Source of the DNA: an uncultured Gemmatimonadales bacterium
GTDB lineage: Bacteria; Gemmatimonadota; Gemmatimonadetes; Longimicrobiales; RSA9
NCBI GenBank assembly: GCA_963798085.1
Contig: CAWCRS010000007.1
Location: forward strand, 1,728,001 to 1,792,000
Length of the DNA: 64,000 nt
Direction: 5' to 3'
Part shown: positions 1 to 64,000 of the stretch, piece after piece
Position numbering within the stretch: the first letter of the stretch is position 1
Layout of the letters: every line of letters starts with the position of its first letter
The notes under the pieces: model-generated
The model's input: the letters and a program-made list of their open reading frames with translations, nothing else
Told to the model about the DNA's origin: nothing
Database searches by the model: none
Program-made: the position numbers and the translations under genes

Positions 1-767
<767 letters not shown>

Positions 768-802
768 CGCGCGCGCGGCGCGCAGAGACGGGTCGTTGTC
801 GC

Positions 803-1849
803 TCATCCGCCCACCTGTGAAAGGGCCAGCAGCCCGCCCGAACCCTGCGCACTGCCCTGCACCAGCGAATGCCGTTCAGGCTTGATGCGCAGTGTTTCCT
901 CGATCAGCGGGCGCAGCGGTTCGCGGCGCCGCAGCGGACCGCGCAGATCCGTTTCAATGGAGCCGAACAGGCACGGCCGGAGCTTGCCATTGGCCGTGAG
1001 GCGCATGCGATTGCAGCGGTCGCAGTAGTTGTGGCTCATGGGCGTGATCACGCCCACTGTGCCTCTGGCTTCCGGGAAACGGAAATACGTGGCGGGTCCA
1101 TTGCCCGGCGGACCGGGAACCGGCTCGAGCTGACCGATGCGCTGCACAGTCTCGAGCATCTCGAGCGCGGAAACGAATTCCTCCGCCGAAACATCCAGAT
1201 TCTCGCCCACCGGCATTACTTCAATGAAGCGCACGTGCCACGGGCGGTCCAGCGTAATGCGCGCGAACGCTTCCAGCTCGTCATCATTTCGTCCGCGCAT
1301 GACCACGGTGTTGATCTTGATCGGCTCGAATCCCACGCGTTCGGCGGCATCCAGCCCTTCGAGGATGGCAGTGTGTGCACCCGGGCGGCGTGCGATGGCA
1401 TCAATGCGATCGGGACGCAGCGAGTCCAGCGAGATGTTCACGCGGCGCACACCGGCATCGCGCAGCTCCTGTGCAATGGGCGCGAGCAGCACGGCATTCG
1501 TGGACAGCGCGATGTCATCAATGCCGGGAATCTCGTTCAGCTCGCGGATCAGCGTGATCACATCGCGCCGCACCAGCGGTTCACCACCCGTGACGCGTAC
1601 GCGACGCAGCCCCATTTCCGCCATCGCGCGCACGATCGTCGCGATCTCTTCGTAGTTCAGGATCTCCGAGCGCTTGAGCCACGGCAAACCATCTTCGGGC
1701 ATGCAGTAGACGCAGCGCAGGTTGCACTTGTCGGTGACGGAAATGCGCAGGTACTCGATGCGCCGGCCAAAGGTGTCGCGCATGCCGGCGTCGTCGTGCA
1801 CGGTCAGCGAGCGGCGTGCGCTGCTGGCGCGGGTGAGCAGTTCACTCAC
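803..1849 (-). CDS. moaA: GTP 3',8-cyclase (radical SAM)
   Basis: YLRISVTDKCNLRCVYC, TGGEPL, CDRCNRMRLTANG..CL, C-terminal GG. Confidence 0.96.
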   Translation of the reverse strand: MSELLTRASSARRSLTVHDDAGMRDTFGRRIEYLRISVTDKCNLRCVYCMPEDGLPWLKRSEILNYEEIATIVRAMAEMGLRRVRVTGGEPLVRRDVITLIRELNEIPGIDDIALSTNAVLLAPIAQELRDAGVRRVNISLDSLRPDRIDAIARRPGAHTAILEGLDAAERVGFEPIKINTVVMRGRNDDELEAFARITLDRPWHVRFIEVMPVGENLDVSAEEFVSALEMLETVQRIGQLEPVPGPPGNGPATYFRFPEARGTVGVITPMSHNYCDRCNRMRLTANGKLRPCLFGSIETDLRGPLRRREPLRPLIEETLRIKPERHSLVQGSAQGSGGLLALSQVGG

Positions 1850-2285
1850 GGCTCACCTCCGGCGTCTCCGGAAGCCTGCCTTCGAGCCAGCGCGAACCAT
1901 CCACGTAGTGCTCCTGTTTCCAGACGGGCAGCCGCTGCTTGATCTCCTCGATCACGTAACGGCCCGCATCGAAGGCTTCCGCGCGGTGTGGTGATGAAAC
2001 CGCGATCAGCACACTGCACTCGCCGACGTTCAACTCGCCGGTACGGTGCACCGCCGCAATGCGGGAAACCTCCCACCTGGCCGCCGCCTCCTGCGCGATC
2101 TCGCGCAGCACGCGCTCCGCCATTTCGCGGTAGGCGTCGTAGCGCATGCCGGTCACCGCGCGACCATCGTTCTGGTTGCGTACCGTACCCGCGAACAGCA
2201 AAACCGCGCCGTCGTCGGGAGTGCCCACGCGTTCGAGCATCGCGGCGCTGTCGAGCGGCTCGGAGGTGATCCAGGTGTCGAGCAT
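1842..2285 (-). CDS. moaE: molybdopterin synthase catalytic subunit
   Basis: FAGTVRN, HRTGEL, SSPHRAEAF, PVWKQEHY. Confidence 0.95.
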   Translation of the reverse strand: MLDTWITSEPLDSAAMLERVGTPDDGAVLLFAGTVRNQNDGRAVTGMRYDAYREMAERVLREIAQEAAARWEVSRIAAVHRTGELNVGECSVLIAVSSPHRAEAFDAGRYVIEEIKQRLPVWKQEHYVDGSRWLEGRLPETPEVSRE

Positions 2286-2530
2286 CAGCCGCCAGCCACG
2301 GGCGGGAGGAGGGCCATCTCGTCGCCGTCACCGAGTGCGGTGTCGAGCGCGGCGTATTCCTGGTTCACCGCGACCACAGGCTCGGCCGGTATGCGTGCGA
2401 GTCCGCCGCCCATCGAGCGCAGCTGTGCCACCGCACTGCGCGCCGTAGCGGACGGCGGCAGATCCAGATCGATCTCGCCGGCGCCGGCCAGATCCCGGTA
2501 CAACGCGAAGAACATGACCTTGACGAACAC
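2285..2530 (-). CDS. moaD: molybdopterin synthase sulfur carrier
   Basis: VAVNQEY, LLPPVAGG C-terminus; adjacent to moaE. Confidence 0.93.
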   Translation of the reverse strand: MFVKVMFFALYRDLAGAGEIDLDLPPSATARSAVAQLRSMGGGLARIPAEPVVAVNQEYAALDTALGDGDEMALLPPVAGG

Positions 2531-2621
2531 GACCGGAAGCTAGCCGCAGGGTTGGCGGCGGATCAAGCGCGGGGCCGGCAGGCCGGCTGTCAGGCGTAAT
2601 GGTGGACCGGCCGCCAGGGGG

Positions 2622-3158
2622 TCAGCGTGTCGTGTCCGGGAGGCTGTCCAACGCGCCGGCGCGCGTGGCCATCTGCCGGATGCGTTCCTGGAAGCGGGTC
2701 CAGCGCAGCATGAACTGGGCGCGCTGCTGCGGCGTGAGCGTCGTCGCCAGTGCATCCTGATCCCGCCGCCACTGCTCCTGCTCACGCTGCCGCAGCGCCT
2801 CCACCTCACTCGTGATCGCGTGCAGGTCGGCATCGGATGTCCTGGGGTCGCGGCTCGCTTGTGCCAGCCTTCGCCGCACCTCCATGCTGCGCTGCACGAG
2901 GTCGCGCCGGCGGTCATTGCTGTCGTTCAGGATCTTCTCCAGCCGGTTCTGCGTGTCCGAAGACAGCTTCATTTCCCGGCCGCTTTGCTGCACGAAGCGG
3001 CGCAGAATCTGCCGCTCGAGCTGGGTCCGACGGTTCATCTGCGCCGGGCCCATGCGCGGCGGCGGTCGCAGCGCACGACCTCGCCCCTGCGCGCCGGCGC
3101 CTGCAGGCAGCCACGCGAGCAGCAGCATGGTGGTCAGGGTGTAAAGCCACTTCCTCAC
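2622..3158 (-). CDS. periplasmic Spy/CpxP-like helical protein
   Basis: GTG at 3158 overlaps the anti-sigma stop (GTGA); signal peptide ending AGA-Q; LTPQQRAQF motif. Confidence 0.7.
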   Translation of the reverse strand: MRKWLYTLTTMLLLAWLPAGAGAQGRGRALRPPPRMGPAQMNRRTQLERQILRRFVQQSGREMKLSSDTQNRLEKILNDSNDRRRDLVQRSMEVRRRLAQASRDPRTSDADLHAITSEVEALRQREQEQWRRDQDALATTLTPQQRAQFMLRWTRFQERIRQMATRAGALDSLPDTTR

Positions 3159-3622
3159 GATCCCATCTCCTGCAGCAGGCTGGCCAGCTGATCTTCCGAC
3201 AAAGCCTGCAATCCGATGTCGCCATGCAGCAGCGGGTCTCCCGCATCGGGCCAGCCGAAATCCAGCGAAGCGATATCGTCCACTTCGGCGGCGGTGGGCT
3301 CGCGGTCGCTCCGGAACTGCTGCCAGAGCAGCGAACCCGACAGGGCCGCGAATGCGAGTGTGGCTGCTAATGCGTAGTTGCGCAGCGGGCCGCGGGCGCG
3401 CGGCGCAGGCGCCCGATTCTGCAACGCCGACAGCACGCGCGCCTCCAGACCCGCCGGCACGGGCACGGGCGCGGTCAGTACGCGAATCAGCTCGGCTTCC
3501 GATCGACACTGGGCGCACGTGACGAGGTGCGCGCGCACGGATCCCGCAGCCACGGCGTTCAGCTCGCCGCGCTGATACTCGGGCAGTCGATCCTGCACCC
3601 AGGCGCACGCTTGCTCGGTCAT
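3155..3622 (-). CDS. zinc-finger (zf-HC2) transmembrane anti-sigma factor
   Basis: HLVTCAQC (HxxxCxxC), one TM helix, directly downstream of an ECF sigma. Confidence 0.85.
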   Translation of the reverse strand: MTEQACAWVQDRLPEYQRGELNAVAAGSVRAHLVTCAQCRSEAELIRVLTAPVPVPAGLEARVLSALQNRAPAPRARGPLRNYALAATLAFAALSGSLLWQQFRSDREPTAAEVDDIASLDFGWPDAGDPLLHGDIGLQALSEDQLASLLQEMGS

Positions 3623-4182
3623 GACATCATCTCCCGCAGGCGCTTGATGCCCAGGTGGTAGTTCACCCGTGCAGCGCCTTCAGAGCAGTCGAGTATCTGC
3701 CCCACTTCCGCGTAACTCAGTCCCTGGTTCACTCTCAGTTCCACAGCCATTCTCTGCTTGGGCGGCAGCCGCGCCAGCAGCTCTGTTGCCCGTGCTGCTT
3801 CGGTGCCGACCTCTGCCGTATGCGCCGGATCGTCATCACCCGCCAGCTCCTGCGCCGCATCCAGCGTGGATTCCCGCTTCCGCCAGCGGCGCCGGCCCAG
3901 CGATTTCGCCGAGTTCGCCGCGATGCGCAGGAGCCAGGTGCGGAAGCTCGACTCGCCACGAAACCTCGCCAGACCATGGAGTGCGTTCACCAGCGCATCC
4001 TGCGTCGCGTCCTGAGCCAGATCCGGCTCACCCAGGATGCGCAGCGCCAGTGCGTACACGGCGCTCAGGTGACGCCGGACCAGCACCTCTTGTGCATCGC
4101 GGTCACCGCCTCGCGCCCTGTCGATCAGCGTGGCTTCGTCCAGCTCCGCCTCGCCCAGCAGGTGCAGGCCCGTCTTGCTCAC
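3619..4182 (-). CDS. ECF sigma-70 factor
   Basis: AQDATQDAL, SFRTWLLRIAAN, GLSYAEVGQILDCSEGAARV. Confidence 0.92.
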   Translation of the reverse strand: MSKTGLHLLGEAELDEATLIDRARGGDRDAQEVLVRRHLSAVYALALRILGEPDLAQDATQDALVNALHGLARFRGESSFRTWLLRIAANSAKSLGRRRWRKRESTLDAAQELAGDDDPAHTAEVGTEAARATELLARLPPKQRMAVELRVNQGLSYAEVGQILDCSEGAARVNYHLGIKRLREMMS

Positions 4183-4189
4183 CAGCTTC

Positions 4190-4218
4190 TAGACGCTCCC
4201 CCGGCCGCATGCGTTAAA
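4190..4218 (-). promoter_or_regulatory. putative autoregulatory ECF promoter, leaderless transcript
   Basis: TTTAAC-N17-CGTCTA ending 7 nt before the GTG start. Confidence 0.5.
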
Positions 4219-4286
4219 CGCAGACTCCGGCTGTCGTTGCTTCACGCTGTTACCCTGTCGTTGCCGGGTGGTGGCGGCCCGATGCA

Positions 4287-4321
4287 GAGGCGCCCCGACC
4301 GGATCCCGGCCGGGGCGCCTC
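4287..4321 (-). terminator. strong hairpin after the HU gene
   Basis: GAGGCGCCCCGGCCGG/CCGGTCGGGGCGCCTC inverted repeat; only a weak U tract. Confidence 0.55.
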
Positions 4322-4342
4322 CAACATGACGGCTGCAGGGTG

Positions 4343-4642
4343 CTAGACCGGAACGTGGATCCCTTCCGAGACCTGAACCCGCAGATCCTTGGATGGCTTG
4401 AAGATCGGCACTGCACGCGCCGGAACTTCAACGGGATCGCCGGTACGCGGATTCCTCGCCATGCGGGAGCGACGCTTGCGCACCTTGAAGGTGCCGAACC
4501 CGCGAATCTCAATGTGCGTGTGGTCCGCCATCGCGTTCTTGATCGCGTTCAGCAGACCATCGACCACCAGCGCACAGTCCTTCTTCGTGATTCCCGGGCC
4601 GATCGCCTCAGCCACCTGCTCGACGAGGTCCGCTTTCGTCAT
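4343..4642 (-). CDS. HU/IHF family DNA-binding protein
   Basis: MTKADLV...IEIRGFGTF...ARNPRTG...FKPSK. Confidence 0.95.
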   Translation of the reverse strand: MTKADLVEQVAEAIGPGITKKDCALVVDGLLNAIKNAMADHTHIEIRGFGTFKVRKRRSRMARNPRTGDPVEVPARAVPIFKPSKDLRVQVSEGIHVPV

Positions 4643-4816
4643 GTTCCCTCCAGCTCGAAGTGTATGCTCTGTGGCTGGCGGTCTCCCCAGGCTGGAGCGC
4701 GGCGACAGCGCTGCCGGGGTTGGCTCGGACCAGGCCAGCTCTTTCGATTCAAGCCGTGAACAAGCTTCGGAACGGTAATTTGGCCGACGGATCAGGACGT
4801 CGGGAAAGCAGCGTCC

Positions 4817-4845
4817 AGCTTATCCTTTGATCGCGCTAAAGTCAA
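4817..4845 (-). promoter_or_regulatory. sigma70-type promoter of HU with ~170-nt 5'UTR
   Basis: TTGACT-N17-TAAGCT. Confidence 0.55.
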
Positions 4846-5961
4846 GTGCCTGTTTGGGTTCGCTGCATCGCCGCCAGGAAACGATCGAACAGATACAGCG
4901 AGTCATGCGGCCCCGGCGCAGCCTCCGGATGATACTGTACGCTGAATACCGGCAGTTCGCGGTGTTCAGCCCCTTCCATTGTCTGGTCATTGAGATTCAC
5001 GTGCGTCACCCGCAGCCCCGGTGCTCCATTTACGGTATCGGCAGGGCCTCGCCGCACCGCAAACCCGTGATTCTGCGCGGTGATCTCCACGGCGCCATCC
5101 TCGAGCCGGCGAACCGGGTGATTCCCTGCGCGGTGGCCATAGAGCAGCTTGAAGGTGTGCCCGCCGAAGGCGCGCCCCATCAGCTGGTGTCCGAGACAAA
5201 TGCCGAACACGGGAATACCGCGACGCGCCAGCTGACGGATGGTCTCCAATGCGTGCTCGACGGCGCCCGGATCACCGGGCCCGTTGGACAGGAAGAAGCC
5301 GTCCGGTTCCTGCTCGAGGATGGCCTCGACTGCGGTGGCGGAAGGCAGTGTGGTCACGCGACAGCCGCGCTCCGCTAACAGCCGGAGAGAATTCCGCTTG
5401 ACGCCGAAGTCGTAAGCCAGCACGTGAAACCGCTCGTCGCCGGTCGGCTTCACATCGTAGGGCTGCGGTGTCGACACGGCACACGTCAGGTCCAGGCCCT
5501 CCATGTGCGGAATGCGCGAGAATGCGTTGCAGCATTTCCCCGGCGGGCACGCTGTCACCAGCGATACCCGCGCGCATTGCTCCCTGCGAGCGCAGATGTA
5601 TGGTCAGCGCGCGTGTGTCGACCTCCGAGAGGCCGACAATGCCGTTGCGTTCCAGGTACTGCTGCAGCGATGACTGTGCGCGCCAGTTGCTGTGACGACC
5701 GGCGAGTTCGCGCACAATGAAGCCGGCCACCTGCACGCGCGCCGACTCTGCGTCCGCGCTGGCTACACCGTAGTTACCGATCAGCGGGTACGTCATTACC
5801 ACGATCTGCCCCGCGTAGGACGGATCTGTGAGCACTTCCTGGTACCCGGTCATCGACGTGTTGAAAACGACCTCTCCCAGGGTGTCGCCGGCGGCGCCGA
5901 TCAGTTCGCCGTCAAAGCGCCTGCCATCTTCCAGGAGAAGGTATCCGGACTGGCGTTCCAT
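4842..5961 (-). CDS. carA: carbamoyl-phosphate synthase small subunit (frameshift near 5511, likely sequencing error)
   Basis: N-half [25 protein letters not shown] and C-half [21 protein letters not shown] lie in different frames. Confidence 0.93.
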
Positions 5962-6068
5962 GCGTGGGCGGATTCCCGTCTGAGGGTCGCGCGAAACTAG
6001 GCCGCAGCCTGAAGATGTCAAGTCGCACGCAGTTGCGGCAGTGCCTCTGCCCAACCACGATTCCTTCC

Positions 6069-6821
6069 ATGCAGAAGCTGGTCTACATGTACGCTGACGA
6101 ATCGTGCCTGGGAATCCAGTACACGGATCGCGACTCGCCCGGCGGCGCAGCCGGCCTCATCGAGTACTGGCATGTCGACCATTGGGTGCGACGCGACTAC
6201 TGGGTCAGCGAGCCCGCAACCACGAACAACCGCATGGCGCTGCGCAGCGGCATCGAAGGACTTCGTCGCCTGCGGCGCCGCTGTCGCGTGGTGTTCACAT
6301 CGGACTCCCAGTACCTGATCCGCGGGATGCGCGAGTGGGTACACGACTGGTCGCATCGCGGCTGGCGCCGCAAGTCGGGCGCAGTGGAAAATGCGGAGCT
6401 GTGGAAGGAACTGGTCGCCGAAGCCGCGCGACATCTCATCGACTGGCGCTGGGTGCGCGGGCATGCGGACCACCCGCAGAACGAGTATGCCAACATGCTC
6501 GCAGTGCGGGCCGCGCGCACGCAGGATGCAACGGCAGGACTGGTCGAATCGGGTTTCGCCGAGTGGATCGCGTCACAGCAGAGCGATCATGCGCGCTTCC
6601 GCGACTACGTCGCATCCGCGCCGCCACTCGTGGACGAGTTCCAGCCCGGTCGGCCTGTCGACATTCTGAGTTGCAGAACACCAGGATGTTCGAAGCCCCC
6701 AGGAACGACACCTTCGTTACCTGGGGGCTCCATACCGCTGGCGGGAATGTTTCTCTTGTTCCGGATCTCGCCACGTGCGGCGACTCGTCACACTCCCTTA
6801 CCCTCGTCAAGCGGTCTTTGA
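6069..6821 (+). CDS. rnhA: ribonuclease HI, atypical active site; true end probably near 6669
   Basis: [39 protein letters not shown]; tail after about 6665 looks non-coding. Confidence 0.85.
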
Positions 6822-6976
6822 CTCAGGCATCCCGTGACTCACAGGATTCGTGTTGCGGCCAGCGACCCCGCAACCGGCTCGCAGAGGCCGAACTCCTCTG
6901 ACGAGCTTCTCACCGGTCGGTTTCCGTTTCCGGCGAGCTTGCATTCGACAGCAGTTGACCGCCACTGCCGAACGCG
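6692..6976 (-). ncRNA. candidate structured non-coding RNA, family unknown
   Basis: Seven hairpins in series, G-U pairs favour the minus strand, upstream TTGCCG-N18-TAGATT promoter, located between convergent genes. Confidence 0.5.
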
Positions 6977-6982
6977 ACGCGC

Positions 6983-7012
6983 AATCTACTCGCGCGCCGC
7001 TGCGTGCGGCAA
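6983..7012 (-). promoter_or_regulatory. sigma70-type promoter of the candidate ncRNA
   Basis: TTGCCG (7012-7007), N18, TAGATT (6988-6983); first stem begins 7 nt downstream. Confidence 0.5.
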
Positions 7013-7034
7013 GTCTTTCGGGATGTATTCGCCG

Positions 7035-7721
7035 CTATGCGGCCAGTGCGCGCTCGAACACGGCCGCGAACTCTTGTGCGACGACAGCAGCGACGGTCGT
7101 GATGTCGGGCGCCACACCGGTGCGGCGCGCGATGGACGTGACACCGCGATCGCTGATCCCGCACGGGACTATGGCGTCGAAGTAGCGCAGATCGGTATCG
7201 ACGTTGAGCGCGAATCCGTGTGAGGTGATCCAGCCGCTCGACACGCGCACGCCAATGGCCGCGATCTTTTCATTGCCCACCCACACGCCCGTGTAGCCGC
7301 TCACGCGCTGCGCGCGGATGTCGAAGTGCGCGAGCGTGCGCATCAGCGTTTCCTCGAGATCCCGAACGTAGCGATGCAGGTCGCGGCGATCGGGCTTCAG
7401 GTCGATGATGGGATAGCCGACGAGTTGACCCGGACCATGATAGGTCACATCACCGCCGCGTCCGGTTTCGAAGCACTCGATGCCGAGCAGCCCGCGCTGC
7501 GCATCGTCGAGCAGCAGATGCTCCGCGCTTGCCGATGTGCCGAGCGTAATGACGTGCGGATGCTCGAGCAGCAGGAGTGTGTCCGGGATCTCACCCTGGC
7601 GCCGCTGCATCACGCACTGCGACTGCAGCGCGAGCGCCTCGGCGTACGCCACGCGCTGCAGCCATTGCCATTGCAGTGTGCGCGTCGTCGCGGCCCTGGA
7701 GGCAGACAGCGCTGCTTGCAT
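7035..7721 (-). CDS. lipB: lipoyl(octanoyl) transferase
   Basis: [48 protein letters not shown]. Confidence 0.95.
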
Positions 7722-7728
7722 CAGCGAC

Positions 7729-9116
7729 TCAGCCGGCCTGCTCGGGGAAGCTCTCGAGCGACGCCTTGAGCCGGGCGAGGAAGCGCGCGGCGTCCGCGCC
7801 ATCGACGATGCGGTGGTCGTAGCCCAGCGAGAAGAACGCGCGTTTGCGTACAGCAATCGCATCTGCGCCGCCTGACATCGATGACCACGGCACGCTTCTC
7901 GATGGCGCCCGTGCCCAGGATGGCCGCGGTGCCTTCGGGAATGATGGGCATGCCCACGAGCGTTCCGAGGACGCCGGGATTGGTGATCGAGAACGTTGCC
8001 CCCTGAATCTCGTCCGGCTTGAGCTTGCGATCGCGCGCGCGTTGTGCCAGGTCTGCGATGCGCCGCGCCAGCCCCACGAGGTTCAGCTCGTCGCTGTTGC
8101 GTATGACGGGCACGATGAGTCCCGGATTGAGATCCACGGCAATGCCAATGTTGACGTCGCCCCGGTAAATGATGCTCGCGCCCGACACGGTGGAGTTGAC
8201 CATGGGGAACTCGCGCAGCAGCCTCGCCACGGCCCATGCGACGAAGGCTGTATAACTGACCTTTACACCCTGCTGCTCCCACGCGGCCCGCGCTGCTGCG
8301 CGCACGTGGTCGATGCTCGTGAAATCGACCTCCACGAACGAGTGCACGTGCGGTGCAATGCGTTTGGCGCGCACCATGTGATCCGCCGTCAGCCGGCGGA
8401 TGCGATCCATGGGCTGCACCTTGTCGCCTGCGCGTACCGGGAATTCCGGGTGTTGCACCGGTCCGAAGAACGTGCTCCAGAAATCGTCGGCGGCCACCGG
8501 TACGCCTGTGCGGGGAGCTGCCGGCGCCGTGGTCGGGGCTGGCGCCTGCTCGCGCTGCTCCAGGAAGGACATGATGTCGTTGCGTGTCACGCGTCCTGCA
8601 TGACCGCTGCCCTCGACATCGCGAAATGTCGACGCCGTGCTCGGCGGCAATGCGGCGCACCAGTGGCGTCGAGCGGCGCCGCAGTCGATCCTCTGCGCTT
8701 TCGCCGCGTCCGCCGTTGTCCGTGGCGGCGACGCGAGCGGCTGCGGGCTGCGCTGCGGGTGCAGGCGGAACGGGTGTGCGCGCCGGCGTTTCCGTTGCGG
8801 GCGATGCGGGCTTCGCCTCCGCGGCGTGGGCCGGCGGTGCAGGCGCCGCCGTGCCGGCTGGCTTCGCGGCACTCTTTTCGGTTTCGATGAAGGCGACGAC
8901 GGTACCTACTTCCACCGTCTTGCCTTCCGGCACCACGATTTCCGCCAGCGTTCCTGCGGCGGGCGATGGGATTTCCGCGTCGACCTTGTCGGTGGAGATC
9001 TCGAGCAGCGGCTCATCGCGCGCGACGTCGTCGCCCACTTTCTTGAGCCATTTCGAGACCGTTCCCTCGGCGATGGATTCCCCCATCTGGGGCATCGGGA
9101 CTTCGATTCGCGCCAT
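7729..9116 (-). CDS. 2-oxoacid dehydrogenase E2 dihydrolipoamide acyltransferase (frameshifts near 8620 and 7865)
   Basis: Lipoyl domain [14 protein letters not shown]3-binding [29 protein letters not shown], and [15 protein letters not shown] in a third frame. Confidence 0.9.
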
Positions 9117-9143
9117 GACTCCGCTCCGCCCGTGTCGTTGTCG

Positions 9144-10189
9144 CTAGTACTTCACAAGGTAACGCGCTGCTTTCACGATATCATCCACCTGCGGCAGGTA
9201 GTAGTCCTCCAGCGGTGGCGAGTACGGTACCGGCGTGTCGATCGCCGTAACGCGCAGCATGGGTGCATCGAGAAACTCGAACGCTTTCTCGCTCACGCGC
9301 ATTGCGATTTCGCCGGCAATCCCGCCAGTGCGCGTGTCCTCGTGCACGACGAGCAGCCGGCTGGTGCGTCTCACGCTCTCGAGAATCGCGTCCTCATCGA
9401 GCGGCGCGAGCGTACGCAGATCGAGGATCTCGATCTCGACGCCGTCCGCGGCCAGTTGTTCCGCGGCGCGCTGGCTCTCGTGCACCATCATGCCATAGGT
9501 GACGATCGTCAGGTCGCGGCCGGCGCGGTGCACTCTCGCCTTGCCCAGTGGCTCGACGCTCGCGTCCGGCGGCAGCACTTCGCGCAGGAACGGCGCGCGA
9601 TAGAGCTTCTTGTGCTCGAAGAACAGCACGGGGTCGTCGTCGCGGATGGCAGCCTTGAGCAGCGCCTTCGCATCATGCGCGGTCGCCGGATAGACGATCT
9701 TCAGACCCGGCGTGTGGAAGAACGCCATTTCCGGATTCTGCGAGTGGAACGGGCCGCCGCGCACACCGCCGCCCACCGGTCCGCGCACTACCATGGGAAG
9801 CGGGCCACTGCCCCGCCAGCGCGAGGTGGCAATGTAGTTGGTCAGCGGCTCGTAGGCGCACGACACGAAATCCATGAACTGCATTTCCACCACCGGCCGC
9901 ATGCCCATGTGCGCGGCGCCGGCGGCGGCGCCGGTGAAGCCGGCCTCGCTGATGGGCGTGTCGATGATGCGCCCATCGCCAAAGAAATCGAGAAAGCCTT
10001 CGGTGACCTTGAATGCGCCGCCGTACACGCCAATGTCTTCACCCAGCAGGATGACAGCGTCGTCGCGCTCCATTTCTTCCCAGAGTGCTTCGCGGATGGC
10101 CTCGAGCATGGTGACGGGCTTGCCCTGCTGCGGTGCTGCACGTGCTCGGGCTTCTCCCGCGTGCGCTCCGCTTTCGTCATTGTGGCCAT
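9144..10189 (-). CDS. 2-oxoacid dehydrogenase E1 beta subunit (probable frameshift near 10130)
   Basis: GEDIGVYGGAFKVT, DTPISEAG, EMQFMDF, GPFHSQNPE, DLRTLAPLD. Confidence 0.92.
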
Positions 10190-10194
10190 CGATT

Positions 10195-11265
10195 TCAGCT
10201 CCGCCGCGGGTCGGGAGTGTCGAGCCGGGTCCATGGGGTGGCGACGGTCTGTCCGCCAGCGACTTCGGCCAGTGCCTGGCGCGCATCGGGCAGCGGTGAC
10301 GCTTCCGCGAGGGTGCGCGCGGCATCGACTTCCGCTTCCACGCGCTGCGCCACCGCCGCCAGCTCGCGGGTGCCGAGCCAGCCTTCGGCAGTGACCTTCT
10401 TCTCGAAACGCAGCAGCGGGTCACGCGCTTCCCAGGCTGCCACCTCACCGGCGGGCACGTAGTGCTGCGCGTCGTGCTCGGCGTGGCCCTTGCGCCGGTA
10501 CGTGATCACTTCCAGCAGCGCGGCACCTTCGCCCCGCCGTGCCCGCTCCACCGCCTTGCGCGTCATCGCGTACACCGCAAACACGTCGTTACCATCGCAC
10601 TGGTCGCCGTACACGCCGTAGGCCGGCGCGCGCAGCACGAACGACGCCGCGGCGGTCTGACGCGACACCGGTGTGGAGTAGGCGTAGGCGTTGTTCTCCA
10701 CGATCACGACCAGCGGTGCGCGCTGCACGGCAGCCAGGTTGAAGCCTTCGTGAAACGCGCCCGTCGATGCGCCGCCATCGCCAATGTAGGCCAGCGCCAC
10801 GCGCGGCTCGCCGCGCAGCCGGAAACTGAGCGCGACGCCGCTCATCACCTCGATCATGATGCCGAGGTGCGAGATCAGGCCGATCCAGCCGCGCTGAAAA
10901 TCGGTGAAGTGGACGTTCTGCTCGCGTCCCTGGGTGGGTGAGCCGGCTCTTGCCATGTACTGCATCATGATGTCGGCCGGCTGCGCACCCATCACGAAAA
11001 GCGATCCCAGATTGCGGATCGCGGGCGCCATGATGTCGCCGGTGCCATCGTTTGCGCGGCGCAGGGCCCAGGCGCTGCCCACCGCGGTGGCCTCCTGCCC
11101 GAGTGAGCGGTAGAGGCCGCCCAGGACGTGCTGCTGGCGGTAGAGATTGGAGAGAACCTGCTCGACCTGCCGGGTCAGCTGCAGGTAGTAATACAACTGG
11201 ATCAGTTCATCGCGGGAGAGACCGTGGATCAGTTCCGTGCTCGCGCTGCGGGTGCGTTTCGCCAT
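10195..11265 (-). CDS. 2-oxoacid dehydrogenase E1 alpha subunit
   Basis: GQEA, TPP motif GDGGASTGAFHEGFN...ENNAYAYST, TYRRKGHAEHD. Confidence 0.92.
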   Translation of the reverse strand: MAKRTRSASTELIHGLSRDELIQLYYYLQLTRQVEQVLSNLYRQQHVLGGLYRSLGQEATAVGSAWALRRANDGTGDIMAPAIRNLGSLFVMGAQPADIMMQYMARAGSPTQGREQNVHFTDFQRGWIGLISHLGIMIEVMSGVALSFRLRGEPRVALAYIGDGGASTGAFHEGFNLAAVQRAPLVVIVENNAYAYSTPVSRQTAAASFVLRAPAYGVYGDQCDGNDVFAVYAMTRKAVERARRGEGAALLEVITYRRKGHAEHDAQHYVPAGEVAAWEARDPLLRFEKKVTAEGWLGTRELAAVAQRVEAEVDAARTLAEASPLPDARQALAEVAGGQTVATPWTRLDTPDPRRS

Positions 11266-11360
11266 CGCGTCCCGTGACTCCTACCCGAGCTGCGCACGTT
11301 CATCGCCGCACATGCGCCAAGATGCCGGCGTTCGCGCGACATCGTCAAGCGAGGATGCAG

Positions 11361-11390
11361 GAAACCCCGCGAATGCGATCCGCGGGGTTC
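11361..11390 (-). terminator. terminator after secG
   Basis: AACCCCGCG/CGCGGGGTT stem followed by a short T run on the minus strand. Confidence 0.55.
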
Positions 11391-11416
11391 GTCCATGCAT
11401 GCGGGGTTGTTCCGTG

Positions 11417-11845
11417 CTACTTGCCGGGCGCTTTGCCTTTGTCGGCCTGGCCCGCAGGCGGCTGGGCTGGCGGCTTCGCGGAACCACTGCCGGCCGCGCC
11501 GGCTGCGCCGCTGCCGGCACCCTGCGTGTTCGCGGGCGGCAGCAACGGCTGCGGCGGTGCTTCCTGTTCGACGGGAACTGACCGCGCAGCAGCGGCTGCG
11601 GTGCGCGGGCCCGCGACGACATGACGGAGAGCACGAACAGCAGTGTCAGGAACGTCGCTCCCGTAACCCACGTCGCCTTGGTGAGCAGCGTGGCCGCCTG
11701 GCGGCCGCCCAGCAGGCTGTCCGCCATGGTGCCACCCGACCCGCCCATCGCGGCGAGGCCATCGCCCTTGCCGGCTTGCAGCAGGACGATGACGGTCAGG
11801 ATCGAGACCGTCCAGGATCGCGATCGCGAGCAGAAAACCGAACAC
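11417..11845 (-). CDS. secG: preprotein translocase subunit SecG (two frameshifts)
   Basis: VLLQAGKGDGLAAMGGSGG...LTKATWVTGATFLTLLFVLS across frames; follows tpiA. Confidence 0.85.
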   Translation of the reverse strand: MFGFLLAIAILDGLDPDRHRPAASRQGRWPRRDGRVGWHHGGQPAGRPPGGHAAHQGDVGYGSDVPDTAVRALRHVVAGPRTAAAAARSVPVEQEAPPQPLLPPANTQGAGSGAAGAAGSGSAKPPAQPPAGQADKGKAPGK

Positions 11846-11944
11846 GGTCAACTCCGTGGAAATGGTGTTACGGCAACGGCGTAAGCTCGCGCCGGGCTTC
11901 CGCCTTGTCAATCCGCGGCGTGCCGGTTTGCGAGGCGTGCGAGG

Positions 11945-12706
11945 TCAGGCTGGCAGCGCGGCGGCGGCAATGCGAGCGAAAGTATCCGGCTTGAGGCTGG
12001 CGCCACCGACGAGCACGCCGTCGACATTGGTCGCCGCCATGAGCGACCTGGCGTTTTCCGGGCTCACCGAACCGCCATACAGGATCGCGGTGTCCTGCGC
12101 GCGTCGGGCTCCCCAGCGAGCCGCGATTCGCTCACGCAGGAACGTGTGCGCGCCCGCGGCATCGTCGGGCGTTGCGTTCACGCCGGTGCCGATGGCCCAC
12201 ACCGGCTCGTACGCCAGAGTTACGCGCGTCAGCAGGGCTTCGTCGATTCGTTCCAGCGCGGTGCTCAGCTGGCGCTCGAGCACCGCCTCGAGGCGGCCTG
12301 CGCGCCGCTCGTCGAGCATTTCGCCCACGCAGAGCAGGACATCAAGGCCGCTGCTCAGCGCGGCGGACACCTTGCGCGCCACCTGCTCGTCGGTTTCACC
12401 GAATACGTGGCGGCGTTCCGAGTGTCCGACCAGCGCCACTTGCGCGCCTGCCTCCTTCGCCATGGGCGCACTGGTCTCACCGGTGAACGCGCCCGCCGCC
12501 TCCCAGTGGATGTTCTGCACCCCTGTGCGCACATCGTTTCGCTGCGCCACCGCCTGCGCAACGGCGCCCAGCGTGACGGCCGGCGGAAACAGCCAGAGGC
12601 TGCGCTGCATCACAATGGGACAGGCCGGCAGGAAATCGTGCAGGAACCGCGTCGCCTCGAGCGGTCCCTTGTTCATCTTCCAGTTGCCGGCGACGATGCG
12701 CCGCAT
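11945..12706 (-). CDS. tpiA: triosephosphate isomerase
   Basis: AGNWKMN, GHSERR, AYEPVWAIGTG, LYGGSV, LVGGASL. Confidence 0.97.
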   Translation of the reverse strand: MRRIVAGNWKMNKGPLEATRFLHDFLPACPIVMQRSLWLFPPAVTLGAVAQAVAQRNDVRTGVQNIHWEAAGAFTGETSAPMAKEAGAQVALVGHSERRHVFGETDEQVARKVSAALSSGLDVLLCVGEMLDERRAGRLEAVLERQLSTALERIDEALLTRVTLAYEPVWAIGTGVNATPDDAAGAHTFLRERIAARWGARRAQDTAILYGGSVSPENARSLMAATNVDGVLVGGASLKPDTFARIAAAALPA

Positions 12707-12729
12707 CGATCCGCCTTTCTCCCCGGTGT

Positions 12730-13935
12730 TCACGCGTCGTCCAGCACGGCGACGCCCGGCAGCACGCGGCCTTCGAGGAATTCCAGCGACGCACCGCCTC
12801 CCGTCGATACGTGCGTCACCCTGCTTGCCAGTCCCGCCTGTTCCAGTGCGGCCGCCGTGTCGCCGCCGCCCGCCACCGTGATTGCGCCTTTCGCGGTCGC
12901 ATCGGCGACGGCCTGGGCCACGCCTTGCGTGCCGCGCGCGAAATCAGCGATCTCGAACAGGCCCATCGGTCCGTTCCACAGGACGGTGGCGGCATCGAGT
13001 ATGCGCGCGCGGAAGGCGGACACGCTGCCCGGTCCGATGTCGAGGATGCGTTCTTCGTGCGTCACCGCGTCGCGCTCGCACACCCGCGACGGCGCGCCCG
13101 CCACCGCCTCCTTCGCCACGACGCAGTCGAGCGGCAGCAGCAGGCGGTTGCCGGCACGCTGCAGCAGGTCTCTGGCCATGTCCACGCGGTCAGCTTCCAC
13201 CAGTGATGCGCCCGTCTCCAGCCCGAGCGCCCGAAAGAACGTGTTTGCCATGGCGCCGCCGATGAGCAGCGCATCCACGCGCGGCAGCAATGCCTCGATC
13301 ACGTCGATCTTGCCCGAGATCTTGGCGCCGCCCAGGATGGCCAGGAACGGACGCCGCGGCCGTTCCAGCGCGCTGCCCAGGAACTGCAGTTCCTTCTGCA
13401 TCAGGAACCCGGCCACCGCCGGCTTGCCCGCACGCTTCATGGCATCGGGTAGTGCCGCGGTCGAAGCGTGCGCCCGGTGCGCCGTGCCAAACGCATCATT
13501 AACGTACACATCGGCCAGCGTCGCCAGCTCGGCGCCCAGGCCGGCATCATTCTCTTCCTCGCCCTTTTCGAAGCGCACGTTCTCCAGCAGCAGCACCGAG
13601 CCCGGCTTCAGGTCCTGGACCGCTTGCTGCACGAGCGCGCCCCGTACCTCGGGCACGAACTGCACGGGAATTCCCGCCAGTGTGCTCAGACGGTCCGCCA
13701 CGGGTGCAAGGCTGAACTCCGCAGCGCGTTTTCCCCCGGGCCGGCCCAGGTGCGATACCAGGATGACGCGCGCGCGCCGATCAAGCAGATAACGAAGTGT
13801 TCGGAGCGTCGCCTCAATGCGCGTGTCATCCGTGACCCGCCCCTCTTCCACGGGTACATTGTAATCCACACGCACCAGCACGCGCTGGCCGCGCAGCGCC
13901 GCATCGTTGAGCTCGCTCAGAATGCGCTTCTTCAT
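12730..13935 (-). CDS. pgk: phosphoglycerate kinase
   Basis: VRVDYNVP, SHLGRP, LLENVRF, NDAFGTAHRAHAS, STGGGASLEFLEG. Confidence 0.97.
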   Translation of the reverse strand: MKKRILSELNDAALRGQRVLVRVDYNVPVEEGRVTDDTRIEATLRTLRYLLDRRARVILVSHLGRPGGKRAAEFSLAPVADRLSTLAGIPVQFVPEVRGALVQQAVQDLKPGSVLLLENVRFEKGEEENDAGLGAELATLADVYVNDAFGTAHRAHASTAALPDAMKRAGKPAVAGFLMQKELQFLGSALERPRRPFLAILGGAKISGKIDVIEALLPRVDALLIGGAMANTFFRALGLETGASLVEADRVDMARDLLQRAGNRLLLPLDCVVAKEAVAGAPSRVCERDAVTHEERILDIGPGSVSAFRARILDAATVLWNGPMGLFEIADFARGTQGVAQAVADATAKGAITVAGGGDTAAALEQAGLASRVTHVSTGGGASLEFLEGRVLPGVAVLDDA

Positions 13936-13981
13936 GGTCGCGCTGTCTCCTGTTGCAATGGTGCCGGAATCCGGATGCTCA

Positions 13982-14015
13982 TGTGGCCACGACGCCTGCC
14001 GGCATCGTGGCCACA
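13982..14015. repeat. inverted repeat between the CPxCG microprotein and pgk
   Basis: TGTGGCCACGA/TCGTGGCCACA perfect 11-bp arms. Confidence 0.6.
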
Positions 14016-14038
14016 CGCGCTGTGCGAACGGCGGAACG

Positions 14039-14254
14039 TCAGGTGCGCAGCGTCGCTCCCGAGCGGTCGTCGGACAGCTGCACGCTGAGGAACACGGCGC
14101 GCGCGTCGCGCGCGCTCACCTGCAGCGGGCTGCTGCAGTTGCTGCACACGATCTGACGTGCGGGCTGCCCAGCGCTCACGTCGGTGCCATCGCGGTGCCC
14201 GCAGACCGGGCAGCGGTACATTCCGTGTAGTGGCTTTTCCATTGCGTTCGCCAT
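14039..14254 (-). CDS. small Zn-ribbon (CPxCG...CxxC) protein, 71 aa
   Basis: YRCPVCGHRD...IVCSNCSSPL; AGGA RBS before ATG 14254. Confidence 0.7.
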   Translation of the reverse strand: MANAMEKPLHGMYRCPVCGHRDGTDVSAGQPARQIVCSNCSSPLQVSARDARAVFLSVQLSDDRSGATLRT

Positions 14255-14286
14255 GCTGTTCCTGTGCTGCAATGGTCACGCGTCGG

Positions 14287-14301
14287 GCGAGTTGCATGCC
14301 A
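14287..14301 (-). promoter_or_regulatory. sigma54-like -24/-12 promoter
   Basis: TGGCATGCAACTCGC: GG-N10-GC spacing exact, TCGC instead of TTGC. Confidence 0.45.
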
Positions 14302-14455
14302 TGACCGGGGCGCCGCCGGCTGCGGGCTGGCCCGCGGGCTTCGCGCCTGCCCGTGACGCCCGCACCGTTCCCCGAAATGTTGACGACCGCCCCTGCCTGG
14401 TCGCCGTCCTGGCTGTGCGCTGCGCAACGGCTTCCCGCATAATCGCTTGCCGTGG

Positions 14456-16266
<1,811 letters not shown>

Positions 16267-16335
16267 GCGCCCATGCTCGCGATCACGGTGGTGCGGTGGA
16301 ATGGCGGCGCGGGTCAGGCTTGGGCGCGGCGCGCG

Positions 16336-17187
16336 TCAGGTCTGCGCCGTGGCTTTCTCTTCTGCCGCGGCGATGGCCTGCGCCATCACGCCCGCGGGCG
16401 AGGCGCGCCCGAACCAGCGCGCAAAGGCCGCTTCGCCCTGCGCCACGAGCATCGGCTCCCCGCCCTGCGCCGGAATGCCGCGCTGCCGCGCGCACGCCAG
16501 CCACGGCGTGCCGCCCGCGCGGTACACCAGATCGATCACCGCGCCAATGCGACGGCCGTGATCCAGATCGAACGGCAGCGGATCCGACGGCTGCATCCCG
16601 AGCGGCGTCGCATTGATCACTACATCGAATTCCGCCTGACGCAGTGTCAAGCCGTCGAGTGGACGCAAGGCGGGATCATCCCGGCCCAGCTGCTCGATGA
16701 GGCGCAGCACGGATCCCGCATTGCGGCCCAGCAGCTCCACGCGGCGCGCGCCGGCCTGCAGCAGTGCGTGCACCACCGCGCGCGCCGCTCCACCCGCGCC
16801 CAATACCAGCGCGCGCGCGTCGTGCAGCGGGCCCAGCAGGGCCTCGGCCGCCGTCCGGAATCCTGTAACATCGGTGTTATCACCACAGAGGCGGCCATGC
16901 TCCAGCCAGAAGCAGTTGCAGGCGCCGGTCGCTTGTACATCGGCGGTGGGCCGGTCGACGGCGGCAGCCGCGCTCTGCTTGTGCGGGATGGTCACATTGC
17001 CGCCGCCGCCCGCGCGGGCCAGCGTCCGCATGAGCGGCTCCAGCTGTGTGGCATCACAGGGCAGCGCCACGTAGACGGCGTCCACATCCGCGGCCTGCAT
17101 GGCGGCGTTCTGCATGACAGGTGATGCGGAGTGGCGCACCGGGTCGCCGAGGAGAGCGTATAACCGTGTGTTTGCGGTGAGCCTCAC
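16336..17187 (-). CDS. aroE: shikimate dehydrogenase
   Basis: GDPVRHSASP, NVTIPHK, NTDVTGF, GAGGAARA, INATPLGM. Confidence 0.92.
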   Translation of the reverse strand: MRLTANTRLYALLGDPVRHSASPVMQNAAMQAADVDAVYVALPCDATQLEPLMRTLARAGGGGNVTIPHKQSAAAAVDRPTADVQATGACNCFWLEHGRLCGDNTDVTGFRTAAEALLGPLHDARALVLGAGGAARAVVHALLQAGARRVELLGRNAGSVLRLIEQLGRDDPALRPLDGLTLRQAEFDVVINATPLGMQPSDPLPFDLDHGRRIGAVIDLVYRAGGTPWLACARQRGIPAQGGEPMLVAQGEAAFARWFGRASPAGVMAQAIAAAEEKATAQT

Positions 17188-17699
17188 GGCGCCAGAATGG
17201 GCTCGAGGCGGGCCAGCAGGCCCTCGATCGCCAGGCGCAGCTGGGCCAGCGTCTGGCGGTACGCGTCCAGGTCACCGCCGAAGGGATCGCGCACCGGCTC
17301 ACCCGATCCCGCGCCCTCCATGAAGTCGGTGGCCAGCGCCACCTTCCCGGCGCCGCCCAGCGCTGCGGCCATCTCGAACTGCGATGGCGTCATGGCCAGT
17401 ACCAGGTCGGCCCAGTCCAGCAGCGGGGGCGTCAACTCCCGGGCGCGATGCGACTCCAGGTCGAGCCCCTGCTCGGCGGCCACCGTGATGGCCAGCGGCG
17501 AGGCGGGCGCGCCCTCCACCACGGCGGTGCCGGCCGAATCCACACGCACGTGATTCCAGCCGCGCTCGGCCAGCAGCCGCTCCGTGAGCGCCCGCGCCAG
17601 CGGGCTGCGGCAGGTGTTGCCGCTGCACACAAACAGCAGGTTATAGGTCGTGGGAGCGTTGCCCGGCTCAAACTCCCTGTTTCCGGGTTGCGATTCCAT
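17184..17699 (-). CDS. low-molecular-weight phosphatase, YwlE-like protein-arginine phosphatase
   Basis: P-loop VCSGNTCRSP, DSAGT, DPFGG. Confidence 0.85.
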   Translation of the reverse strand: MESQPGNREFEPGNAPTTYNLLFVCSGNTCRSPLARALTERLLAERGWNHVRVDSAGTAVVEGAPASPLAITVAAEQGLDLESHRARELTPPLLDWADLVLAMTPSQFEMAAALGGAGKVALATDFMEGAGSGEPVRDPFGGDLDAYRQTLAQLRLAIEGLLARLEPILAP

Positions 17700-18333
17700 G
17701 AATGATCTCCGCAATCTCCGCTTCAGTCACCGCGCCGGTACGCACGATGCGCGGTGGATCCACCGAACAATCGACAATCGTGGACGGCGCCGAAGGCGGC
17801 AGCGTACCGCCATCCAGGACCAGCACATCGACCGCTGCCTGCTGCCCTGCGAGGACCGCAGCCACCTGTTGCGCGGAACGTGCGGGCTCGCGGCCCGGTG
17901 CATTCGCACTGGTCGACGTGAGCGCTGCGCCCAGCGTCTCGATCAGCATGCGCATGCCGGCATGAGCCGTGGAACGCACCGCAACGCGTCCGGCATCCAG
18001 CACACGCGCCGGAAATACGCCCGGCGGCGCGGGGAGTGCCAGGGTTACCGGACCGGGCCAGAACGCACCCGCCAGCGCGCGCGCCGCCGTTGTCCAGCTG
18101 ACGCCCGGCACCATGGATGCGTCGCTGACCAGCAGCAGAAAAGCCTTCTCTGCCGGGCGCTGCTTCAGCGCGGCCAGCGCCGCCAGCGCCGGTTCCTGCA
18201 GCATACAGCCGAAGCCGTAGACGGTTTCCGTCGGGCACGCGATCAGGCCGCCGTGCCGCAGGTGGTCCGCCACGCGCGCGATCGCCGCCTCCTGCTCCGC
18301 CGTCGAGGTGAATGGCACCAGCGTGGCATTCAC
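17668..18333 (-). CDS. tsaC: L-threonylcarbamoyladenylate synthase (Sua5/YrdC)
   Basis: PTETVYGF, FWPGPVT, STSAN, PSTIVD; GTG at 18333 overlaps the ispD stop. Confidence 0.9.
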   Translation of the reverse strand: MNATLVPFTSTAEQEAAIARVADHLRHGGLIACPTETVYGFGCMLQEPALAALAALKQRPAEKAFLLLVSDASMVPGVSWTTAARALAGAFWPGPVTLALPAPPGVFPARVLDAGRVAVRSTAHAGMRMLIETLGAALTSTSANAPGREPARSAQQVAAVLAGQQAAVDVLVLDGGTLPPSAPSTIVDCSVDPPRIVRTGAVTEAEIAEIIHGIATRKQGV

Positions 18334-19052
18334 GATCGTTCCAGCAGGGCGCGGGCCGTCGCCAGGTCCTCGGGTACCGTGAGCTTGATGTTGCTGCGTT
18401 CGCCTTCGACCACGCGCACGACATGACCGTAGCGCCGCACCAGCGCGGCATCGTCCGTCGCGCCAATGCCCTCGGCCTGCGCCCGCCGGTGCGCTTCGCG
18501 CAGCACATCGGTGGCGAACGCCTGTGGTGTCTGGGCCAGCCACAGCCCGGCTCGATCGGGGGTGCGCACGATACAGCCGCCCGCGTCCACTTCGTGCACG
18601 GTATCCGTGAGCGGAAGAGCCGCGATCACGGCCGGCGCCTCGTTCGCGTGATCGATCATGCGCGCAACCAGCGCCTGCGACACGAGCGGCCTCGCCGCAT
18701 CGTGCACGAGTACCACATCGCAATCGGCGGGCACCGCGGCAAGCGCCAGGCGAACGGAATCGGCGCGCGCCTCGCCGCCCGCCACGAGGCATACCCGCGG
18801 GTCGATTCTTGTCAGCCAGTCCGGAGGCGAAGCCGCCGTTTGTGCATTGAGCGCGACCACGATGCACGCGACCCGTGCTTCGTGCAGGAACGGGCGCAGT
18901 GTGTGGGCCAGCAGCGGCTGACCGGCGATTTCCAGCCATGCCTTGGCCGCACCCATGCGCCGGCCTGCGCCAGCCGCCGGTACGATCACCGCGACACGCT
19001 TGTGCTGGCGGTCGCCGGGCGATGACGTGGCGCCACCGCCCACGCTGCTCAC
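18330..19052 (-). CDS. ispD: 2-C-methyl-D-erythritol 4-phosphate cytidylyltransferase
   Basis: PAAGAGRRMG, VHDAARPL, QTPQAF, TDDA, NIKLTVPEDL. Confidence 0.95.
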   Translation of the reverse strand: MSSVGGGATSSPGDRQHKRVAVIVPAAGAGRRMGAAKAWLEIAGQPLLAHTLRPFLHEARVACIVVALNAQTAASPPDWLTRIDPRVCLVAGGEARADSVRLALAAVPADCDVVLVHDAARPLVSQALVARMIDHANEAPAVIAALPLTDTVHEVDAGGCIVRTPDRAGLWLAQTPQAFATDVLREAHRRAQAEGIGATDDAALVRRYGHVVRVVEGERSNIKLTVPEDLATARALLERS

Positions 19053-20425
19053 GGCACCATGCCTTGCGCCAAGGACTCGAAGCGCGTGCACTCACGCCGG
19101 AAGAAGAGATCCACCGTGCCGGTGGGGCCGTTCCGCTGCTTGCCAATGATCAGTTCGGCGCGTCCGTCCAGTTCCTTCTCGCGCGCCTCGGCTTCCTTCA
19201 TGTAGTACTCCGGGCGATAGAGGAACATCACGAGATCCGCGTCCTGCTCCAGTGAGCCGGACTCGCGCAGGTCGGACAGCTGCGGCCGGTGGTCGGTGCG
19301 CTGCTCGGGCGCGCGTGACAGCTGCGACAGCGCCAGAATGGGCACCGTGAGTTCCTTGGCGAGCGCCTTGAGTCCACGACTGATTACGCTCACTTCCTGT
19401 ACGCGGTTCTCCGCCTCGCCGGATGCATTCATGAGCTGGATGTAATCGACGATGATCATGCCCAGCTCGGGCTGATCCGCCTTCAGCCGCCTTGCCTTGG
19501 CGCGCATCTCGAGGACGGTCAGCGCGCCCGAGTCGTCGATCCAGATGGGTGCGGTGTTGAGGTGCCCCGCCGCCTGTGCCAGCTGCACGTAGTCGTCATC
19601 GCTCAGACGGCCGCGCAGCAGTCGACTCAGATCCACGAGCGCTTCCGAGCACAGCATGCGCTGCACCAGCTGCTCCTTCGACATTTCCAGCGAGAAGAGC
19701 GCGACCGGCAGGCGGTGCGAGATCGCGGCGTGCAGCGCGAGACCGGTCACGAATGCGGTCTTCCCCATGCTGGGCGGGCCGCCACAATGACCAGGTCGCC
19801 CTTCTGGAAACCGCCCGTTTTTTCGTCGAGGTCGTGAAAGCCGGTGGGCACGCCGGTGATGCCGCCCTTGGCCGCCTGCAGCTGCTCGATCCGTTCGAAC
19901 GTCGGATACAGGATCTTCTTGATCCAGACGAAGCCGCCGCGCTCGTGCTGCTGTGCCACCTGGAAGATGCGCTGCTCGGCTTCGTCGAGAATCTCGATTG
20001 ACCGTGCGCTCGCCGCTCTCGTAGGCGTCGCGGATGATCTCGGTGGATGCGTCGATCAGGCGGCGCAGCAGCGCGCGCTCGCGCACAATGCGTGCGTGAT
20101 ATTCAATGTTAGCCGCGGTGGGCACGGCATCGAGCAGCTCGCTCAGGTACTCGATCCCGCCGATGGACTCCAGCTCATCCGTCTTGTTCAGCTCTTCCCC
20201 GAGCGTCACCGGATCGACTACCTGCCCGTGCTGGAAGAGCCGGCTCATGGCGCGGAAGACGCGACGGTTCGCCTCCCGGTAGAACATCGTGTCGTCGACG
20301 ATCTCGATGGCCTTGGCCACCGCATCGCCATCGATGAGCATGCCGCCCAGCACGCTGATCTCCGCTTCCGGCGCCCAGGGTGGTTGCCGTTCGGAGACGG
20401 AGACGCCGTACTCAGACGTGCTCAT
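19049..20425 (-). CDS. dnaB: replicative DNA helicase (frameshifts near 20000 and 19785)
   Basis: PPWAPEAEISVLG, PTAANIEYHA, TGVPTGF, PSMGKT, SLEMS, VDYIQL, SDLRESGSLEQDAD, KQRNGPTG. Confidence 0.95.
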   Translation of the reverse strand: MSTSEYGVSVSERQPPWAPEAEISVLGGMLIDGDAVAKAIEIVDDTMFYREANRRVFRAMSRLFQHGQVVDPVTLGEELNKTDELESIGGIEYLSELLDAVPTAANIEYHARIVRERALLRRLIDASTEIIRDAYESGERTVNRDSRRSRAAHLPGGTAARARRLRLDQEDPVSDVRTDRAAAGGQGRHHRRAHRLSRPRRKNGRFPEGRPGHCGGPPSMGKTAFVTGLALHAAISHRLPVALFSLEMSKEQLVQRMLCSEALVDLSRLLRGRLSDDDYVQLAQAAGHLNTAPIWIDDSGALTVLEMRAKARRLKADQPELGMIIVDYIQLMNASGEAENRVQEVSVISRGLKALAKELTVPILALSQLSRAPEQRTDHRPQLSDLRESGSLEQDADLVMFLYRPEYYMKEAEAREKELDGRAELIIGKQRNGPTGTVDLFFRRECTRFESLAQGMVP

Positions 20426-21166
20426 CGAGCACCGAACGCAGCAGCTGAGGTCGGACCACGCCGTGCGCACCATGTTCGGGCTGCGCAGCAGGAAGGCGGG
20501 ATGATAACTGACGATCACGCGGGATCCCGCGATAGGCGTGCACCCGTCCGCGCAGCCGGCCAATGGCTTCGTCACGCTGCAGCAGCGCCTGCACCGCGAA
20601 GCGGCCCACGGCCAGCAGCGCCCGCGGTACAATGGTCGTTCAGCTGCGCGTGCAGGAACAATCGGCTGCACGCGTCCATTTCCGCGGGTTCGGGATTGCG
20701 GTTGTTGGGTGGCCGGCATTTGAGCACGTTGCAGATGTACACGCTCTCCCGCGGGAAGCCAACGCTCATGAGGAGCAGGTCCAGCAGCTTCCCGGCGCGG
20801 CCCACGAAGGGCCGGCCCGTGCGATCCTCTTCCTGGCCCGGCGCTTCGCCCACCACCACCAGTGCGGCGGCGGGATCGCCTTCGCCGAACACCGCCTGGG
20901 TGCGCGAGGCGTGCAGCTGGCACGCCGTGCACACCGCGGCCTGCTGCGCGAGCACCTGCAGCGTCGCGCGCCGCTCCGCCCGTGTCCCATCCTCCGCGAC
21001 TGCGGCGGACGGGGCAGTCGACAACGCCGCGGCAGCACCCGACGCGTGGAGTCCGCCCAGGGCAATGGCCTGCTTCCGGTCGAGCGATTCCAGATAGAGA
21101 TCGGGACCGCCCAGCTCGCCGAGCTGGCGCGATGTAGCGGCCCAGCTCCTGACGGAAGCGGGTCAT
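20412..21166 (-). CDS. uracil-DNA glycosylase family 4 (several frameshifts)
   Basis: CTACQL, VGEAPG, GRPFVGRAG, NVLKCRPPNNRNP, YHPAFLLR. Confidence 0.88.
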
Positions 21167-22427
21167 GGAAGGTTGGCGAGACGCTGCTCGATATGATCCA
21201 GGATCAGCTCCGCCACTTCGGTCTTGGGCAGCAGCGGCAGTTCCTGTTCGCGCGCATTGTCGATGAGAACCACGTGGTTGGTGTCGACTTCGAAGCCCGC
21301 ACCGGATTCGCCGGCATGATTCAGCACGATGAGGTCGAGTCCCTTCGCAGCGAGCTTGCGTTTCGCTTCCGCGCGGCCATCGCCGGTCTCCAGCGCGAAG
21401 CCGACAGTGAAGAGGCCCTCGGGGCGTGCGTCCTTCGTGGCTGCGAGCACGTCGGTCGCCGCTTCCAGAGGTATTCGCGCGGCGCCTGTTGTCGCTTGAT
21501 CTTGGCGTCTGCGCGTGCGCGGGCCGGAAGTCCGCCACCGCGGCTGCCATCAGCAGCACGCGTGCGGCGGGCAGCGCCGCGCGCACGGCATCGGCCATCC
21601 GGCAGCGGTTTCCACGCGCACATGTGGGGCCCGACCGGCGAGTTCCACGCCGTGGGTCCTGCGATCAGCACCACGTCGCCGCCTCGCCGCCAGGCGGCCG
21701 CTGCAAGGGCAAAGCCCATGCGCCCGGACGAGCGGTTGGACAGCACCCGCACGGGGTCGACGGCTTCGCGCGTGGGTCCCGCCGTCACCACGATCACCTG
21801 ACCTGTCAGTGCGCTCGCGGCCGTCAGGGCGCGACCGATGTGTTCGACGATCGCCTCGGGCTCGACCATGCGACCCGGGGCCCTCGCCCTCACCCTGCGC
21901 CAGCGGGCCGGTTGCCGGACCAATGATACGGTAGCCCAGCGTCGTCGCCAGGTGCGCCACATTCGCCTGTGTCTGTGCGTGCGCCCACATGGCATCGTTC
22001 ATGGCCGGGCACATCAGCACGGGTGCGCGCGTGGCGAGGAGGACGGCGGTCAGCAGGTCGTCGGCGCGGCCGCTGGCGGCACGTGCCATGAGGTCGGCCG
22101 TGGCTGGCGCCACGCAGACGACGTCGGCCTCGCGCGCCACTCGGATGTGTTCGAGCGCATGGCCCGGCTCGATCAATTCGATCAGCACGGGTCGGCCGGT
22201 CACGGCTTCGAATGTGATGGGACCCACGAAGGCGCGCGCGGCCCGCGTGAGAATGATGTCCACGGCCGCGCCCAGCCGGGTGAGATCGCGCGCGAGCTGC
22301 ACGCACTTGTACGCGGCGATGCCGCCGGCTACGCCAAGCACGACGCGACGGCCCTGCCACGGCCGTCGTTCGTTCCGCCTCCGGAGTCACCGCCTCGCGG
22401 CCGGCCCGCTCCGGCCGAGCCGCTCAT
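21163..22427 (-). CDS. coaBC: bifunctional phosphopantothenoylcysteine decarboxylase/ligase (several frameshifts)
   Basis: GGIAAYK, APATAD, PAMN, TAGPTREAVDPVR..NRSSGRMG, MAAAVADF, VGFALET in successive frames. Confidence 0.92.
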
Positions 22428-22430
22428 GGC

Positions 22431-22646
22431 TCAGACGGTTCCCTTGCGCCGACGCTTCACCAGATTGAACTCGAAGCTCGTCGTTGACCAGCGCTTCCAG
22501 CGATCGCGTGGTGAGCTTCTTCTGCGCGTGGCCGGCATGGTATCACGCGGCAGCGCGTTCAGCTCGCGTGCGTAACGCGCGGCGACCAGCAGCCCGAGGT
22601 ACTTGCTTCCCGGCTTGCTGGTCTCGTCCGGTGTGAACACCCTCAT
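22431..22646 (-). CDS. rpoZ: RNA polymerase omega subunit (two compensating indels)
   Basis: SKYLGLLVAARYARELN; KKLTTRSLEAL in an alternate frame; gmk-rpoZ-coaBC synteny. Confidence 0.8.
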   Translation of the reverse strand: MRVFTPDETSKPGSKYLGLLVAARYARELNALPRDTMPATRRRSSPRDRWKRWSTTSFEFNLVKRRRKGTV

Positions 22647-22649
22647 TGC

Positions 22650-23291
22650 TTACTCCTCCCGATCTCCTGCAGATACCCTGCAATCTCGGAAACGCGTCCT
22701 TCGAGCCCCGGTACCGTGTCCGGCAATGCGTTCCGCCACGAAAATGGCATTCAGCGTATCCGCCGCCCGCTCGAAGTGGTCGTTGATCACGACGTAGTCG
22801 AATTCGGGCGGCGCATCCAGTTCCTTGAGCGCCGTACGCATGCGCGTCAGCTGTTCGACGCTGGCCTCGCTCCCCCGGCCCGCCAGTCGACGGTGCAGTT
22901 CCTTCGCCGATGGCGGCAGCACGAACACCAGCACGGCGTCGGGAAACAGGCTGCGCACGTTGTGCGCCCCCTGCACGTCGATATCCAGCACCACGCTGCG
23001 GCCGGACTGGAGTGCCCGCGTCACACCGTCGCGCAGCGTGCCGTAACGGTAGCTGTGTACCCAGGCCCATTCGAGCAGCGCACCCTCGGAAAGGAGCTGA
23101 TCGAAACCCGCGTCGTCGACGAAGTGATAATCGTACTCGCGACGTTCCGCGGGCCGCGGCGGCCGCGTCGTTGCGGACAGGGAGAACACCGGGTCCGAGT
23201 TGTGCTGCACCAGCGTCCTGGCGAGCGTGGTCTTGCCCGCGCCACTGGGCGCTGCCACCACCAGCGGAAACGGCTGGCTGCTCAGAGTCAT
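22650..23291 (-). CDS. gmk: guanylate kinase
   Basis: APSGAGKTT, SATTRPPR, YGT, LDIDVQGA, PPS. Confidence 0.94.
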   Translation of the reverse strand: MTLSSQPFPLVVAAPSGAGKTTLARTLVQHNSDPVFSLSATTRPPRPAERREYDYHFVDDAGFDQLLSEGALLEWAWVHSYRYGTLRDGVTRALQSGRSVVLDIDVQGAHNVRSLFPDAVLVFVLPPSAKELHRRLAGRGSEASVEQLTRMRTALKELDAPPEFDYVVINDHFERAADTLNAIFVAERIAGHGTGARRTRFRDCRVSAGDREE

Positions 23292-24175
23292 TCCACGTTC
23301 TCTACCTGCTCGCGCAGGCGCTCGATCTCCTCCTTGATGCCGATCACGCGGTGCTCGATGGGCGCGTCGTTGGCCTTTGAACCGATGGTATTCGCTTCGC
23401 GGTTCATTTCCTGTGTCAGGAAGCTCAGGCGCTTGCCCACCGGTTCGGCGTCGTCCGCCGCCAGCGATGCGCGGAAGAGTTCGATGTGCGAACGCAGTCG
23501 TACCAGTTCTTCGCTGACATCCCAGCGTTCGGCAATCTGCGCGATCTCACGGGCAATGCGTTCCTCATCGACGGCAATGCCCTCGAGCAGATCCGTGATC
23601 ACGCGACGCATGCGATCCCGTTCCACCACCAGACGCTCGGGGGCGCGCTGCGCAATGTGGGCGAGCGCGTTTTCAATGGCGGACAGCCGCCCTTCCATGT
23701 CATCCGCCAGCCGCCGTCCTTCTTCGCCGCGCATCGTGAGTGCCGCGCGTGCCGCCTGCTCGGTAACCGCGCGCACCGCTTCCGGGTCCAGCGCCAGGTC
23801 CTCCTGATCCTCCCACACGAGGATATCGCCGAAGCGCGTGAGCATGCTCAAGTCGATCTCGCCTTTTAGGCCCAGCGTGGTGCGCAGCTTCTCCAGCGCA
23901 TCCGCGTACTGCCGGGCCTTCACCTCATCGACCTGCAGAGAGCCCTGGCCGATGGGCTGGCCATCGCGCTCCAGCTGCATGGTGAAGTGCACGTGTCCGC
24001 GCGGCAGCAGTGCGCGCAGCCACTCGCGCACCTGTGGATCGAACCGCTCGAGCCCGCGGGCCAGCCGCAGGTTGGGACTGAAATAGCGATGGTTGACAGT
24101 GCGGATCTCAGCCCGCAGCCGTCCCGCGGCCGTGTCCACCGCGGCCTCGCCGAAGCCTGTCATGCTGCGGATCAT
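23288..24175 (-). CDS. yicC: YicC/YloC family endoribonuclease
   Basis: MIRSMTGFG, VNHRY, GKRLSFLTQEMNREANTIGSK, REQVENVE. Confidence 0.95.
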   Translation of the reverse strand: MIRSMTGFGEAAVDTAAGRLRAEIRTVNHRYFSPNLRLARGLERFDPQVREWLRALLPRGHVHFTMQLERDGQPIGQGSLQVDEVKARQYADALEKLRTTLGLKGEIDLSMLTRFGDILVWEDQEDLALDPEAVRAVTEQAARAALTMRGEEGRRLADDMEGRLSAIENALAHIAQRAPERLVVERDRMRRVITDLLEGIAVDEERIAREIAQIAERWDVSEELVRLRSHIELFRASLAADDAEPVGKRLSFLTQEMNREANTIGSKANDAPIEHRVIGIKEEIERLREQVENVE

Positions 24176-24260
24176 TGCATCTCCCCGTAGCCTTCAATGC
24201 TAGGCGAAACCGCAGGCAGGGTCAAACCGGAGCCATCGCTCGACACCCGTTCGAAGTCGA

Positions 24261-26072
24261 TCAGTTCAGGAAGGACCATTTGACTCCGTAGACGATGCGC
24301 GGGCCCGCGAGGCGGATGCCGGGAAGATCGCCGATATCGGCGCCGGTCATGTCATCGAAGCGCACGAAGATGCGCACATCAATGACACGGATCTGGAAGT
24401 ACGCGCTGAGCACAGTGTGCGCCGGCACAATGCTGCCGACGTCCAGCGGCGGCGTCAGCATGGCGCCGCGTCGGGTCGCCTCAATGCGCGCCATGAGTTC
24501 GAGATTGCCGGAGGGCAGCGGAATCGTGTGGATGTCGAGTCCGCCCGTTCCCAGAGAAACGGGTCGATAGGCGCCGGTCCGCCCGCTGAACCACGTCGCA
24601 TACGATCCTTCCGCCCAAAGCCACTTGCGGATCAGCGGGAGGTGCACGCTGGTCTCCCAGCCTGTGACCGTGTCACCCGGCACGACGACACTGCCCGTAT
24701 CCGTGGCGAGGCCGAATAATGCGATCGAGTCCGCCCGTACGTGCAGGAGTGCACCGGCCGCGTGCAGGCCGTGCCAGGTCAGCTCCGCGCCGCCACGCAG
24801 CACGGTGCTGCGCGTGCGGCGAGGGCCCAGCGTCGTGTCGCCTGCGTACCCCGCGGCGCCCCGGGCGCCCGACCCGAACTCGGCGAACAGCCGCAGGCCC
24901 GTGAGCAGGTCCGCCGCACCGAAGGCGTGCATGGATATGGCACCCGGTACGTTGCTCCAGCTCTGGTGCGCTATTTCACCGCTGCCCTGGAGGCGTGCAC
25001 CCACCTGCCCATGCGCGGAGAGGCTCGCCTCCAGGTGCGGCAGTGCATCGAGGTTGCGCCAGCGGAAATCGGCCAGGACGGCGCCAGAGCCTCGCTCCAT
25101 TGCGAGTCGGCCGCCCGCCTGTGTGGCGCTTCGGTCAATGTGCCGCTGCAGCGAATCCGGCAGCAGCGGATCGGCGCCAATGATCTTCTCGCTGCTGCGG
25201 CCGCCGTACAGTTCACCCACCAGCGCGCTGCCCAGTCGTGTGCGCGCCCGCAGGACGACGTCCTGACGCGTCAGCTGCTCCGGAAACGGCGCGTCAGGAT
25301 CGCGATTCAGCCGATTGCGCCGAAACTGCACTTCAATGCCGCGGTCCGGGTGCAGTACGCCCCAGCGCAACCAGGTCGAGAAGTTGTCGGCGGGCTCGGC
25401 ACGGCCGCCGCCGGTCAGCTCGACGCGCTCCACCGCCAGCCCGATGGGACCGATCAGGAAACGCGGCGCCAGCAGCATGCCGCGGAACAGATTCGTGCGC
25501 GGCTGACCCACGCCCGCGGCAATGCGCGAGTAGGGCTGGGCCGTAAGCGACGCTTCGCTCGTCAGTTTGACGAGCAGGACATCCACCCGTCGCTCGACGC
25601 GCACGCGGTGCAGGTGGACCAGTTCGATGGTTGAAAGATCGAGCGCTGCGCTGTTGAGCGGGTCGAGTACGAAACCATCCCACTCGACGCGCAATCGCGT
25701 TCCGCCGGTCGTCAACGCCGTTGCCGCTTCAGGCTCGAGGAAGACGCCGGAGCGGAGAATGGTGACGCCCGGGATGCGGTGCAGCAGATCGAGCAGTGTG
25801 ATCTCGCCATCGAGCAGAAGCTGGTCGCGGTCCCATTCCCAGACGCCAGCGGCGAAAGAGGGAGCGGGCAGCGAATCCGGCCACGTAACGAGGTGAGGCG
25901 GAGGCGTGGTGTCTCGAGGAACCGTGTCCTGGCGCAGCGTATCGGCGCGCAGTGTGTCCGTGCGTGTCGTGTCGCGTCGCTGCTGGGCCTGTGAGCGTTG
26001 CGGAACCGCGAACAGCGCGAGCAGCAGCGCGGCACGCGCGAGCGTGCGCGGTCCCCAACGACCTGGCGTCAT
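24261..26072 (-). CDS. putative outer-membrane beta-barrel with plug-like domain
   Basis: Signal peptide from ATG 26072, LDLLHRIPGV plug-like segment, amphipathic strands, C-terminal YGVKWSFLN. Confidence 0.7.
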   Translation of the reverse strand: MTPGRWGPRTLARAALLLALFAVPQRSQAQQRRDTTRTDTLRADTLRQDTVPRDTTPPPHLVTWPDSLPAPSFAAGVWEWDRDQLLLDGEITLLDLLHRIPGVTILRSGVFLEPEAATALTTGGTRLRVEWDGFVLDPLNSAALDLSTIELVHLHRVRVERRVDVLLVKLTSEASLTAQPYSRIAAGVGQPRTNLFRGMLLAPRFLIGPIGLAVERVELTGGGRAEPADNFSTWLRWGVLHPDRGIEVQFRRNRLNRDPDAPFPEQLTRQDVVLRARTRLGSALVGELYGGRSSEKIIGADPLLPDSLQRHIDRSATQAGGRLAMERGSGAVLADFRWRNLDALPHLEASLSAHGQVGARLQGSGEIAHQSWSNVPGAISMHAFGAADLLTGLRLFAEFGSGARGAAGYAGDTTLGPRRTRSTVLRGGAELTWHGLHAAGALLHVRADSIALFGLATDTGSVVVPGDTVTGWETSVHLPLIRKWLWAEGSYATWFSGRTGAYRPVSLGTGGLDIHTIPLPSGNLELMARIEATRRGAMLTPPLDVGSIVPAHTVLSAYFQIRVIDVRIFVRFDDMTGADIGDLPGIRLAGPRIVYGVKWSFLN

Positions 26073-27589
26073 CCGGCCGATCGCGAACGCACCCACTCGA
26101 TGAAGAGGCGCGTGGGCACGCCGGTCGGGCCCTTCCGCAGCCAGGGAACGGGGTCGTCGCGATAGGCCGTGCCCGCGATATCGAGATGCGCCCACGGTGT
26201 GGTGCCCGCGAACTCGCGCAGGAACCAGCCCGCGGTGAGCGAGCCTGCGGGCCGCCCGCCCGTGTTCTTGATGTCGGCGAAGGTGCTGTCGATCTGCTCG
26301 CGGTACTCCTGCCACAGCGGCATCGGCCAGCAGCGCTCGCCCACGGTCTCGCCAATGGCGCGCACTTCGTCGATCAACGCGTCGTCATTGCCCATGAGTC
26401 CGGTGGCGTGATTCCCGAGCGCCACCACGATCGCGCCCGTCAGCGTCGCGGCGTCGAGCATGGCCGCCGGCTTGAAGCGCTGTGCGTAGGACAGAGCATC
26501 CGCCAGGATCAGCCGCCCCTCGGCATCGGTGTTCACCACTTCGATCGTCTTCCCCAGATGCGAGCCAATGATGTCACCCGGCTTGACTGCGGTTCCCGAT
26601 GGCAGGTTTTCCGTCGATGGCACCAGTCCCACGACGTTCGCTTTCAGTCCGAGCTCCGCGATGCCCTGCATGGCGCCGAGCGTGCCCGCCGCGCCCGACA
26701 TGTCGTACTTCATGTCCTCCATGCGCTCGGCCGGCTTGATCGAGATGCCGCCCGAGTCGAAGGTCACACCCTTGCCGATCAGCACCAGAGGCGCGCGATC
26801 GTCTCCGGCCCCGTGATACTCCAGCGCAATGAAGCGTGGTTCCTCTTCACTGCCGGCGGCCACCGCCAGCAGCGCGTGCATGCCTTCGCGGCGCATGGCT
26901 TCGCGATCCAGCACAGTCGACTTCAAGCCGAATCGGCTGGCGATCTCGGTCGCCGTCTGGGCAAGGTAGGTTGGAGTGGCGACGTTGCCGGGGCGGATGG
27001 CCAGGCCGCGCGCGACATTCGCGGCGCCTGCCGTCACCGCGCCGCCCTGCGCTGCCGCCCTCGCGCCTGACACCGCGTTTGCGGACGCGAACAGTGTGAG
27101 CGACTCGAGTCGTACAGTTTCCTTCGTGACTGCGTCCGTCTTCATTTCCAGCCAGTCCCACGCGGCCAGCGTCACGGCCTCGGCAATGACGCGAGCCGCG
27201 ACAGTGACCGCCAGACGAGAGGCTTCGGCAGCCTGGTCGACCATGAAGGCGAGCGCACGCCCGCGGATCTTCTCCGCCTGGCGGACGCCTTGACCGGCCG
27301 CGCGCCGCAGACGTCCGGCGCCCGCATCCTCGGGCTTGCCCATGCCAATCAGCACGATGCGTTCGACACCTGCATCCGCGACCGCCGGATAGAGCAGCAG
27401 TGTCTCGTCCTTGCGACCGCGGAAATCGCCACGCGCGAGCGCCTGTGCCAGCGCACCGCCGGCGCGCGCATCGATGGCCGCGAGCACGCCGGCGCGCGCA
27501 TCTTCGCCTTCACACACTGGAACCGCGAGCAGCGGGCCGCGCAGCTCTGCTGCGCTGGCACCCGAGACCGTGAGCTGCAGATTCGCCAT
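26069..27589 (-). CDS. pepA: leucyl aminopeptidase (M17)
   Basis: GKGVTFDSGG, MKYDMSGA, NTDAEGRL, ATLTGA, HLDIAG. Confidence 0.95.
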   Translation of the reverse strand: MANLQLTVSGASAAELRGPLLAVPVCEGEDARAGVLAAIDARAGGALAQALARGDFRGRKDETLLLYPAVADAGVERIVLIGMGKPEDAGAGRLRRAAGQGVRQAEKIRGRALAFMVDQAAEASRLAVTVAARVIAEAVTLAAWDWLEMKTDAVTKETVRLESLTLFASANAVSGARAAAQGGAVTAGAANVARGLAIRPGNVATPTYLAQTATEIASRFGLKSTVLDREAMRREGMHALLAVAAGSEEEPRFIALEYHGAGDDRAPLVLIGKGVTFDSGGISIKPAERMEDMKYDMSGAAGTLGAMQGIAELGLKANVVGLVPSTENLPSGTAVKPGDIIGSHLGKTIEVVNTDAEGRLILADALSYAQRFKPAAMLDAATLTGAIVVALGNHATGLMGNDDALIDEVRAIGETVGERCWPMPLWQEYREQIDSTFADIKNTGGRPAGSLTAGWFLREFAGTTPWAHLDIAGTAYRDDPVPWLRKGPTGVPTRLFIEWVRSRSAG

Positions 27590-27600
27590 GCCTGTTCCCC

Positions 27601-28833
27601 TCACATGTTGCGCACGATGGCTTCACCGAACTGCGAAGTAGACAACAACGTGGCCCCCTGCATCTGCCGCTCCAGATCATACGTCACGGTACGCGCCTGG
27701 ATGGTGCGCTCGATGCCATGCACCACCAGTTCGGCCGCTTCGTTCCAGCCCATGTGCTCCAGCATCATCACACCGGAGAGCATCAGTGATCCGGGATTGA
27801 CCTTGTCCTGATTCGCGTACTTGGGCGCGGTGCCGTGCGTCGCTTCGAATACGGCTGCTTCATCGCCCACGTTGGCGCCCGGCGCCATACCCAGCCCGCC
27901 CACCTGGGCGGCCGTGGCATCGGACAGGTAGTCTCCGTTGAGGTTGGGTGTGGCGAGAACCGAGTACTCGTCCGGGCGCAGCAGCACCTGCTGGAACATG
28001 GCATCGGCAATGCGATCCTTGATCAGCACACGACCGTTCCGATCGCCTTTCAGCTCGGCTTCCGTGACGGTCTGCTGCGCGAATTTCTCGCGCGCCACCT
28101 CGTAGCCCCAGTCGCGGAAGGCGCCTTCCGTGTACTTCATGATGTTGCCCTTGTGCACGAGCGTGACCGACGCACGGCCGCGCTGCAGCGCGTAGCGGAT
28201 CGCGGCCGCGACCAGTCGCTTCGATCCGAATTCGCTCATCGGCTTGATGCCGATCGCGCTCTTCTCGCGAATATCCGCGTGCAACTCATCGACCAGGAAT
28301 TGGCGCAGACGGTCGGCCTCGGGACTGCCTGCCTTCCACTCGATGCCCGCGTACACGTCCTCGGTGTTTTCGCGGAAGATCACCACATCGAGCTTGTCCG
28401 GTTCCTTCACGGGGCATGGCACGCCCGCGAAGTAGCGCACGGGCCGGATGCACGCGTACAGGTCGAGCACCTGGCGCAGTGCGACGTTCAGGGATCGGAT
28501 GCCGCCACCCACGGGCGTGGTGAGCGGGCCCTTGATGCCGACGCGGAATTCGCGTAACGCGCGGAGCGTCTCGCCGGGCAGCCATTCGGCTGTCTTCTCG
28601 ACAGCCTTCTCGCCTGCGTAGACCTCCATCCACACGATGCGCCGGCGTCCGTCATAGGCTTTCCTGACCGCGCCTTCGAGCACGTGCTGCGTGGCACGCC
28701 AGATGTCGGGGCCCGTACCGTCGCCTTCAATGTACGGAACGATGGGCTGGTCCGGCACGACGAGTTCACCATCCACAATGCGGATCTGCTCGCCTGCCTC
28801 TGGAACGCGGATCAGCTTGTAGCCTTCGGGCAT
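27601..28833 (-). CDS. icd: NADP-dependent isocitrate dehydrogenase
   Basis: [54 protein letters not shown]. Confidence 0.97.
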
Positions 28834-28883
28834 GGTGGTTCTCCTGCTATTTGTCCGGGTCGCGCGCCGGCGGCGCGCAGGGT

Positions 28884-30018
28884 TCAGTCGCGCTCGTCGA
28901 TCGGGCGTACGCGCAGACCGTCCGGACCGAGATACGTCGCGTCCGGCCGGATGAGCCGGTTGTTCTCGTGTTGCTCGATCACGTGTGCCGCCCATCCCGG
29001 CATGCGGGCACAGGCGAAGATGTTCGTGAACAGCTCGAGCGGAATCCCCAGCGTGTAGTAGACCGATGCGCTGAAGAAGTCGACGTTGGGGTAGATGCGC
29101 TTCTCTCGTTTCTGCATCTCCTCGCGCATCACCTCCTGCACACGCTCGGCGATGCGCAGCCAGCGCGCGTCCCCGGCGCGCGCCTCCAGCTTCCCGGCCA
29201 TGCGCTGGAGTATGGGCGCGCGCGGGTCCAGCGTGCGGTACACGCGATGCCCGAAGCCCATCACGCGGTCGCCGCGCGCCAGCGCACTGCGCACCCAGTC
29301 CTCCGCCCGGTCCACGCTCTCGATCTGCAGGAGCATGCGCATGACGCCTTCATTGGCGCCGCCGTGCAACGGACCCTTGAGTGTTCCAATGGCGGAGACC
29401 ATGGCGGAGTGCATGTCGCTCAAGGTGCCCGCCGTCACGCGGGCCGCGAATGTCGACGCGTTCATCCCGTGCTCGGCGTGAAGCACAAAGGCTACATTCG
29501 ATCGTGCGCGCTTCCAGCGCATCGGCCGGGTGGCCACGCAGCATGTACAGGAAGTTGGCGGCCAGACCCAGGTCGGAACGCGGTGTCAGGGCATCGAGTC
29601 CCGAGCGGAACCGGCCGATCGCCGCGGTCAGCGTGATGGCCTGCGCCGTCAGGCGGATGGCCTTCCGTTCCAGCGCGGCCCGCGCATTGTCTTCCGCATC
29701 CGGGTCCGTGAAGGCGAGTGCGGAGACCGCTGTGCGCAGGACCGCCATGGGATGCGTGAGCGTAGCGCCGGTGCGGGCTATGTCCAGAATGCGCGGGTCG
29801 ACCGGAAGCGCCGCGCGCAGGCGGCTGGACAAGGCTTCCAGTTCGGCGCGGCGGGGCAGCCGGCCGTACCAGAGCAGGTGGCAGACCTCTTCAAAACTCG
29901 CGTTTTCCGCGAGATCCTCGATGTCGTATCCAGCGTAGGTGAGCCGGCCTTCTTCCCCCAGAACCCGGCTGATGCGCGTTTCTGCCGCGACCACGCCCTC
30001 CAGACCCTTGCCCGACAT
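28884..30018 (-). CDS. gltA: citrate synthase (frameshift near 29499)
   Basis: [41 protein letters not shown]. Confidence 0.93.
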
Positions 30019-30143
30019 GCCCGCTGTTCCCCCGTCTTTGTTCCGCTTCCCAGAACCGGCTGATGCACGAAGGGGCCTCTGCGTGGCCATGTGAGACTGG
30101 CACGCGGGGCCCCAGCACTGCACCGCCGGTCCGCAGCCGGCCG

Positions 30144-30172
30144 AACATAGTGGTCACCTGCAGGCCCCGCAA
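30144..30172 (-). promoter_or_regulatory. sigma70-type promoter of gltA
   Basis: TTGCGG-N17-TATGTT. Confidence 0.45.
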
Positions 30173-30231
30173 GCAGGTCCGCAGTGGAAGTTGTGCCCCT
30201 ATCTGATGTTGCGCTGGAACTTCGGGAAGGC

Positions 30232-30909
30232 TCAGTGCGGCGGAAGCTGTGCGACGAGCGCGTTCACCAGGCCGGCCGCATGCGATCCGACATCGAGCGC
30301 TTTCGCGGCATCGCCTTGTGCCAGCGCCTTGCGAGCATCCTGCTCCACATCGCGTGCGCTGGCCGCCATGCGCAGCAGCCTCGGCATGTCGTCCTTGTGC
30401 CTGGCATCCAGCCGCCGCACCGACGCCTCCGCGCGCAGGCGGGCGCGGTCGACCAGAGAAACGAAGAGGAGCGACGTCGCCGGCCCGAGGATTTCGACCG
30501 TAGCTGATGCCTGGAACGACCGGGCGGCCGCCAGGCTGCGTTGGCCCGCGTCCTCGTCTCCGCTGTCCACCGCCCGCCAGGCCGCGGCCAGCAGAACGCG
30601 ATGCTGCTGGCGAAGTGCCGCTGCGTGGGCAGGGGCTCTGCGGTCCTCGGTGAGCAGCGCAAGTGTGAAGAGACTGTCCAGTCCGGGAACCTGCGAGGGG
30701 GACATCCCGTCCGGCCGCTCGATACGGGCGAAGGCCTCGAACAACACACGGTGCGCAGGCTCGCGGCTGGCCTGACCGGACGCTTGCAGAATGCGTGCGA
30801 CGCCGTCGGAATCGAGCTGATCGAGGGCGGTGGGCGAGAGATCGCAGCCGGCTGCCAGAATCAGCGCCAGCAATGCCGGGGCCCGCCACGAGCCGAAAAG
30901 ACGCGTCAT
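30232..30909 (-). CDS. hypothetical helical lipoprotein
   Basis: Lipobox LAAGC after a hydrophobic stretch. Confidence 0.65.
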   Translation of the reverse strand: MTRLFGSWRAPALLALILAAGCDLSPTALDQLDSDGVARILQASGQASREPAHRVLFEAFARIERPDGMSPSQVPGLDSLFTLALLTEDRRAPAHAAALRQQHRVLLAAAWRAVDSGDEDAGQRSLAAARSFQASATVEILGPATSLLFVSLVDRARLRAEASVRRLDARHKDDMPRLLRMAASARDVEQDARKALAQGDAAKALDVGSHAAGLVNALVAQLPPH

Positions 30910-30970
30910 GCGACCGTGCTGCTGAGGTGATACAGGACCCTCGCCCGGGAACTACCGCCCGCCCAGGGTA

Positions 30971-30986
30971 TGCAAGCCAGGTGCCG
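30971..30986 (-). promoter_or_regulatory. sigma54 -24/-12 promoter
   Basis: CGGCACCTGGCTTGCA, close to TGGCAC-N5-TTGCW. Confidence 0.55.
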
Positions 30987-30988
30987 CC

Positions 30989-31015
30989 GTTCCAGCGCGC
31001 GCGACGCGCTGGAAC
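30989..31015. terminator. hairpin after the small membrane protein gene
   Basis: GTTCCAGCGCG/CGCGCTGGAAC 11-bp stem. Confidence 0.5.
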
Positions 31016-31037
31016 GCGACTGTTACGCAACAACCGG

Positions 31038-31232
31038 TCAGCTATGCGGCCCGGCCGCCGGATTGCCGCCCCGCGTGTAGAGCGCGAGCAGCGCGGCACC
31101 CACCGCCAGCAGCGCCGTTCCCAGCAGAGCGGGTCGCAGCGTGTGTACGGCGAGCGCGTGCCCGACGAAAAGTGCGAAGGAGACCGAGCACGCAGCGCCG
31201 GCCAGCAGCAGGATCGAGCGCAGGAGCCCCAT
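31038..31232 (-). CDS. small two-TM hypothetical protein
   Basis: GGAG RBS, two hydrophobic segments, follows the M28 peptidase gene. Confidence 0.55.
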   Translation of the reverse strand: MGLLRSILLLAGAACSVSFALFVGHALAVHTLRPALLGTALLAVGAALLALYTRGGNPAAGPHS

Positions 31233-31244
31233 GCATTCTCCGCT

Positions 31245-32348
31245 TCAGCGTATGCGACGGGGATGGACCTCGGCGATCCCGTCGCGCGTCCATTTCGGCG
31301 CGTTCCTGTCGTCAGCCACGCCGAGTCCGAGCCAGAAGGCCAGGCGCGCGATGCGCGCGGCCTTGTCCCCGTTGATCTTGTCCACTTCGTCCGATGGGCG
31401 ATGGTAGTCTGCGTGTACACCGGAAAAGAAGAAGAGGGCCGGGATGCCGGCGCGCGCGAAGTTGTAGTGATCGCTGCGGAAGAAGAAGCGTTCGTCTGGC
31501 CACGGGTCATCGATCACGGCGAGGCCCAGCTCGGGATGCGTACCCGCCGTCTGCAGCACGCGTGAACCCATGTCGGAATAGCGCATGCCGATGGCAACCA
31601 CGGTATCCGGTGCGTTGCGGCCGATCATGTCGATGTTGATGTCGGCGACGATGCGATCCATGGGAATCCGTCCGTGCTCGACGAATGCCTGTGAACCGAA
31701 CAGTCCGATCTCTTCGCCGCTCACCGTGAGGAAGATGATGGAGCGCGCGGGTCGTGCGGGAAGCGACGCGAACGCCTGCGCCAGTTCGAGCACGGCCGAC
31801 GTACCCGATGCATTGTCGTCCGCGCCATTGTAGATGCTGTCGCCGCGCGTATCCGGTGCGCCCACGCCCACGTGGTCCATGTGCGCGCCAAACACGACGT
31901 ACGTGTCACGCAGCCGCGCATCCGAGCCGCGCAGGATGCCCACCACATTAGGTGCGCGCCCGCGTCCCGGCGCGCCGGTGACGGCATACCACTGCAGGTA
32001 CGTGCTGTCGTCGCCGCCAGGCTCCAGTCCCAGCATGGCGAACTCGCTGGCAATGTAGCGCGCGGCAATCTCGAGGCCCGGGCTCGGTGTCGCGCGACCG
32101 CGCAACATGTCGCTCGCGAGAAAGCCGATGCGCGCCTTGATGTCGCGCGCCGTGATCGTGGCCGCGGCACTGTCGCGCGCGTCCCCGGCGCGGGCTGGGG
32201 CGGGCGCCTGCAGCGCTGTCGCGGCGGCGGTCTCGGCATCGCCGCGGCTGCAGCCGAGCAGCAGCAGGAAGGCGACGACGCCGGTCCGCGTCCGGCCCGC
32301 TGCGCGCCGGCGTGCGCGTTCCGTCCCGTACTTTTCGCGTGTCGTCAT
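31245..32348 (-). CDS. M28 family metallopeptidase, lipoprotein
   Basis: LLLGC lipobox, GAHMDH, GADDNASG, GEEIGLFGS, NIDMIG, SDHYNF, YHRPSD. Confidence 0.92.
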   Translation of the reverse strand: MTTREKYGTERARRRAAGRTRTGVVAFLLLLGCSRGDAETAAATALQAPAPARAGDARDSAAATITARDIKARIGFLASDMLRGRATPSPGLEIAARYIASEFAMLGLEPGGDDSTYLQWYAVTGAPGRGRAPNVVGILRGSDARLRDTYVVFGAHMDHVGVGAPDTRGDSIYNGADDNASGTSAVLELAQAFASLPARPARSIIFLTVSGEEIGLFGSQAFVEHGRIPMDRIVADINIDMIGRNAPDTVVAIGMRYSDMGSRVLQTAGTHPELGLAVIDDPWPDERFFFRSDHYNFARAGIPALFFFSGVHADYHRPSDEVDKINGDKAARIARLAFWLGLGVADDRNAPKWTRDGIAEVHPRRIR

Positions 32349-32469
32349 CCGGCTGCTTCCATCCCCGGCTCGTGATGCGTGCTTCGGTGCCGCGCCAAGC
32401 TAATCACAGGCGGCCGGGCGACGCGAGGTCGCATTGTCGTCGTTGGCGGACCGCCGCTACCTTCCAGCC

Positions 32470-33399
32470 ATGAGCGAGCAACGACTCAGCGAGGCCGCCC
32501 GAGTGCGCGCGGATCTGCTGCTGCCACACGATCTCGCCGCACTGGGCGGCATTGAGTTCGTGGCGAGGCAGATCGTCGAGGGCTTCATCGCGGGCCTGCA
32601 CCGGTCGCCGCACCGCGGCTTCTCCGTCGAGTTCGCCGAGCACCGCATGTACCAGCCGGGCGATGACCTGCGGCACATCGACTGGCGCGTCTTCGGTCGC
32701 TCCGATCGCTACTACATCAAGCAGTTCGAGGAAGAGACCAACCTGCGCGCTTATCTGCTGCTGGACGTGAGCGCGTCCATGCAGTGGAGTTCTTCACCGG
32801 ATCGCCTGCCACCCAAGCTGTGGTATGCGAAACAGCTGGCCGCCAGCCTGGCGCTGCTGCTGCTGCGCCAGGGCGACACCGTCGGTCTCATCGGTTTCGA
32901 TCACGAGCTGCGCGGCCGCGTCTCACCCCGCGGCGGACGCCGCCACTGGTACGAGCTGGTACGCAGCATTGGCGCGGTGCACGGCGGCGGTCGCACGGAA
33001 GCGAGCACTGCGTTGCGCGACGTGGCCGGACGGCTGCGTCGTCGCGGACTGATCATTCTGCTCAGCGATCTGCTCGTGGATCCAGGCACGACGCGCATGG
33101 CGCTGCGCTTCCTGCGCCACCGCGGCCACGAGGTGCTCGTGTTCCATCTGCTCGATCCGGGCGAGCGCGAACTGCCCGGCGTGGGCGATGCCCGCTTCAT
33201 CGATCCGGAGACGGGCGAAGAGCTGCCCGTGAGCGTGGCCGACCTGCGCACCGAGTATCGCGAAGCCGTGAGCGCAGCGTTGCGCGAGTGGCGCGACACG
33301 CTCGTGCCGCAGGCCATCGATCACGTCATCGTCGAGACGGACCAGCCCATGGCTCTGGCGCTGCGCGCGTATCTCCACAAGCGGGAACGGCTGGGCTGA
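32470..33399 (+). CDS. DUF58 domain protein (MoxR/vWA-associated)
   Basis: GLHRSPHRGFSVEFAEHRMYQPGDDLRHIDW, LDVSASM, LSDL. Confidence 0.92.
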   Translation: MSEQRLSEAARVRADLLLPHDLAALGGIEFVARQIVEGFIAGLHRSPHRGFSVEFAEHRMYQPGDDLRHIDWRVFGRSDRYYIKQFEEETNLRAYLLLDVSASMQWSSSPDRLPPKLWYAKQLAASLALLLLRQGDTVGLIGFDHELRGRVSPRGGRRHWYELVRSIGAVHGGGRTEASTALRDVAGRLRRRGLIILLSDLLVDPGTTRMALRFLRHRGHEVLVFHLLDPGERELPGVGDARFIDPETGEELPVSVADLRTEYREAVSAALREWRDTLVPQAIDHVIVETDQPMALALRAYLHKRERLG

Positions 33400-35372
33400 T
33401 GGGTTTTCTGAGTCCGGCTCTGCTCGCGCTCGGCGCCGCCGTCGCCGTGCCGCTCATCCTGCATCTGTTCCAGCGGCATCAGGGTCCGCGCGTCATCTTT
33501 CCCGCACTGCGCTATCTGCGGCGGGCCGAGACCGAGCACGCGCGCCGCATTCGCTTCCGCCAGCTGCTCCTCATGCTGCTGCGCGTCGCGGCGCTGCTGC
33601 TGCTCGCACTCGCTGCAGCGAGGCCGTTCCTGCGTTCCGCCGGCGCGCGGCACCAGCCGTCCGCGGTGGCCATCGTGCTGGACAATTCCATGAGCACGAG
33701 CGCGGTGACCGGCGATCGTCGCATGCTCGATGTATTGAAAGACGTGGCGCTCGAGACGCTGGATGATGGCGAGCCGGAAGACGTGTTCTGGCTGATTCGC
33801 GCCGGATCGCCCTGGGAGCCCGCCTGGCCCGGTGATGCGGCGCTCACGGCCAGGCGGGTGCGCGAAACGCGTGGATCCAGCGCGGCCGGTGACATGGCCG
33901 CGGCGATCGCGCGCGCCGCGGCCGTGCTGCAGGCCGGTGCCGGCGGGCGCGCACCCGAGATCGAAGTGCTCGGCGATCTGCAGGCGACCGGTTATCCGAC
34001 CGCTGCGGACGCATCCGTTGGCGCCGGCCCGCCGCTCATTGTATGGGTCCCTTCAGCCGACCCGCCGCGCAACATCACCGTTGCATCCGTCGATATCGCG
34101 GGTGGCTTGCCGCCCGTGGCCGGCCAGCGCTCCAGTGTGGCGGTGCGTGTCACCGGCGATGCGCCACCCGATTCGGTCAATATCCGCCTGCTGCTCGATG
34201 GGCGTGTGATCGGCGCGGCCACCGCACCGCTGGGCAGCGCGTCCATCCTGCCCTTCCCCGCACGCGATGCAGGCTGGATCAGCGGTGCGGTGGAAAAGGA
34301 CCCCGATGCGCTGCGTCCTGATGACCGGCGCTTTTTCGCAACACGGGTCGCCCCGCCGCCGGCTGTGGCCGTGAGTGGCGGGCTGGGACTCGCGGGCGAA
34401 GCGCTGAACGTGCTGGAACAGGCGGGTCGCATTCGACGCACGGACCTGCGCAGCGCCGATGTGGCGCTGCTGCCGGCCGGGCGCGGTCTCGAATCGCTGC
34501 CGCCTGCGGAGAACGTCATCATCGTGGCGCCGGATTCGCTGCTCGAGCTGCCGGCCGTGAATCGCCGTCTCGCCGCGGCCGGCCTGCCCTGGCAGCTGGC
34601 CACGCCGGAAGCAAGTGGCGAGACGCGCTTCGCGCTGCCCGCGCAGGTCGACCCCGCGCTGCGCAGCCTCGATGATGTGCGCCTCCGTACGGCGTTCCGC
34701 CTGGTGCCGCAGGGGGCGAGCCCTGACAGCGTGTTATTGCGTCTTTCGGATGGCTCCGCCTGGGCAGTGCGCGGGGAGCGGCCCGGTGGCGGCCGGTACA
34801 TCATTCTGGCTTCGCCACTCGGTGAATCGGCGACGACGCTGGTTTCATCGCCGGCACTGGTCCCGCTGCTCGATCGCCTGCTCGGTCCCTGGGTGGCCAA
34901 CCGCCTGGCCGTGGCCGACGTTGCGCCAGGCAGCGCCGTGTCGCTGCCGCCGGGCACCACCGGCATCGTGACGCCGGGCGGAACCACGGAGCCGGCCAGC
35001 GCCGACTATCGCGTGGGCATCGATGCCGGTGTCTACCGCTTCGTGGCCGGAGACAGCACCCTGGGCATGGTTGCAGTGAACCCGCCGGCGGCGGAATCCG
35101 ATCTCACCCGTATCGATGCCCGTCGTGTGCGTGCGCTCTTCCCCGCTAACGCGATCTTTACGGCGAACAATGCGCAGGAATGGCGCACCCGCATCTACCG
35201 CGAGCGCGTGGGGCGCGAACTCTGGCGTACGCTGGCGTTGCTCGCGCTGGGCCTGCTGGTGGGCGAGGCGCTGGTGGCCGCCAGCGGCGCAGTGGGCGAC
35301 CGTTCGGGCGGCAGGCGTGCGCCGGCGCGCGCCCCCTCGCCGCGGCGGGAGACCACGCACGCGGGGGATTGA
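33399..35372 (+). CDS. BatA N-terminal / vWA domain membrane protein
   Basis: MGFLSPALL..VPLILHL, LLMLLRV..ARP, LDNSMS MIDAS-like motif, ESDL, C-terminal TM. Confidence 0.85.
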   Translation: MGFLSPALLALGAAVAVPLILHLFQRHQGPRVIFPALRYLRRAETEHARRIRFRQLLLMLLRVAALLLLALAAARPFLRSAGARHQPSAVAIVLDNSMSTSAVTGDRRMLDVLKDVALETLDDGEPEDVFWLIRAGSPWEPAWPGDAALTARRVRETRGSSAAGDMAAAIARAAAVLQAGAGGRAPEIEVLGDLQATGYPTAADASVGAGPPLIVWVPSADPPRNITVASVDIAGGLPPVAGQRSSVAVRVTGDAPPDSVNIRLLLDGRVIGAATAPLGSASILPFPARDAGWISGAVEKDPDALRPDDRRFFATRVAPPPAVAVSGGLGLAGEALNVLEQAGRIRRTDLRSADVALLPAGRGLESLPPAENVIIVAPDSLLELPAVNRRLAAAGLPWQLATPEASGETRFALPAQVDPALRSLDDVRLRTAFRLVPQGASPDSVLLRLSDGSAWAVRGERPGGGRYIILASPLGESATTLVSSPALVPLLDRLLGPWVANRLAVADVAPGSAVSLPPGTTGIVTPGGTTEPASADYRVGIDAGVYRFVAGDSTLGMVAVNPPAAESDLTRIDARRVRALFPANAIFTANNAQEWRTRIYRERVGRELWRTLALLALGLLVGEALVAASGAVGDRSGGRRAPARAPSPRRETTHAGD

Positions 35373-35377
35373 GGCCC

Positions 35378-38300
35378 ATGCACCCCGCGCTCGTCGAAGC
35401 CATGCGCGCCCAGCCCGCGTTCGCGCGACTGCTGGGGGCGCTGCCCGCGGCCGGCGCACGCTTTCGCGTATCCGGTCTGGCCGGCTCGGCCCCATCCCTG
35501 CTGGCCGGCGCCCTCGCCGAGGCTCTGCCGCACCGCATCTTCGTCGTGCTGGCCCACTCGCCCGCCGATGCCGAGGCCTGTGCCGCGGACCTGCTCACAC
35601 TGCTGGGTGACGATGCCGCGGTGCTCTACCCGCAGCGCGAAACACTGCCGTACGAAGCCGCGCAGGAGCACATCGAGCTGGGCGGCCTGCGCGTGGAGGC
35701 GCTGGAAGCGCTGTTAGCCGGACGCTCGCGGATTCTCGTCACCACGGCGCGCGCCGTGCAGGAACTCTCCGAGCTGCCCAGCGAGCTGGCCGAGCTGCGG
35801 CTCACGCTGGCCGTGGGCCAATCGATTCGCCCCGCCGTGCTGATGGCGCAGCTTGATGACCTCGGATTCCAGCGCACGGCACTGGTGGAAGAGGTGGGGC
35901 AGTACGCGCCGCGTGGTGGCATCCTCGACCTCTTCGGCTTCGGATCCGCCGAACCTCTGCGCATCGAGTTCTGGGGCGACGAAATCGCCTCCATCAGGCA
36001 CTTCGATATTCTGGACCAGCGCTCCACCGGTGGACGGCGCAGTGTCGACATCCTGCCGGTGTCGCTGCGCACCAGCGAGAGCGGGGCTTCCGTGCGCCGT
36101 TCGCTCCTCGATGTCATGGGCCGTGATGCCTTGCTCGTCGAATGGGCCGATGGCGTGAGCGAGACGGAATTTCAGCGCGCCTGGGAACAGGCGGTTCACC
36201 TGCACGATGCCGAGCTGCGCCGGGGCGGCACGCCCGCCCCGCCTGACACGCTGTTATTGACGCCCGCGGACGCGGCGGCGCAGCTCGCCGGCTTTGGTGT
36301 GCTGGCGCTGACCGGCGCGGCCGAGAGCGACCTCCGCTTCGATGCCCGCCCCGCGGAACCCATCGAGCGCGACATGGACCGGCTGGCCGCGCTGCTGCGC
36401 GCCGGCGCGGCCCGCCGCGAGCGCAGCTGGATTCTCTGCGACAACGAAGGCCAGCTGGATCGTCTGGAAGCCCTCATGATCGAGCGCGGCGGGCTGCCGC
36501 CCGGCACATCGCTCGCGCTGGGCGCGGTGCAGGCCGGCTTCGTGCTCGAGGGCGCGAAGCCGCCCGTCCGCGTCCTCACGGACCACGAGATCTTCGCGCG
36601 CGCCCGGCGCCTGCGCCGCGCGCGCCGTTTCCGCGGCGCCGTGGCGCTGGAGAGCATCTCGCAGCTCCGCAGCGGCGATTTCGTGGTGCATCTCGATCAT
36701 GGCATCGGACGCTTCCGCGGGCTGGAGCGCGTCACTGTCGGCGATGCCGTCATCGAGGCGCTCGCCATCGAGTATGCGGGTGGCGAGACGCTGCGCGTTC
36801 CCGTTTATCGCCTTGACCAGATTGAGCGCTGGATGCCGGACCGCGATGACGGCCGCGAGCCGAAACTGCATCGCATTGGCGGCAAGACGTGGAAGACGCT
36901 GCGTCGCAAGACGGAGCAGGCCATCCAGCAGATGGCCACCGAGCTGCTCGAGCTGTACGCCGCACGGCAGCTGGCAGAGCGTCCGCCCTACCCTCCCGAC
37001 GGGCGCTGGCAGCGCGAGATGGAATCCGCGTTCCTGTACGAGGACACGCCCGATCAGCGGCAGGCGACTGCGGACGTGAAGCGGGACATGGAATCGCGTC
37101 GTCCGATGGATCGTCTGCTGTGCGGTGATGTGGGTTATGGCAAGACCGAGATCGCCATTCGCGCCGCCTTCAAGGCCGCCGTGGACGGACGGCAGGTCGC
37201 AGTGCTCGCGCCCACGACGATCCTCGTCGATCAGCATCTGCACACCTTCCGCGAGCGACTGGCCGGCTACCCCGTGCGCATTGAATCGCTGTCACGCTTC
37301 CGCACCGAGCGCGAGCAGCAGGATATCCTGGCCGGCATTGCGACCGGCAGCGTCGATATCGTCGTCGGCACGCATCGCCTGATCGAGCCGGATGTCACGT
37401 TCCGCAACCTGGGCCTGCTGGTCATCGACGAAGAGCAGCGCTTCGGCGTCAAGCAGAAGGAGCGTTTCAAGGCGCTCAAACATCACATCGACGTGCTTTC
37501 GCTCACTGCCACGCCCATTCCGCGGACGCTGCACCTCTCTCTCAGCGGATTGCGCGATCTGTCGCTGCTGCAGACGCCACCGCGCGATCGCATGCCCATC
37601 ATCACGCACGTGCTGCCCTGGGTGGACGAAGTCCTGGAAGATGCCATTCGCCGTGAGCTGGACCGGGGCGGCCAGGCGTTCGTCGTTCACAATCGCGTGC
37701 AGTCCATCGGCATTGTCGCGGAGCAGGTGCGCCAGATCGTGCCCGATGCGGTACTCGACGTGGCGCACGGGCAGATGCCCAGCGCGAAGCTGGAATCGGT
37801 AATGCGGCGTTTCCTCGAGGGCGAGACTCGCGTGCTCGTATCCACTGCGATCATTGAGAATGGCCTGGACGTGCCCACCGCCAACACGCTGATCGTGGAC
37901 CGCGCGGACCAGTTCGGACTTTCGCAGCTCTACCAGATCCGCGGCCGCGTGGGTCGCTCGCACCATCGCGCGTACTGCTATCTGCTGGTGCCCGAGGGGG
38001 CCAACGAAGAAGCCGAGCGTCGTTTGCGCATCCTCGAGCATTTCACGGACCTGGGCAGCGGGTATGCCATCGCGCTCAAGGATCTCGAGCTGCGCGGCGC
38101 CGGCAACATCGTGGGCGCCGAGCAGTCGGGCTTCGTCCACGCCATCGGCCTGGACACGTATACCCGGCTGCTGGAGCAGACCATGAAGCGTCTGCAGCAG
38201 GGCGAAGCGGCCGAGCCGGTGCCCTGCGATGTTTCCCTCGACGGCGCGGCATTCCTGCCCGACGACTATGTCGCGGATGCTGCCCTCAAACTCCACATTT

Positions 38301-38674
38301 ACCGGCGTCTGTCGCGCGTCGAGAGCGTGGCGCAGGTCGATGCGCTCGCGCTCGAAGTGCGCGATCGCTATGGTCCGCCCCCGCCCGAGGCTCAGCGTCT
38401 GTTCCGCGCCAGCGCGTTGCGACTCGCGGGCACGCGCGCCGGCGCCGAGCGCATTCTCGTGCGCGGCGAGAGTGCGCGCATCACGTTCCGCCCCGGCGTC
38501 CTGCCTCGCCTCGCGGCCCTGCAGGATACCATGGGTGACCGGCAGACAGAGCTGGAAATCGCCCGCACCAATCCGCTTTCGCTCGTGCTGCGCGCCCGAG
38601 GCGCGGCGCCCGTCACCGAGACCGTGCTGAGCGCGCTGGAACGCCTGGCGGACCGTCCCGCGCAGGCCGCCTGA
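35378..38674 (+). CDS. mfd: transcription-repair coupling factor
   Basis: [65 protein letters not shown]. Confidence 0.97.
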
Positions 38675-38782
38675 GGTCGTTGTCGGCTGGCGCAAAACAC
38701 GGGATTTCGATACCTTGTGCGGGTTTGGCTCCCACGAAAACGCGTCCGTCTCGCAAACGGCTCTGTCAAGGAAATGGGCTGG

Positions 38783-40216
38783 ATGAAAAGAGGATTCGCA
38801 CTCACTGTCTTCGCGCTCTGCGCTTTCGCCGCATGCGACAGCTTCGGGCAGGCCGTTTCCTCGCACACCGATGTGCTGGCGCGCGCCGCCGGCCACGACC
38901 TGAGTGTGGACAAGGCCGCCTCGCTGATCGCACCGCACAAGGAAGTGCCCGCGCAGCGCGATGTCGTCGACGCGATCGCCAATCTGTGGGTCGACTACAC
39001 GCTGCTGGCGGTCGCTGCCACGCAGGACACCACGCTGGCCAACGTGAATCTCGATGCGCTGGTCAAGCCGTTCCGCGATCAGGCAGTCGTCTACAAGCTG
39101 CGCGACAAGGTGATCAAGGTCGATACGGCAATCTCCGACGCGGACCTGCTCGCCATGTACCAGAAGGATGAGTCGGGCGTGACGGTGCGTGCCCGCCACA
39201 TCCTGCTCAAGATGCCGGCCGATGCGCCGGCATCCGTGCGCGACAGCGTGACGAAACTCGCGGTGCAGCTGCGCGACCGCGCGCGCAAGGGTGAAGACTT
39301 TGCCGCGCTGGCGCGCAAGTACAGCGCGGATGGATCCGCGCAGCAGGGCGGCGACCTCGGCTTCTTCACGCGTGAGCAGATGGTCGCGCCTTTCTCGGAT
39401 GCGGCGTTCAAACTGAAGCCCGGCGAGATCAGCGACCCGGTGGAGACGCCGTTCGGCATGCACGTCATCAAGCTGGAAGAGCGCAAGCAGCCACCTTTCG
39501 ATTCCATCAAGGACTCGTTCCGCGAGACGGCGCAGCAGCAGCGCGAGCAGGATGCGCAGGTCGCGTACGTGAAGGGGCTGACGGACTCGCTCAAGATCAC
39601 GGTGCAGGACGGCGCGGTCGCGAACGCCAAGGAAATCGCGCGCGCACCGGAAACCGAGCTGCGTGGTCGAGCCGGTTCACGCGCCCTCGTGCGCTATCAG
39701 GGCGGCGCCTTCACGGCCAACGAGTTCCAGGATGCGGCACGGACCTATCCCCCCCAGTGGCGAGGCGGTGTAGTGGCGGCACCCGATGCGCAGATCACGC
39801 AGGTGCTCGAGGGGCTGACACGCAACAAGATCCTGGTGCAGGAGGCGGAACGGCAGAACCTGGCCATGTCGAAAGAGGAGACGGATTCGCTGCGCACCGC
39901 AATGCGCGGACAGCTGCACACGGCGGCGGCGCGCGCCGGACTCATCGCCGTGCAACCGCAGAATGGCGAGAGCATGCACCAGGCGATCGACCGCAAGGTG
40001 AACGCGCTGCTCGACGCCATCATGAACAACGAGCAGAATGCCTTCCCGCTCGGTCCGATTTCATTTTCGTTGCGCCACCAGATGAATGGCGAAGTTTTCG
40101 AGCGCTCCTATGACGCCGTGGTGGCGCGTATCGAAGCGCAGCGGCCGGGTCAGCCTCCGCTGCCTTCAGCGCAGCCGACGCCGCCTCCCACCGATACCGG
40201 GCGAGGCGGCAAATAG
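38783..40216 (+). CDS. parvulin-type peptidyl-prolyl isomerase lipoprotein
   Basis: FAAC lipobox, [33 protein letters not shown]. Confidence 0.9.
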
Positions 40217-40334
40217 CACGCGGACGCATGACGGCGTGCGTGCTTGACGCCGGAACCCGCGGGCAGCGCGGGGATATCATGGGCGGGTCGGGCCGGCTGG
40301 CCTCGACCCGCCTCCGGTTTCGAAGCGATCGGGC

Positions 40335-41672
40335 ATGCCACGTTCGTTGAAACTCGCTCTTGCCGCGCTGGCGCTGGCGCCGACCGCGGTTCTCGCGCAG
40401 CAGTCCACCATGCGCGTCGATACCCTGCTGCGCATCGTCGCTGTTGTCGGGGACAGCATCATCACGAATGTGCAGCTGAAGCAGGCACTGGAATTCTGGG
40501 CGGCGAACCCTCCACAGGAGCTGCCGCCGCCGGGGCCGAAGCTGGATTCGCTAATCAATGAGCTGATTCAGCAGCAGATCGATGAGCTGGTCTGGGTGCA
40601 GGCGGCGCAGAAGGACACCACACTCAAGACCACGGACGAAGAACTGCGCGGTTTCGTCGACCGCCAGATGGATGCCGTGCTGCAGCAGCAGTTCCGCGGG
40701 GACCGCGCTCGCTTCGAGGCTGCAGTCCAGGCAGAGAACATGACGATGGACCAGTACCGCGAACAATTGAGCACCAACATCAAGCACCAGCGGATGGTCC
40801 AGCTGTACCAGCAGAAGATCACTCGCGATCGCAAGCCACCGCCCGTATCCGACAAGGAAATCCGCGAACGCTTCGATCAGGCCACGCGCGAGCAGGGCCC
40901 GCCGCAGCTGCCGCCGACGATCGCATTCGATCAGGTGGTGATTCCCGTGACGTCGTCGGATTCGGCGAAGGCGAAGGCGCGGGCCCTCGCCGATTCGGTC
41001 CTCAAACTGATCCGCGACGGCAAGGAAGACTTCGCGCAGCTGGCCCGCCGCTTTTCCGAGGATCCGGGCAGCAAGGATCTGGGCGGGGATCTCGGCTGGT
41101 TCCGGCCGGAACGCATGCAGGCCGAGTTCGGACGGGCTGCATCGCTTCTCAAGCCCGGTGAAGTAAGTGATCCCGTTGAGACGATCTACGGGTTCCACAT
41201 CATCAAGCTGGAGAAGATCCGCGGCCCGGAGCGCCAGGCGCGCCACATTCTGATTCGCCCTGCACTCGACGATGCGGACAAGGAACGCGCCCGTGGCCTG
41301 GCTGACAAGGTCGTGGCCGCACTGAACGCCGGCGCTTCCATCGATTCGCTGCGCCGCGAGTACGGCGATCGCGATGAACCGCCTCACATCACCTTCGCCC
41401 GCGACAGCCTGCCCGAAGACTATCGCGCGGCTCTCACCGATGCGACCGGTGGCCAGGTCGTGGGGCCGTTCGAACTGACCGGCGAGGTGCCGAAATTCGC
41501 GGTCGTGAAAGTGGAACGCGTGGAAGCGGCGCGACCCGCAACCGTCGAAGACTATCGCGCGCAGATCCAGCAGCAGATGGCGCACGAGAAACAGCTCGCG
41601 GAAATCATCGCGGACCTGCGGCGCGCCACCTACATCGAGATCCGAGTCGGACCGGGCGCATCCAGCCATTGA
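40335..41672 (+). CDS. surA: SurA-like periplasmic chaperone/PPIase
   Basis: Signal peptide, IVAVVGDSII, FSEDPGS..GGDLGW, GFHIIK; upstream of pdxA. Confidence 0.85.
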   Translation: MPRSLKLALAALALAPTAVLAQQSTMRVDTLLRIVAVVGDSIITNVQLKQALEFWAANPPQELPPPGPKLDSLINELIQQQIDELVWVQAAQKDTTLKTTDEELRGFVDRQMDAVLQQQFRGDRARFEAAVQAENMTMDQYREQLSTNIKHQRMVQLYQQKITRDRKPPPVSDKEIRERFDQATREQGPPQLPPTIAFDQVVIPVTSSDSAKAKARALADSVLKLIRDGKEDFAQLARRFSEDPGSKDLGGDLGWFRPERMQAEFGRAASLLKPGEVSDPVETIYGFHIIKLEKIRGPERQARHILIRPALDDADKERARGLADKVVAALNAGASIDSLRREYGDRDEPPHITFARDSLPEDYRAALTDATGGQVVGPFELTGEVPKFAVVKVERVEAARPATVEDYRAQIQQQMAHEKQLAEIIADLRRATYIEIRVGPGASSH

Positions 41673-42652
41673 GCCGAGAGCCGCGCCCGGACGACACGCC
41701 GGCGCAACGCTGGCTGGCGATCACGCTCGGCGACGTACGCGGTATCGGCCCCGAGGTTGCCGCGGCGGCTGTACGCTCGTTCGCTTCCCTCCCCGACCGG
41801 CCGCGCTTCCTGTTCATCGGGCCCGAAGGGACCGGTGTCGAGAAAATCGCAGATGCCTTCACGGCGATCGGCGAATGGCCCGCACACGGTACGCCAGCCC
41901 TGGCCGGGCGACTCGCCGGACTTGCCATTGAAGAGGGCGCGCGCCGCGCGCTCGCAGGCGATGTCGCCGCACTCGTAACGGCACCCATCGACAAGGCCGC
42001 GCTGCACCTGGCCGGCTACGACTTTCCCGGGCACACCGAGTTCCTGGCCGCCTTGAGTGGCTCTCCCGAGGTGTCGATGCTGATGAGCGCGGAGAAGACC
42101 GCCCTGGGCGGGCCATTGCGCGTGGTGCTGGCCACCACGCACGTGGCCCTTGCCAGTGTCCCCCGACTCCTGACATCCGATCTGCTGGTGCGTCAGACCC
42201 GCATTCTCGTGCAGGCACTGGAGAGCGGCTGGGCGATTCCCCGGCCGCGGGTTGCGCTGTGCGCGTTCAATCCGCACGCTTCCGATGGCGGCCTGTTCGG
42301 CGACGAGGAAGCGCGCATCTTCCAGCCGGCCCTCGCGACCCTGCGTGCCGAGTCCATCGACGTACACGGGCCATTGCCGGCTGACACGGTGTTTCTGCGG
42401 GCGGCGAAAGGGGAATTCGATGCCATCGTCGCACCCTATCACAATGTGGGCATGGCTGCCTTCAAGACGGCCGCGTTCGGTGGCGGCGTCAACGTGACGC
42501 TGGGCCTGCCCTTCGTGCGCACATCGCCCGACCACGGGACCGCGCTCGACATTGCCGGGCGAGGCCTGGCGGATCCCGGCTCGATGGTGGAAGCCATCAC
42601 ACTGGCCGATCGACTCGCGGCCCGGCGGCGCGCACCGGTGCGGTCCGCATGA
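41669..42652 (+). CDS. pdxA: 4-hydroxythreonine-4-phosphate dehydrogenase
   Basis: GIGPEV, TAPIDK, GHTEFL, NPHA, RTSPDHGTA. Confidence 0.93.
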   Translation: MSREPRPDDTPAQRWLAITLGDVRGIGPEVAAAAVRSFASLPDRPRFLFIGPEGTGVEKIADAFTAIGEWPAHGTPALAGRLAGLAIEEGARRALAGDVAALVTAPIDKAALHLAGYDFPGHTEFLAALSGSPEVSMLMSAEKTALGGPLRVVLATTHVALASVPRLLTSDLLVRQTRILVQALESGWAIPRPRVALCAFNPHASDGGLFGDEEARIFQPALATLRAESIDVHGPLPADTVFLRAAKGEFDAIVAPYHNVGMAAFKTAAFGGGVNVTLGLPFVRTSPDHGTALDIAGRGLADPGSMVEAITLADRLAARRRAPVRSA

Positions 42653-43332
42653 TCCGCCTCATCAATGTGCACAAGGAATACGCGCGCAGCGGGTCCGCGC
42701 TCAACGGCGTTTCCTTCGAGGTGCGCAAGAGTGAGTTCTGCTTCCTCACGGGACACAGCGGTGCCGGCAAGTCCACGATCATGCGGCTGATTCACATGGC
42801 GGACCGGCCCACGAGCGGCGAAATACGCGTCGCCGGCTTCCGCTCCGGCACCATCAAGCCGCGGGAGATTTCGATGTTGCGGCGCAAGATCGGCTACGTC
42901 TTCCAGGATTTCCGGCTGCTGCAGGACCGCAGTGCCTCGGCTAACGTGGCGTTTGCACTGGAAGTGACCGGCGCCCGGCCTGCGGTGATCCGCACCAAGG
43001 TGGGCCGGCTGCTGGCGCAGGTGGGCCTGGCGGCCAAGTCGGAGTCACTGCCCTCGGAGCTGTCGGGCGGCGAGCAGCAGCGCGTGGCAGTGGCACGCGC
43101 CCTGGCCAACGATCCGCTGGTGCTGCTCGCGGATGAACCCACCGGCAATCTCGATGAGCGCGCCACGCGCGGCATATTCGATCTGTTCCGCGAGATCAAT
43201 CTGGCAGGCACGGCCGTCATCTTCGCGACCCACAATCTCGACCTGGTGCGCAGCAATCCCGAGTTGCGCGTGCTGGAGCTGGATCACGGCACCATCGTGT
43301 TCGACTCGGCCGCTTTGGCGGCGGGCGGCTGA
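42649..43332 (+). CDS. ftsE: cell division ATP-binding protein
   Basis: GHSGAGKST, VFQDFRLL, LSGGEQQRV, ADEPTGNLD. Confidence 0.93.
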   Translation: MIRLINVHKEYARSGSALNGVSFEVRKSEFCFLTGHSGAGKSTIMRLIHMADRPTSGEIRVAGFRSGTIKPREISMLRRKIGYVFQDFRLLQDRSASANVAFALEVTGARPAVIRTKVGRLLAQVGLAAKSESLPSELSGGEQQRVAVARALANDPLVLLADEPTGNLDERATRGIFDLFREINLAGTAVIFATHNLDLVRSNPELRVLELDHGTIVFDSAALAAGG

Positions 43333-43336
43333 AGCC

Positions 43337-44191
43337 ATGTACGTGCTGCGTGAAGCGCTGCGCGCGTTCCGCCGCGCGCCCCTGCTGGCCGGATTGTCCG
43401 CCGGCATGATCGCGCTATCGCTGTTCCTGGTGGGCCTCTTCGGGATCGCCGCCTACAACATCCGCCGGGTGCTCGAGCGCGTGGAGTCGCGCGTCGAAGT
43501 GATCGCGTACCTCACTGATGACGCGACGCCCGAGGCAGTGAGTGAAGCGCAGCGTCAGATCGCCGGATACCCGGAAGTGCGCGAGGTGCGCTACATCTCG
43601 AAGGAAGCGGCGCTCATGCGTGCCAAGCGCGAGCTTCCGGAATTCGAATCGCTGTTCGGCGGGCTGGATGCCAATCCGCTGCCCGCATCGGTCGAAGTCA
43701 TGCTCAAGCCCAACCAGGCCGGACCGCAGGTTGTCGAATCGGTGGCGGCGCGCATCAAGCTGTACAACTTCGTCGAGGACGTGCGCTACGGCAGCGAGTG
43801 GCTGGACAAGATCTTCCTGCTGCGGCGAGTCGCTGCCACCGCCTCACTGGTGCTGGGCGCGGCCTTCGCCATCGTCGCGTCGCTGATCATCGGCGCAGCC
43901 ATTCGCATGGCCATCTACGCGCGTCGTGACGAGATCGTCATCATGCGCCTGGTCGGCGCGACCGAGAATTTTGTGCGCCAGCCGTTCCTGCTCGAGGGCC
44001 TGCTGGCCGGCGTGGTGGGGGGTGTGCTCGCGGTTGTCGTGACCTACGCCGCGTTCACGATTGTCTCGCGTTCGGTCATTCAGCTCGAGTGGCTGCCCAT
44101 GTCATGGATGGGTGCGGGTCTCGGCGCTGGCGCTCTCGTCGGTGTGCTGGCCAGCGCTGTTTCCGTGCGCCGCCATCTGAACGAGGTGTGA
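43337..44191 (+). CDS. ftsX: cell division permease
   Basis: ISKEAAL, NPLPAS, RRDEIVIMRLVGAT, PFLLEG. Confidence 0.93.
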   Translation: MYVLREALRAFRRAPLLAGLSAGMIALSLFLVGLFGIAAYNIRRVLERVESRVEVIAYLTDDATPEAVSEAQRQIAGYPEVREVRYISKEAALMRAKRELPEFESLFGGLDANPLPASVEVMLKPNQAGPQVVESVAARIKLYNFVEDVRYGSEWLDKIFLLRRVAATASLVLGAAFAIVASLIIGAAIRMAIYARRDEIVIMRLVGATENFVRQPFLLEGLLAGVVGGVLAVVVTYAAFTIVSRSVIQLEWLPMSWMGAGLGAGALVGVLASAVSVRRHLNEV

Positions 44192-44193
44192 CC

Positions 44194-45399
44194 GTGCGCC
44201 GGTGTCCTGCGATTCTGCTCGGTCTGTTGCTGCTGCCGCTGCCGGCAGCAGCACAGCAGGCGAATGCACAGAAGCAGCTGCGCGACAGCCAGGTGCGGCT
44301 GGACTCGATCCGCCAGGAACGCGCCCGCCTGCAGCGCGAAATGGACCAGCTGCAGACCCGGGCGCGCGACGCCTCCCGCGATCTCGTCAACATCGGCCGG
44401 CAGCGCGCCGCCTCCGTCAGCGCGTTGCAGGAGCTGGATTTTCAGGCCACTGTCGTGCAGGCCAGTGTAAACCAGACAGGGCAGGAGTTGACCGCCACCG
44501 AGCAGAAGCTGCACGACCGGTCCGCTGCGCTCAATCAGCGGCTGCGCTTCATCTACATGCGCGGCCCCCTCAGCGATGTGCGCGTGCTCCTCAGCGCCGA
44601 GAGCTTCGGCGATCTGCTCAGCCGCTACAAGTACCTGCACATGGTGACGCGGTACGATCAGATGGTGCTCACGGATGTGAAGCGGCTGGAAGCATCATCG
44701 AAGCTGCAGCAGGACGATCTGCAGCAGAGCATGGCGCAGCTCGATCGCGTGCGCTCGCAGAAGACGCATGAAGTGGAAGACCTGCGCCGGCTCGAGGGTC
44801 AATCGAAACAGGCGCTGGATCAGGTGAAGCAGGCGCAGGATGCCACGGCAGGCGCCATCAGCAAGGCAGCCAGCGACGAGCAGCGCCTGGGCAGCATCAT
44901 CGACCGACTGGAGAAGGAGCGTCTCGCCGAAGAGAAGCGCGCGGGCGCCGGCAATGCCACGCCCGCAACCATCACCACCACGGACCTCGGGACGCTCAAC
45001 TGGCCAGTGGAAGGGAAAGTAATCTATCGCTACGGCGCGGAGCGACGGCCCAACGGCGTCACCCTGATGAACAACGGGATCGGCATCGCGGCGCCGCCCG
45101 GAACGCCCGTGAAGGCGGTGGAAGCGGGCCGCGTGTCCCATGCCGGTCCGTTCGAAGGGTACGGCTCCATGGTCATGGTCAACCACGGTGGCGGTTACTA
45201 CACGCTGTACATGTATCTGAAAGCCGTGTCCGTGCGTGAGGGCGAGACCATTGCCGCGGGGCAGATCATCGGCACCGTGGGTGGCGAATCGTCGGAGGAA
45301 GGCGCGCACCTCGAATTCCAGGTGCGCGCACCCGTACGCGGCACCCTTCCCGAGGCGGTGGATCCATTGACCTGGCTGCGTTCCCGCGGCGGATCGTGA
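44194..45399 (+). CDS. envC: murein hydrolase activator (coiled coil + degenerate M23)
   Basis: Signal peptide, long coiled coil, WPVEG, NNGIGI lacking Zn ligands; follows ftsEX. Confidence 0.88.
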   Translation: MRRCPAILLGLLLLPLPAAAQQANAQKQLRDSQVRLDSIRQERARLQREMDQLQTRARDASRDLVNIGRQRAASVSALQELDFQATVVQASVNQTGQELTATEQKLHDRSAALNQRLRFIYMRGPLSDVRVLLSAESFGDLLSRYKYLHMVTRYDQMVLTDVKRLEASSKLQQDDLQQSMAQLDRVRSQKTHEVEDLRRLEGQSKQALDQVKQAQDATAGAISKAASDEQRLGSIIDRLEKERLAEEKRAGAGNATPATITTTDLGTLNWPVEGKVIYRYGAERRPNGVTLMNNGIGIAAPPGTPVKAVEAGRVSHAGPFEGYGSMVMVNHGGGYYTLYMYLKAVSVREGETIAAGQIIGTVGGESSEEGAHLEFQVRAPVRGTLPEAVDPLTWLRSRGGS

Positions 45400-46574
45400 G
45401 CGGGCTCGCGCCGGTACGCGGACACGACCGGGTGCGCCGCCAGCTGGCCGCAGCCCTGCTGCGCGCCGAGCTCGCGCCGGGGTTGCTCTTCGTGGGCCCG
45501 GCCGGGGTTGGCAAACAGCGTGTTGCGCTCTGGCTGGCACAGCTCCGGCTCTGTGAGCGGCCCACGCTCGACGGGCCCTGCGGCCAGTGCCGGCCCTGCC
45601 GACTGGTGCTGCGACTCGAACACCCCGATGTGCACTGGTTCTTCCCGCTGGCCCGGCCCAAGGTCTCCGGTGGTGCGGAGCGTCTGGGCGAAGCCCTCGA
45701 GGATGCGCGCGCCGTAGAGCTCGCTGCCCGCCGCGAAGACCCGTATTACACGGATTACAGTGATGAGCCAAGCGGCATCTACCTGGCGCACGCGCAGGTG
45801 ATCCGGCGCATGGCCGGCAGCCGGCCGGCCATGGCGGCGCACAAGGTGTTCGTGATCGGTAATGCCGATCTGCTCGTGCCCCAGGAAGCCAGTCCGGAGG
45901 CGGCTAACGCGCTGTTGAAACTGCTGGAGGAGCCGCCCACGGACACCACGCTGATTTTGACGACGAGCGAGGCCGACGCCCTGCTGCCCACGATCCGGTC
46001 GCGGCTGCTGCCGGTGCGCTTCGCGGCGCTGCCCGAAGCGGAAGTGACCGCCTTCCTGCAGGAAGTACGGCAACTCAATGCCGCGCAGGCCGGACTCGTG
46101 GCGCGACTGTCCCAGGGATCGATCGGCCGCGCCCTGGCGTTCCTGCCGCAGGGCAGTGATGCGGGGCCTCTCGAAGCCGCGCGCCAGCGGGCGTGCCAGC
46201 TGCTGGATGCCGCGCTCGACCTGTCGTCGCCGCAGCGCTTCGCGCTGGCCCTGGCACAGCAGCCGTACTCCGCCCGCGGCGACTTCAGCGCCACGCTCGA
46301 GTTCCTGACGCTCTGGCTGCGCGATCTGGCAGCCGTCGCCGCGGGCGCGCCCGAGGCCGTGGTGAATGCCGATGCCGTAGCCTGGCTGCAGCAGCGCGCG
46401 GACGCCCACCCGGCCGCGGGCGAGGGCGCTGCGGGCGCCATTCTCGCCGTGCAGCACGTGCAGGCGCTCACGCAGTTCAACATCAATCCGCAGGTGGCGC
46501 TGGGCAATGTGGTCCGCACCGTGGGCGAGCACCTGCGCCTTGCGCCCGGCGGACTGGCCGGCATCAGCGCCTGA
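45396..46574 (+). CDS. holB: DNA polymerase III delta-prime subunit
   Basis: [39 protein letters not shown]. Confidence 0.9.
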
Positions 46575-46630
46575 GGCCGACGGCCTCTCACAACCTGTTG
46601 GACCGACGCGCCGATCCCATGCGAGGACCT

Positions 46631-47182
46631 GTGCCGACACGCAAACACCGCAGCGCGCGCGCTGCCCGCCTGACGCACGTGGATGAGACCGGTCGCCCGC
46701 ACATGGTGGATGTGGGCGCCAAGGAAGTGACCGAGCGCGTCGCGCGGGCCGAGGGGCGATTGCTGATGCAGCCGGAAACGCTGGCACTCCTGCGCTCCGG
46801 CAGCACACCGAAAGGCGATCCTCTGCTGGTGGCGCAGATCGCCGGGCTGCAGGCGGCGAAACGAACGGCGGAGCTGATCCCGCTCTGCCACCCGCTGCCG
46901 CTGACGCACGTCAAGGTCGATGTCGAATTGGAAGAGGCGCCGCCGGCGGTACACGTCACCGCGAGCACGAAGGTCGCCGGCCGCACGGGCGTCGAAATGG
47001 AGGCGCTCACCGCTGTCAGCGTGGCGCTGCTGACCGCCTACGACATGCTGAAGGCGGTGGATCGCGGCATGACCATCACGGACATCCGGCTGCTGCAGAA
47101 GAGCGGCGGACGGAGCGGTACATGGACGCGCGTCGTCGCCCCGGATGCGGTTGCCCCGCGCAGTCGCAAACGGCGCGGGTGA
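46631..47182 (+). CDS. moaC: cyclic pyranopterin monophosphate synthase
   Basis: [41 protein letters not shown]. Confidence 0.95.
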
Positions 47183-47185
47183 GGG

Positions 47186-48619
47186 TCAGCGCGAGGCCTT
47201 CACCACCAGCCGGTCACCCACGTGCAACACACTGTTAAGACGCAGTGCGTTCCACTCGAGCAGGTCCTGCGTGCGCACGCCGTAGTGGCGCGCAATCGCT
47301 GACAGCGTCTCGCCACGCTTCACCTTGTGCACGGTGGGCGTGACAGCCTTCGCCGAGGGTTTCCTGGGGCTGGAACTGCCGGGCCGCGACGCGATCTGCT
47401 CCGACGCCACCAGTCGGATGGAACCGCGCGGAATCCGCAGGCGCTGGCCCACGCGCAGCTGGTTGGCCCGCTTGATCCCGTTCGTCTCCTGCAACAGGCC
47501 CACACTCGTGCCGTACTGGTGCGCGATCGCGCCCAGGGTCTCACCCCGCTTCACCGTGTGCTCGAGAAAACGCACCCGCTGTTCCGGCGGGATGTTGGCG
47601 AATGCGGCTCGGAAGTCTTCCCCTGTGCCGGGCGGCAGATAGACGATCGTGCTGCGACCCGGCGGTGTCACCTGTTTCGGCAGCTGCGGATTCATGTCGA
47701 TGACTTCCTGCACAGACACGCCCGCGGCTCCGGCAATTACGCTGAGGTCGGTTGCGTCGGGGATGGTCACGGTATCCCTGGAAACGGGCTGCAACTGGAT
47801 CACATCGCCGAAGCCGAAGCGGTCGCGATTGCGCCCGATGATGGTGGCGGCGATCAGCTTGGGTACGTAATCCCGTGTTTCCCGCGGGAGCGCGGCGTGG
47901 ATACGCCAGAACAGGGAATCCGAGCCATCCGCGTTGGGGGCGCGTTTTGCGATTGCGCGATCCACGCGACCGGCGCCGCTGTTGTAAGCGGCGGCGGCCA
48001 GGTACCAGCTGTTGTAGCGGTCGTGCAGCTTCTCGAGGTGATTGAGTGCTGCATCCGTGGCCAGCTCGACGTTGCGGCGCTCGTCCAGGTATTCGGAAAC
48101 CTCGAGTCCCTCAATGCGGGCCGTGCCGGTCACGAACTGCCACATGCCCACCGCCTTGGCGCGTGAGCGCGCGACAGGCGAGAACCCGCTCTCGATCAGG
48201 GCGAGGTAGAGCAGCTCCTCGGGCAGGCCCCGGTCCCTCAACTTCTGCGTGATCAGGCCCTCGAAGCGCCCTTCGCGCGAGAGGTACGTCGCGAAATGGT
48301 CGCGCTCGGGTCCGGTGAAGATGTCGAGCCAGTACTGCACGCGTGGATTGATGACGAGGGGGATGCTGGTGCCCGACAGATCCAGGCCCTCAGGCGCCGC
48401 GGTGGTGCTCTCCGGTACCGAATCGCCGGGGGGCTCCGGGAACGGCGCCGGCTCCAGACCCGTCGGGTCCGAAATATCGACGTCGTCCACATCGAGCAGA
48501 GCGGGCGGCAGAATGACGGTCACTTCCGGCCGCGGTGGCAGGGGCTCGGAAGGCGCGTGTGCGCAGGCCGCCAGGACGGGCAGCATCGCCAGGTAATATG
48601 GAAACCGCATGAACCTCAC
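47186..48619 (-). CDS. mltD: MltD-like lytic transglycosylase with LysM domains
   Basis: Lipobox LAAC, LALIESGF, GMWQF, AAYNSG, ETRDYVPK, two HxVKRGETL LysM repeats. Confidence 0.9.
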   Translation of the reverse strand: MRFMRFPYYLAMLPVLAACAHAPSEPLPPRPEVTVILPPALLDVDDVDISDPTGLEPAPFPEPPGDSVPESTTAAPEGLDLSGTSIPLVINPRVQYWLDIFTGPERDHFATYLSREGRFEGLITQKLRDRGLPEELLYLALIESGFSPVARSRAKAVGMWQFVTGTARIEGLEVSEYLDERRNVELATDAALNHLEKLHDRYNSWYLAAAAYNSGAGRVDRAIAKRAPNADGSDSLFWRIHAALPRETRDYVPKLIAATIIGRNRDRFGFGDVIQLQPVSRDTVTIPDATDLSVIAGAAGVSVQEVIDMNPQLPKQVTPPGRSTIVYLPPGTGEDFRAAFANIPPEQRVRFLEHTVKRGETLGAIAHQYGTSVGLLQETNGIKRANQLRVGQRLRIPRGSIRLVASEQIASRPGSSSPRKPSAKAVTPTVHKVKRGETLSAIARHYGVRTQDLLEWNALRLNSVLHVGDRLVVKASR

Positions 48620-49239
48620 CGGGTGACGAGGTAGTTGCCGAGCAGTCGATTCAACGCATGCAGCACGGCAAGCGCCGCGGCCCGCAGTGGTTCCTTCCCC
48701 ACAAGCACAGCGCCGAGGTACTTCTGGAAATCCGGCCCCGGGCGATAGAGCGACACTACCATGAGTTCCGCGTCGAACGCCCGGACCTGCTTCACACCGG
48801 CCAGCCTCACTCCCACGGGGCGGTCCGATACGCCATCAAGAGCTTCCAGAGCGGCCTGTGCCGCCGTCCTCAATTCGATGTTGATTCCCTTCTCACCGGT
48901 TGCCTCGCCTTCCGCGCGCTTCCCCTTCCACTCCAGGGCCACGCGCACACGGACGTGCATATCGGCCTCTTCGACGCGTTCCACGCCCTCGAAGCGAACC
49001 CGCTCGCGGTCTCGCTGATCGGCCCGGATCAGGGCCTCCACCCTGAGACCCTCGCCGGCAAGCCCCTCGGATCGGATCGCCGCCTGAGCGGCTTCCGTGA
49101 CCTCGGAGGCATTGGCCTGCGGCTGGCAGACCAGCCAGATGCAGTGCTCCTCGATAATGGCATGGTCGACGCCAGCCAGGGCCTCGAGTTTTTCGTGCAG
49201 CGCCGGGAGTAAACGCGTGTTCTGGGCCACCAGAGTCAT
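48616..49239 (-). CDS. conserved hypothetical protein
   Basis: Clean 207-aa ORF whose stop overlaps the mltD start; C-terminal AALAVLHALNR helix. Confidence 0.75.
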   Translation of the reverse strand: MTLVAQNTRLLPALHEKLEALAGVDHAIIEEHCIWLVCQPQANASEVTEAAQAAIRSEGLAGEGLRVEALIRADQRDRERVRFEGVERVEEADMHVRVRVALEWKGKRAEGEATGEKGINIELRTAAQAALEALDGVSDRPVGVRLAGVKQVRAFDAELMVVSLYRPGPDFQKYLGAVLVGKEPLRAAALAVLHALNRLLGNYLVTR

Positions 49240-49348
49240 TCGAATCTCGGGTTCCGTTCGACTGCGAGGAGACCGGGGAGGGAAGAGGCGGGACTACCCA
49301 CGTAAGCGAAGCGTCGACCGGCTGTCAAGCCAGGAACAGCCTGCTCCG

Positions 49349-50818
49349 TCACAGGTGGTAGTTCGGTGCCTCCCTCGTGATCGCGACGTCGTGCGGATGC
49401 GATTCCCGCAACCCGCCCAGCGTAATGGGCATGAAGCTCGGCCTCGACTGCAGCTCCTGGATCGTGCGGCAGCCCAGGTATCCCATGCCGCTGCGCAACC
49501 CGCCCACCAGCTGGAAAACGACGTCCGTCGCGGGCCCTTTGTACGGGACCCGCCCCTCGATGCCCTCCGGGACGAACTTTCTGTTTTCCTGCACTTCTTC
49601 CTGGAAGTATCGGTCGGCAGAGCCCTGTTCCATTGCTGACAGGGATCCCATGCCGCGAACCGTCTTGAATCGGCGCCCCTCGAGCAGGAAACTCTCGCCC
49701 GGGCTTTCCTCCGTTCCGGCCAGGAGAGAGCCGAGCATCACGGCCGCCGCCCCCGCCGCCAGCGACTTCACAATGTCGCCGGAATAGCGAACACCGCCGT
49801 CGGCAATGATGGGGATTGCGTTCTCCACCCCCTCCACCGCGTCCATGATGGCCGTGATCTGGGGCACACCGACTCCCGTTACCACCCGAGTGGTGCAAAT
49901 GCTCCCGGGCCCGATCCCGACCTTGACCGCGTTGGCCCCGCGCTCCTTCAGGGCCCGGGCGCCGCCGGCGGTCGCCACATTGCCGGCAATGATCTGCGCT
50001 TCCGGGAACCGCTCCCGCGTCCGGGCCAGAGCCGCCAGAACCCCGACGGAATGGCCGTGCGCCGTGTCTATGACCAGAACGTCGCAGCCTGCCGCCAGCA
50101 GGGCTTCGGCCCGCGCCAGGTCGTTGATGGAGGTGCCTATTGCCGCTCCCGTACGCAGGCGGCCGTGACTGTCCTTCGAGGCATTCGGAAACTGCCGCCG
50201 CTTGAAGATGTCCTTCACCGTGATCAGCCCGCGCAGGCGTCCACTCTCGTCGACGACCGGCAGCTTCTCAATGCGTTCCCGGTGCAGGATTCGTTCGGCC
50301 TCTTCCAGCAATGTGCCCACCGGCGTCGTGATCAGACCCTCCGAGGTCATGATTTCGTGGACAGGCCGGTCCATACGAGTCTCGAACTGTAGATCGCGAT
50401 TCGTCAGGATGCCGCGCAGGAAGCCGGCTTCATCGACAATGGGAACGCCGCTGATGGAAAACCGCTCCATCATGCGAAGGGCCTCATGGAGCGGACGATC
50501 GGGAGTAAGCGTGATGGGGTTGAGGATCATTCCGCTTTCCGAGCGCTTGACGCGATCGACCTCTTCGACCTGCTGGTCAATGCCCATGTTCTTGTGGATG
50601 ATTCCGAGTCCGCCTTCACGCGCAATGGCGATGGCCATGCGCGATTCTGTGACCGTGTCCATTGCCGCCGAGAGCAGCGGGATGCTCAACTCGATGGCCG
50701 CTGCGAGCCGGGTGCTGACGGATGTTTCGCGTGGATGCACCTCGGAGTAGGACGGGACGAGCAGCACATCGTCGAAGGTGAGGCCCTGAGGAACGAACCG
50801 GTTGGCGCGATCGGTCAT
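49349..50818 (-). CDS. guaB: IMP dehydrogenase with CBS domains
   Basis: [45 protein letters not shown]. Confidence 0.97.
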
Positions 50819-50830
50819 ATCCCTTTCCCG

Positions 50831-50884
50831 AAAACGAAAAACGCCCGCGGCCGGGGAGTTTCACTCCGCCAGGGCCAGCGGGCG
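50831..50884 (-). terminator. intrinsic terminator inside the guaB leader
   Basis: CGCCCGC...GCGGGCG stem followed by TTTTTCGTTTT, ending 12 nt before the guaB ATG. Confidence 0.7.
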
Positions 50885-50924
50885 CATCCTTGGACGCTCG
50901 CCTGTATCAGGTCTTCCATGCGGC

Positions 50925-50954
50925 AAGCTAGAGACGCCGGTCGGCAGGTGTCAA
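50925..50954 (-). promoter_or_regulatory. sigma70-type promoter of guaB
   Basis: TTGACA-N18-TAGCTT. Confidence 0.65.
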
Positions 50955-50992
50955 GCAGCGCAACTGTCGCCTGGATGCGCGCATCGGGTGGT

Positions 50993-51415
50993 TCAACTGG
51001 CGCGCGTCCAGCGGTCCAGAGTGCGGCGGATCGGGTTGGGCAGGAGGCGGCCCACGTCGCTCACGCGCTCCAGCAGGTAACCCAGTTCACGAGGGTCGCC
51101 GTCCCAATGCTCGAGCAGAAGATCCGGTCCGATGCCACCCAGCAGGCGGGTCAGCGCCATTCCCACCAGATACACGTCGTCGAACCAGCCGAGAAAGCCC
51201 AGGAAGTCCGGAATCAGATCGGCGGGCGTGAGCACATAGAAGAGCACGAACCCGAAGATCGCCTTGTCCAGCGTGGAAACGCGCGCGTCACGCACCAGGC
51301 GGAAGAGCAGTCGGATCAGACGCGGGAGATTGCGTATGAGTGCGAGCGCTACGCCGGTCGCATCGAGTCGGCGCCGTCGCCGCCGACGACCTGCGAAACG
51401 GCGTCTGTCGCGCAC
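50993..51415 (-). CDS. YkvA/DUF1232 family membrane protein
   Basis: YVLTPADLIPDFLGFLGWFDD motif. Confidence 0.88.
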   Translation of the reverse strand: MRDRRRFAGRRRRRRRLDATGVALALIRNLPRLIRLLFRLVRDARVSTLDKAIFGFVLFYVLTPADLIPDFLGFLGWFDDVYLVGMALTRLLGGIGPDLLLEHWDGDPRELGYLLERVSDVGRLLPNPIRRTLDRWTRAS

Positions 51416-51416
51416 G

Positions 51417-51779
51417 TTACTCGCCCGGACGCGCGGGTTGCGCGCCGCCCGTCTTCTGCACTCCGGTTCCCGGTTCGCTCTGGCCTTCACCCAGAATCGT
51501 GCGACTGATTTCACGGCCGGCGTCGGCAACGCCCTGAAAGACACGCCGCGCGGTTCCCACCATGCCCACGGTGCCACTGATGACCTTCGGTGCCACGTTG
51601 CGCATGCGCATGCTGTCTTCGAGACGCTCGGCAAAGCGCTGCAGTCCGTCCGGCCGCGCGGCACGCGCGGCTGCGTATTTGCTCTCCAGGAATTCAATGT
51701 AATCCAGCACCTGGTAGACCTGCGCCTCCGGCAGGACGTTCAGCTTGCGCATGAGGCGCTCACGCAGGATGTCGTGCAT
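51417..51779 (-). CDS. hypothetical protein, DUF2281-like N-terminus
   Basis: MHDILRERLMRKLNVLPEAQVYQVLDYIEFLESKY. Confidence 0.65.
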   Translation of the reverse strand: MHDILRERLMRKLNVLPEAQVYQVLDYIEFLESKYAAARAARPDGLQRFAERLEDSMRMRNVAPKVISGTVGMVGTARRVFQGVADAGREISRTILGEGQSEPGTGVQKTGGAQPARPGE

Positions 51780-52016
51780 GACTTTCGATCCACTGTTACC
51801 GAGCGAGCTTCGCCACTCGCTCCAAGTCGAAGAATAACGCCGCTGCCGCCAGCTGGAAACGCACCACCCGTGGCGAGGGATTCCACTACTACGCCCCGCC
51901 GGGACGGGCGGTTGCAGCAGTTCAGGCCCTCGCCTAACGTACCGTGCGCGCCGTCGAGTGTGCTCGTACCTGTGCCGCGCGGGCTGATGCACCCTCTCAC
52001 GGAGGATTTCAGACAC

Positions 52017-52865
52017 ATGCCTTTTCTGCCGCTGCGGCAAGTCGTTCTGCCCGACGCTACGGAGCACCTGTACGAGACATGGCTTCAGGAACTGGCGCGA
52101 CGCCTTGAGCGTCCGGACTGCGATCGCAACGAGTTGTGCCGCGAACTCCTCACGGACCTGTACTACCCCGAACTGCGGGATCGACCGATGGCGTCGCTTT
52201 CCTCGACCTCGCAGCTGGCGCTGGCGCAGATGGATCCGCGCAATGTCACGCTGGAATCCGAATATTACGCCGACATCGACGCCGCGCGCTTCGCACCGGT
52301 CAAGCCGCTGCTCTGGCTATGGGAGATGTTCGACAAGAGTCCGGCAGGCGAGAACGTCGAGCTGGGTGTGCGCTTCCGGCGCGTGCTGGCGCATCACATC
52401 TTCCGCCGCTGCGGCCGCAACTTCAAATGCTTCCAGTTCGTGAAGTTTTCCTTCGGCTACAACATCGAGGCAGGCGACGACGTGGTGATCCACCGCTACG
52501 TCCTGCTCAATGATCGCGGCGGAATCGTGCTCGGCGATCGCTCATCGGTAGCGGATTACGGCAACGTCTATTCCCACACCCACGACCTGGGCGACCAGCG
52601 CGTTGTGTCCTCGCCTGTCACCACGCTCGAAGAAGGCACACGTCTCACCTATCACGCCACGCTCCTCGCCGGCAACCGCATGGAACGCGACTCCATGCTG
52701 GGTGCCATGGCCGTGGCGACGAAGGACGTGCCCGCGGGCTACGTCGCGGTGGGCATCCCCGCTGTACCGAAGATCCAGAAGCCCACGCCGGAAGCCCGGG
52801 CGAAACTGCCTGCCACGAGCGACCCGCTCGCGGGCCTGCAGGACGATGCGGCGGCCCGCACGTAG
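52017..52865 (+). CDS. left-handed beta-helix (hexapeptide) acyltransferase
   Basis: GGAGG RBS; IEAGDDVVIH, IVLGDRSSV, YSHTH, VAVGIPA. Confidence 0.85.
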   Translation: MPFLPLRQVVLPDATEHLYETWLQELARRLERPDCDRNELCRELLTDLYYPELRDRPMASLSSTSQLALAQMDPRNVTLESEYYADIDAARFAPVKPLLWLWEMFDKSPAGENVELGVRFRRVLAHHIFRRCGRNFKCFQFVKFSFGYNIEAGDDVVIHRYVLLNDRGGIVLGDRSSVADYGNVYSHTHDLGDQRVVSSPVTTLEEGTRLTYHATLLAGNRMERDSMLGAMAVATKDVPAGYVAVGIPAVPKIQKPTPEARAKLPATSDPLAGLQDDAAART

Positions 52866-52874
52866 GTCGCGCCG

Positions 52875-54830
52875 TCAGCCCTCCTTCTCTTCGTACTCGT
52901 CTTTCAGGCGAGCGACCACGGCCGGGTCTGCTAACGTCGTGGTATCGCCCAGCGTGCGTCCCTCCGCGATGTCGCGCAGCAGTCGCCGCATGATCTTGCC
53001 CGAGCGCGTCTTGGGGAGATCCGCGGCGTAGAGAATGTCATCCGGTCGGGCAATGGCCCCGATCTTCCTGCTGACGTGCTCGCGCAGTTCCTTCTTGAGC
53101 GCTTCAGTCGGCCGGACCGACTCCTTCAGCGTGACGAACGCAGCAATCGCCTGACCCTTCAGGTCGTCGGCGCGGCCCACCACCGCCGCTTCGGCCACGG
53201 CCTCGTGATCCACCAGCGCGCTCTCCACTTCCATTGTGCCGATGCGATGGCCGGCCACATTGAGCACGTCATCGACACGGCCGAGGATCCAGAAGTAGCC
53301 ATCCTCATCGCGCTTCGCACCATCGCCCGGAAAGTAGACGTTCGGCCAGCGCGACCAGTAGTTGGCGCGATAGCGCGCGTCATCGCCGTAGATGGTGCGC
53401 AGCATGCCCGGCCAGGGTCTGGTAATGGCGAGGTAGCCGGCGGAGACCTCGTGGCCATCGGTGTCGAGCAGGGTTGCCGTGATGCCCGGAAATGCCACGG
53501 TGGCGCTTCCCGGCTTGGTTTCGGTGACGCCGGGCAGCGGTGTGATCATGATGCCGCCAGTCTCGGTCTGCCACCACGTGTCCACGATGGGACAGCGGTT
53601 CTGACCGATATGCTGCTGATACCACATCCACGCTTCCGGATTGATGGGCTCGCCCACTGTTCCCAGCAGGCGCAGCGTGGAAAGATCGTATTTCGTGGGC
53701 CACTCCGTGCCCCAGCGCATGAAGGCGCGAATCGCGGTGGGCGCGGTGTAAAACACTGTTACCCCGTACTTCTCGACCAGCGACCAGAAACGACCGCGAT
53801 CGGGCCAGTCCGGCGCACCCTCGTACATCAGAACGGTCGCACCATTGGACAGCGGTCCGTACACGATGTAGCTGTGTCCCGTCACCCAACCGACGTCGGC
53901 GGTGCACCAGTACATGTCTTCTTCCTTGAGATCGAACACGAGGCGCGTCGTCGCATACACCTGCGTCATGTAGCCGCCGGTGGTGTGCACCACGCCCTTG
54001 GGCTTCCCGGTCGTGCCCGACGTGTAGAGGATGTACAGCAGATCCTCGGCATCCATCGGCTCGGCCGCGTTCTTCGGCGAAGCGTACTGCACCAGCTCGT
54101 GGTACCAGTGATCGCGTCCCGCACGCATGTGCACGGGTACCTCCAGGCCACCGCCTCGCCGCACTACCACCACCGATTCGATGGACGGTGTGTCCTGCAG
54201 TGCCTCGTCCGCCGCTTCCTTGAGCGCGACGACACGGCCGCGACGAAAACCGCCATCCGCGGTGATCAGCACTCTGGCCTGCGCATCGTTGATGCGATCG
54301 CGCAGGCTCTCCGCGGAGAACCCGCCGAACACGACGGAGTGCGGCGCGCCAATGCGCGCGCAGGCCAGCATGGCAATCGCAGCTTCGGGGATCATGGGCA
54401 GATAGATCGCGACGCGGTCGCCTCGCCGGACACCGAGATTCTCCTTGAGCACGTTCGCGAAGCGGCAGACTTCGCGGTACAGATCCCAGTACGTGAAGAT
54501 GCGCATATCGCCAGGCTCGCCTTCCCATACCAGCGCTGCCTTGTGGCGGCGCGGGCTGGCGACATGGCGATCGAGGCAGTTGTAGGACGCGTTCAGCTTG
54601 CCGCCGATGAACCACTGCGCGTGCGGCGGCTTCCACTCGAGCACGCGCTGCCAGGGCTCGAACCAGTCCAGCTCCCGGGCCCACTGCGCCCAGAAGGCCT
54701 CCGGGTCGGCGGCCGCCTCGGCGTGGATGGCGGGATCGCCCGCATTGGCGCGGGAGCGGAATTCCGGCGGCGGCGGGAACCTTCGCTCTTCGTGCAGCAG
54801 CGCGTCCAGAGGCTTTTCCTGTGAGGCCAT
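52875..54830 (-). CDS. acs: acetyl-CoA synthetase
   Basis: [51 protein letters not shown]. Confidence 0.97.
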
Positions 54831-54898
54831 GACTCCCATCCCCCGCAATCGGCGGAACCGCAACCGGTGAACACTCGAGGCGCGACGTATGCCTCGCC

Positions 54899-55048
54899 TC
54901 ACGAGCAGCGACAGGATAGGTCGCCGTTCGGGCAGGCGGCAACGGCTTGCGGTAGAGCGCCGGGCGCTCTGACGCGGATGCGCGGGTGAGGCTCGATTCC
55001 AGCCCGTCCGGCAGCTTGTTGCTGCTGCGGCCTGACGTTATCGTTCAT
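54899..55048 (-). CDS. putative 49-aa peptide with Cys-rich C-terminus
   Basis: AAGGA RBS before ATG 55048; [11 protein letters not shown]...[12 protein letters not shown]. Confidence 0.4.
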
Positions 55049-55155
55049 GGCTGAGTTTTCCTTGGCCGGACGGCTCCGGCACCCATGGTCGAGCTGCATG
55101 ATACGCGTCGAAAACGGCGCCGCTGGATGATGAACCCACGGAGGGCGAACTCGGG

Positions 55156-55554
55156 ATGCCAACCATCAAGAAGCTTTCCAAGAAACAACTCGAACACCTT
55201 CAGCACCGGCTGATGCGGGAGCGGGAGCGTGCGCTTCGGTCGCTGGGCCAGTTCGACGAGCTGGCCAAGCAGTCCGCGGAGCAGAACGACTCCGATTCGT
55301 ACTCCTACTCCGATCACATGGCGGACCTGGGGACGGATGCGATGGAGCGCGAGAAGATGCTGCTCTTCGCCAGCAAGGAGGGCCGCTACCTGTACCGGGT
55401 CGAGGAAGCACTGCGCCGGCTGTACAAGGATCCTGACAATTTCGGGCGCTGCCACAGCTGCGGCACGCTCATCGACTATGAACGACTCGACGCCCTGCCC
55501 CACGCGCGGTATTGCATCGACTGCAAGCTGAAAGAAGAAGCGGACGCGGCCTGA
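55156..55554 (+). CDS. dksA: DksA/TraR C4 zinc-finger protein
   Basis: HMADLGTD coiled-coil tip, FGRCHSCG..I..ERL.ALP.ARYCIDCK. Confidence 0.88.
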   Translation: MPTIKKLSKKQLEHLQHRLMRERERALRSLGQFDELAKQSAEQNDSDSYSYSDHMADLGTDAMEREKMLLFASKEGRYLYRVEEALRRLYKDPDNFGRCHSCGTLIDYERLDALPHARYCIDCKLKEEADAA

Positions 55555-55575
55555 ATCGTCGCGATCGATTCCACG

Positions 55576-55605
55576 AGGGCCCCGTGAAGCTGCTCACGGG
55601 GCCCT
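55576..55605. terminator. terminator between convergent dksA and receiver gene
   Basis: AGGGCCCCGTGA/TCACGGGGCCCT 12-bp stem. Confidence 0.65.
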
Positions 55606-55989
55606 TTCAGTTTCCCGAGCCAGCAGCGCCGGCAGTTCCGCCACGAAAGCCGACCTGGCCAGCACGCGATCTGCGCCTGCCGCGCGCCCGGCCGCGATGG
55701 CGGCGCCGTTCATGTGCGAGGCGAAGCCCACGATCGTCACACTGCCGGGCAGGCCAGCTTCACGCAGCTGTCGGATCGCGTCGGCCCCTGCACCGGAACG
55801 CAGTTCGAGATCGATCAGCACCAGCCCGGGCTCGTGTTTGCGGACCGCGGCAAGCATCGCTTCGGGTGTGCCCGCCATTACCAGACGCCGGCCCAAGGCG
55901 TCCGCCACGCCCCGAATCCTGGACGCGAACAGCATGTCTGCGAGCGCGACCACCGGCCGCGACGCGGCTTCGGATGAAGTTTCACTCAT
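55594..55989 (-). CDS. atypical stand-alone receiver domain protein
   Basis: LVLIDL, IVGFASH, AGADRVLARS; CheY-like pattern. Confidence 0.7.
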   Translation of the reverse strand: MSETSSEAASRPVVALADMLFASRIRGVADALGRRLVMAGTPEAMLAAVRKHEPGLVLIDLELRSGAGADAIRQLREAGLPGSVTIVGFASHMNGAAIAAGRAAGADRVLARSAFVAELPALLARETERAP

Positions 55990-56047
55990 CAGTTTCAACC
56001 TGCTGTCCCGGAAAGAGATGAACCGCCCCCTGCAAAGTGCCGGCGCA

Positions 56048-56077
56048 TTGACAGCGCGCTGCCCGACGGCCTACTCT
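56048..56077 (+). promoter_or_regulatory. sigma70-type promoter of the Fur-family gene
   Basis: TTGACA-N18-TACTCT. Confidence 0.55.
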
Positions 56078-56112
56078 TGTAGCGTTCGCTCATTCGCTCA
56101 CGCGTGGCTTCA

Positions 56113-56562
56113 ATGATCGACTTCAGCGACTCGATCGTTCCCGACCCGGAATCCGATACCCGACTTCGCTCGGCGCTCGCGTCCAGTGGCCAGCGCTTCA
56201 CTGAGCAGCGAGCCGCAGTGTATCGATTTCTCTGCGCCAGCACCGCCCACCCCACAGCGGATGACATGTTCACCGCCGTGCGCACCGAGATTCCCGATAT
56301 CTCGCTCGCCACTGTCTACAAGGCGCTGGAAACCCTCGTGGGTTGTGGCCTCGCAGTCAAGCTGACCTACGGTGACGGCTCCGCCCGCTACGACGGGCGC
56401 ACCGACCCGCATCCGCACGCCCGCTGCCTGCGGTGCGGCGCCGTGGTGGATGTTCCCGGTCGGCTGGATCCCAATTCCTTCGGCGGCCTTGGTCGGCTCG
56501 ATGGTTTCGAGGTGCGCAGCTACCGACTCGAGCTCGTGGGAATCTGCGCAACCTGTCACTGA
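56113..56562 (+). CDS. Fur family regulator, PerR-like
   Basis: TEQR, HPTAD, SLATVYKAL, RYDG, HPHARCLRCG, CATC. Confidence 0.9.
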   Translation: MIDFSDSIVPDPESDTRLRSALASSGQRFTEQRAAVYRFLCASTAHPTADDMFTAVRTEIPDISLATVYKALETLVGCGLAVKLTYGDGSARYDGRTDPHPHARCLRCGAVVDVPGRLDPNSFGGLGRLDGFEVRSYRLELVGICATCH

Positions 56563-56587
56563 GCCCTGCCCGAAAGCACTACGGGAG

Positions 56588-56621
56588 AACGCCCGACCGG
56601 ACCGGCCGGGCGTTTCTTTTT
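56588..56621 (+). terminator. intrinsic terminator after the Fur-family gene
   Basis: AACGCCCG..CGGGCGTT stem then TCTTTTT. Confidence 0.75.
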
Positions 56622-56717
56622 ACCTCTAGCAACATTTTCAGTGACAGTGTGCAAGACGCTTGCCTGCTGGTCTTGCATTCTGTCCAGCAGAATGTTGCCT
56701 GAAGGACACCTCGCCAA

Positions 56718-56746
56718 TTGACATTGCGCTACTTTTCGAGTAACAT
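56718..56746 (+). promoter_or_regulatory. sigma70-type promoter of glnA
   Basis: TTGACA-N17-TAACAT. Confidence 0.7.
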
Positions 56747-56786
56747 CGCGTCTTTCGAAGCCACCCGCAACCCAGGAGAGAACTGA

Positions 56787-58232
56787 ATGGCCACACCAAC
56801 CAGAGTTCGGCGCGCGGAACCGGGCGCCAACGGTGTCATTTCCACGCTGGTGCCAGAACACAAGGTGCGTCACCGCGAGCCGCGTACACGCATTGCACGC
56901 ACCGCGGGTGCGACGAAGGCGGACCTGCTGAAGTTGATGAAGGAATCGAACGTCCGGTTCCTGCGTCTCCAGTTCATCGACATCATGGGCCAGCTCAAGA
57001 ACGTGGAGGTTCCGCCCAGCCAGTTCGAGAAGGCTCTGGATGGCGACATCATGTTCGACGGCTCTTCGATCGAGGGTTTCGTGCGCATCGAGGAATCGGA
57101 CATGGTGCTGAAGCCGGACGTGTCGACGTTCATGGTGTTTCCATGGGGCGATGCGGACAACCAGGTGGCCCGCCTGATCTGTGACGTGTACACATCCGAC
57201 GAGAAGCCATTCGAGGGGGATCCGCGTCGGGTGCTCAAGCGCCAGATCGAGGCGGCGGCCGCGCTGGGCTACGAGATGATGGCGGGCGTGGAAGCGGAGT
57301 TCTTCCTGTTCCATCGGCGCGACGATGGCTCGCCCACGCGCGCCACGCATGATGCGGCGGGTTATTTCGACCTGATGCCGGTGGACTTCGGAGAAGTGGC
57401 GCGCCGCGACATCGTGAATGCGCTGCAAATGATGGGCTTCGAGGTGGAAGCCGCGCACCACGAGGTGGCGCCGGGCCAGCACGAGATCGACTTCAAGTAC
57501 GCGGACGCGCTGACTACGGCGGACGATCTGGCGACGTTCCGCTTCGTGGTGCGTAATATCGCGTTACAGCACGGGCTGCACGCGACGTTCATGCCCAAGC
57601 CCATCTTCGGTCAGAATGGCTCGGGCATGCACACGCATCAGTCGCTGTTCAAGGCGGGCGACAACGCATTCTTCGACGCGGGTGACACGGATCAGATCTC
57701 GCAGGTGATGCGCTGGTACGTGGGCGGACTGCTGCGGCACGCGCGCAGCTTCTGCGTGGTCACGAATCCGCTGGTCAACAGCTTCAAGCGGCTGGTGCCG
57801 GGCTACGAGGCGCCGGTGAACGTGGCGTGGTCGCACCACAACCGCTCACCCATGATCCGCATTCCGGCGCGGCGAGGCAAAGGCACTCGCCTCGAGCTGC
57901 GGATGCCGGATCCTTCGGCGAATCCGTATCTGGCGCTGTCGGTGCAGCTGGCTGCCGGCCTCGACGGCATCCGCAATCGCACCGCACCACCCGAACCGGT
58001 GGACAAGAACATCTTCGAGCTGAGCGTGCGCGATCGCCGCAAGCACAAGATCCAGGAATTGCCCAGCGATCTGGGTGAAGCCATCGAGCTGCTGCGCCGC
58101 AGCGCCTTCGTCAAGGTCGTGCTCGGTCCGCACATCTTCGAGCACCTGGTGGCCGCCAAGGAGCAGGAGTGGCAGGAGTACATTGCGCAGGTACACGAGT
58201 GGGAGATCGAACGGTATCTCGCGGTCTACTGA
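56787..58232 (+). CDS. glnA: glutamine synthetase type I (alpha-like)
   Basis: FDGSSIEGF, HHEVAPGQHEI, TFMPKP, NGSGMH, KRLVPGYEAP, ELRMPDPSANPYL. Confidence 0.96.
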   Translation: MATPTRVRRAEPGANGVISTLVPEHKVRHREPRTRIARTAGATKADLLKLMKESNVRFLRLQFIDIMGQLKNVEVPPSQFEKALDGDIMFDGSSIEGFVRIEESDMVLKPDVSTFMVFPWGDADNQVARLICDVYTSDEKPFEGDPRRVLKRQIEAAAALGYEMMAGVEAEFFLFHRRDDGSPTRATHDAAGYFDLMPVDFGEVARRDIVNALQMMGFEVEAAHHEVAPGQHEIDFKYADALTTADDLATFRFVVRNIALQHGLHATFMPKPIFGQNGSGMHTHQSLFKAGDNAFFDAGDTDQISQVMRWYVGGLLRHARSFCVVTNPLVNSFKRLVPGYEAPVNVAWSHHNRSPMIRIPARRGKGTRLELRMPDPSANPYLALSVQLAAGLDGIRNRTAPPEPVDKNIFELSVRDRRKHKIQELPSDLGEAIELLRRSAFVKVVLGPHIFEHLVAAKEQEWQEYIAQVHEWEIERYLAVY

Positions 58233-58285
58233 CTACCAACGGAACGATTCCGGGGCTGGGCTGGGACAAGGCGTTGCTGCTGTAC

Positions 58286-59449
58286 CTAGACCTTGATGGG
58301 GAATGAAAGAACGACTTCAGTGCCCTGGGCGGTTGCGTGGGTGTCCACGTGGCCGCCCAGTTCATCCCGGACCAGGGCCTGCACGATGGCGCGGCCGCTG
58401 CCGCTGAGGGGTTCGGGGTTGTGGCTGGCGGTGCCCACGCCGTCGTCGGCGACGGAGAGGCGAAACTCGCCGTTATCGTGAGCGAAGCGGATGTGGATGC
58501 TTCCCTTGCGACCGTCAGGGAAGCCATGACGGAAGGCGTTGGTCAGCAGTTCGTTGAGTGCGAGGGCGAGGGCGAAACCCTGGCGCTCGTCGAGCGTGAC
58601 GGTGGTGCCTTCCATGACCATGTCGATGCGCCGTTCGGCATCCCATGCGTTGCGCAGGCGTTGCGCCAGCTTGTCGAAGATCTCGCGTACCGCAACACCG
58701 TGATAGTTCTGGCGGCGCAGGGCTTCGTGCACGAGCAGGAACGAGCGCAGTCGTCCCTCGAGTGTGGCCAGCGCCTCGGCGGAGGGTCGGGGCGGGCGCC
58801 GGTTTCGCTCCATGCTGAGCAGCCCGAGGATGACTGACAGGTTGTTGCGGACACGGTGGTCCAACTCGCGCAGCAGCAGGGCGCGCTCTTCGGCATCGTG
58901 GCGGGCGCGCTCGTACAGCTGGTAGTTCTGATCGGCCAGCTCGCGCAGCTGCTGGTTGGCGCGCTTGATGGCGACCTCGGCGCGGCGCACGCGCAGGCGG
59001 GACTCGATGCGGGCGGTCAGCTCGGCGATGTGGAAGGGCTTGGCGACATAGTCGTCGGCGCCCGCGGCGAACGTGCGCACCACGTCTTCCGGCGACGTGC
59101 GCGCGGTCACCATGATCACGGGGAGCAGCGGGTCGTGCTCCTTGATCTCGCGGCAGATCGACCAGCCATCGCGGCCCGGCAGCATGGCATCGAGCAGAAC
59201 CAGCTCGACCTCGGGCAGGAAGGAAAAGACCTCTTCGCCGCGGGCGAGCGCGAGGACGTTGTATTGATGCGCCTCGAGCAGGTCCACGAACATTTGGCGC
59301 GCCAGCGGCTCGTCGTCGACAACGAGAATGGAAGCGCCGGTGCCCTGCCGGGCGGTGTCAGGGCGGAGCGCAGCTTTCTGTCCGTTGCGGTCGCTCTGAC
59401 GCCGATCGACCGCGGCGCCGCGCTCTTCGCTCCTGACCTCGCCAGGCAC
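58286..59449 (-). CDS. REC-HisKA_2-HATPase histidine kinase (PdtaS/EutW-type core)
   Basis: ILVVDD..LLD..KP receiver; ELDHRVRNNL; NELLTNAFRHGF; DDGVG. Confidence 0.9.
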   Translation of the reverse strand: MPGEVRSEERGAAVDRRQSDRNGQKAALRPDTARQGTGASILVVDDEPLARQMFVDLLEAHQYNVLALARGEEVFSFLPEVELVLLDAMLPGRDGWSICREIKEHDPLLPVIMVTARTSPEDVVRTFAAGADDYVAKPFHIAELTARIESRLRVRRAEVAIKRANQQLRELADQNYQLYERARHDAEERALLLRELDHRVRNNLSVILGLLSMERNRRPPRPSAEALATLEGRLRSFLLVHEALRRQNYHGVAVREIFDKLAQRLRNAWDAERRIDMVMEGTTVTLDERQGFALALALNELLTNAFRHGFPDGRKGSIHIRFAHDNGEFRLSVADDGVGTASHNPEPLSGSGRAIVQALVRDELGGHVDTHATAQGTEVVLSFPIKV

Positions 59450-59455
59450 GTCGCG

Positions 59456-60046
59456 CTATTCCTTGTTCAGCAGGGGCGCGGCGAGAAGGATCTTGCGGGC
59501 AAGCTCCACCATGGGTGTGTTCTTGTCCTGACTCGTCTTCTGGAGGAAGCGATACGCCTCGCGCTCGCTGAGGCCGCGCGTCTCCATGAGCAGTCCCTTG
59601 GCGCGCTCGACGATCTTGCGTTCTTCGAGCTTCAGCTCCAGCCGGTCGCGGTCGCGGCGCGCTTCCAGCCACTCATCGAAGCGGGCGCGTGCCACCGCAA
59701 TGGCGGGCGCCAGATCGTCCGGATCCACGGGCTTCACGAGGTAGTGGAAGATGGGTGCGCGAATCGCCTGATCAACGGTGCGGGCATCGCTGTAGGCGGA
59801 CAGGATGATCATGGGGATGGGCTTTTCCCGCGCGATCTCGAGAGCGGCCTCGGGTCCGGTCATGCTGGGCATGCGGATGTCCAGGAACGCGATATCGAAG
59901 TCCGTCTCACGGGCCAGCTCGACGGCTTCGCGGCCGTTGGAGGCCGTTGCGACCACCTGGTGGCCCAGCGTCTCCAGCTGACTGGTGAGCGCGAGATTGT
60001 GAAGGGCTTCGTCGTCGGCGATCAGCACTCTCAGCGATTCGGACAT
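59456..60046 (-). CDS. REC-ANTAR response regulator (PdtaR/EutV/NasT-type)
   Basis: VLIADDE, LDIRMP, YLVKP, ERKIVERAKGLLM..EAYRFLQKTSQD. Confidence 0.93.
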   Translation of the reverse strand: MSESLRVLIADDEALHNLALTSQLETLGHQVVATASNGREAVELARETDFDIAFLDIRMPSMTGPEAALEIAREKPIPMIILSAYSDARTVDQAIRAPIFHYLVKPVDPDDLAPAIAVARARFDEWLEARRDRDRLELKLEERKIVERAKGLLMETRGLSEREAYRFLQKTSQDKNTPMVELARKILLAAPLLNKE

Positions 60047-60428
60047 TCTATTCCTCCCTTTTGCTGCAGTCGACGGTCCATGTGCACTACCGGGGAGAAG
60101 AGCAGAAGGGGCGCCTCTCGAATCTGTCGAGTTGGCGCCCGCGGCCACGACCTGAAATCGGTCGACGATGCGTGTCAGAGTGTGTGAAAAAAATCGCTGC
60201 ATTGAGATGCGCGGCGCAAGGGGGGCGGAACCGACTGGAGCGTCGCTGTGTTCTACTCCGCGGCCTTGTTGCGCGGGCGCATCGGCCGTGACAGGCTGGT
60301 TCCGCTTTCGTCCGCCACGACAATAGTTTGGGCCTTCCGGGCCGGCGGCGGAACGTGGCCTCGGAATTGCCGACCCTGCGCGACGTGGAGGGTCGCTTGC
60401 GACGACGCAACCCCGATTCGCCGGTGGT

Positions 60429-61976
60429 ATGAACGAGATTGCTCTGGTACTGACGCTGGTCACGGCCCTCGCGGGTCCCGGTCTGAGCCGGGCCGCGAGC
60501 TTTTTCGCGCCTGCCTTCGATGCACACCGCGAAGTGCTGCGGAACGAGATCGAGAGCATACTGCACCGGGCTCGCATGGACGGTCAGGCCGGTGTGCTGG
60601 TGGTTTCGCTCGATCATGGGGACACCCTCTTCATCCACAACCCCGACCTGCCTCTGGCGCCGGCTTCCAACCAGAAGCTTTTCACGACGTTCGCGGCTCT
60701 GCACTATCTGGGCCCTTCGTTCCGCTACAACACGTATCTGCTTGCTACAGGCCCCGTACGGGAGGGTGTCCTGGAGGGCGATCTGGTGCTCTACGGCACA
60801 GGTGACCCCACGCTGTCGGACCGTTTCGGCGCGCGCGTTCTCGAGGCCTTCGCGGACACGCTCGCGCACATGGGGATCCGTGAAATCCGGGGCGCCGTGA
60901 TCGGCGATGCTTCCTATTTCGGTGGTGACGGCATCGGCATCGGCTGGCAGCCCGAATACAGCAACGCCATCTACGCTGCGCCGGCCAGCGCGTTGTCATT
61001 CTCGGAGAATGTCGCGCTGGTGGAGATTCGACCCGGCGCCGCCGGCGATGCCGCCGCGGTACGGATTGCTCCCGGCGGCGATGGACTGGAAATCGTCAAC
61101 CGTGCGGTGACGGTAGCACAGGGACGCACGCGCGTGAGTGTGGGCCGCGCGAGTTATGACGGCCCGCTCATGGTGCAGGGCCAGGTCTCACGCAGTGCCG
61201 GAGCCGTGCGCTACGCGGTCCCGGTGGCAGATCCTCCGTTCTTCGCGGCCGGGGCTCTGCGCGAGGCCATGGAAGCGCGGCACATTGCCGTTCGGGGTGG
61301 TACGCGCGCGGTTCACGACGGCGAGGCGTCGCCCGTAGCGGGGCGTTCGCTGTTTGCTCCCACGCTCGAGCGGGATGCCGCGCTGCACGTTCTCGCGATA
61401 CACACATCGCCGCCGCTCATCGATGTGCTCGAGGTGATCAACAAGCGCAGCCAGAATTTCATGGCGGAGCAGGTGCTTCGCACGGTGGGCCGTGTAGTCG
61501 CGGGTGACGGCACGGTTCAGGGCGGCACCGGCACGGTCATGCGTTTCGCCGCCGACGTACTGCGCGTGGACACGACGCAGGTGCGGCTCTTCGATGGGTC
61601 CGGTCTTTCGCCCCTGAATCGCACAACGGCCAGCGCCATGGTGCGGCTGCTGGCGTTCGCCGCTCATTCGCCCATGTGGAAGGCGTTCCTGCAGACGCTA
61701 CCCGAAGTGGGCGCGCGTGACGGCATGCACCGCATGACCGGGACACCGGCGCAGGGACGGGTCTGGGCCAAGACGGGTACCATCAATCACGTTTCGGCGC
61801 TTTCCGGTTACGTTCGCACGGCGGGCGGTGAGCTGCTGGAGTTCAGCATTGTCAACAACCGGGCGGTCAATGAGCATCGTGCGAAGCGCACGGAAGACGC
61901 GATCGTGGTGCGTCTCGCCATGTTCGACCGCGCGCAGTCGGGCGTCCCGGGCGGAGACGGTTCGCCCAACCGCTAA
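60429..61976 (+). CDS. dacB: D-Ala-D-Ala carboxypeptidase/endopeptidase (PBP4, S13)
   Basis: PASNQK (SxxK), GTGDPT, SQN, DGSGLS, AKTGT. Confidence 0.94.
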   Translation: MNEIALVLTLVTALAGPGLSRAASFFAPAFDAHREVLRNEIESILHRARMDGQAGVLVVSLDHGDTLFIHNPDLPLAPASNQKLFTTFAALHYLGPSFRYNTYLLATGPVREGVLEGDLVLYGTGDPTLSDRFGARVLEAFADTLAHMGIREIRGAVIGDASYFGGDGIGIGWQPEYSNAIYAAPASALSFSENVALVEIRPGAAGDAAAVRIAPGGDGLEIVNRAVTVAQGRTRVSVGRASYDGPLMVQGQVSRSAGAVRYAVPVADPPFFAAGALREAMEARHIAVRGGTRAVHDGEASPVAGRSLFAPTLERDAALHVLAIHTSPPLIDVLEVINKRSQNFMAEQVLRTVGRVVAGDGTVQGGTGTVMRFAADVLRVDTTQVRLFDGSGLSPLNRTTASAMVRLLAFAAHSPMWKAFLQTLPEVGARDGMHRMTGTPAQGRVWAKTGTINHVSALSGYVRTAGGELLEFSIVNNRAVNEHRAKRTEDAIVVRLAMFDRAQSGVPGGDGSPNR

Positions 61977-61995
61977 ATCCGCGAGTCTTTCCGCT

Positions 61996-62241
61996 TCACA
62001 CCACTTCTGCGCGAGTCAGCGCGGTCGCCAGCCGGCGACGCAGCTCGAACATCGACATGCTCCGTACCGTGCGGTCCGCGGTTGCAAAGGTCTGCCAGCG
62101 GACCTCGGCCTGCGGGAAGACGCTGGAAGGATCGTCCTCGGGATGAAAGACGAGGAACCAACGGGTGTGGTGACGGGGCGAATTCTCCTGACGCGCTGTT
62201 GCGATCCAGGCACGACCGGTCTCGTCGGCGAAGCTGCGCAT
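61996..62241 (-). CDS. small hypothetical protein (81 aa)
   Basis: MRSFADETGRAW...MSMFELRRRL; 2 nt after the upstream similar gene. Confidence 0.7.
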   Translation of the reverse strand: MRSFADETGRAWIATARQENSPRHHTRWFLVFHPEDDPSSVFPQAEVRWQTFATADRTVRSMSMFELRRRLATALTRAEVV

Positions 62242-62243
62242 GC

Positions 62244-62468
62244 TCAGCCTTCTTTCACGCTCGACGCATCGAGCAGTTGCTGGAGGCGGGCGTCGTTCAT
62301 GTTCTCGAGTTCTGATTCCGCCTGCTCGGCGCTCACCGCAGGCAAGGCGGTTTCGCGGACCGCTTCCGCTGCGGCGAGAGGTACGAACAGGGCGCAGTAC
62401 GTACCCCAGGAAGCGCGACCGAGCACCACGTCCCAGGCGGCGCCATTGAGGTCCTTGAATCTGCGCAT
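62244..62468 (-). CDS. small hypothetical protein (74 aa)
   Basis: GGAG RBS; MRRFKDLNGAAW...MNDARLQQLL. Confidence 0.7.
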   Translation of the reverse strand: MRRFKDLNGAAWDVVLGRASWGTYCALFVPLAAAEAVRETALPAVSAEQAESELENMNDARLQQLLDASSVKEG

Positions 62469-62544
62469 GCGTGCACTCCGCATTTTGCGTTTCGCATTGA
62501 CTCGCGCCAGGCTTTCACTGCCTGCCACCGGGAGATCCTGAAAA

Positions 62545-63297
62545 ATGCAGCAGCGCCTTGCCGACCAGCTGAGCCAGGGATTCGTCGAGATCGGCGAATT
62601 CGTACCGAAGCTGGCCGAAGCCGTCGGCATCCTGATGATCGGGTTCGTGCTCGCCAGGATGTTCGAGCGAGGCACCAGCTTCGTGCTGCGACGCATCGGA
62701 TTCGATCGCTGGATGCGCGAGGGCGGCGTCACGGAAGCACTGGAGCGCGCGGGCACGACACTCGACCCGTCCGGCGTGCTGGGCAAGCTGCTCTTCTGGG
62801 CGATCATGCTGGTCGTGATCATCCTGAGCGCGAGCGTGCTCGGTGTCTCCGCCGTGAGTGTACTGTTCAACGAGCTGGTCACGTACATCCCGAACGTCAT
62901 TGCTGCGGTGATCGTGCTCGTGCTGGGCATCCTGCTGGGTGAATTCCTCAAGGATCTGGTGCTGGCGTCCGCCGGCGGCCTGAGCGGCGCGCCCACGCTG
63001 GCGCGCGCAGCCAAGGTCGCGGTGATCCTGCTGGCCACGTTCATGGCCCTCGAGCAGCTCGACATCGCGCAGAACATCGTGCTGGTGTTCTTCATCGCGG
63101 TCGTGGGCGCGGCCGCACTGGCGGCCGGCATTGCGTTCGGCTTCGGCGGTCGCGAAGTGGCGGGCGAGATCGTGCGCGACTGGTACATGCGGGGCCGCAT
63201 CTCGACGCACAGGGAGAGCCCCGCCGAAGCGCGCGTGCCGGCGCCCGAACCCGCGGAGCCGGAGCCACCTGCATCGAGCGACGCCGCGGCCGACTGA
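62545..63297 (+). CDS. CmpX-like TM-helix repeat (MscS N-terminal-like) membrane protein
   Basis: FVPKLA / YIPNVIAA repeats, ALEQLDIA, GIAFGFGGREVA. Confidence 0.85.
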   Translation: MQQRLADQLSQGFVEIGEFVPKLAEAVGILMIGFVLARMFERGTSFVLRRIGFDRWMREGGVTEALERAGTTLDPSGVLGKLLFWAIMLVVIILSASVLGVSAVSVLFNELVTYIPNVIAAVIVLVLGILLGEFLKDLVLASAGGLSGAPTLARAAKVAVILLATFMALEQLDIAQNIVLVFFIAVVGAAALAAGIAFGFGGREVAGEIVRDWYMRGRISTHRESPAEARVPAPEPAEPEPPASSDAAAD

Positions 63298-63325
63298 GTT
63301 CGGCGAGCAAGCCCCGTCGTTCGCG

Positions 63326-64000
63326 CTACATGCCGAGGATGTTGTAGCCCGCATCCACGTGCAGCACCTCGCCGGTGATGCCGGCACCCAGATCACTGCA
63401 CAACACGGTTGCCGCGCGACCCACGTCATCGCTGGTCACATTGCGACGCAGCGGGGCGCGCTCCTCAGCCATGCCGTACATGCCCTTGAAGCCGCGCACG
63501 CCAGCCGCCGCGAGCGTACGGATGGGGCCCGCACTGATGGCGTTGACCCGCACACCCTGCGGACCCAGCTCGTACGCCAGGTAGCGCACGCTGGCTTCGA
63601 GCGCGGCTTTCGCGACACCCATGACATTGTAGTTGGGCACCACCTTCTCGGCGCCGTAGTACGTCATTGTGATGATGTTGCCGTGGCGGGCCGTGAGCAG
63701 CGGCGCGGCGTGGCGCGCCAGCAGGACGAGCGAATAGACGCTGATGTCGAGCGCCGTAGCGAAGCCGGCGCGTGATGTGTCCAGGTATCGCCCCTCGAGA
63801 TCCTCACGCTGTGCATAGGCGATGGAGTGGATGAGCACGTCCACGCCATCCCACACCTCGCCCACGCGGCGGAACACATCTTCGACGTGCTCGTCGCGGG
63901 TGACGTCGCAGGGCAGGATCAGCCGTGCATCGAGGCTCTGGGCCAGCGGTCGCACGCGCTTCTCGAGCACATCGCCCGCATAAGTGAAGATGAAGTCGGT
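63326..64000 (-). CDS. fabI: enoyl-ACP reductase (5' end outside the window)
   Basis: HSIAYA, YNVMGVAKAALEASVRYLA, NAISAGPIRTLAA, HVDAG. Confidence 0.95.
   Translation of the reverse strand, partial: TDFIFTYAGDVLEKRVRPLAQSLDARLILPCDVTRDEHVEDVFRRVGEVWDGVDVLIHSIAYAQREDLEGRYLDTSRAGFATALDISVYSLVLLARHAAPLLTARHGNIITMTYYGAEKVVPNYNVMGVAKAALEASVRYLAYELGPQGVRVNAISAGPIRTLAAAGVRGFKGMYGMAEERAPLRRNVTSDDVGRAATVLCSDLGAGITGEVLHVDAGYNILGM

Follow-up and report, generated by a model that had tools for sequence, protein, structure and literature searches.

A stand-alone gene for a structured RNA of about 293 nt almost certainly lies on the minus strand between rnhA and lipB in the stretch of DNA analysed here (the window; 64,000 nt, G000:C7:1728001-1792000). 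The RNA folds as nine helices in a hairpin chain with no closing helix, and four long-range pairings, L1 with L6, L3 with J7/8, L4 with J8/9 and L7 with L9 (PK2 and PK3 being the second and third, PK1 and PK4 the first and last), very probably connect its loops and junctions. A first-pass annotation of the same DNA had proposed an unclassified minus-strand structured RNA with its own promoter, and folding, covariation, promoter conservation and the lack of an Rfam match all bear this proposal out. The RNA apparently represents an undescribed class among the ornate orphan bacterial RNAs and no variant of any named family. The features of the locus, in window coordinates, are as follows.

6684–6976, minus strand: predicted RNA, about 293 nt, with the 5' end placed from the promoter and the 3' end from where conservation stops
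7028–7031, minus strand: the more upstream of two CGAA boxes that form an 11-bp direct repeat, a putative transcription-factor site, present at both copies of the RNA in this genome
7017–7020, minus strand: downstream CGAA box, 4 nt ahead of the -35 TTG, found in 28 of 51 and 14 of 29 promoter-bearing homologues
7007–7012, minus strand: -35 hexamer TTGCCG, its position kept in homologues
6983–6988, minus strand: -10 hexamer TAGATT, with an 18-nt spacer to the -35
6941–6975, minus strand: P1 hairpin, whose loop L1 GCGGUC (6962-6957) pairs with L6 (PK1)
6909–6937, minus strand: P2, capped by a GAAA tetraloop in this copy
6877–6906, minus strand: P3, whose loop L3 UUCGG (6892-6888) pairs with J7/8 (PK2)
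6852–6874, minus strand: P4, of near-fixed length and the most invariant part, whose loop L4 GUCGCUGG (6866-6859) pairs with J8/9 (PK3)
6829–6847, minus strand: P5, a hairpin of variable length, from the alignment
6802–6827, minus strand: P6, with an internal GA/GA loop, whose loop L6 GACCGC (6816-6811) pairs with L1 (PK1)
6743–6797, minus strand: P8, enclosing P7 and the J7/8 strand CCGGA (6764-6760, the PK2 partner), from fold and alignment
6767–6783, minus strand: P7, whose loop L7 GCACGU (6778-6773) pairs with L9 (PK4)
6734–6741, minus strand: J8/9 CCAGCGGU, the partner of L4 in PK3
6693–6730, minus strand: P9, a terminator-like yet structural hairpin, whose loop near 6712-6708 pairs with L7
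6684–6688, minus strand: CAUCC tail, a CAUC tail being present in 28 of 100 homologues
6069–6821, plus strand: neighbouring gene outside the RNA, RNase HI of DEDN type, with a C-terminal read-through that is probably an assembly indel
7035–7721, minus strand: neighbouring gene outside the RNA, lipB (Pfam), which the assembly joins in frame to an E2 fragment upstream of it

Pfam identifies the flanking genes as RNase H and LipB. The rnhA frame reaches 6821 as assembled, overlapping the 3' part of the RNA on the opposite strand, and reads about 50 codons beyond its usual end: 241 amino acids follow the DESCLG motif here compared with 179–190 in 12 homologues, among which no overlap of rnhA with the RNA was found. 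Given that carA and E2/lipB nearby are also frameshifted, the read-through over the RNA is probably an indel error of the assembly. The carA gene lies in two frames (window 4842-6054), the E2 gene is joined to lipB by a frameshift (window 7035-9116), and several further genes near these look frameshifted, probably through assembly indels as well. The gap of about 350 nt between rnhA and lipB described in the first-pass annotation stands only if rnhA stops near 6669, and is not present in the assembly as it is. A second copy of the RNA lies at C7:1417769-1417941 in the same genome. No conserved reading frame was found in the RNA, with 46 of 104 copies containing no closed ATG frame and the others having frames scattered in length.

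The minus strand of about 6692-6976 folds with an energy of -140.2 kcal/mol (z -5.86) and none of 200 shuffled sequences was as good, compared with a z of -2.99 and one of 200 shuffles as good for the plus strand. Among homologues, the sense strand was the more stable one in 98 of 104. The minus strand folds far better than shuffled controls, and the minus-strand orientation of the first-pass annotation is supported. All stems named in the first-pass annotation are present, namely P1 to P5 (P4 at 6852-6874), the hairpin at 6767-6783 (its P6, here P7) and the closing hairpin at 6693-6730, while the helices at 6802-6827 and 6743-6797 and the four long-range pairings had been missed. The helices that have to bridge the pairings keep narrow lengths (5–95% range), at 27–31 nt for P3, 25 nt for P4, 12–15 nt for the 5' strand of P8 and 37–45 nt for P9, unlike P5 and P7, whose lengths vary. 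The four-base loops of P2 among homologues are GACG in 41, GAAA in 13, GAUA in 8 and GAGA in 8. Neither the GGA motifs nor the first AAGCUCG to which attention had been drawn is conserved when homologues are compared.

Alignment A4 consists of 107 matches from 100 chosen loci, giving 106 distinct rows. Four false loci, the overlap L168, the cut-off copy L150 and the duplicate L161 were excluded from 80 listed loci, and loci from the unpublished genomes G015, G016, G019, G026 and G095 were excluded from both A4 and A5. In the 106 rows of A4, fitted like the other alignments to the nested helices, 90.0% of cells pair, compared with 71.7% when shuffled and 34–44% with slid partners. Double-sided changes were found in 59 of 62 pairs. 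An independent metagenome alignment gave 92.4% of cells paired and double-sided changes in 50 of 61 pairs.

Each of the long-range pairings is represented in these alignments. In PK2, 88.5% of cells are paired and each of the six pairs shows double-sided changes. PK3 is 97.8% paired, a figure inflated because the pattern scans preselected PK3 words, and shows 12 swaps between G-C and A-U at one position as well as two pairs that never vary. For PK1, the cognate score was 5.11 compared with 4.30±0.08 when permuted (n=104), and for PK4, excluding long P7 variants, it was 5.01 compared with 4.02±0.08 (n=83), with 0 of 5000 permutations as high in either test, although kinship between rows inflates such tests. 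Both results replicate on new metagenome rows (n=58 and n=34 for PK1 and PK4, respectively). The PK1 word pairs include GCGGUC/GACCGC, ACGGG/CCCGU, ACGAGA/UCUCGU and GCGAC/GUCGC, and word pairs of such diversity in PK1 and PK4 would, despite kinship, be hard to obtain without true pairing. In this copy PK4 has just four pairs. Where L6 is a GNRA-type loop, the partner word in L1 is lost in 16 of 17 cases, mostly from one clade, and where L6 is of another type the word is retained in 73 of 83. The fold is thus not uniform, one clade having lost PK1 and other clades PK4. The clade without PK1 (L030, L032, L037, L040, L140, L157, L158, L172 and relatives) has a GNRA-type L6 and a rebuilt, longer 5' part, and the promoter pattern was not found at the usual distance in its members.

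Covariation cannot separate pairing within a molecule from pairing between molecules. The four pairings may form within one molecule, with P8, P3/P4 and P9 packing side by side to give a compact, nuclease-resistant and raiA-like structure, and a compact monomer is the moderately favoured prediction. A homo-oligomeric ring or cage held together by intermolecular loop pairings, of the kind known from ROOL and GOLLD, is rather improbable. The four covarying loop contacts and the missing closing helix would suit such an assembly, and in ROOL one contact deemed tertiary by covariation turned out to be quaternary (PMC12286853, accessible part). However, the RNA is half as large as ROOL, searches of viral contigs, phages and plasmids gave no convincing copy of it, its helix lengths have a presumed geometry that fits intramolecular packing, and raiA RNA, which is similar in size, is a monomer according to the accessible part of PMC12286853. 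ROOL and GOLLD share with the present RNA several covarying loop-loop contacts and, as far as the accessible text of the same paper goes, have no known protein partner. They differ from it in length, at 659 and more than 800 nt compared with about 290 nt, and the present RNA is chromosomal, with no phage or tRNA-island link seen and no Rfam match; no tRNA was found in the window by ARAGORN.

The closest resemblance in overall form is to the raiA motif, described in the accessible part of PMC10861870 as an RNA of about 200 nt with two pseudoknots and a single copy per genome. Both are stand-alone bacterial non-coding RNAs of 200–300 nt with many covarying helices, a conserved core and long-range pseudoknots within the covarying multi-helix fold, and raiA is without an assigned function in the available portions of PMC10861870 and PMC12286853. 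The present RNA differs in having four long-range pairings as opposed to two, nine helices without a closing stem, and one to five copies per genome as opposed to one (PMC10861870, accessible part). It also belongs to a different phylum from raiA, which is found in Bacillota and Actinomycetota.

When the Rfam check suggested in the first-pass annotation was run, no family reached its gathering cut-off. Searching the window against Rfam 15 at E values up to 10 returned six weak matches, the best at 22.1 bits against a cut-off of 62, and eight homologous loci returned two weak matches, neither near its cut-off; the raiA model was absent from the all-family scans of the window and the eight loci. 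With tmRNA the RNA shares four pseudoknots and a length of about 300 nt, but it has no tRNA-like domain and no conserved reading frame. The earlier statement that tmRNA and RNase P hallmarks are missing was correct: ARAGORN was negative at the element, and the tmRNA (C7:1551847-1552206) and RNase P RNA (RF00010, C2:100075-100471) of the genome lie at other loci. ARAGORN also reported a second, permuted tmRNA at G000:C7:1552113-1552745, overlapping the true one and probably an artefact.

Plus-strand segments had been put forward as resembling 6S ends. Their pairing partner is not conserved, and the genome encodes a separate 166-nt rod resembling 6S, equipped with its own promoter and a U-tailed terminator (G000:C2:146709-146874, minus strand; locus L408, 212-367). 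This rod lies upstream of queD/folE-like genes, a site at which two relatives (L285 and L286) have comparable RNAs, and its top Rfam match is 6S, at 21 bits under the 46.4 cut-off. The survey of weak 6S matches in relatives that led to it includes the unpublished genome G026. RF00013 gave no match at the cut-off, either at the element or elsewhere in the genome, and five other carriers were also negative; the usual 6S site between zapA and rny (C7:1483185-1483311) is empty in this genome. These observations suggest that 6S in this class has changed its location and become divergent enough to score under the Rfam cut-off. A role for the RNA as a substitute for a missing 6S had been favoured because the Rfam 6S was not found and the zapA–rny site was empty, and was dropped once the divergent rod was found on C2.

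A related possibility, that the RNA binds RNA polymerase in the manner of 6S or Ms1, is a remote prospect. In its favour are the same missing Rfam 6S and empty zapA–rny site, together with the size of Ms1 RNA, which is similar to that of the present RNA. Like 6S and Ms1, the RNA is independent and intergenic with a sigma-70-type promoter. However, neither the long closing rod nor the central bubble that is the hallmark of 6S was found in the fold or the alignment, leaving no rod-and-bubble mimic of a promoter, and the genome already holds the divergent rod on C2.

The promoter hexamers TTGCCG-N18-TAGATT are exactly as claimed in the first-pass annotation. A strict promoter and terminator scanner returned no site at the element because the hexamers score just 8 of 12. 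Conservation of the promoter is seen instead among homologues, where a TTG..YAnnnT pattern lies at the expected distance in 51 of 104 copies compared with a shuffled mean of 2.5 (maximum 7), and in 29 of 61 new metagenome copies compared with a shuffled mean of 1.8. Only about half of the copies with a promoter have the CGAA repeat. Where a second CGAA lies within 5–9 bases, the spacing is exactly 7 nt in 24 of 24 homologues and in 12 of 12 from metagenomes. An 11-bp direct repeat touching the -35 is the binding mode of many two-component response regulators. A genome-wide look for the repeat gave five sites, of which two are the promoters of the RNA, and no regulon could be inferred. A third, promoter-like CGAA-N7-CGAA-N4-TTG site lies on G000:C2 near 159106 on the minus strand (locus L283).

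Other subtypes of the RNA carry different upstream motifs. In the subtype L136, L177, L195, L024, L130 and L028, a palindrome-like GGGAA..TTC(T/C)C motif replaces the CGAA repeat upstream of the -35. The paralogue subtype L257-L262 carries a GTAAC-N17-GTTAC-like palindrome in its place, as well as a long region, about 150–330 nt upstream of the RNA core, with several words resembling DnaA boxes. These upstream motifs suggest that different RNA subtypes may have different regulators.

At the 3' end, the closing hairpin is followed by no clear U tract in this copy, as had been noted before, and a U-rich tail after the last hairpin (at least 5 U in 9 nt) occurs in 38 of 100 homologues. Given that the loop of this hairpin is used in PK4, the hairpin would be part of the mature fold. 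In two soil RNA libraries, from two studies, a relative is represented by one contig each, which spans 6737-6916 or 6720-6917 and departs from the element by 14 differences and 5 gaps. Such contigs are uninformative on strand, ends and level, and the libraries may contain DNA, so that the support for transcription of the RNA is weak. The soil RNA runs contain a small share of words (0.04), and depth was not used for ranking expression.

To define the distribution of the RNA, model R1 was built from 21 aligned copies, new matches were added, and R2 was built from 43 rows. These searches score few candidates per genome, such that a miss signifies 'not found'. By blastn the element was present in 15 of 24 genomes of its own family and was not found in 16 genomes of two other families, whereas R2 matched 32 of 40 own-family genomes with one to five matches each; the two models and both tallies rest partly on the unpublished genomes G015, G016 and G019. 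In a phylum sample of 151 genomes, R2 was positive in 21, own genome counted, with family counts of 9/16, 9/31, 1/72 and 1/1 and none in eight other families. Focused R2 searches were positive in 1 of 40 genomes of the large family, and among 40 genomes of a sister family four were strongly and three marginally positive. Counts based on R2 may be too low in divergent families. Carriers are numerous among related bacteria of soil and water and often have more than one copy. A pattern scan of a genome collection returned 103 stretches, and of 80 among the matches listed 76 pass R2, with titles naming Gemmatimonadota in 71, unnamed bacteria in 2 and Gammaproteobacteria in 3. Pattern matches titled Archangium, Actinomycetota, Bradyrhizobium and Anaerolineae failed the R2 model. 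A metagenome pattern scan returned at least 120 stretches, and 68 of 80 listed loci pass R2. In viral contigs, a loose pattern gave 77 stretches, none convincing on the model (best 19.5 bits), and a tight pattern gave two, neither passing (best 10.2 bits); plasmid and phage collections returned no match.

The three gammaproteobacterial copies (L138, L166 and L192) lie at the same site, flanked by a LysM gene and a PLP-enzyme gene. In a rough tree with an unsettled bootstrap, they fall within the Gemmatimonadota rows. A jump of the RNA into Gammaproteobacteria is probable on this sequence evidence, and a search of 80 genomes from the family of these carriers gave no other copy. The copies sit 20–50 nt upstream of the PLP-dependent (threonine-synthase-like) gene, which is about 50% identical to a gene of the present genome, and the RNA and this gene may have been transferred together.

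The genes flanking the 106 copies fall into 96 protein clusters, as called with a simple purpose-made gene caller, and on the downstream side the next gene is convergent in 52 cases and co-oriented in 41, with none in the other 13. A fixed role in cis is excluded because neighbours and downstream orientation vary across the copies. A riboswitch or cis leader was likewise rejected, there being no constant position upstream of co-oriented related genes and the functions of the neighbours being unrelated. Among representatives of the 96 clusters, searched with Pfam and including some without a family match, neither a transposase, integrase or reverse transcriptase nor an RNA-guided nuclease was found, and a retron, a group II intron and a transposon guide RNA were rejected on these grounds.

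The neighbouring enzyme itself is an atypical RNase HI, as the first-pass annotation had recognized. It is of DEDN type, has replacements at two usual carboxylates (E48 and D134 in E. coli numbering) and reads DES in the first motif. Among solved structures, 4IBN, that of LC9-RNase H1, is the closest to it (E 3e-60). The title of the LC9-RNase H1 paper, as it appears in a reference line of PMC4423430, names an atypical DEDN site. RNase HI is present in 129 of the 151 phylum genomes, a tally that includes the unpublished G026 and G095, and is thus the ordinary enzyme of the class, without need for the RNA, which occurs in 21. The suggestion of a partnership between the two is not upheld, and it is highly improbable that the RNA regulates RNase HI in cis or as an antisense RNA or serves it as a dedicated partner. 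The lipB-RNA-rnhA arrangement recurs in two families and the rnhA frame overlaps the RNA in this assembly. However, rnhA lies beside only about 14 of 106 copies (a cluster count of 12 and two missed by the gene caller, one of them that of the window), the overlap is missing from the 12 homologues, and the second copy in this genome sits between genes for a sorbosone dehydrogenase and an M28 peptidase.

It is very unlikely that the RNA spreads through genomes by copying itself as a selfish, non-autonomous mobile element, despite its patchy distribution, the 96 neighbour clusters, the probable jump into Gammaproteobacteria and the existence of near-identical dispersed or tandem copies (88–99.7% identity). 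The recent duplications span promoter and RNA, and their extension to DNA ahead of the start site speaks against retro-copying. Furthermore, copies number at most five per genome, two loci are old and syntenic across genera, the single-strand, G-U-rich pairing is under selection, and the neighbour representatives include none of the mobility enzymes searched for. An empty-site search in the own genome returned two occupied loci and two loose pairs.

Titrating small RNAs of the CsrB/RsmY/RsmZ type have their own promoter with an upstream factor site and occur as several paralogues. The present RNA is like these and other multi-copy titrating RNAs in its independent promoter with an upstream factor site, its paralogues and its variable neighbours. 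It differs in having no array of GGA loops and in being locked by tertiary pairings as opposed to displaying open hairpins. A sponge for CsrA itself is scarcely credible, although this copy contains seven GGA and the genome two csrA genes. CsrA is present in just 5 of 21 carriers and was not found in the other 16, among them eight near-complete genomes. Homologues average 2.0 ANGGA per RNA, the conserved loops are consumed by pseudoknots, and the GGA-bearing loop L2 is a variable GNNR-type tetraloop, such that the GGA-type sponge suggested by the motifs in this copy does not hold.

The leading functional guess is a sponge or scaffold for a partner other than CsrA or RNase H. In this mechanism, the sigma-70-type promoter would drive the stand-alone gene and a transcription factor on the 11-bp CGAA repeat beside the -35 would switch it on. 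A near-invariant core, comprising L4/PK3, the AAG linker and the base of P6, would provide the working surface through which the RNA binds and titrates a widely conserved protein or ribonucleoprotein in trans, with the dose tuned by the one to five gene copies. Any such partner is probably widespread, since the RNA persists in three gammaproteobacterial genomes. Taken as a whole, a compact, regulated, raiA-like RNA titrating a conserved partner via its invariant core is a tentative proposal, judged a little short of an even chance, and the patchy distribution (1/40 and 1/72 in one large family) counts against it.

An unlikely reading of the same core is that the compact fold is a catalyst or a binder of small molecules, with L4/PK3 as the active site or pocket. 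Several positions of the core are the same in all 106 rows, no protein neighbour is constant, and large bacterial non-coding RNAs of established function are mostly catalytic (PMC10861870, accessible part). Against this, no ribozyme or riboswitch in Rfam matches, conservation of at least 90% is reached at only about 35 of the 173 model positions, in a set chosen in part for that core, and several regulated copies per genome would better suit a stoichiometric role. Somewhat unlikely, too, is a protein-free RNA machine in which four interchangeable loop pairings would build an RNA-only ring, cage or catalytic core, switched on by a dedicated transcription factor, amplified into several paralogues and functional after transfer between phyla.

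A prior description of the RNA was not found in a literature search conducted mostly outside subscription papers. The main text of PMC11109978, in its accessible part, does not contain 'Gemmat', and the accessible parts of bioRxiv 10.64898/2026.10.21.760802 and 10.64898/2026.09.15.751765 hold no description, although databases may contain an unnamed cluster. Few large, highly structured RNAs are known from bacteria, and where the function has been solved they often act as catalysts or belong to the core machinery (PMC10861870, accessible part). The present RNA places four covarying long-range pairings within less than 300 nt, with no detectable homology to catalogued families, and natural variants that are missing one pairing or another provide ready-made tests of the structure. 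The small size of the RNA makes it directly amenable to probing, mass photometry and cryo-EM. It belongs to an abundant and poorly studied phylum, and the candidate site for its regulator is sharply defined.
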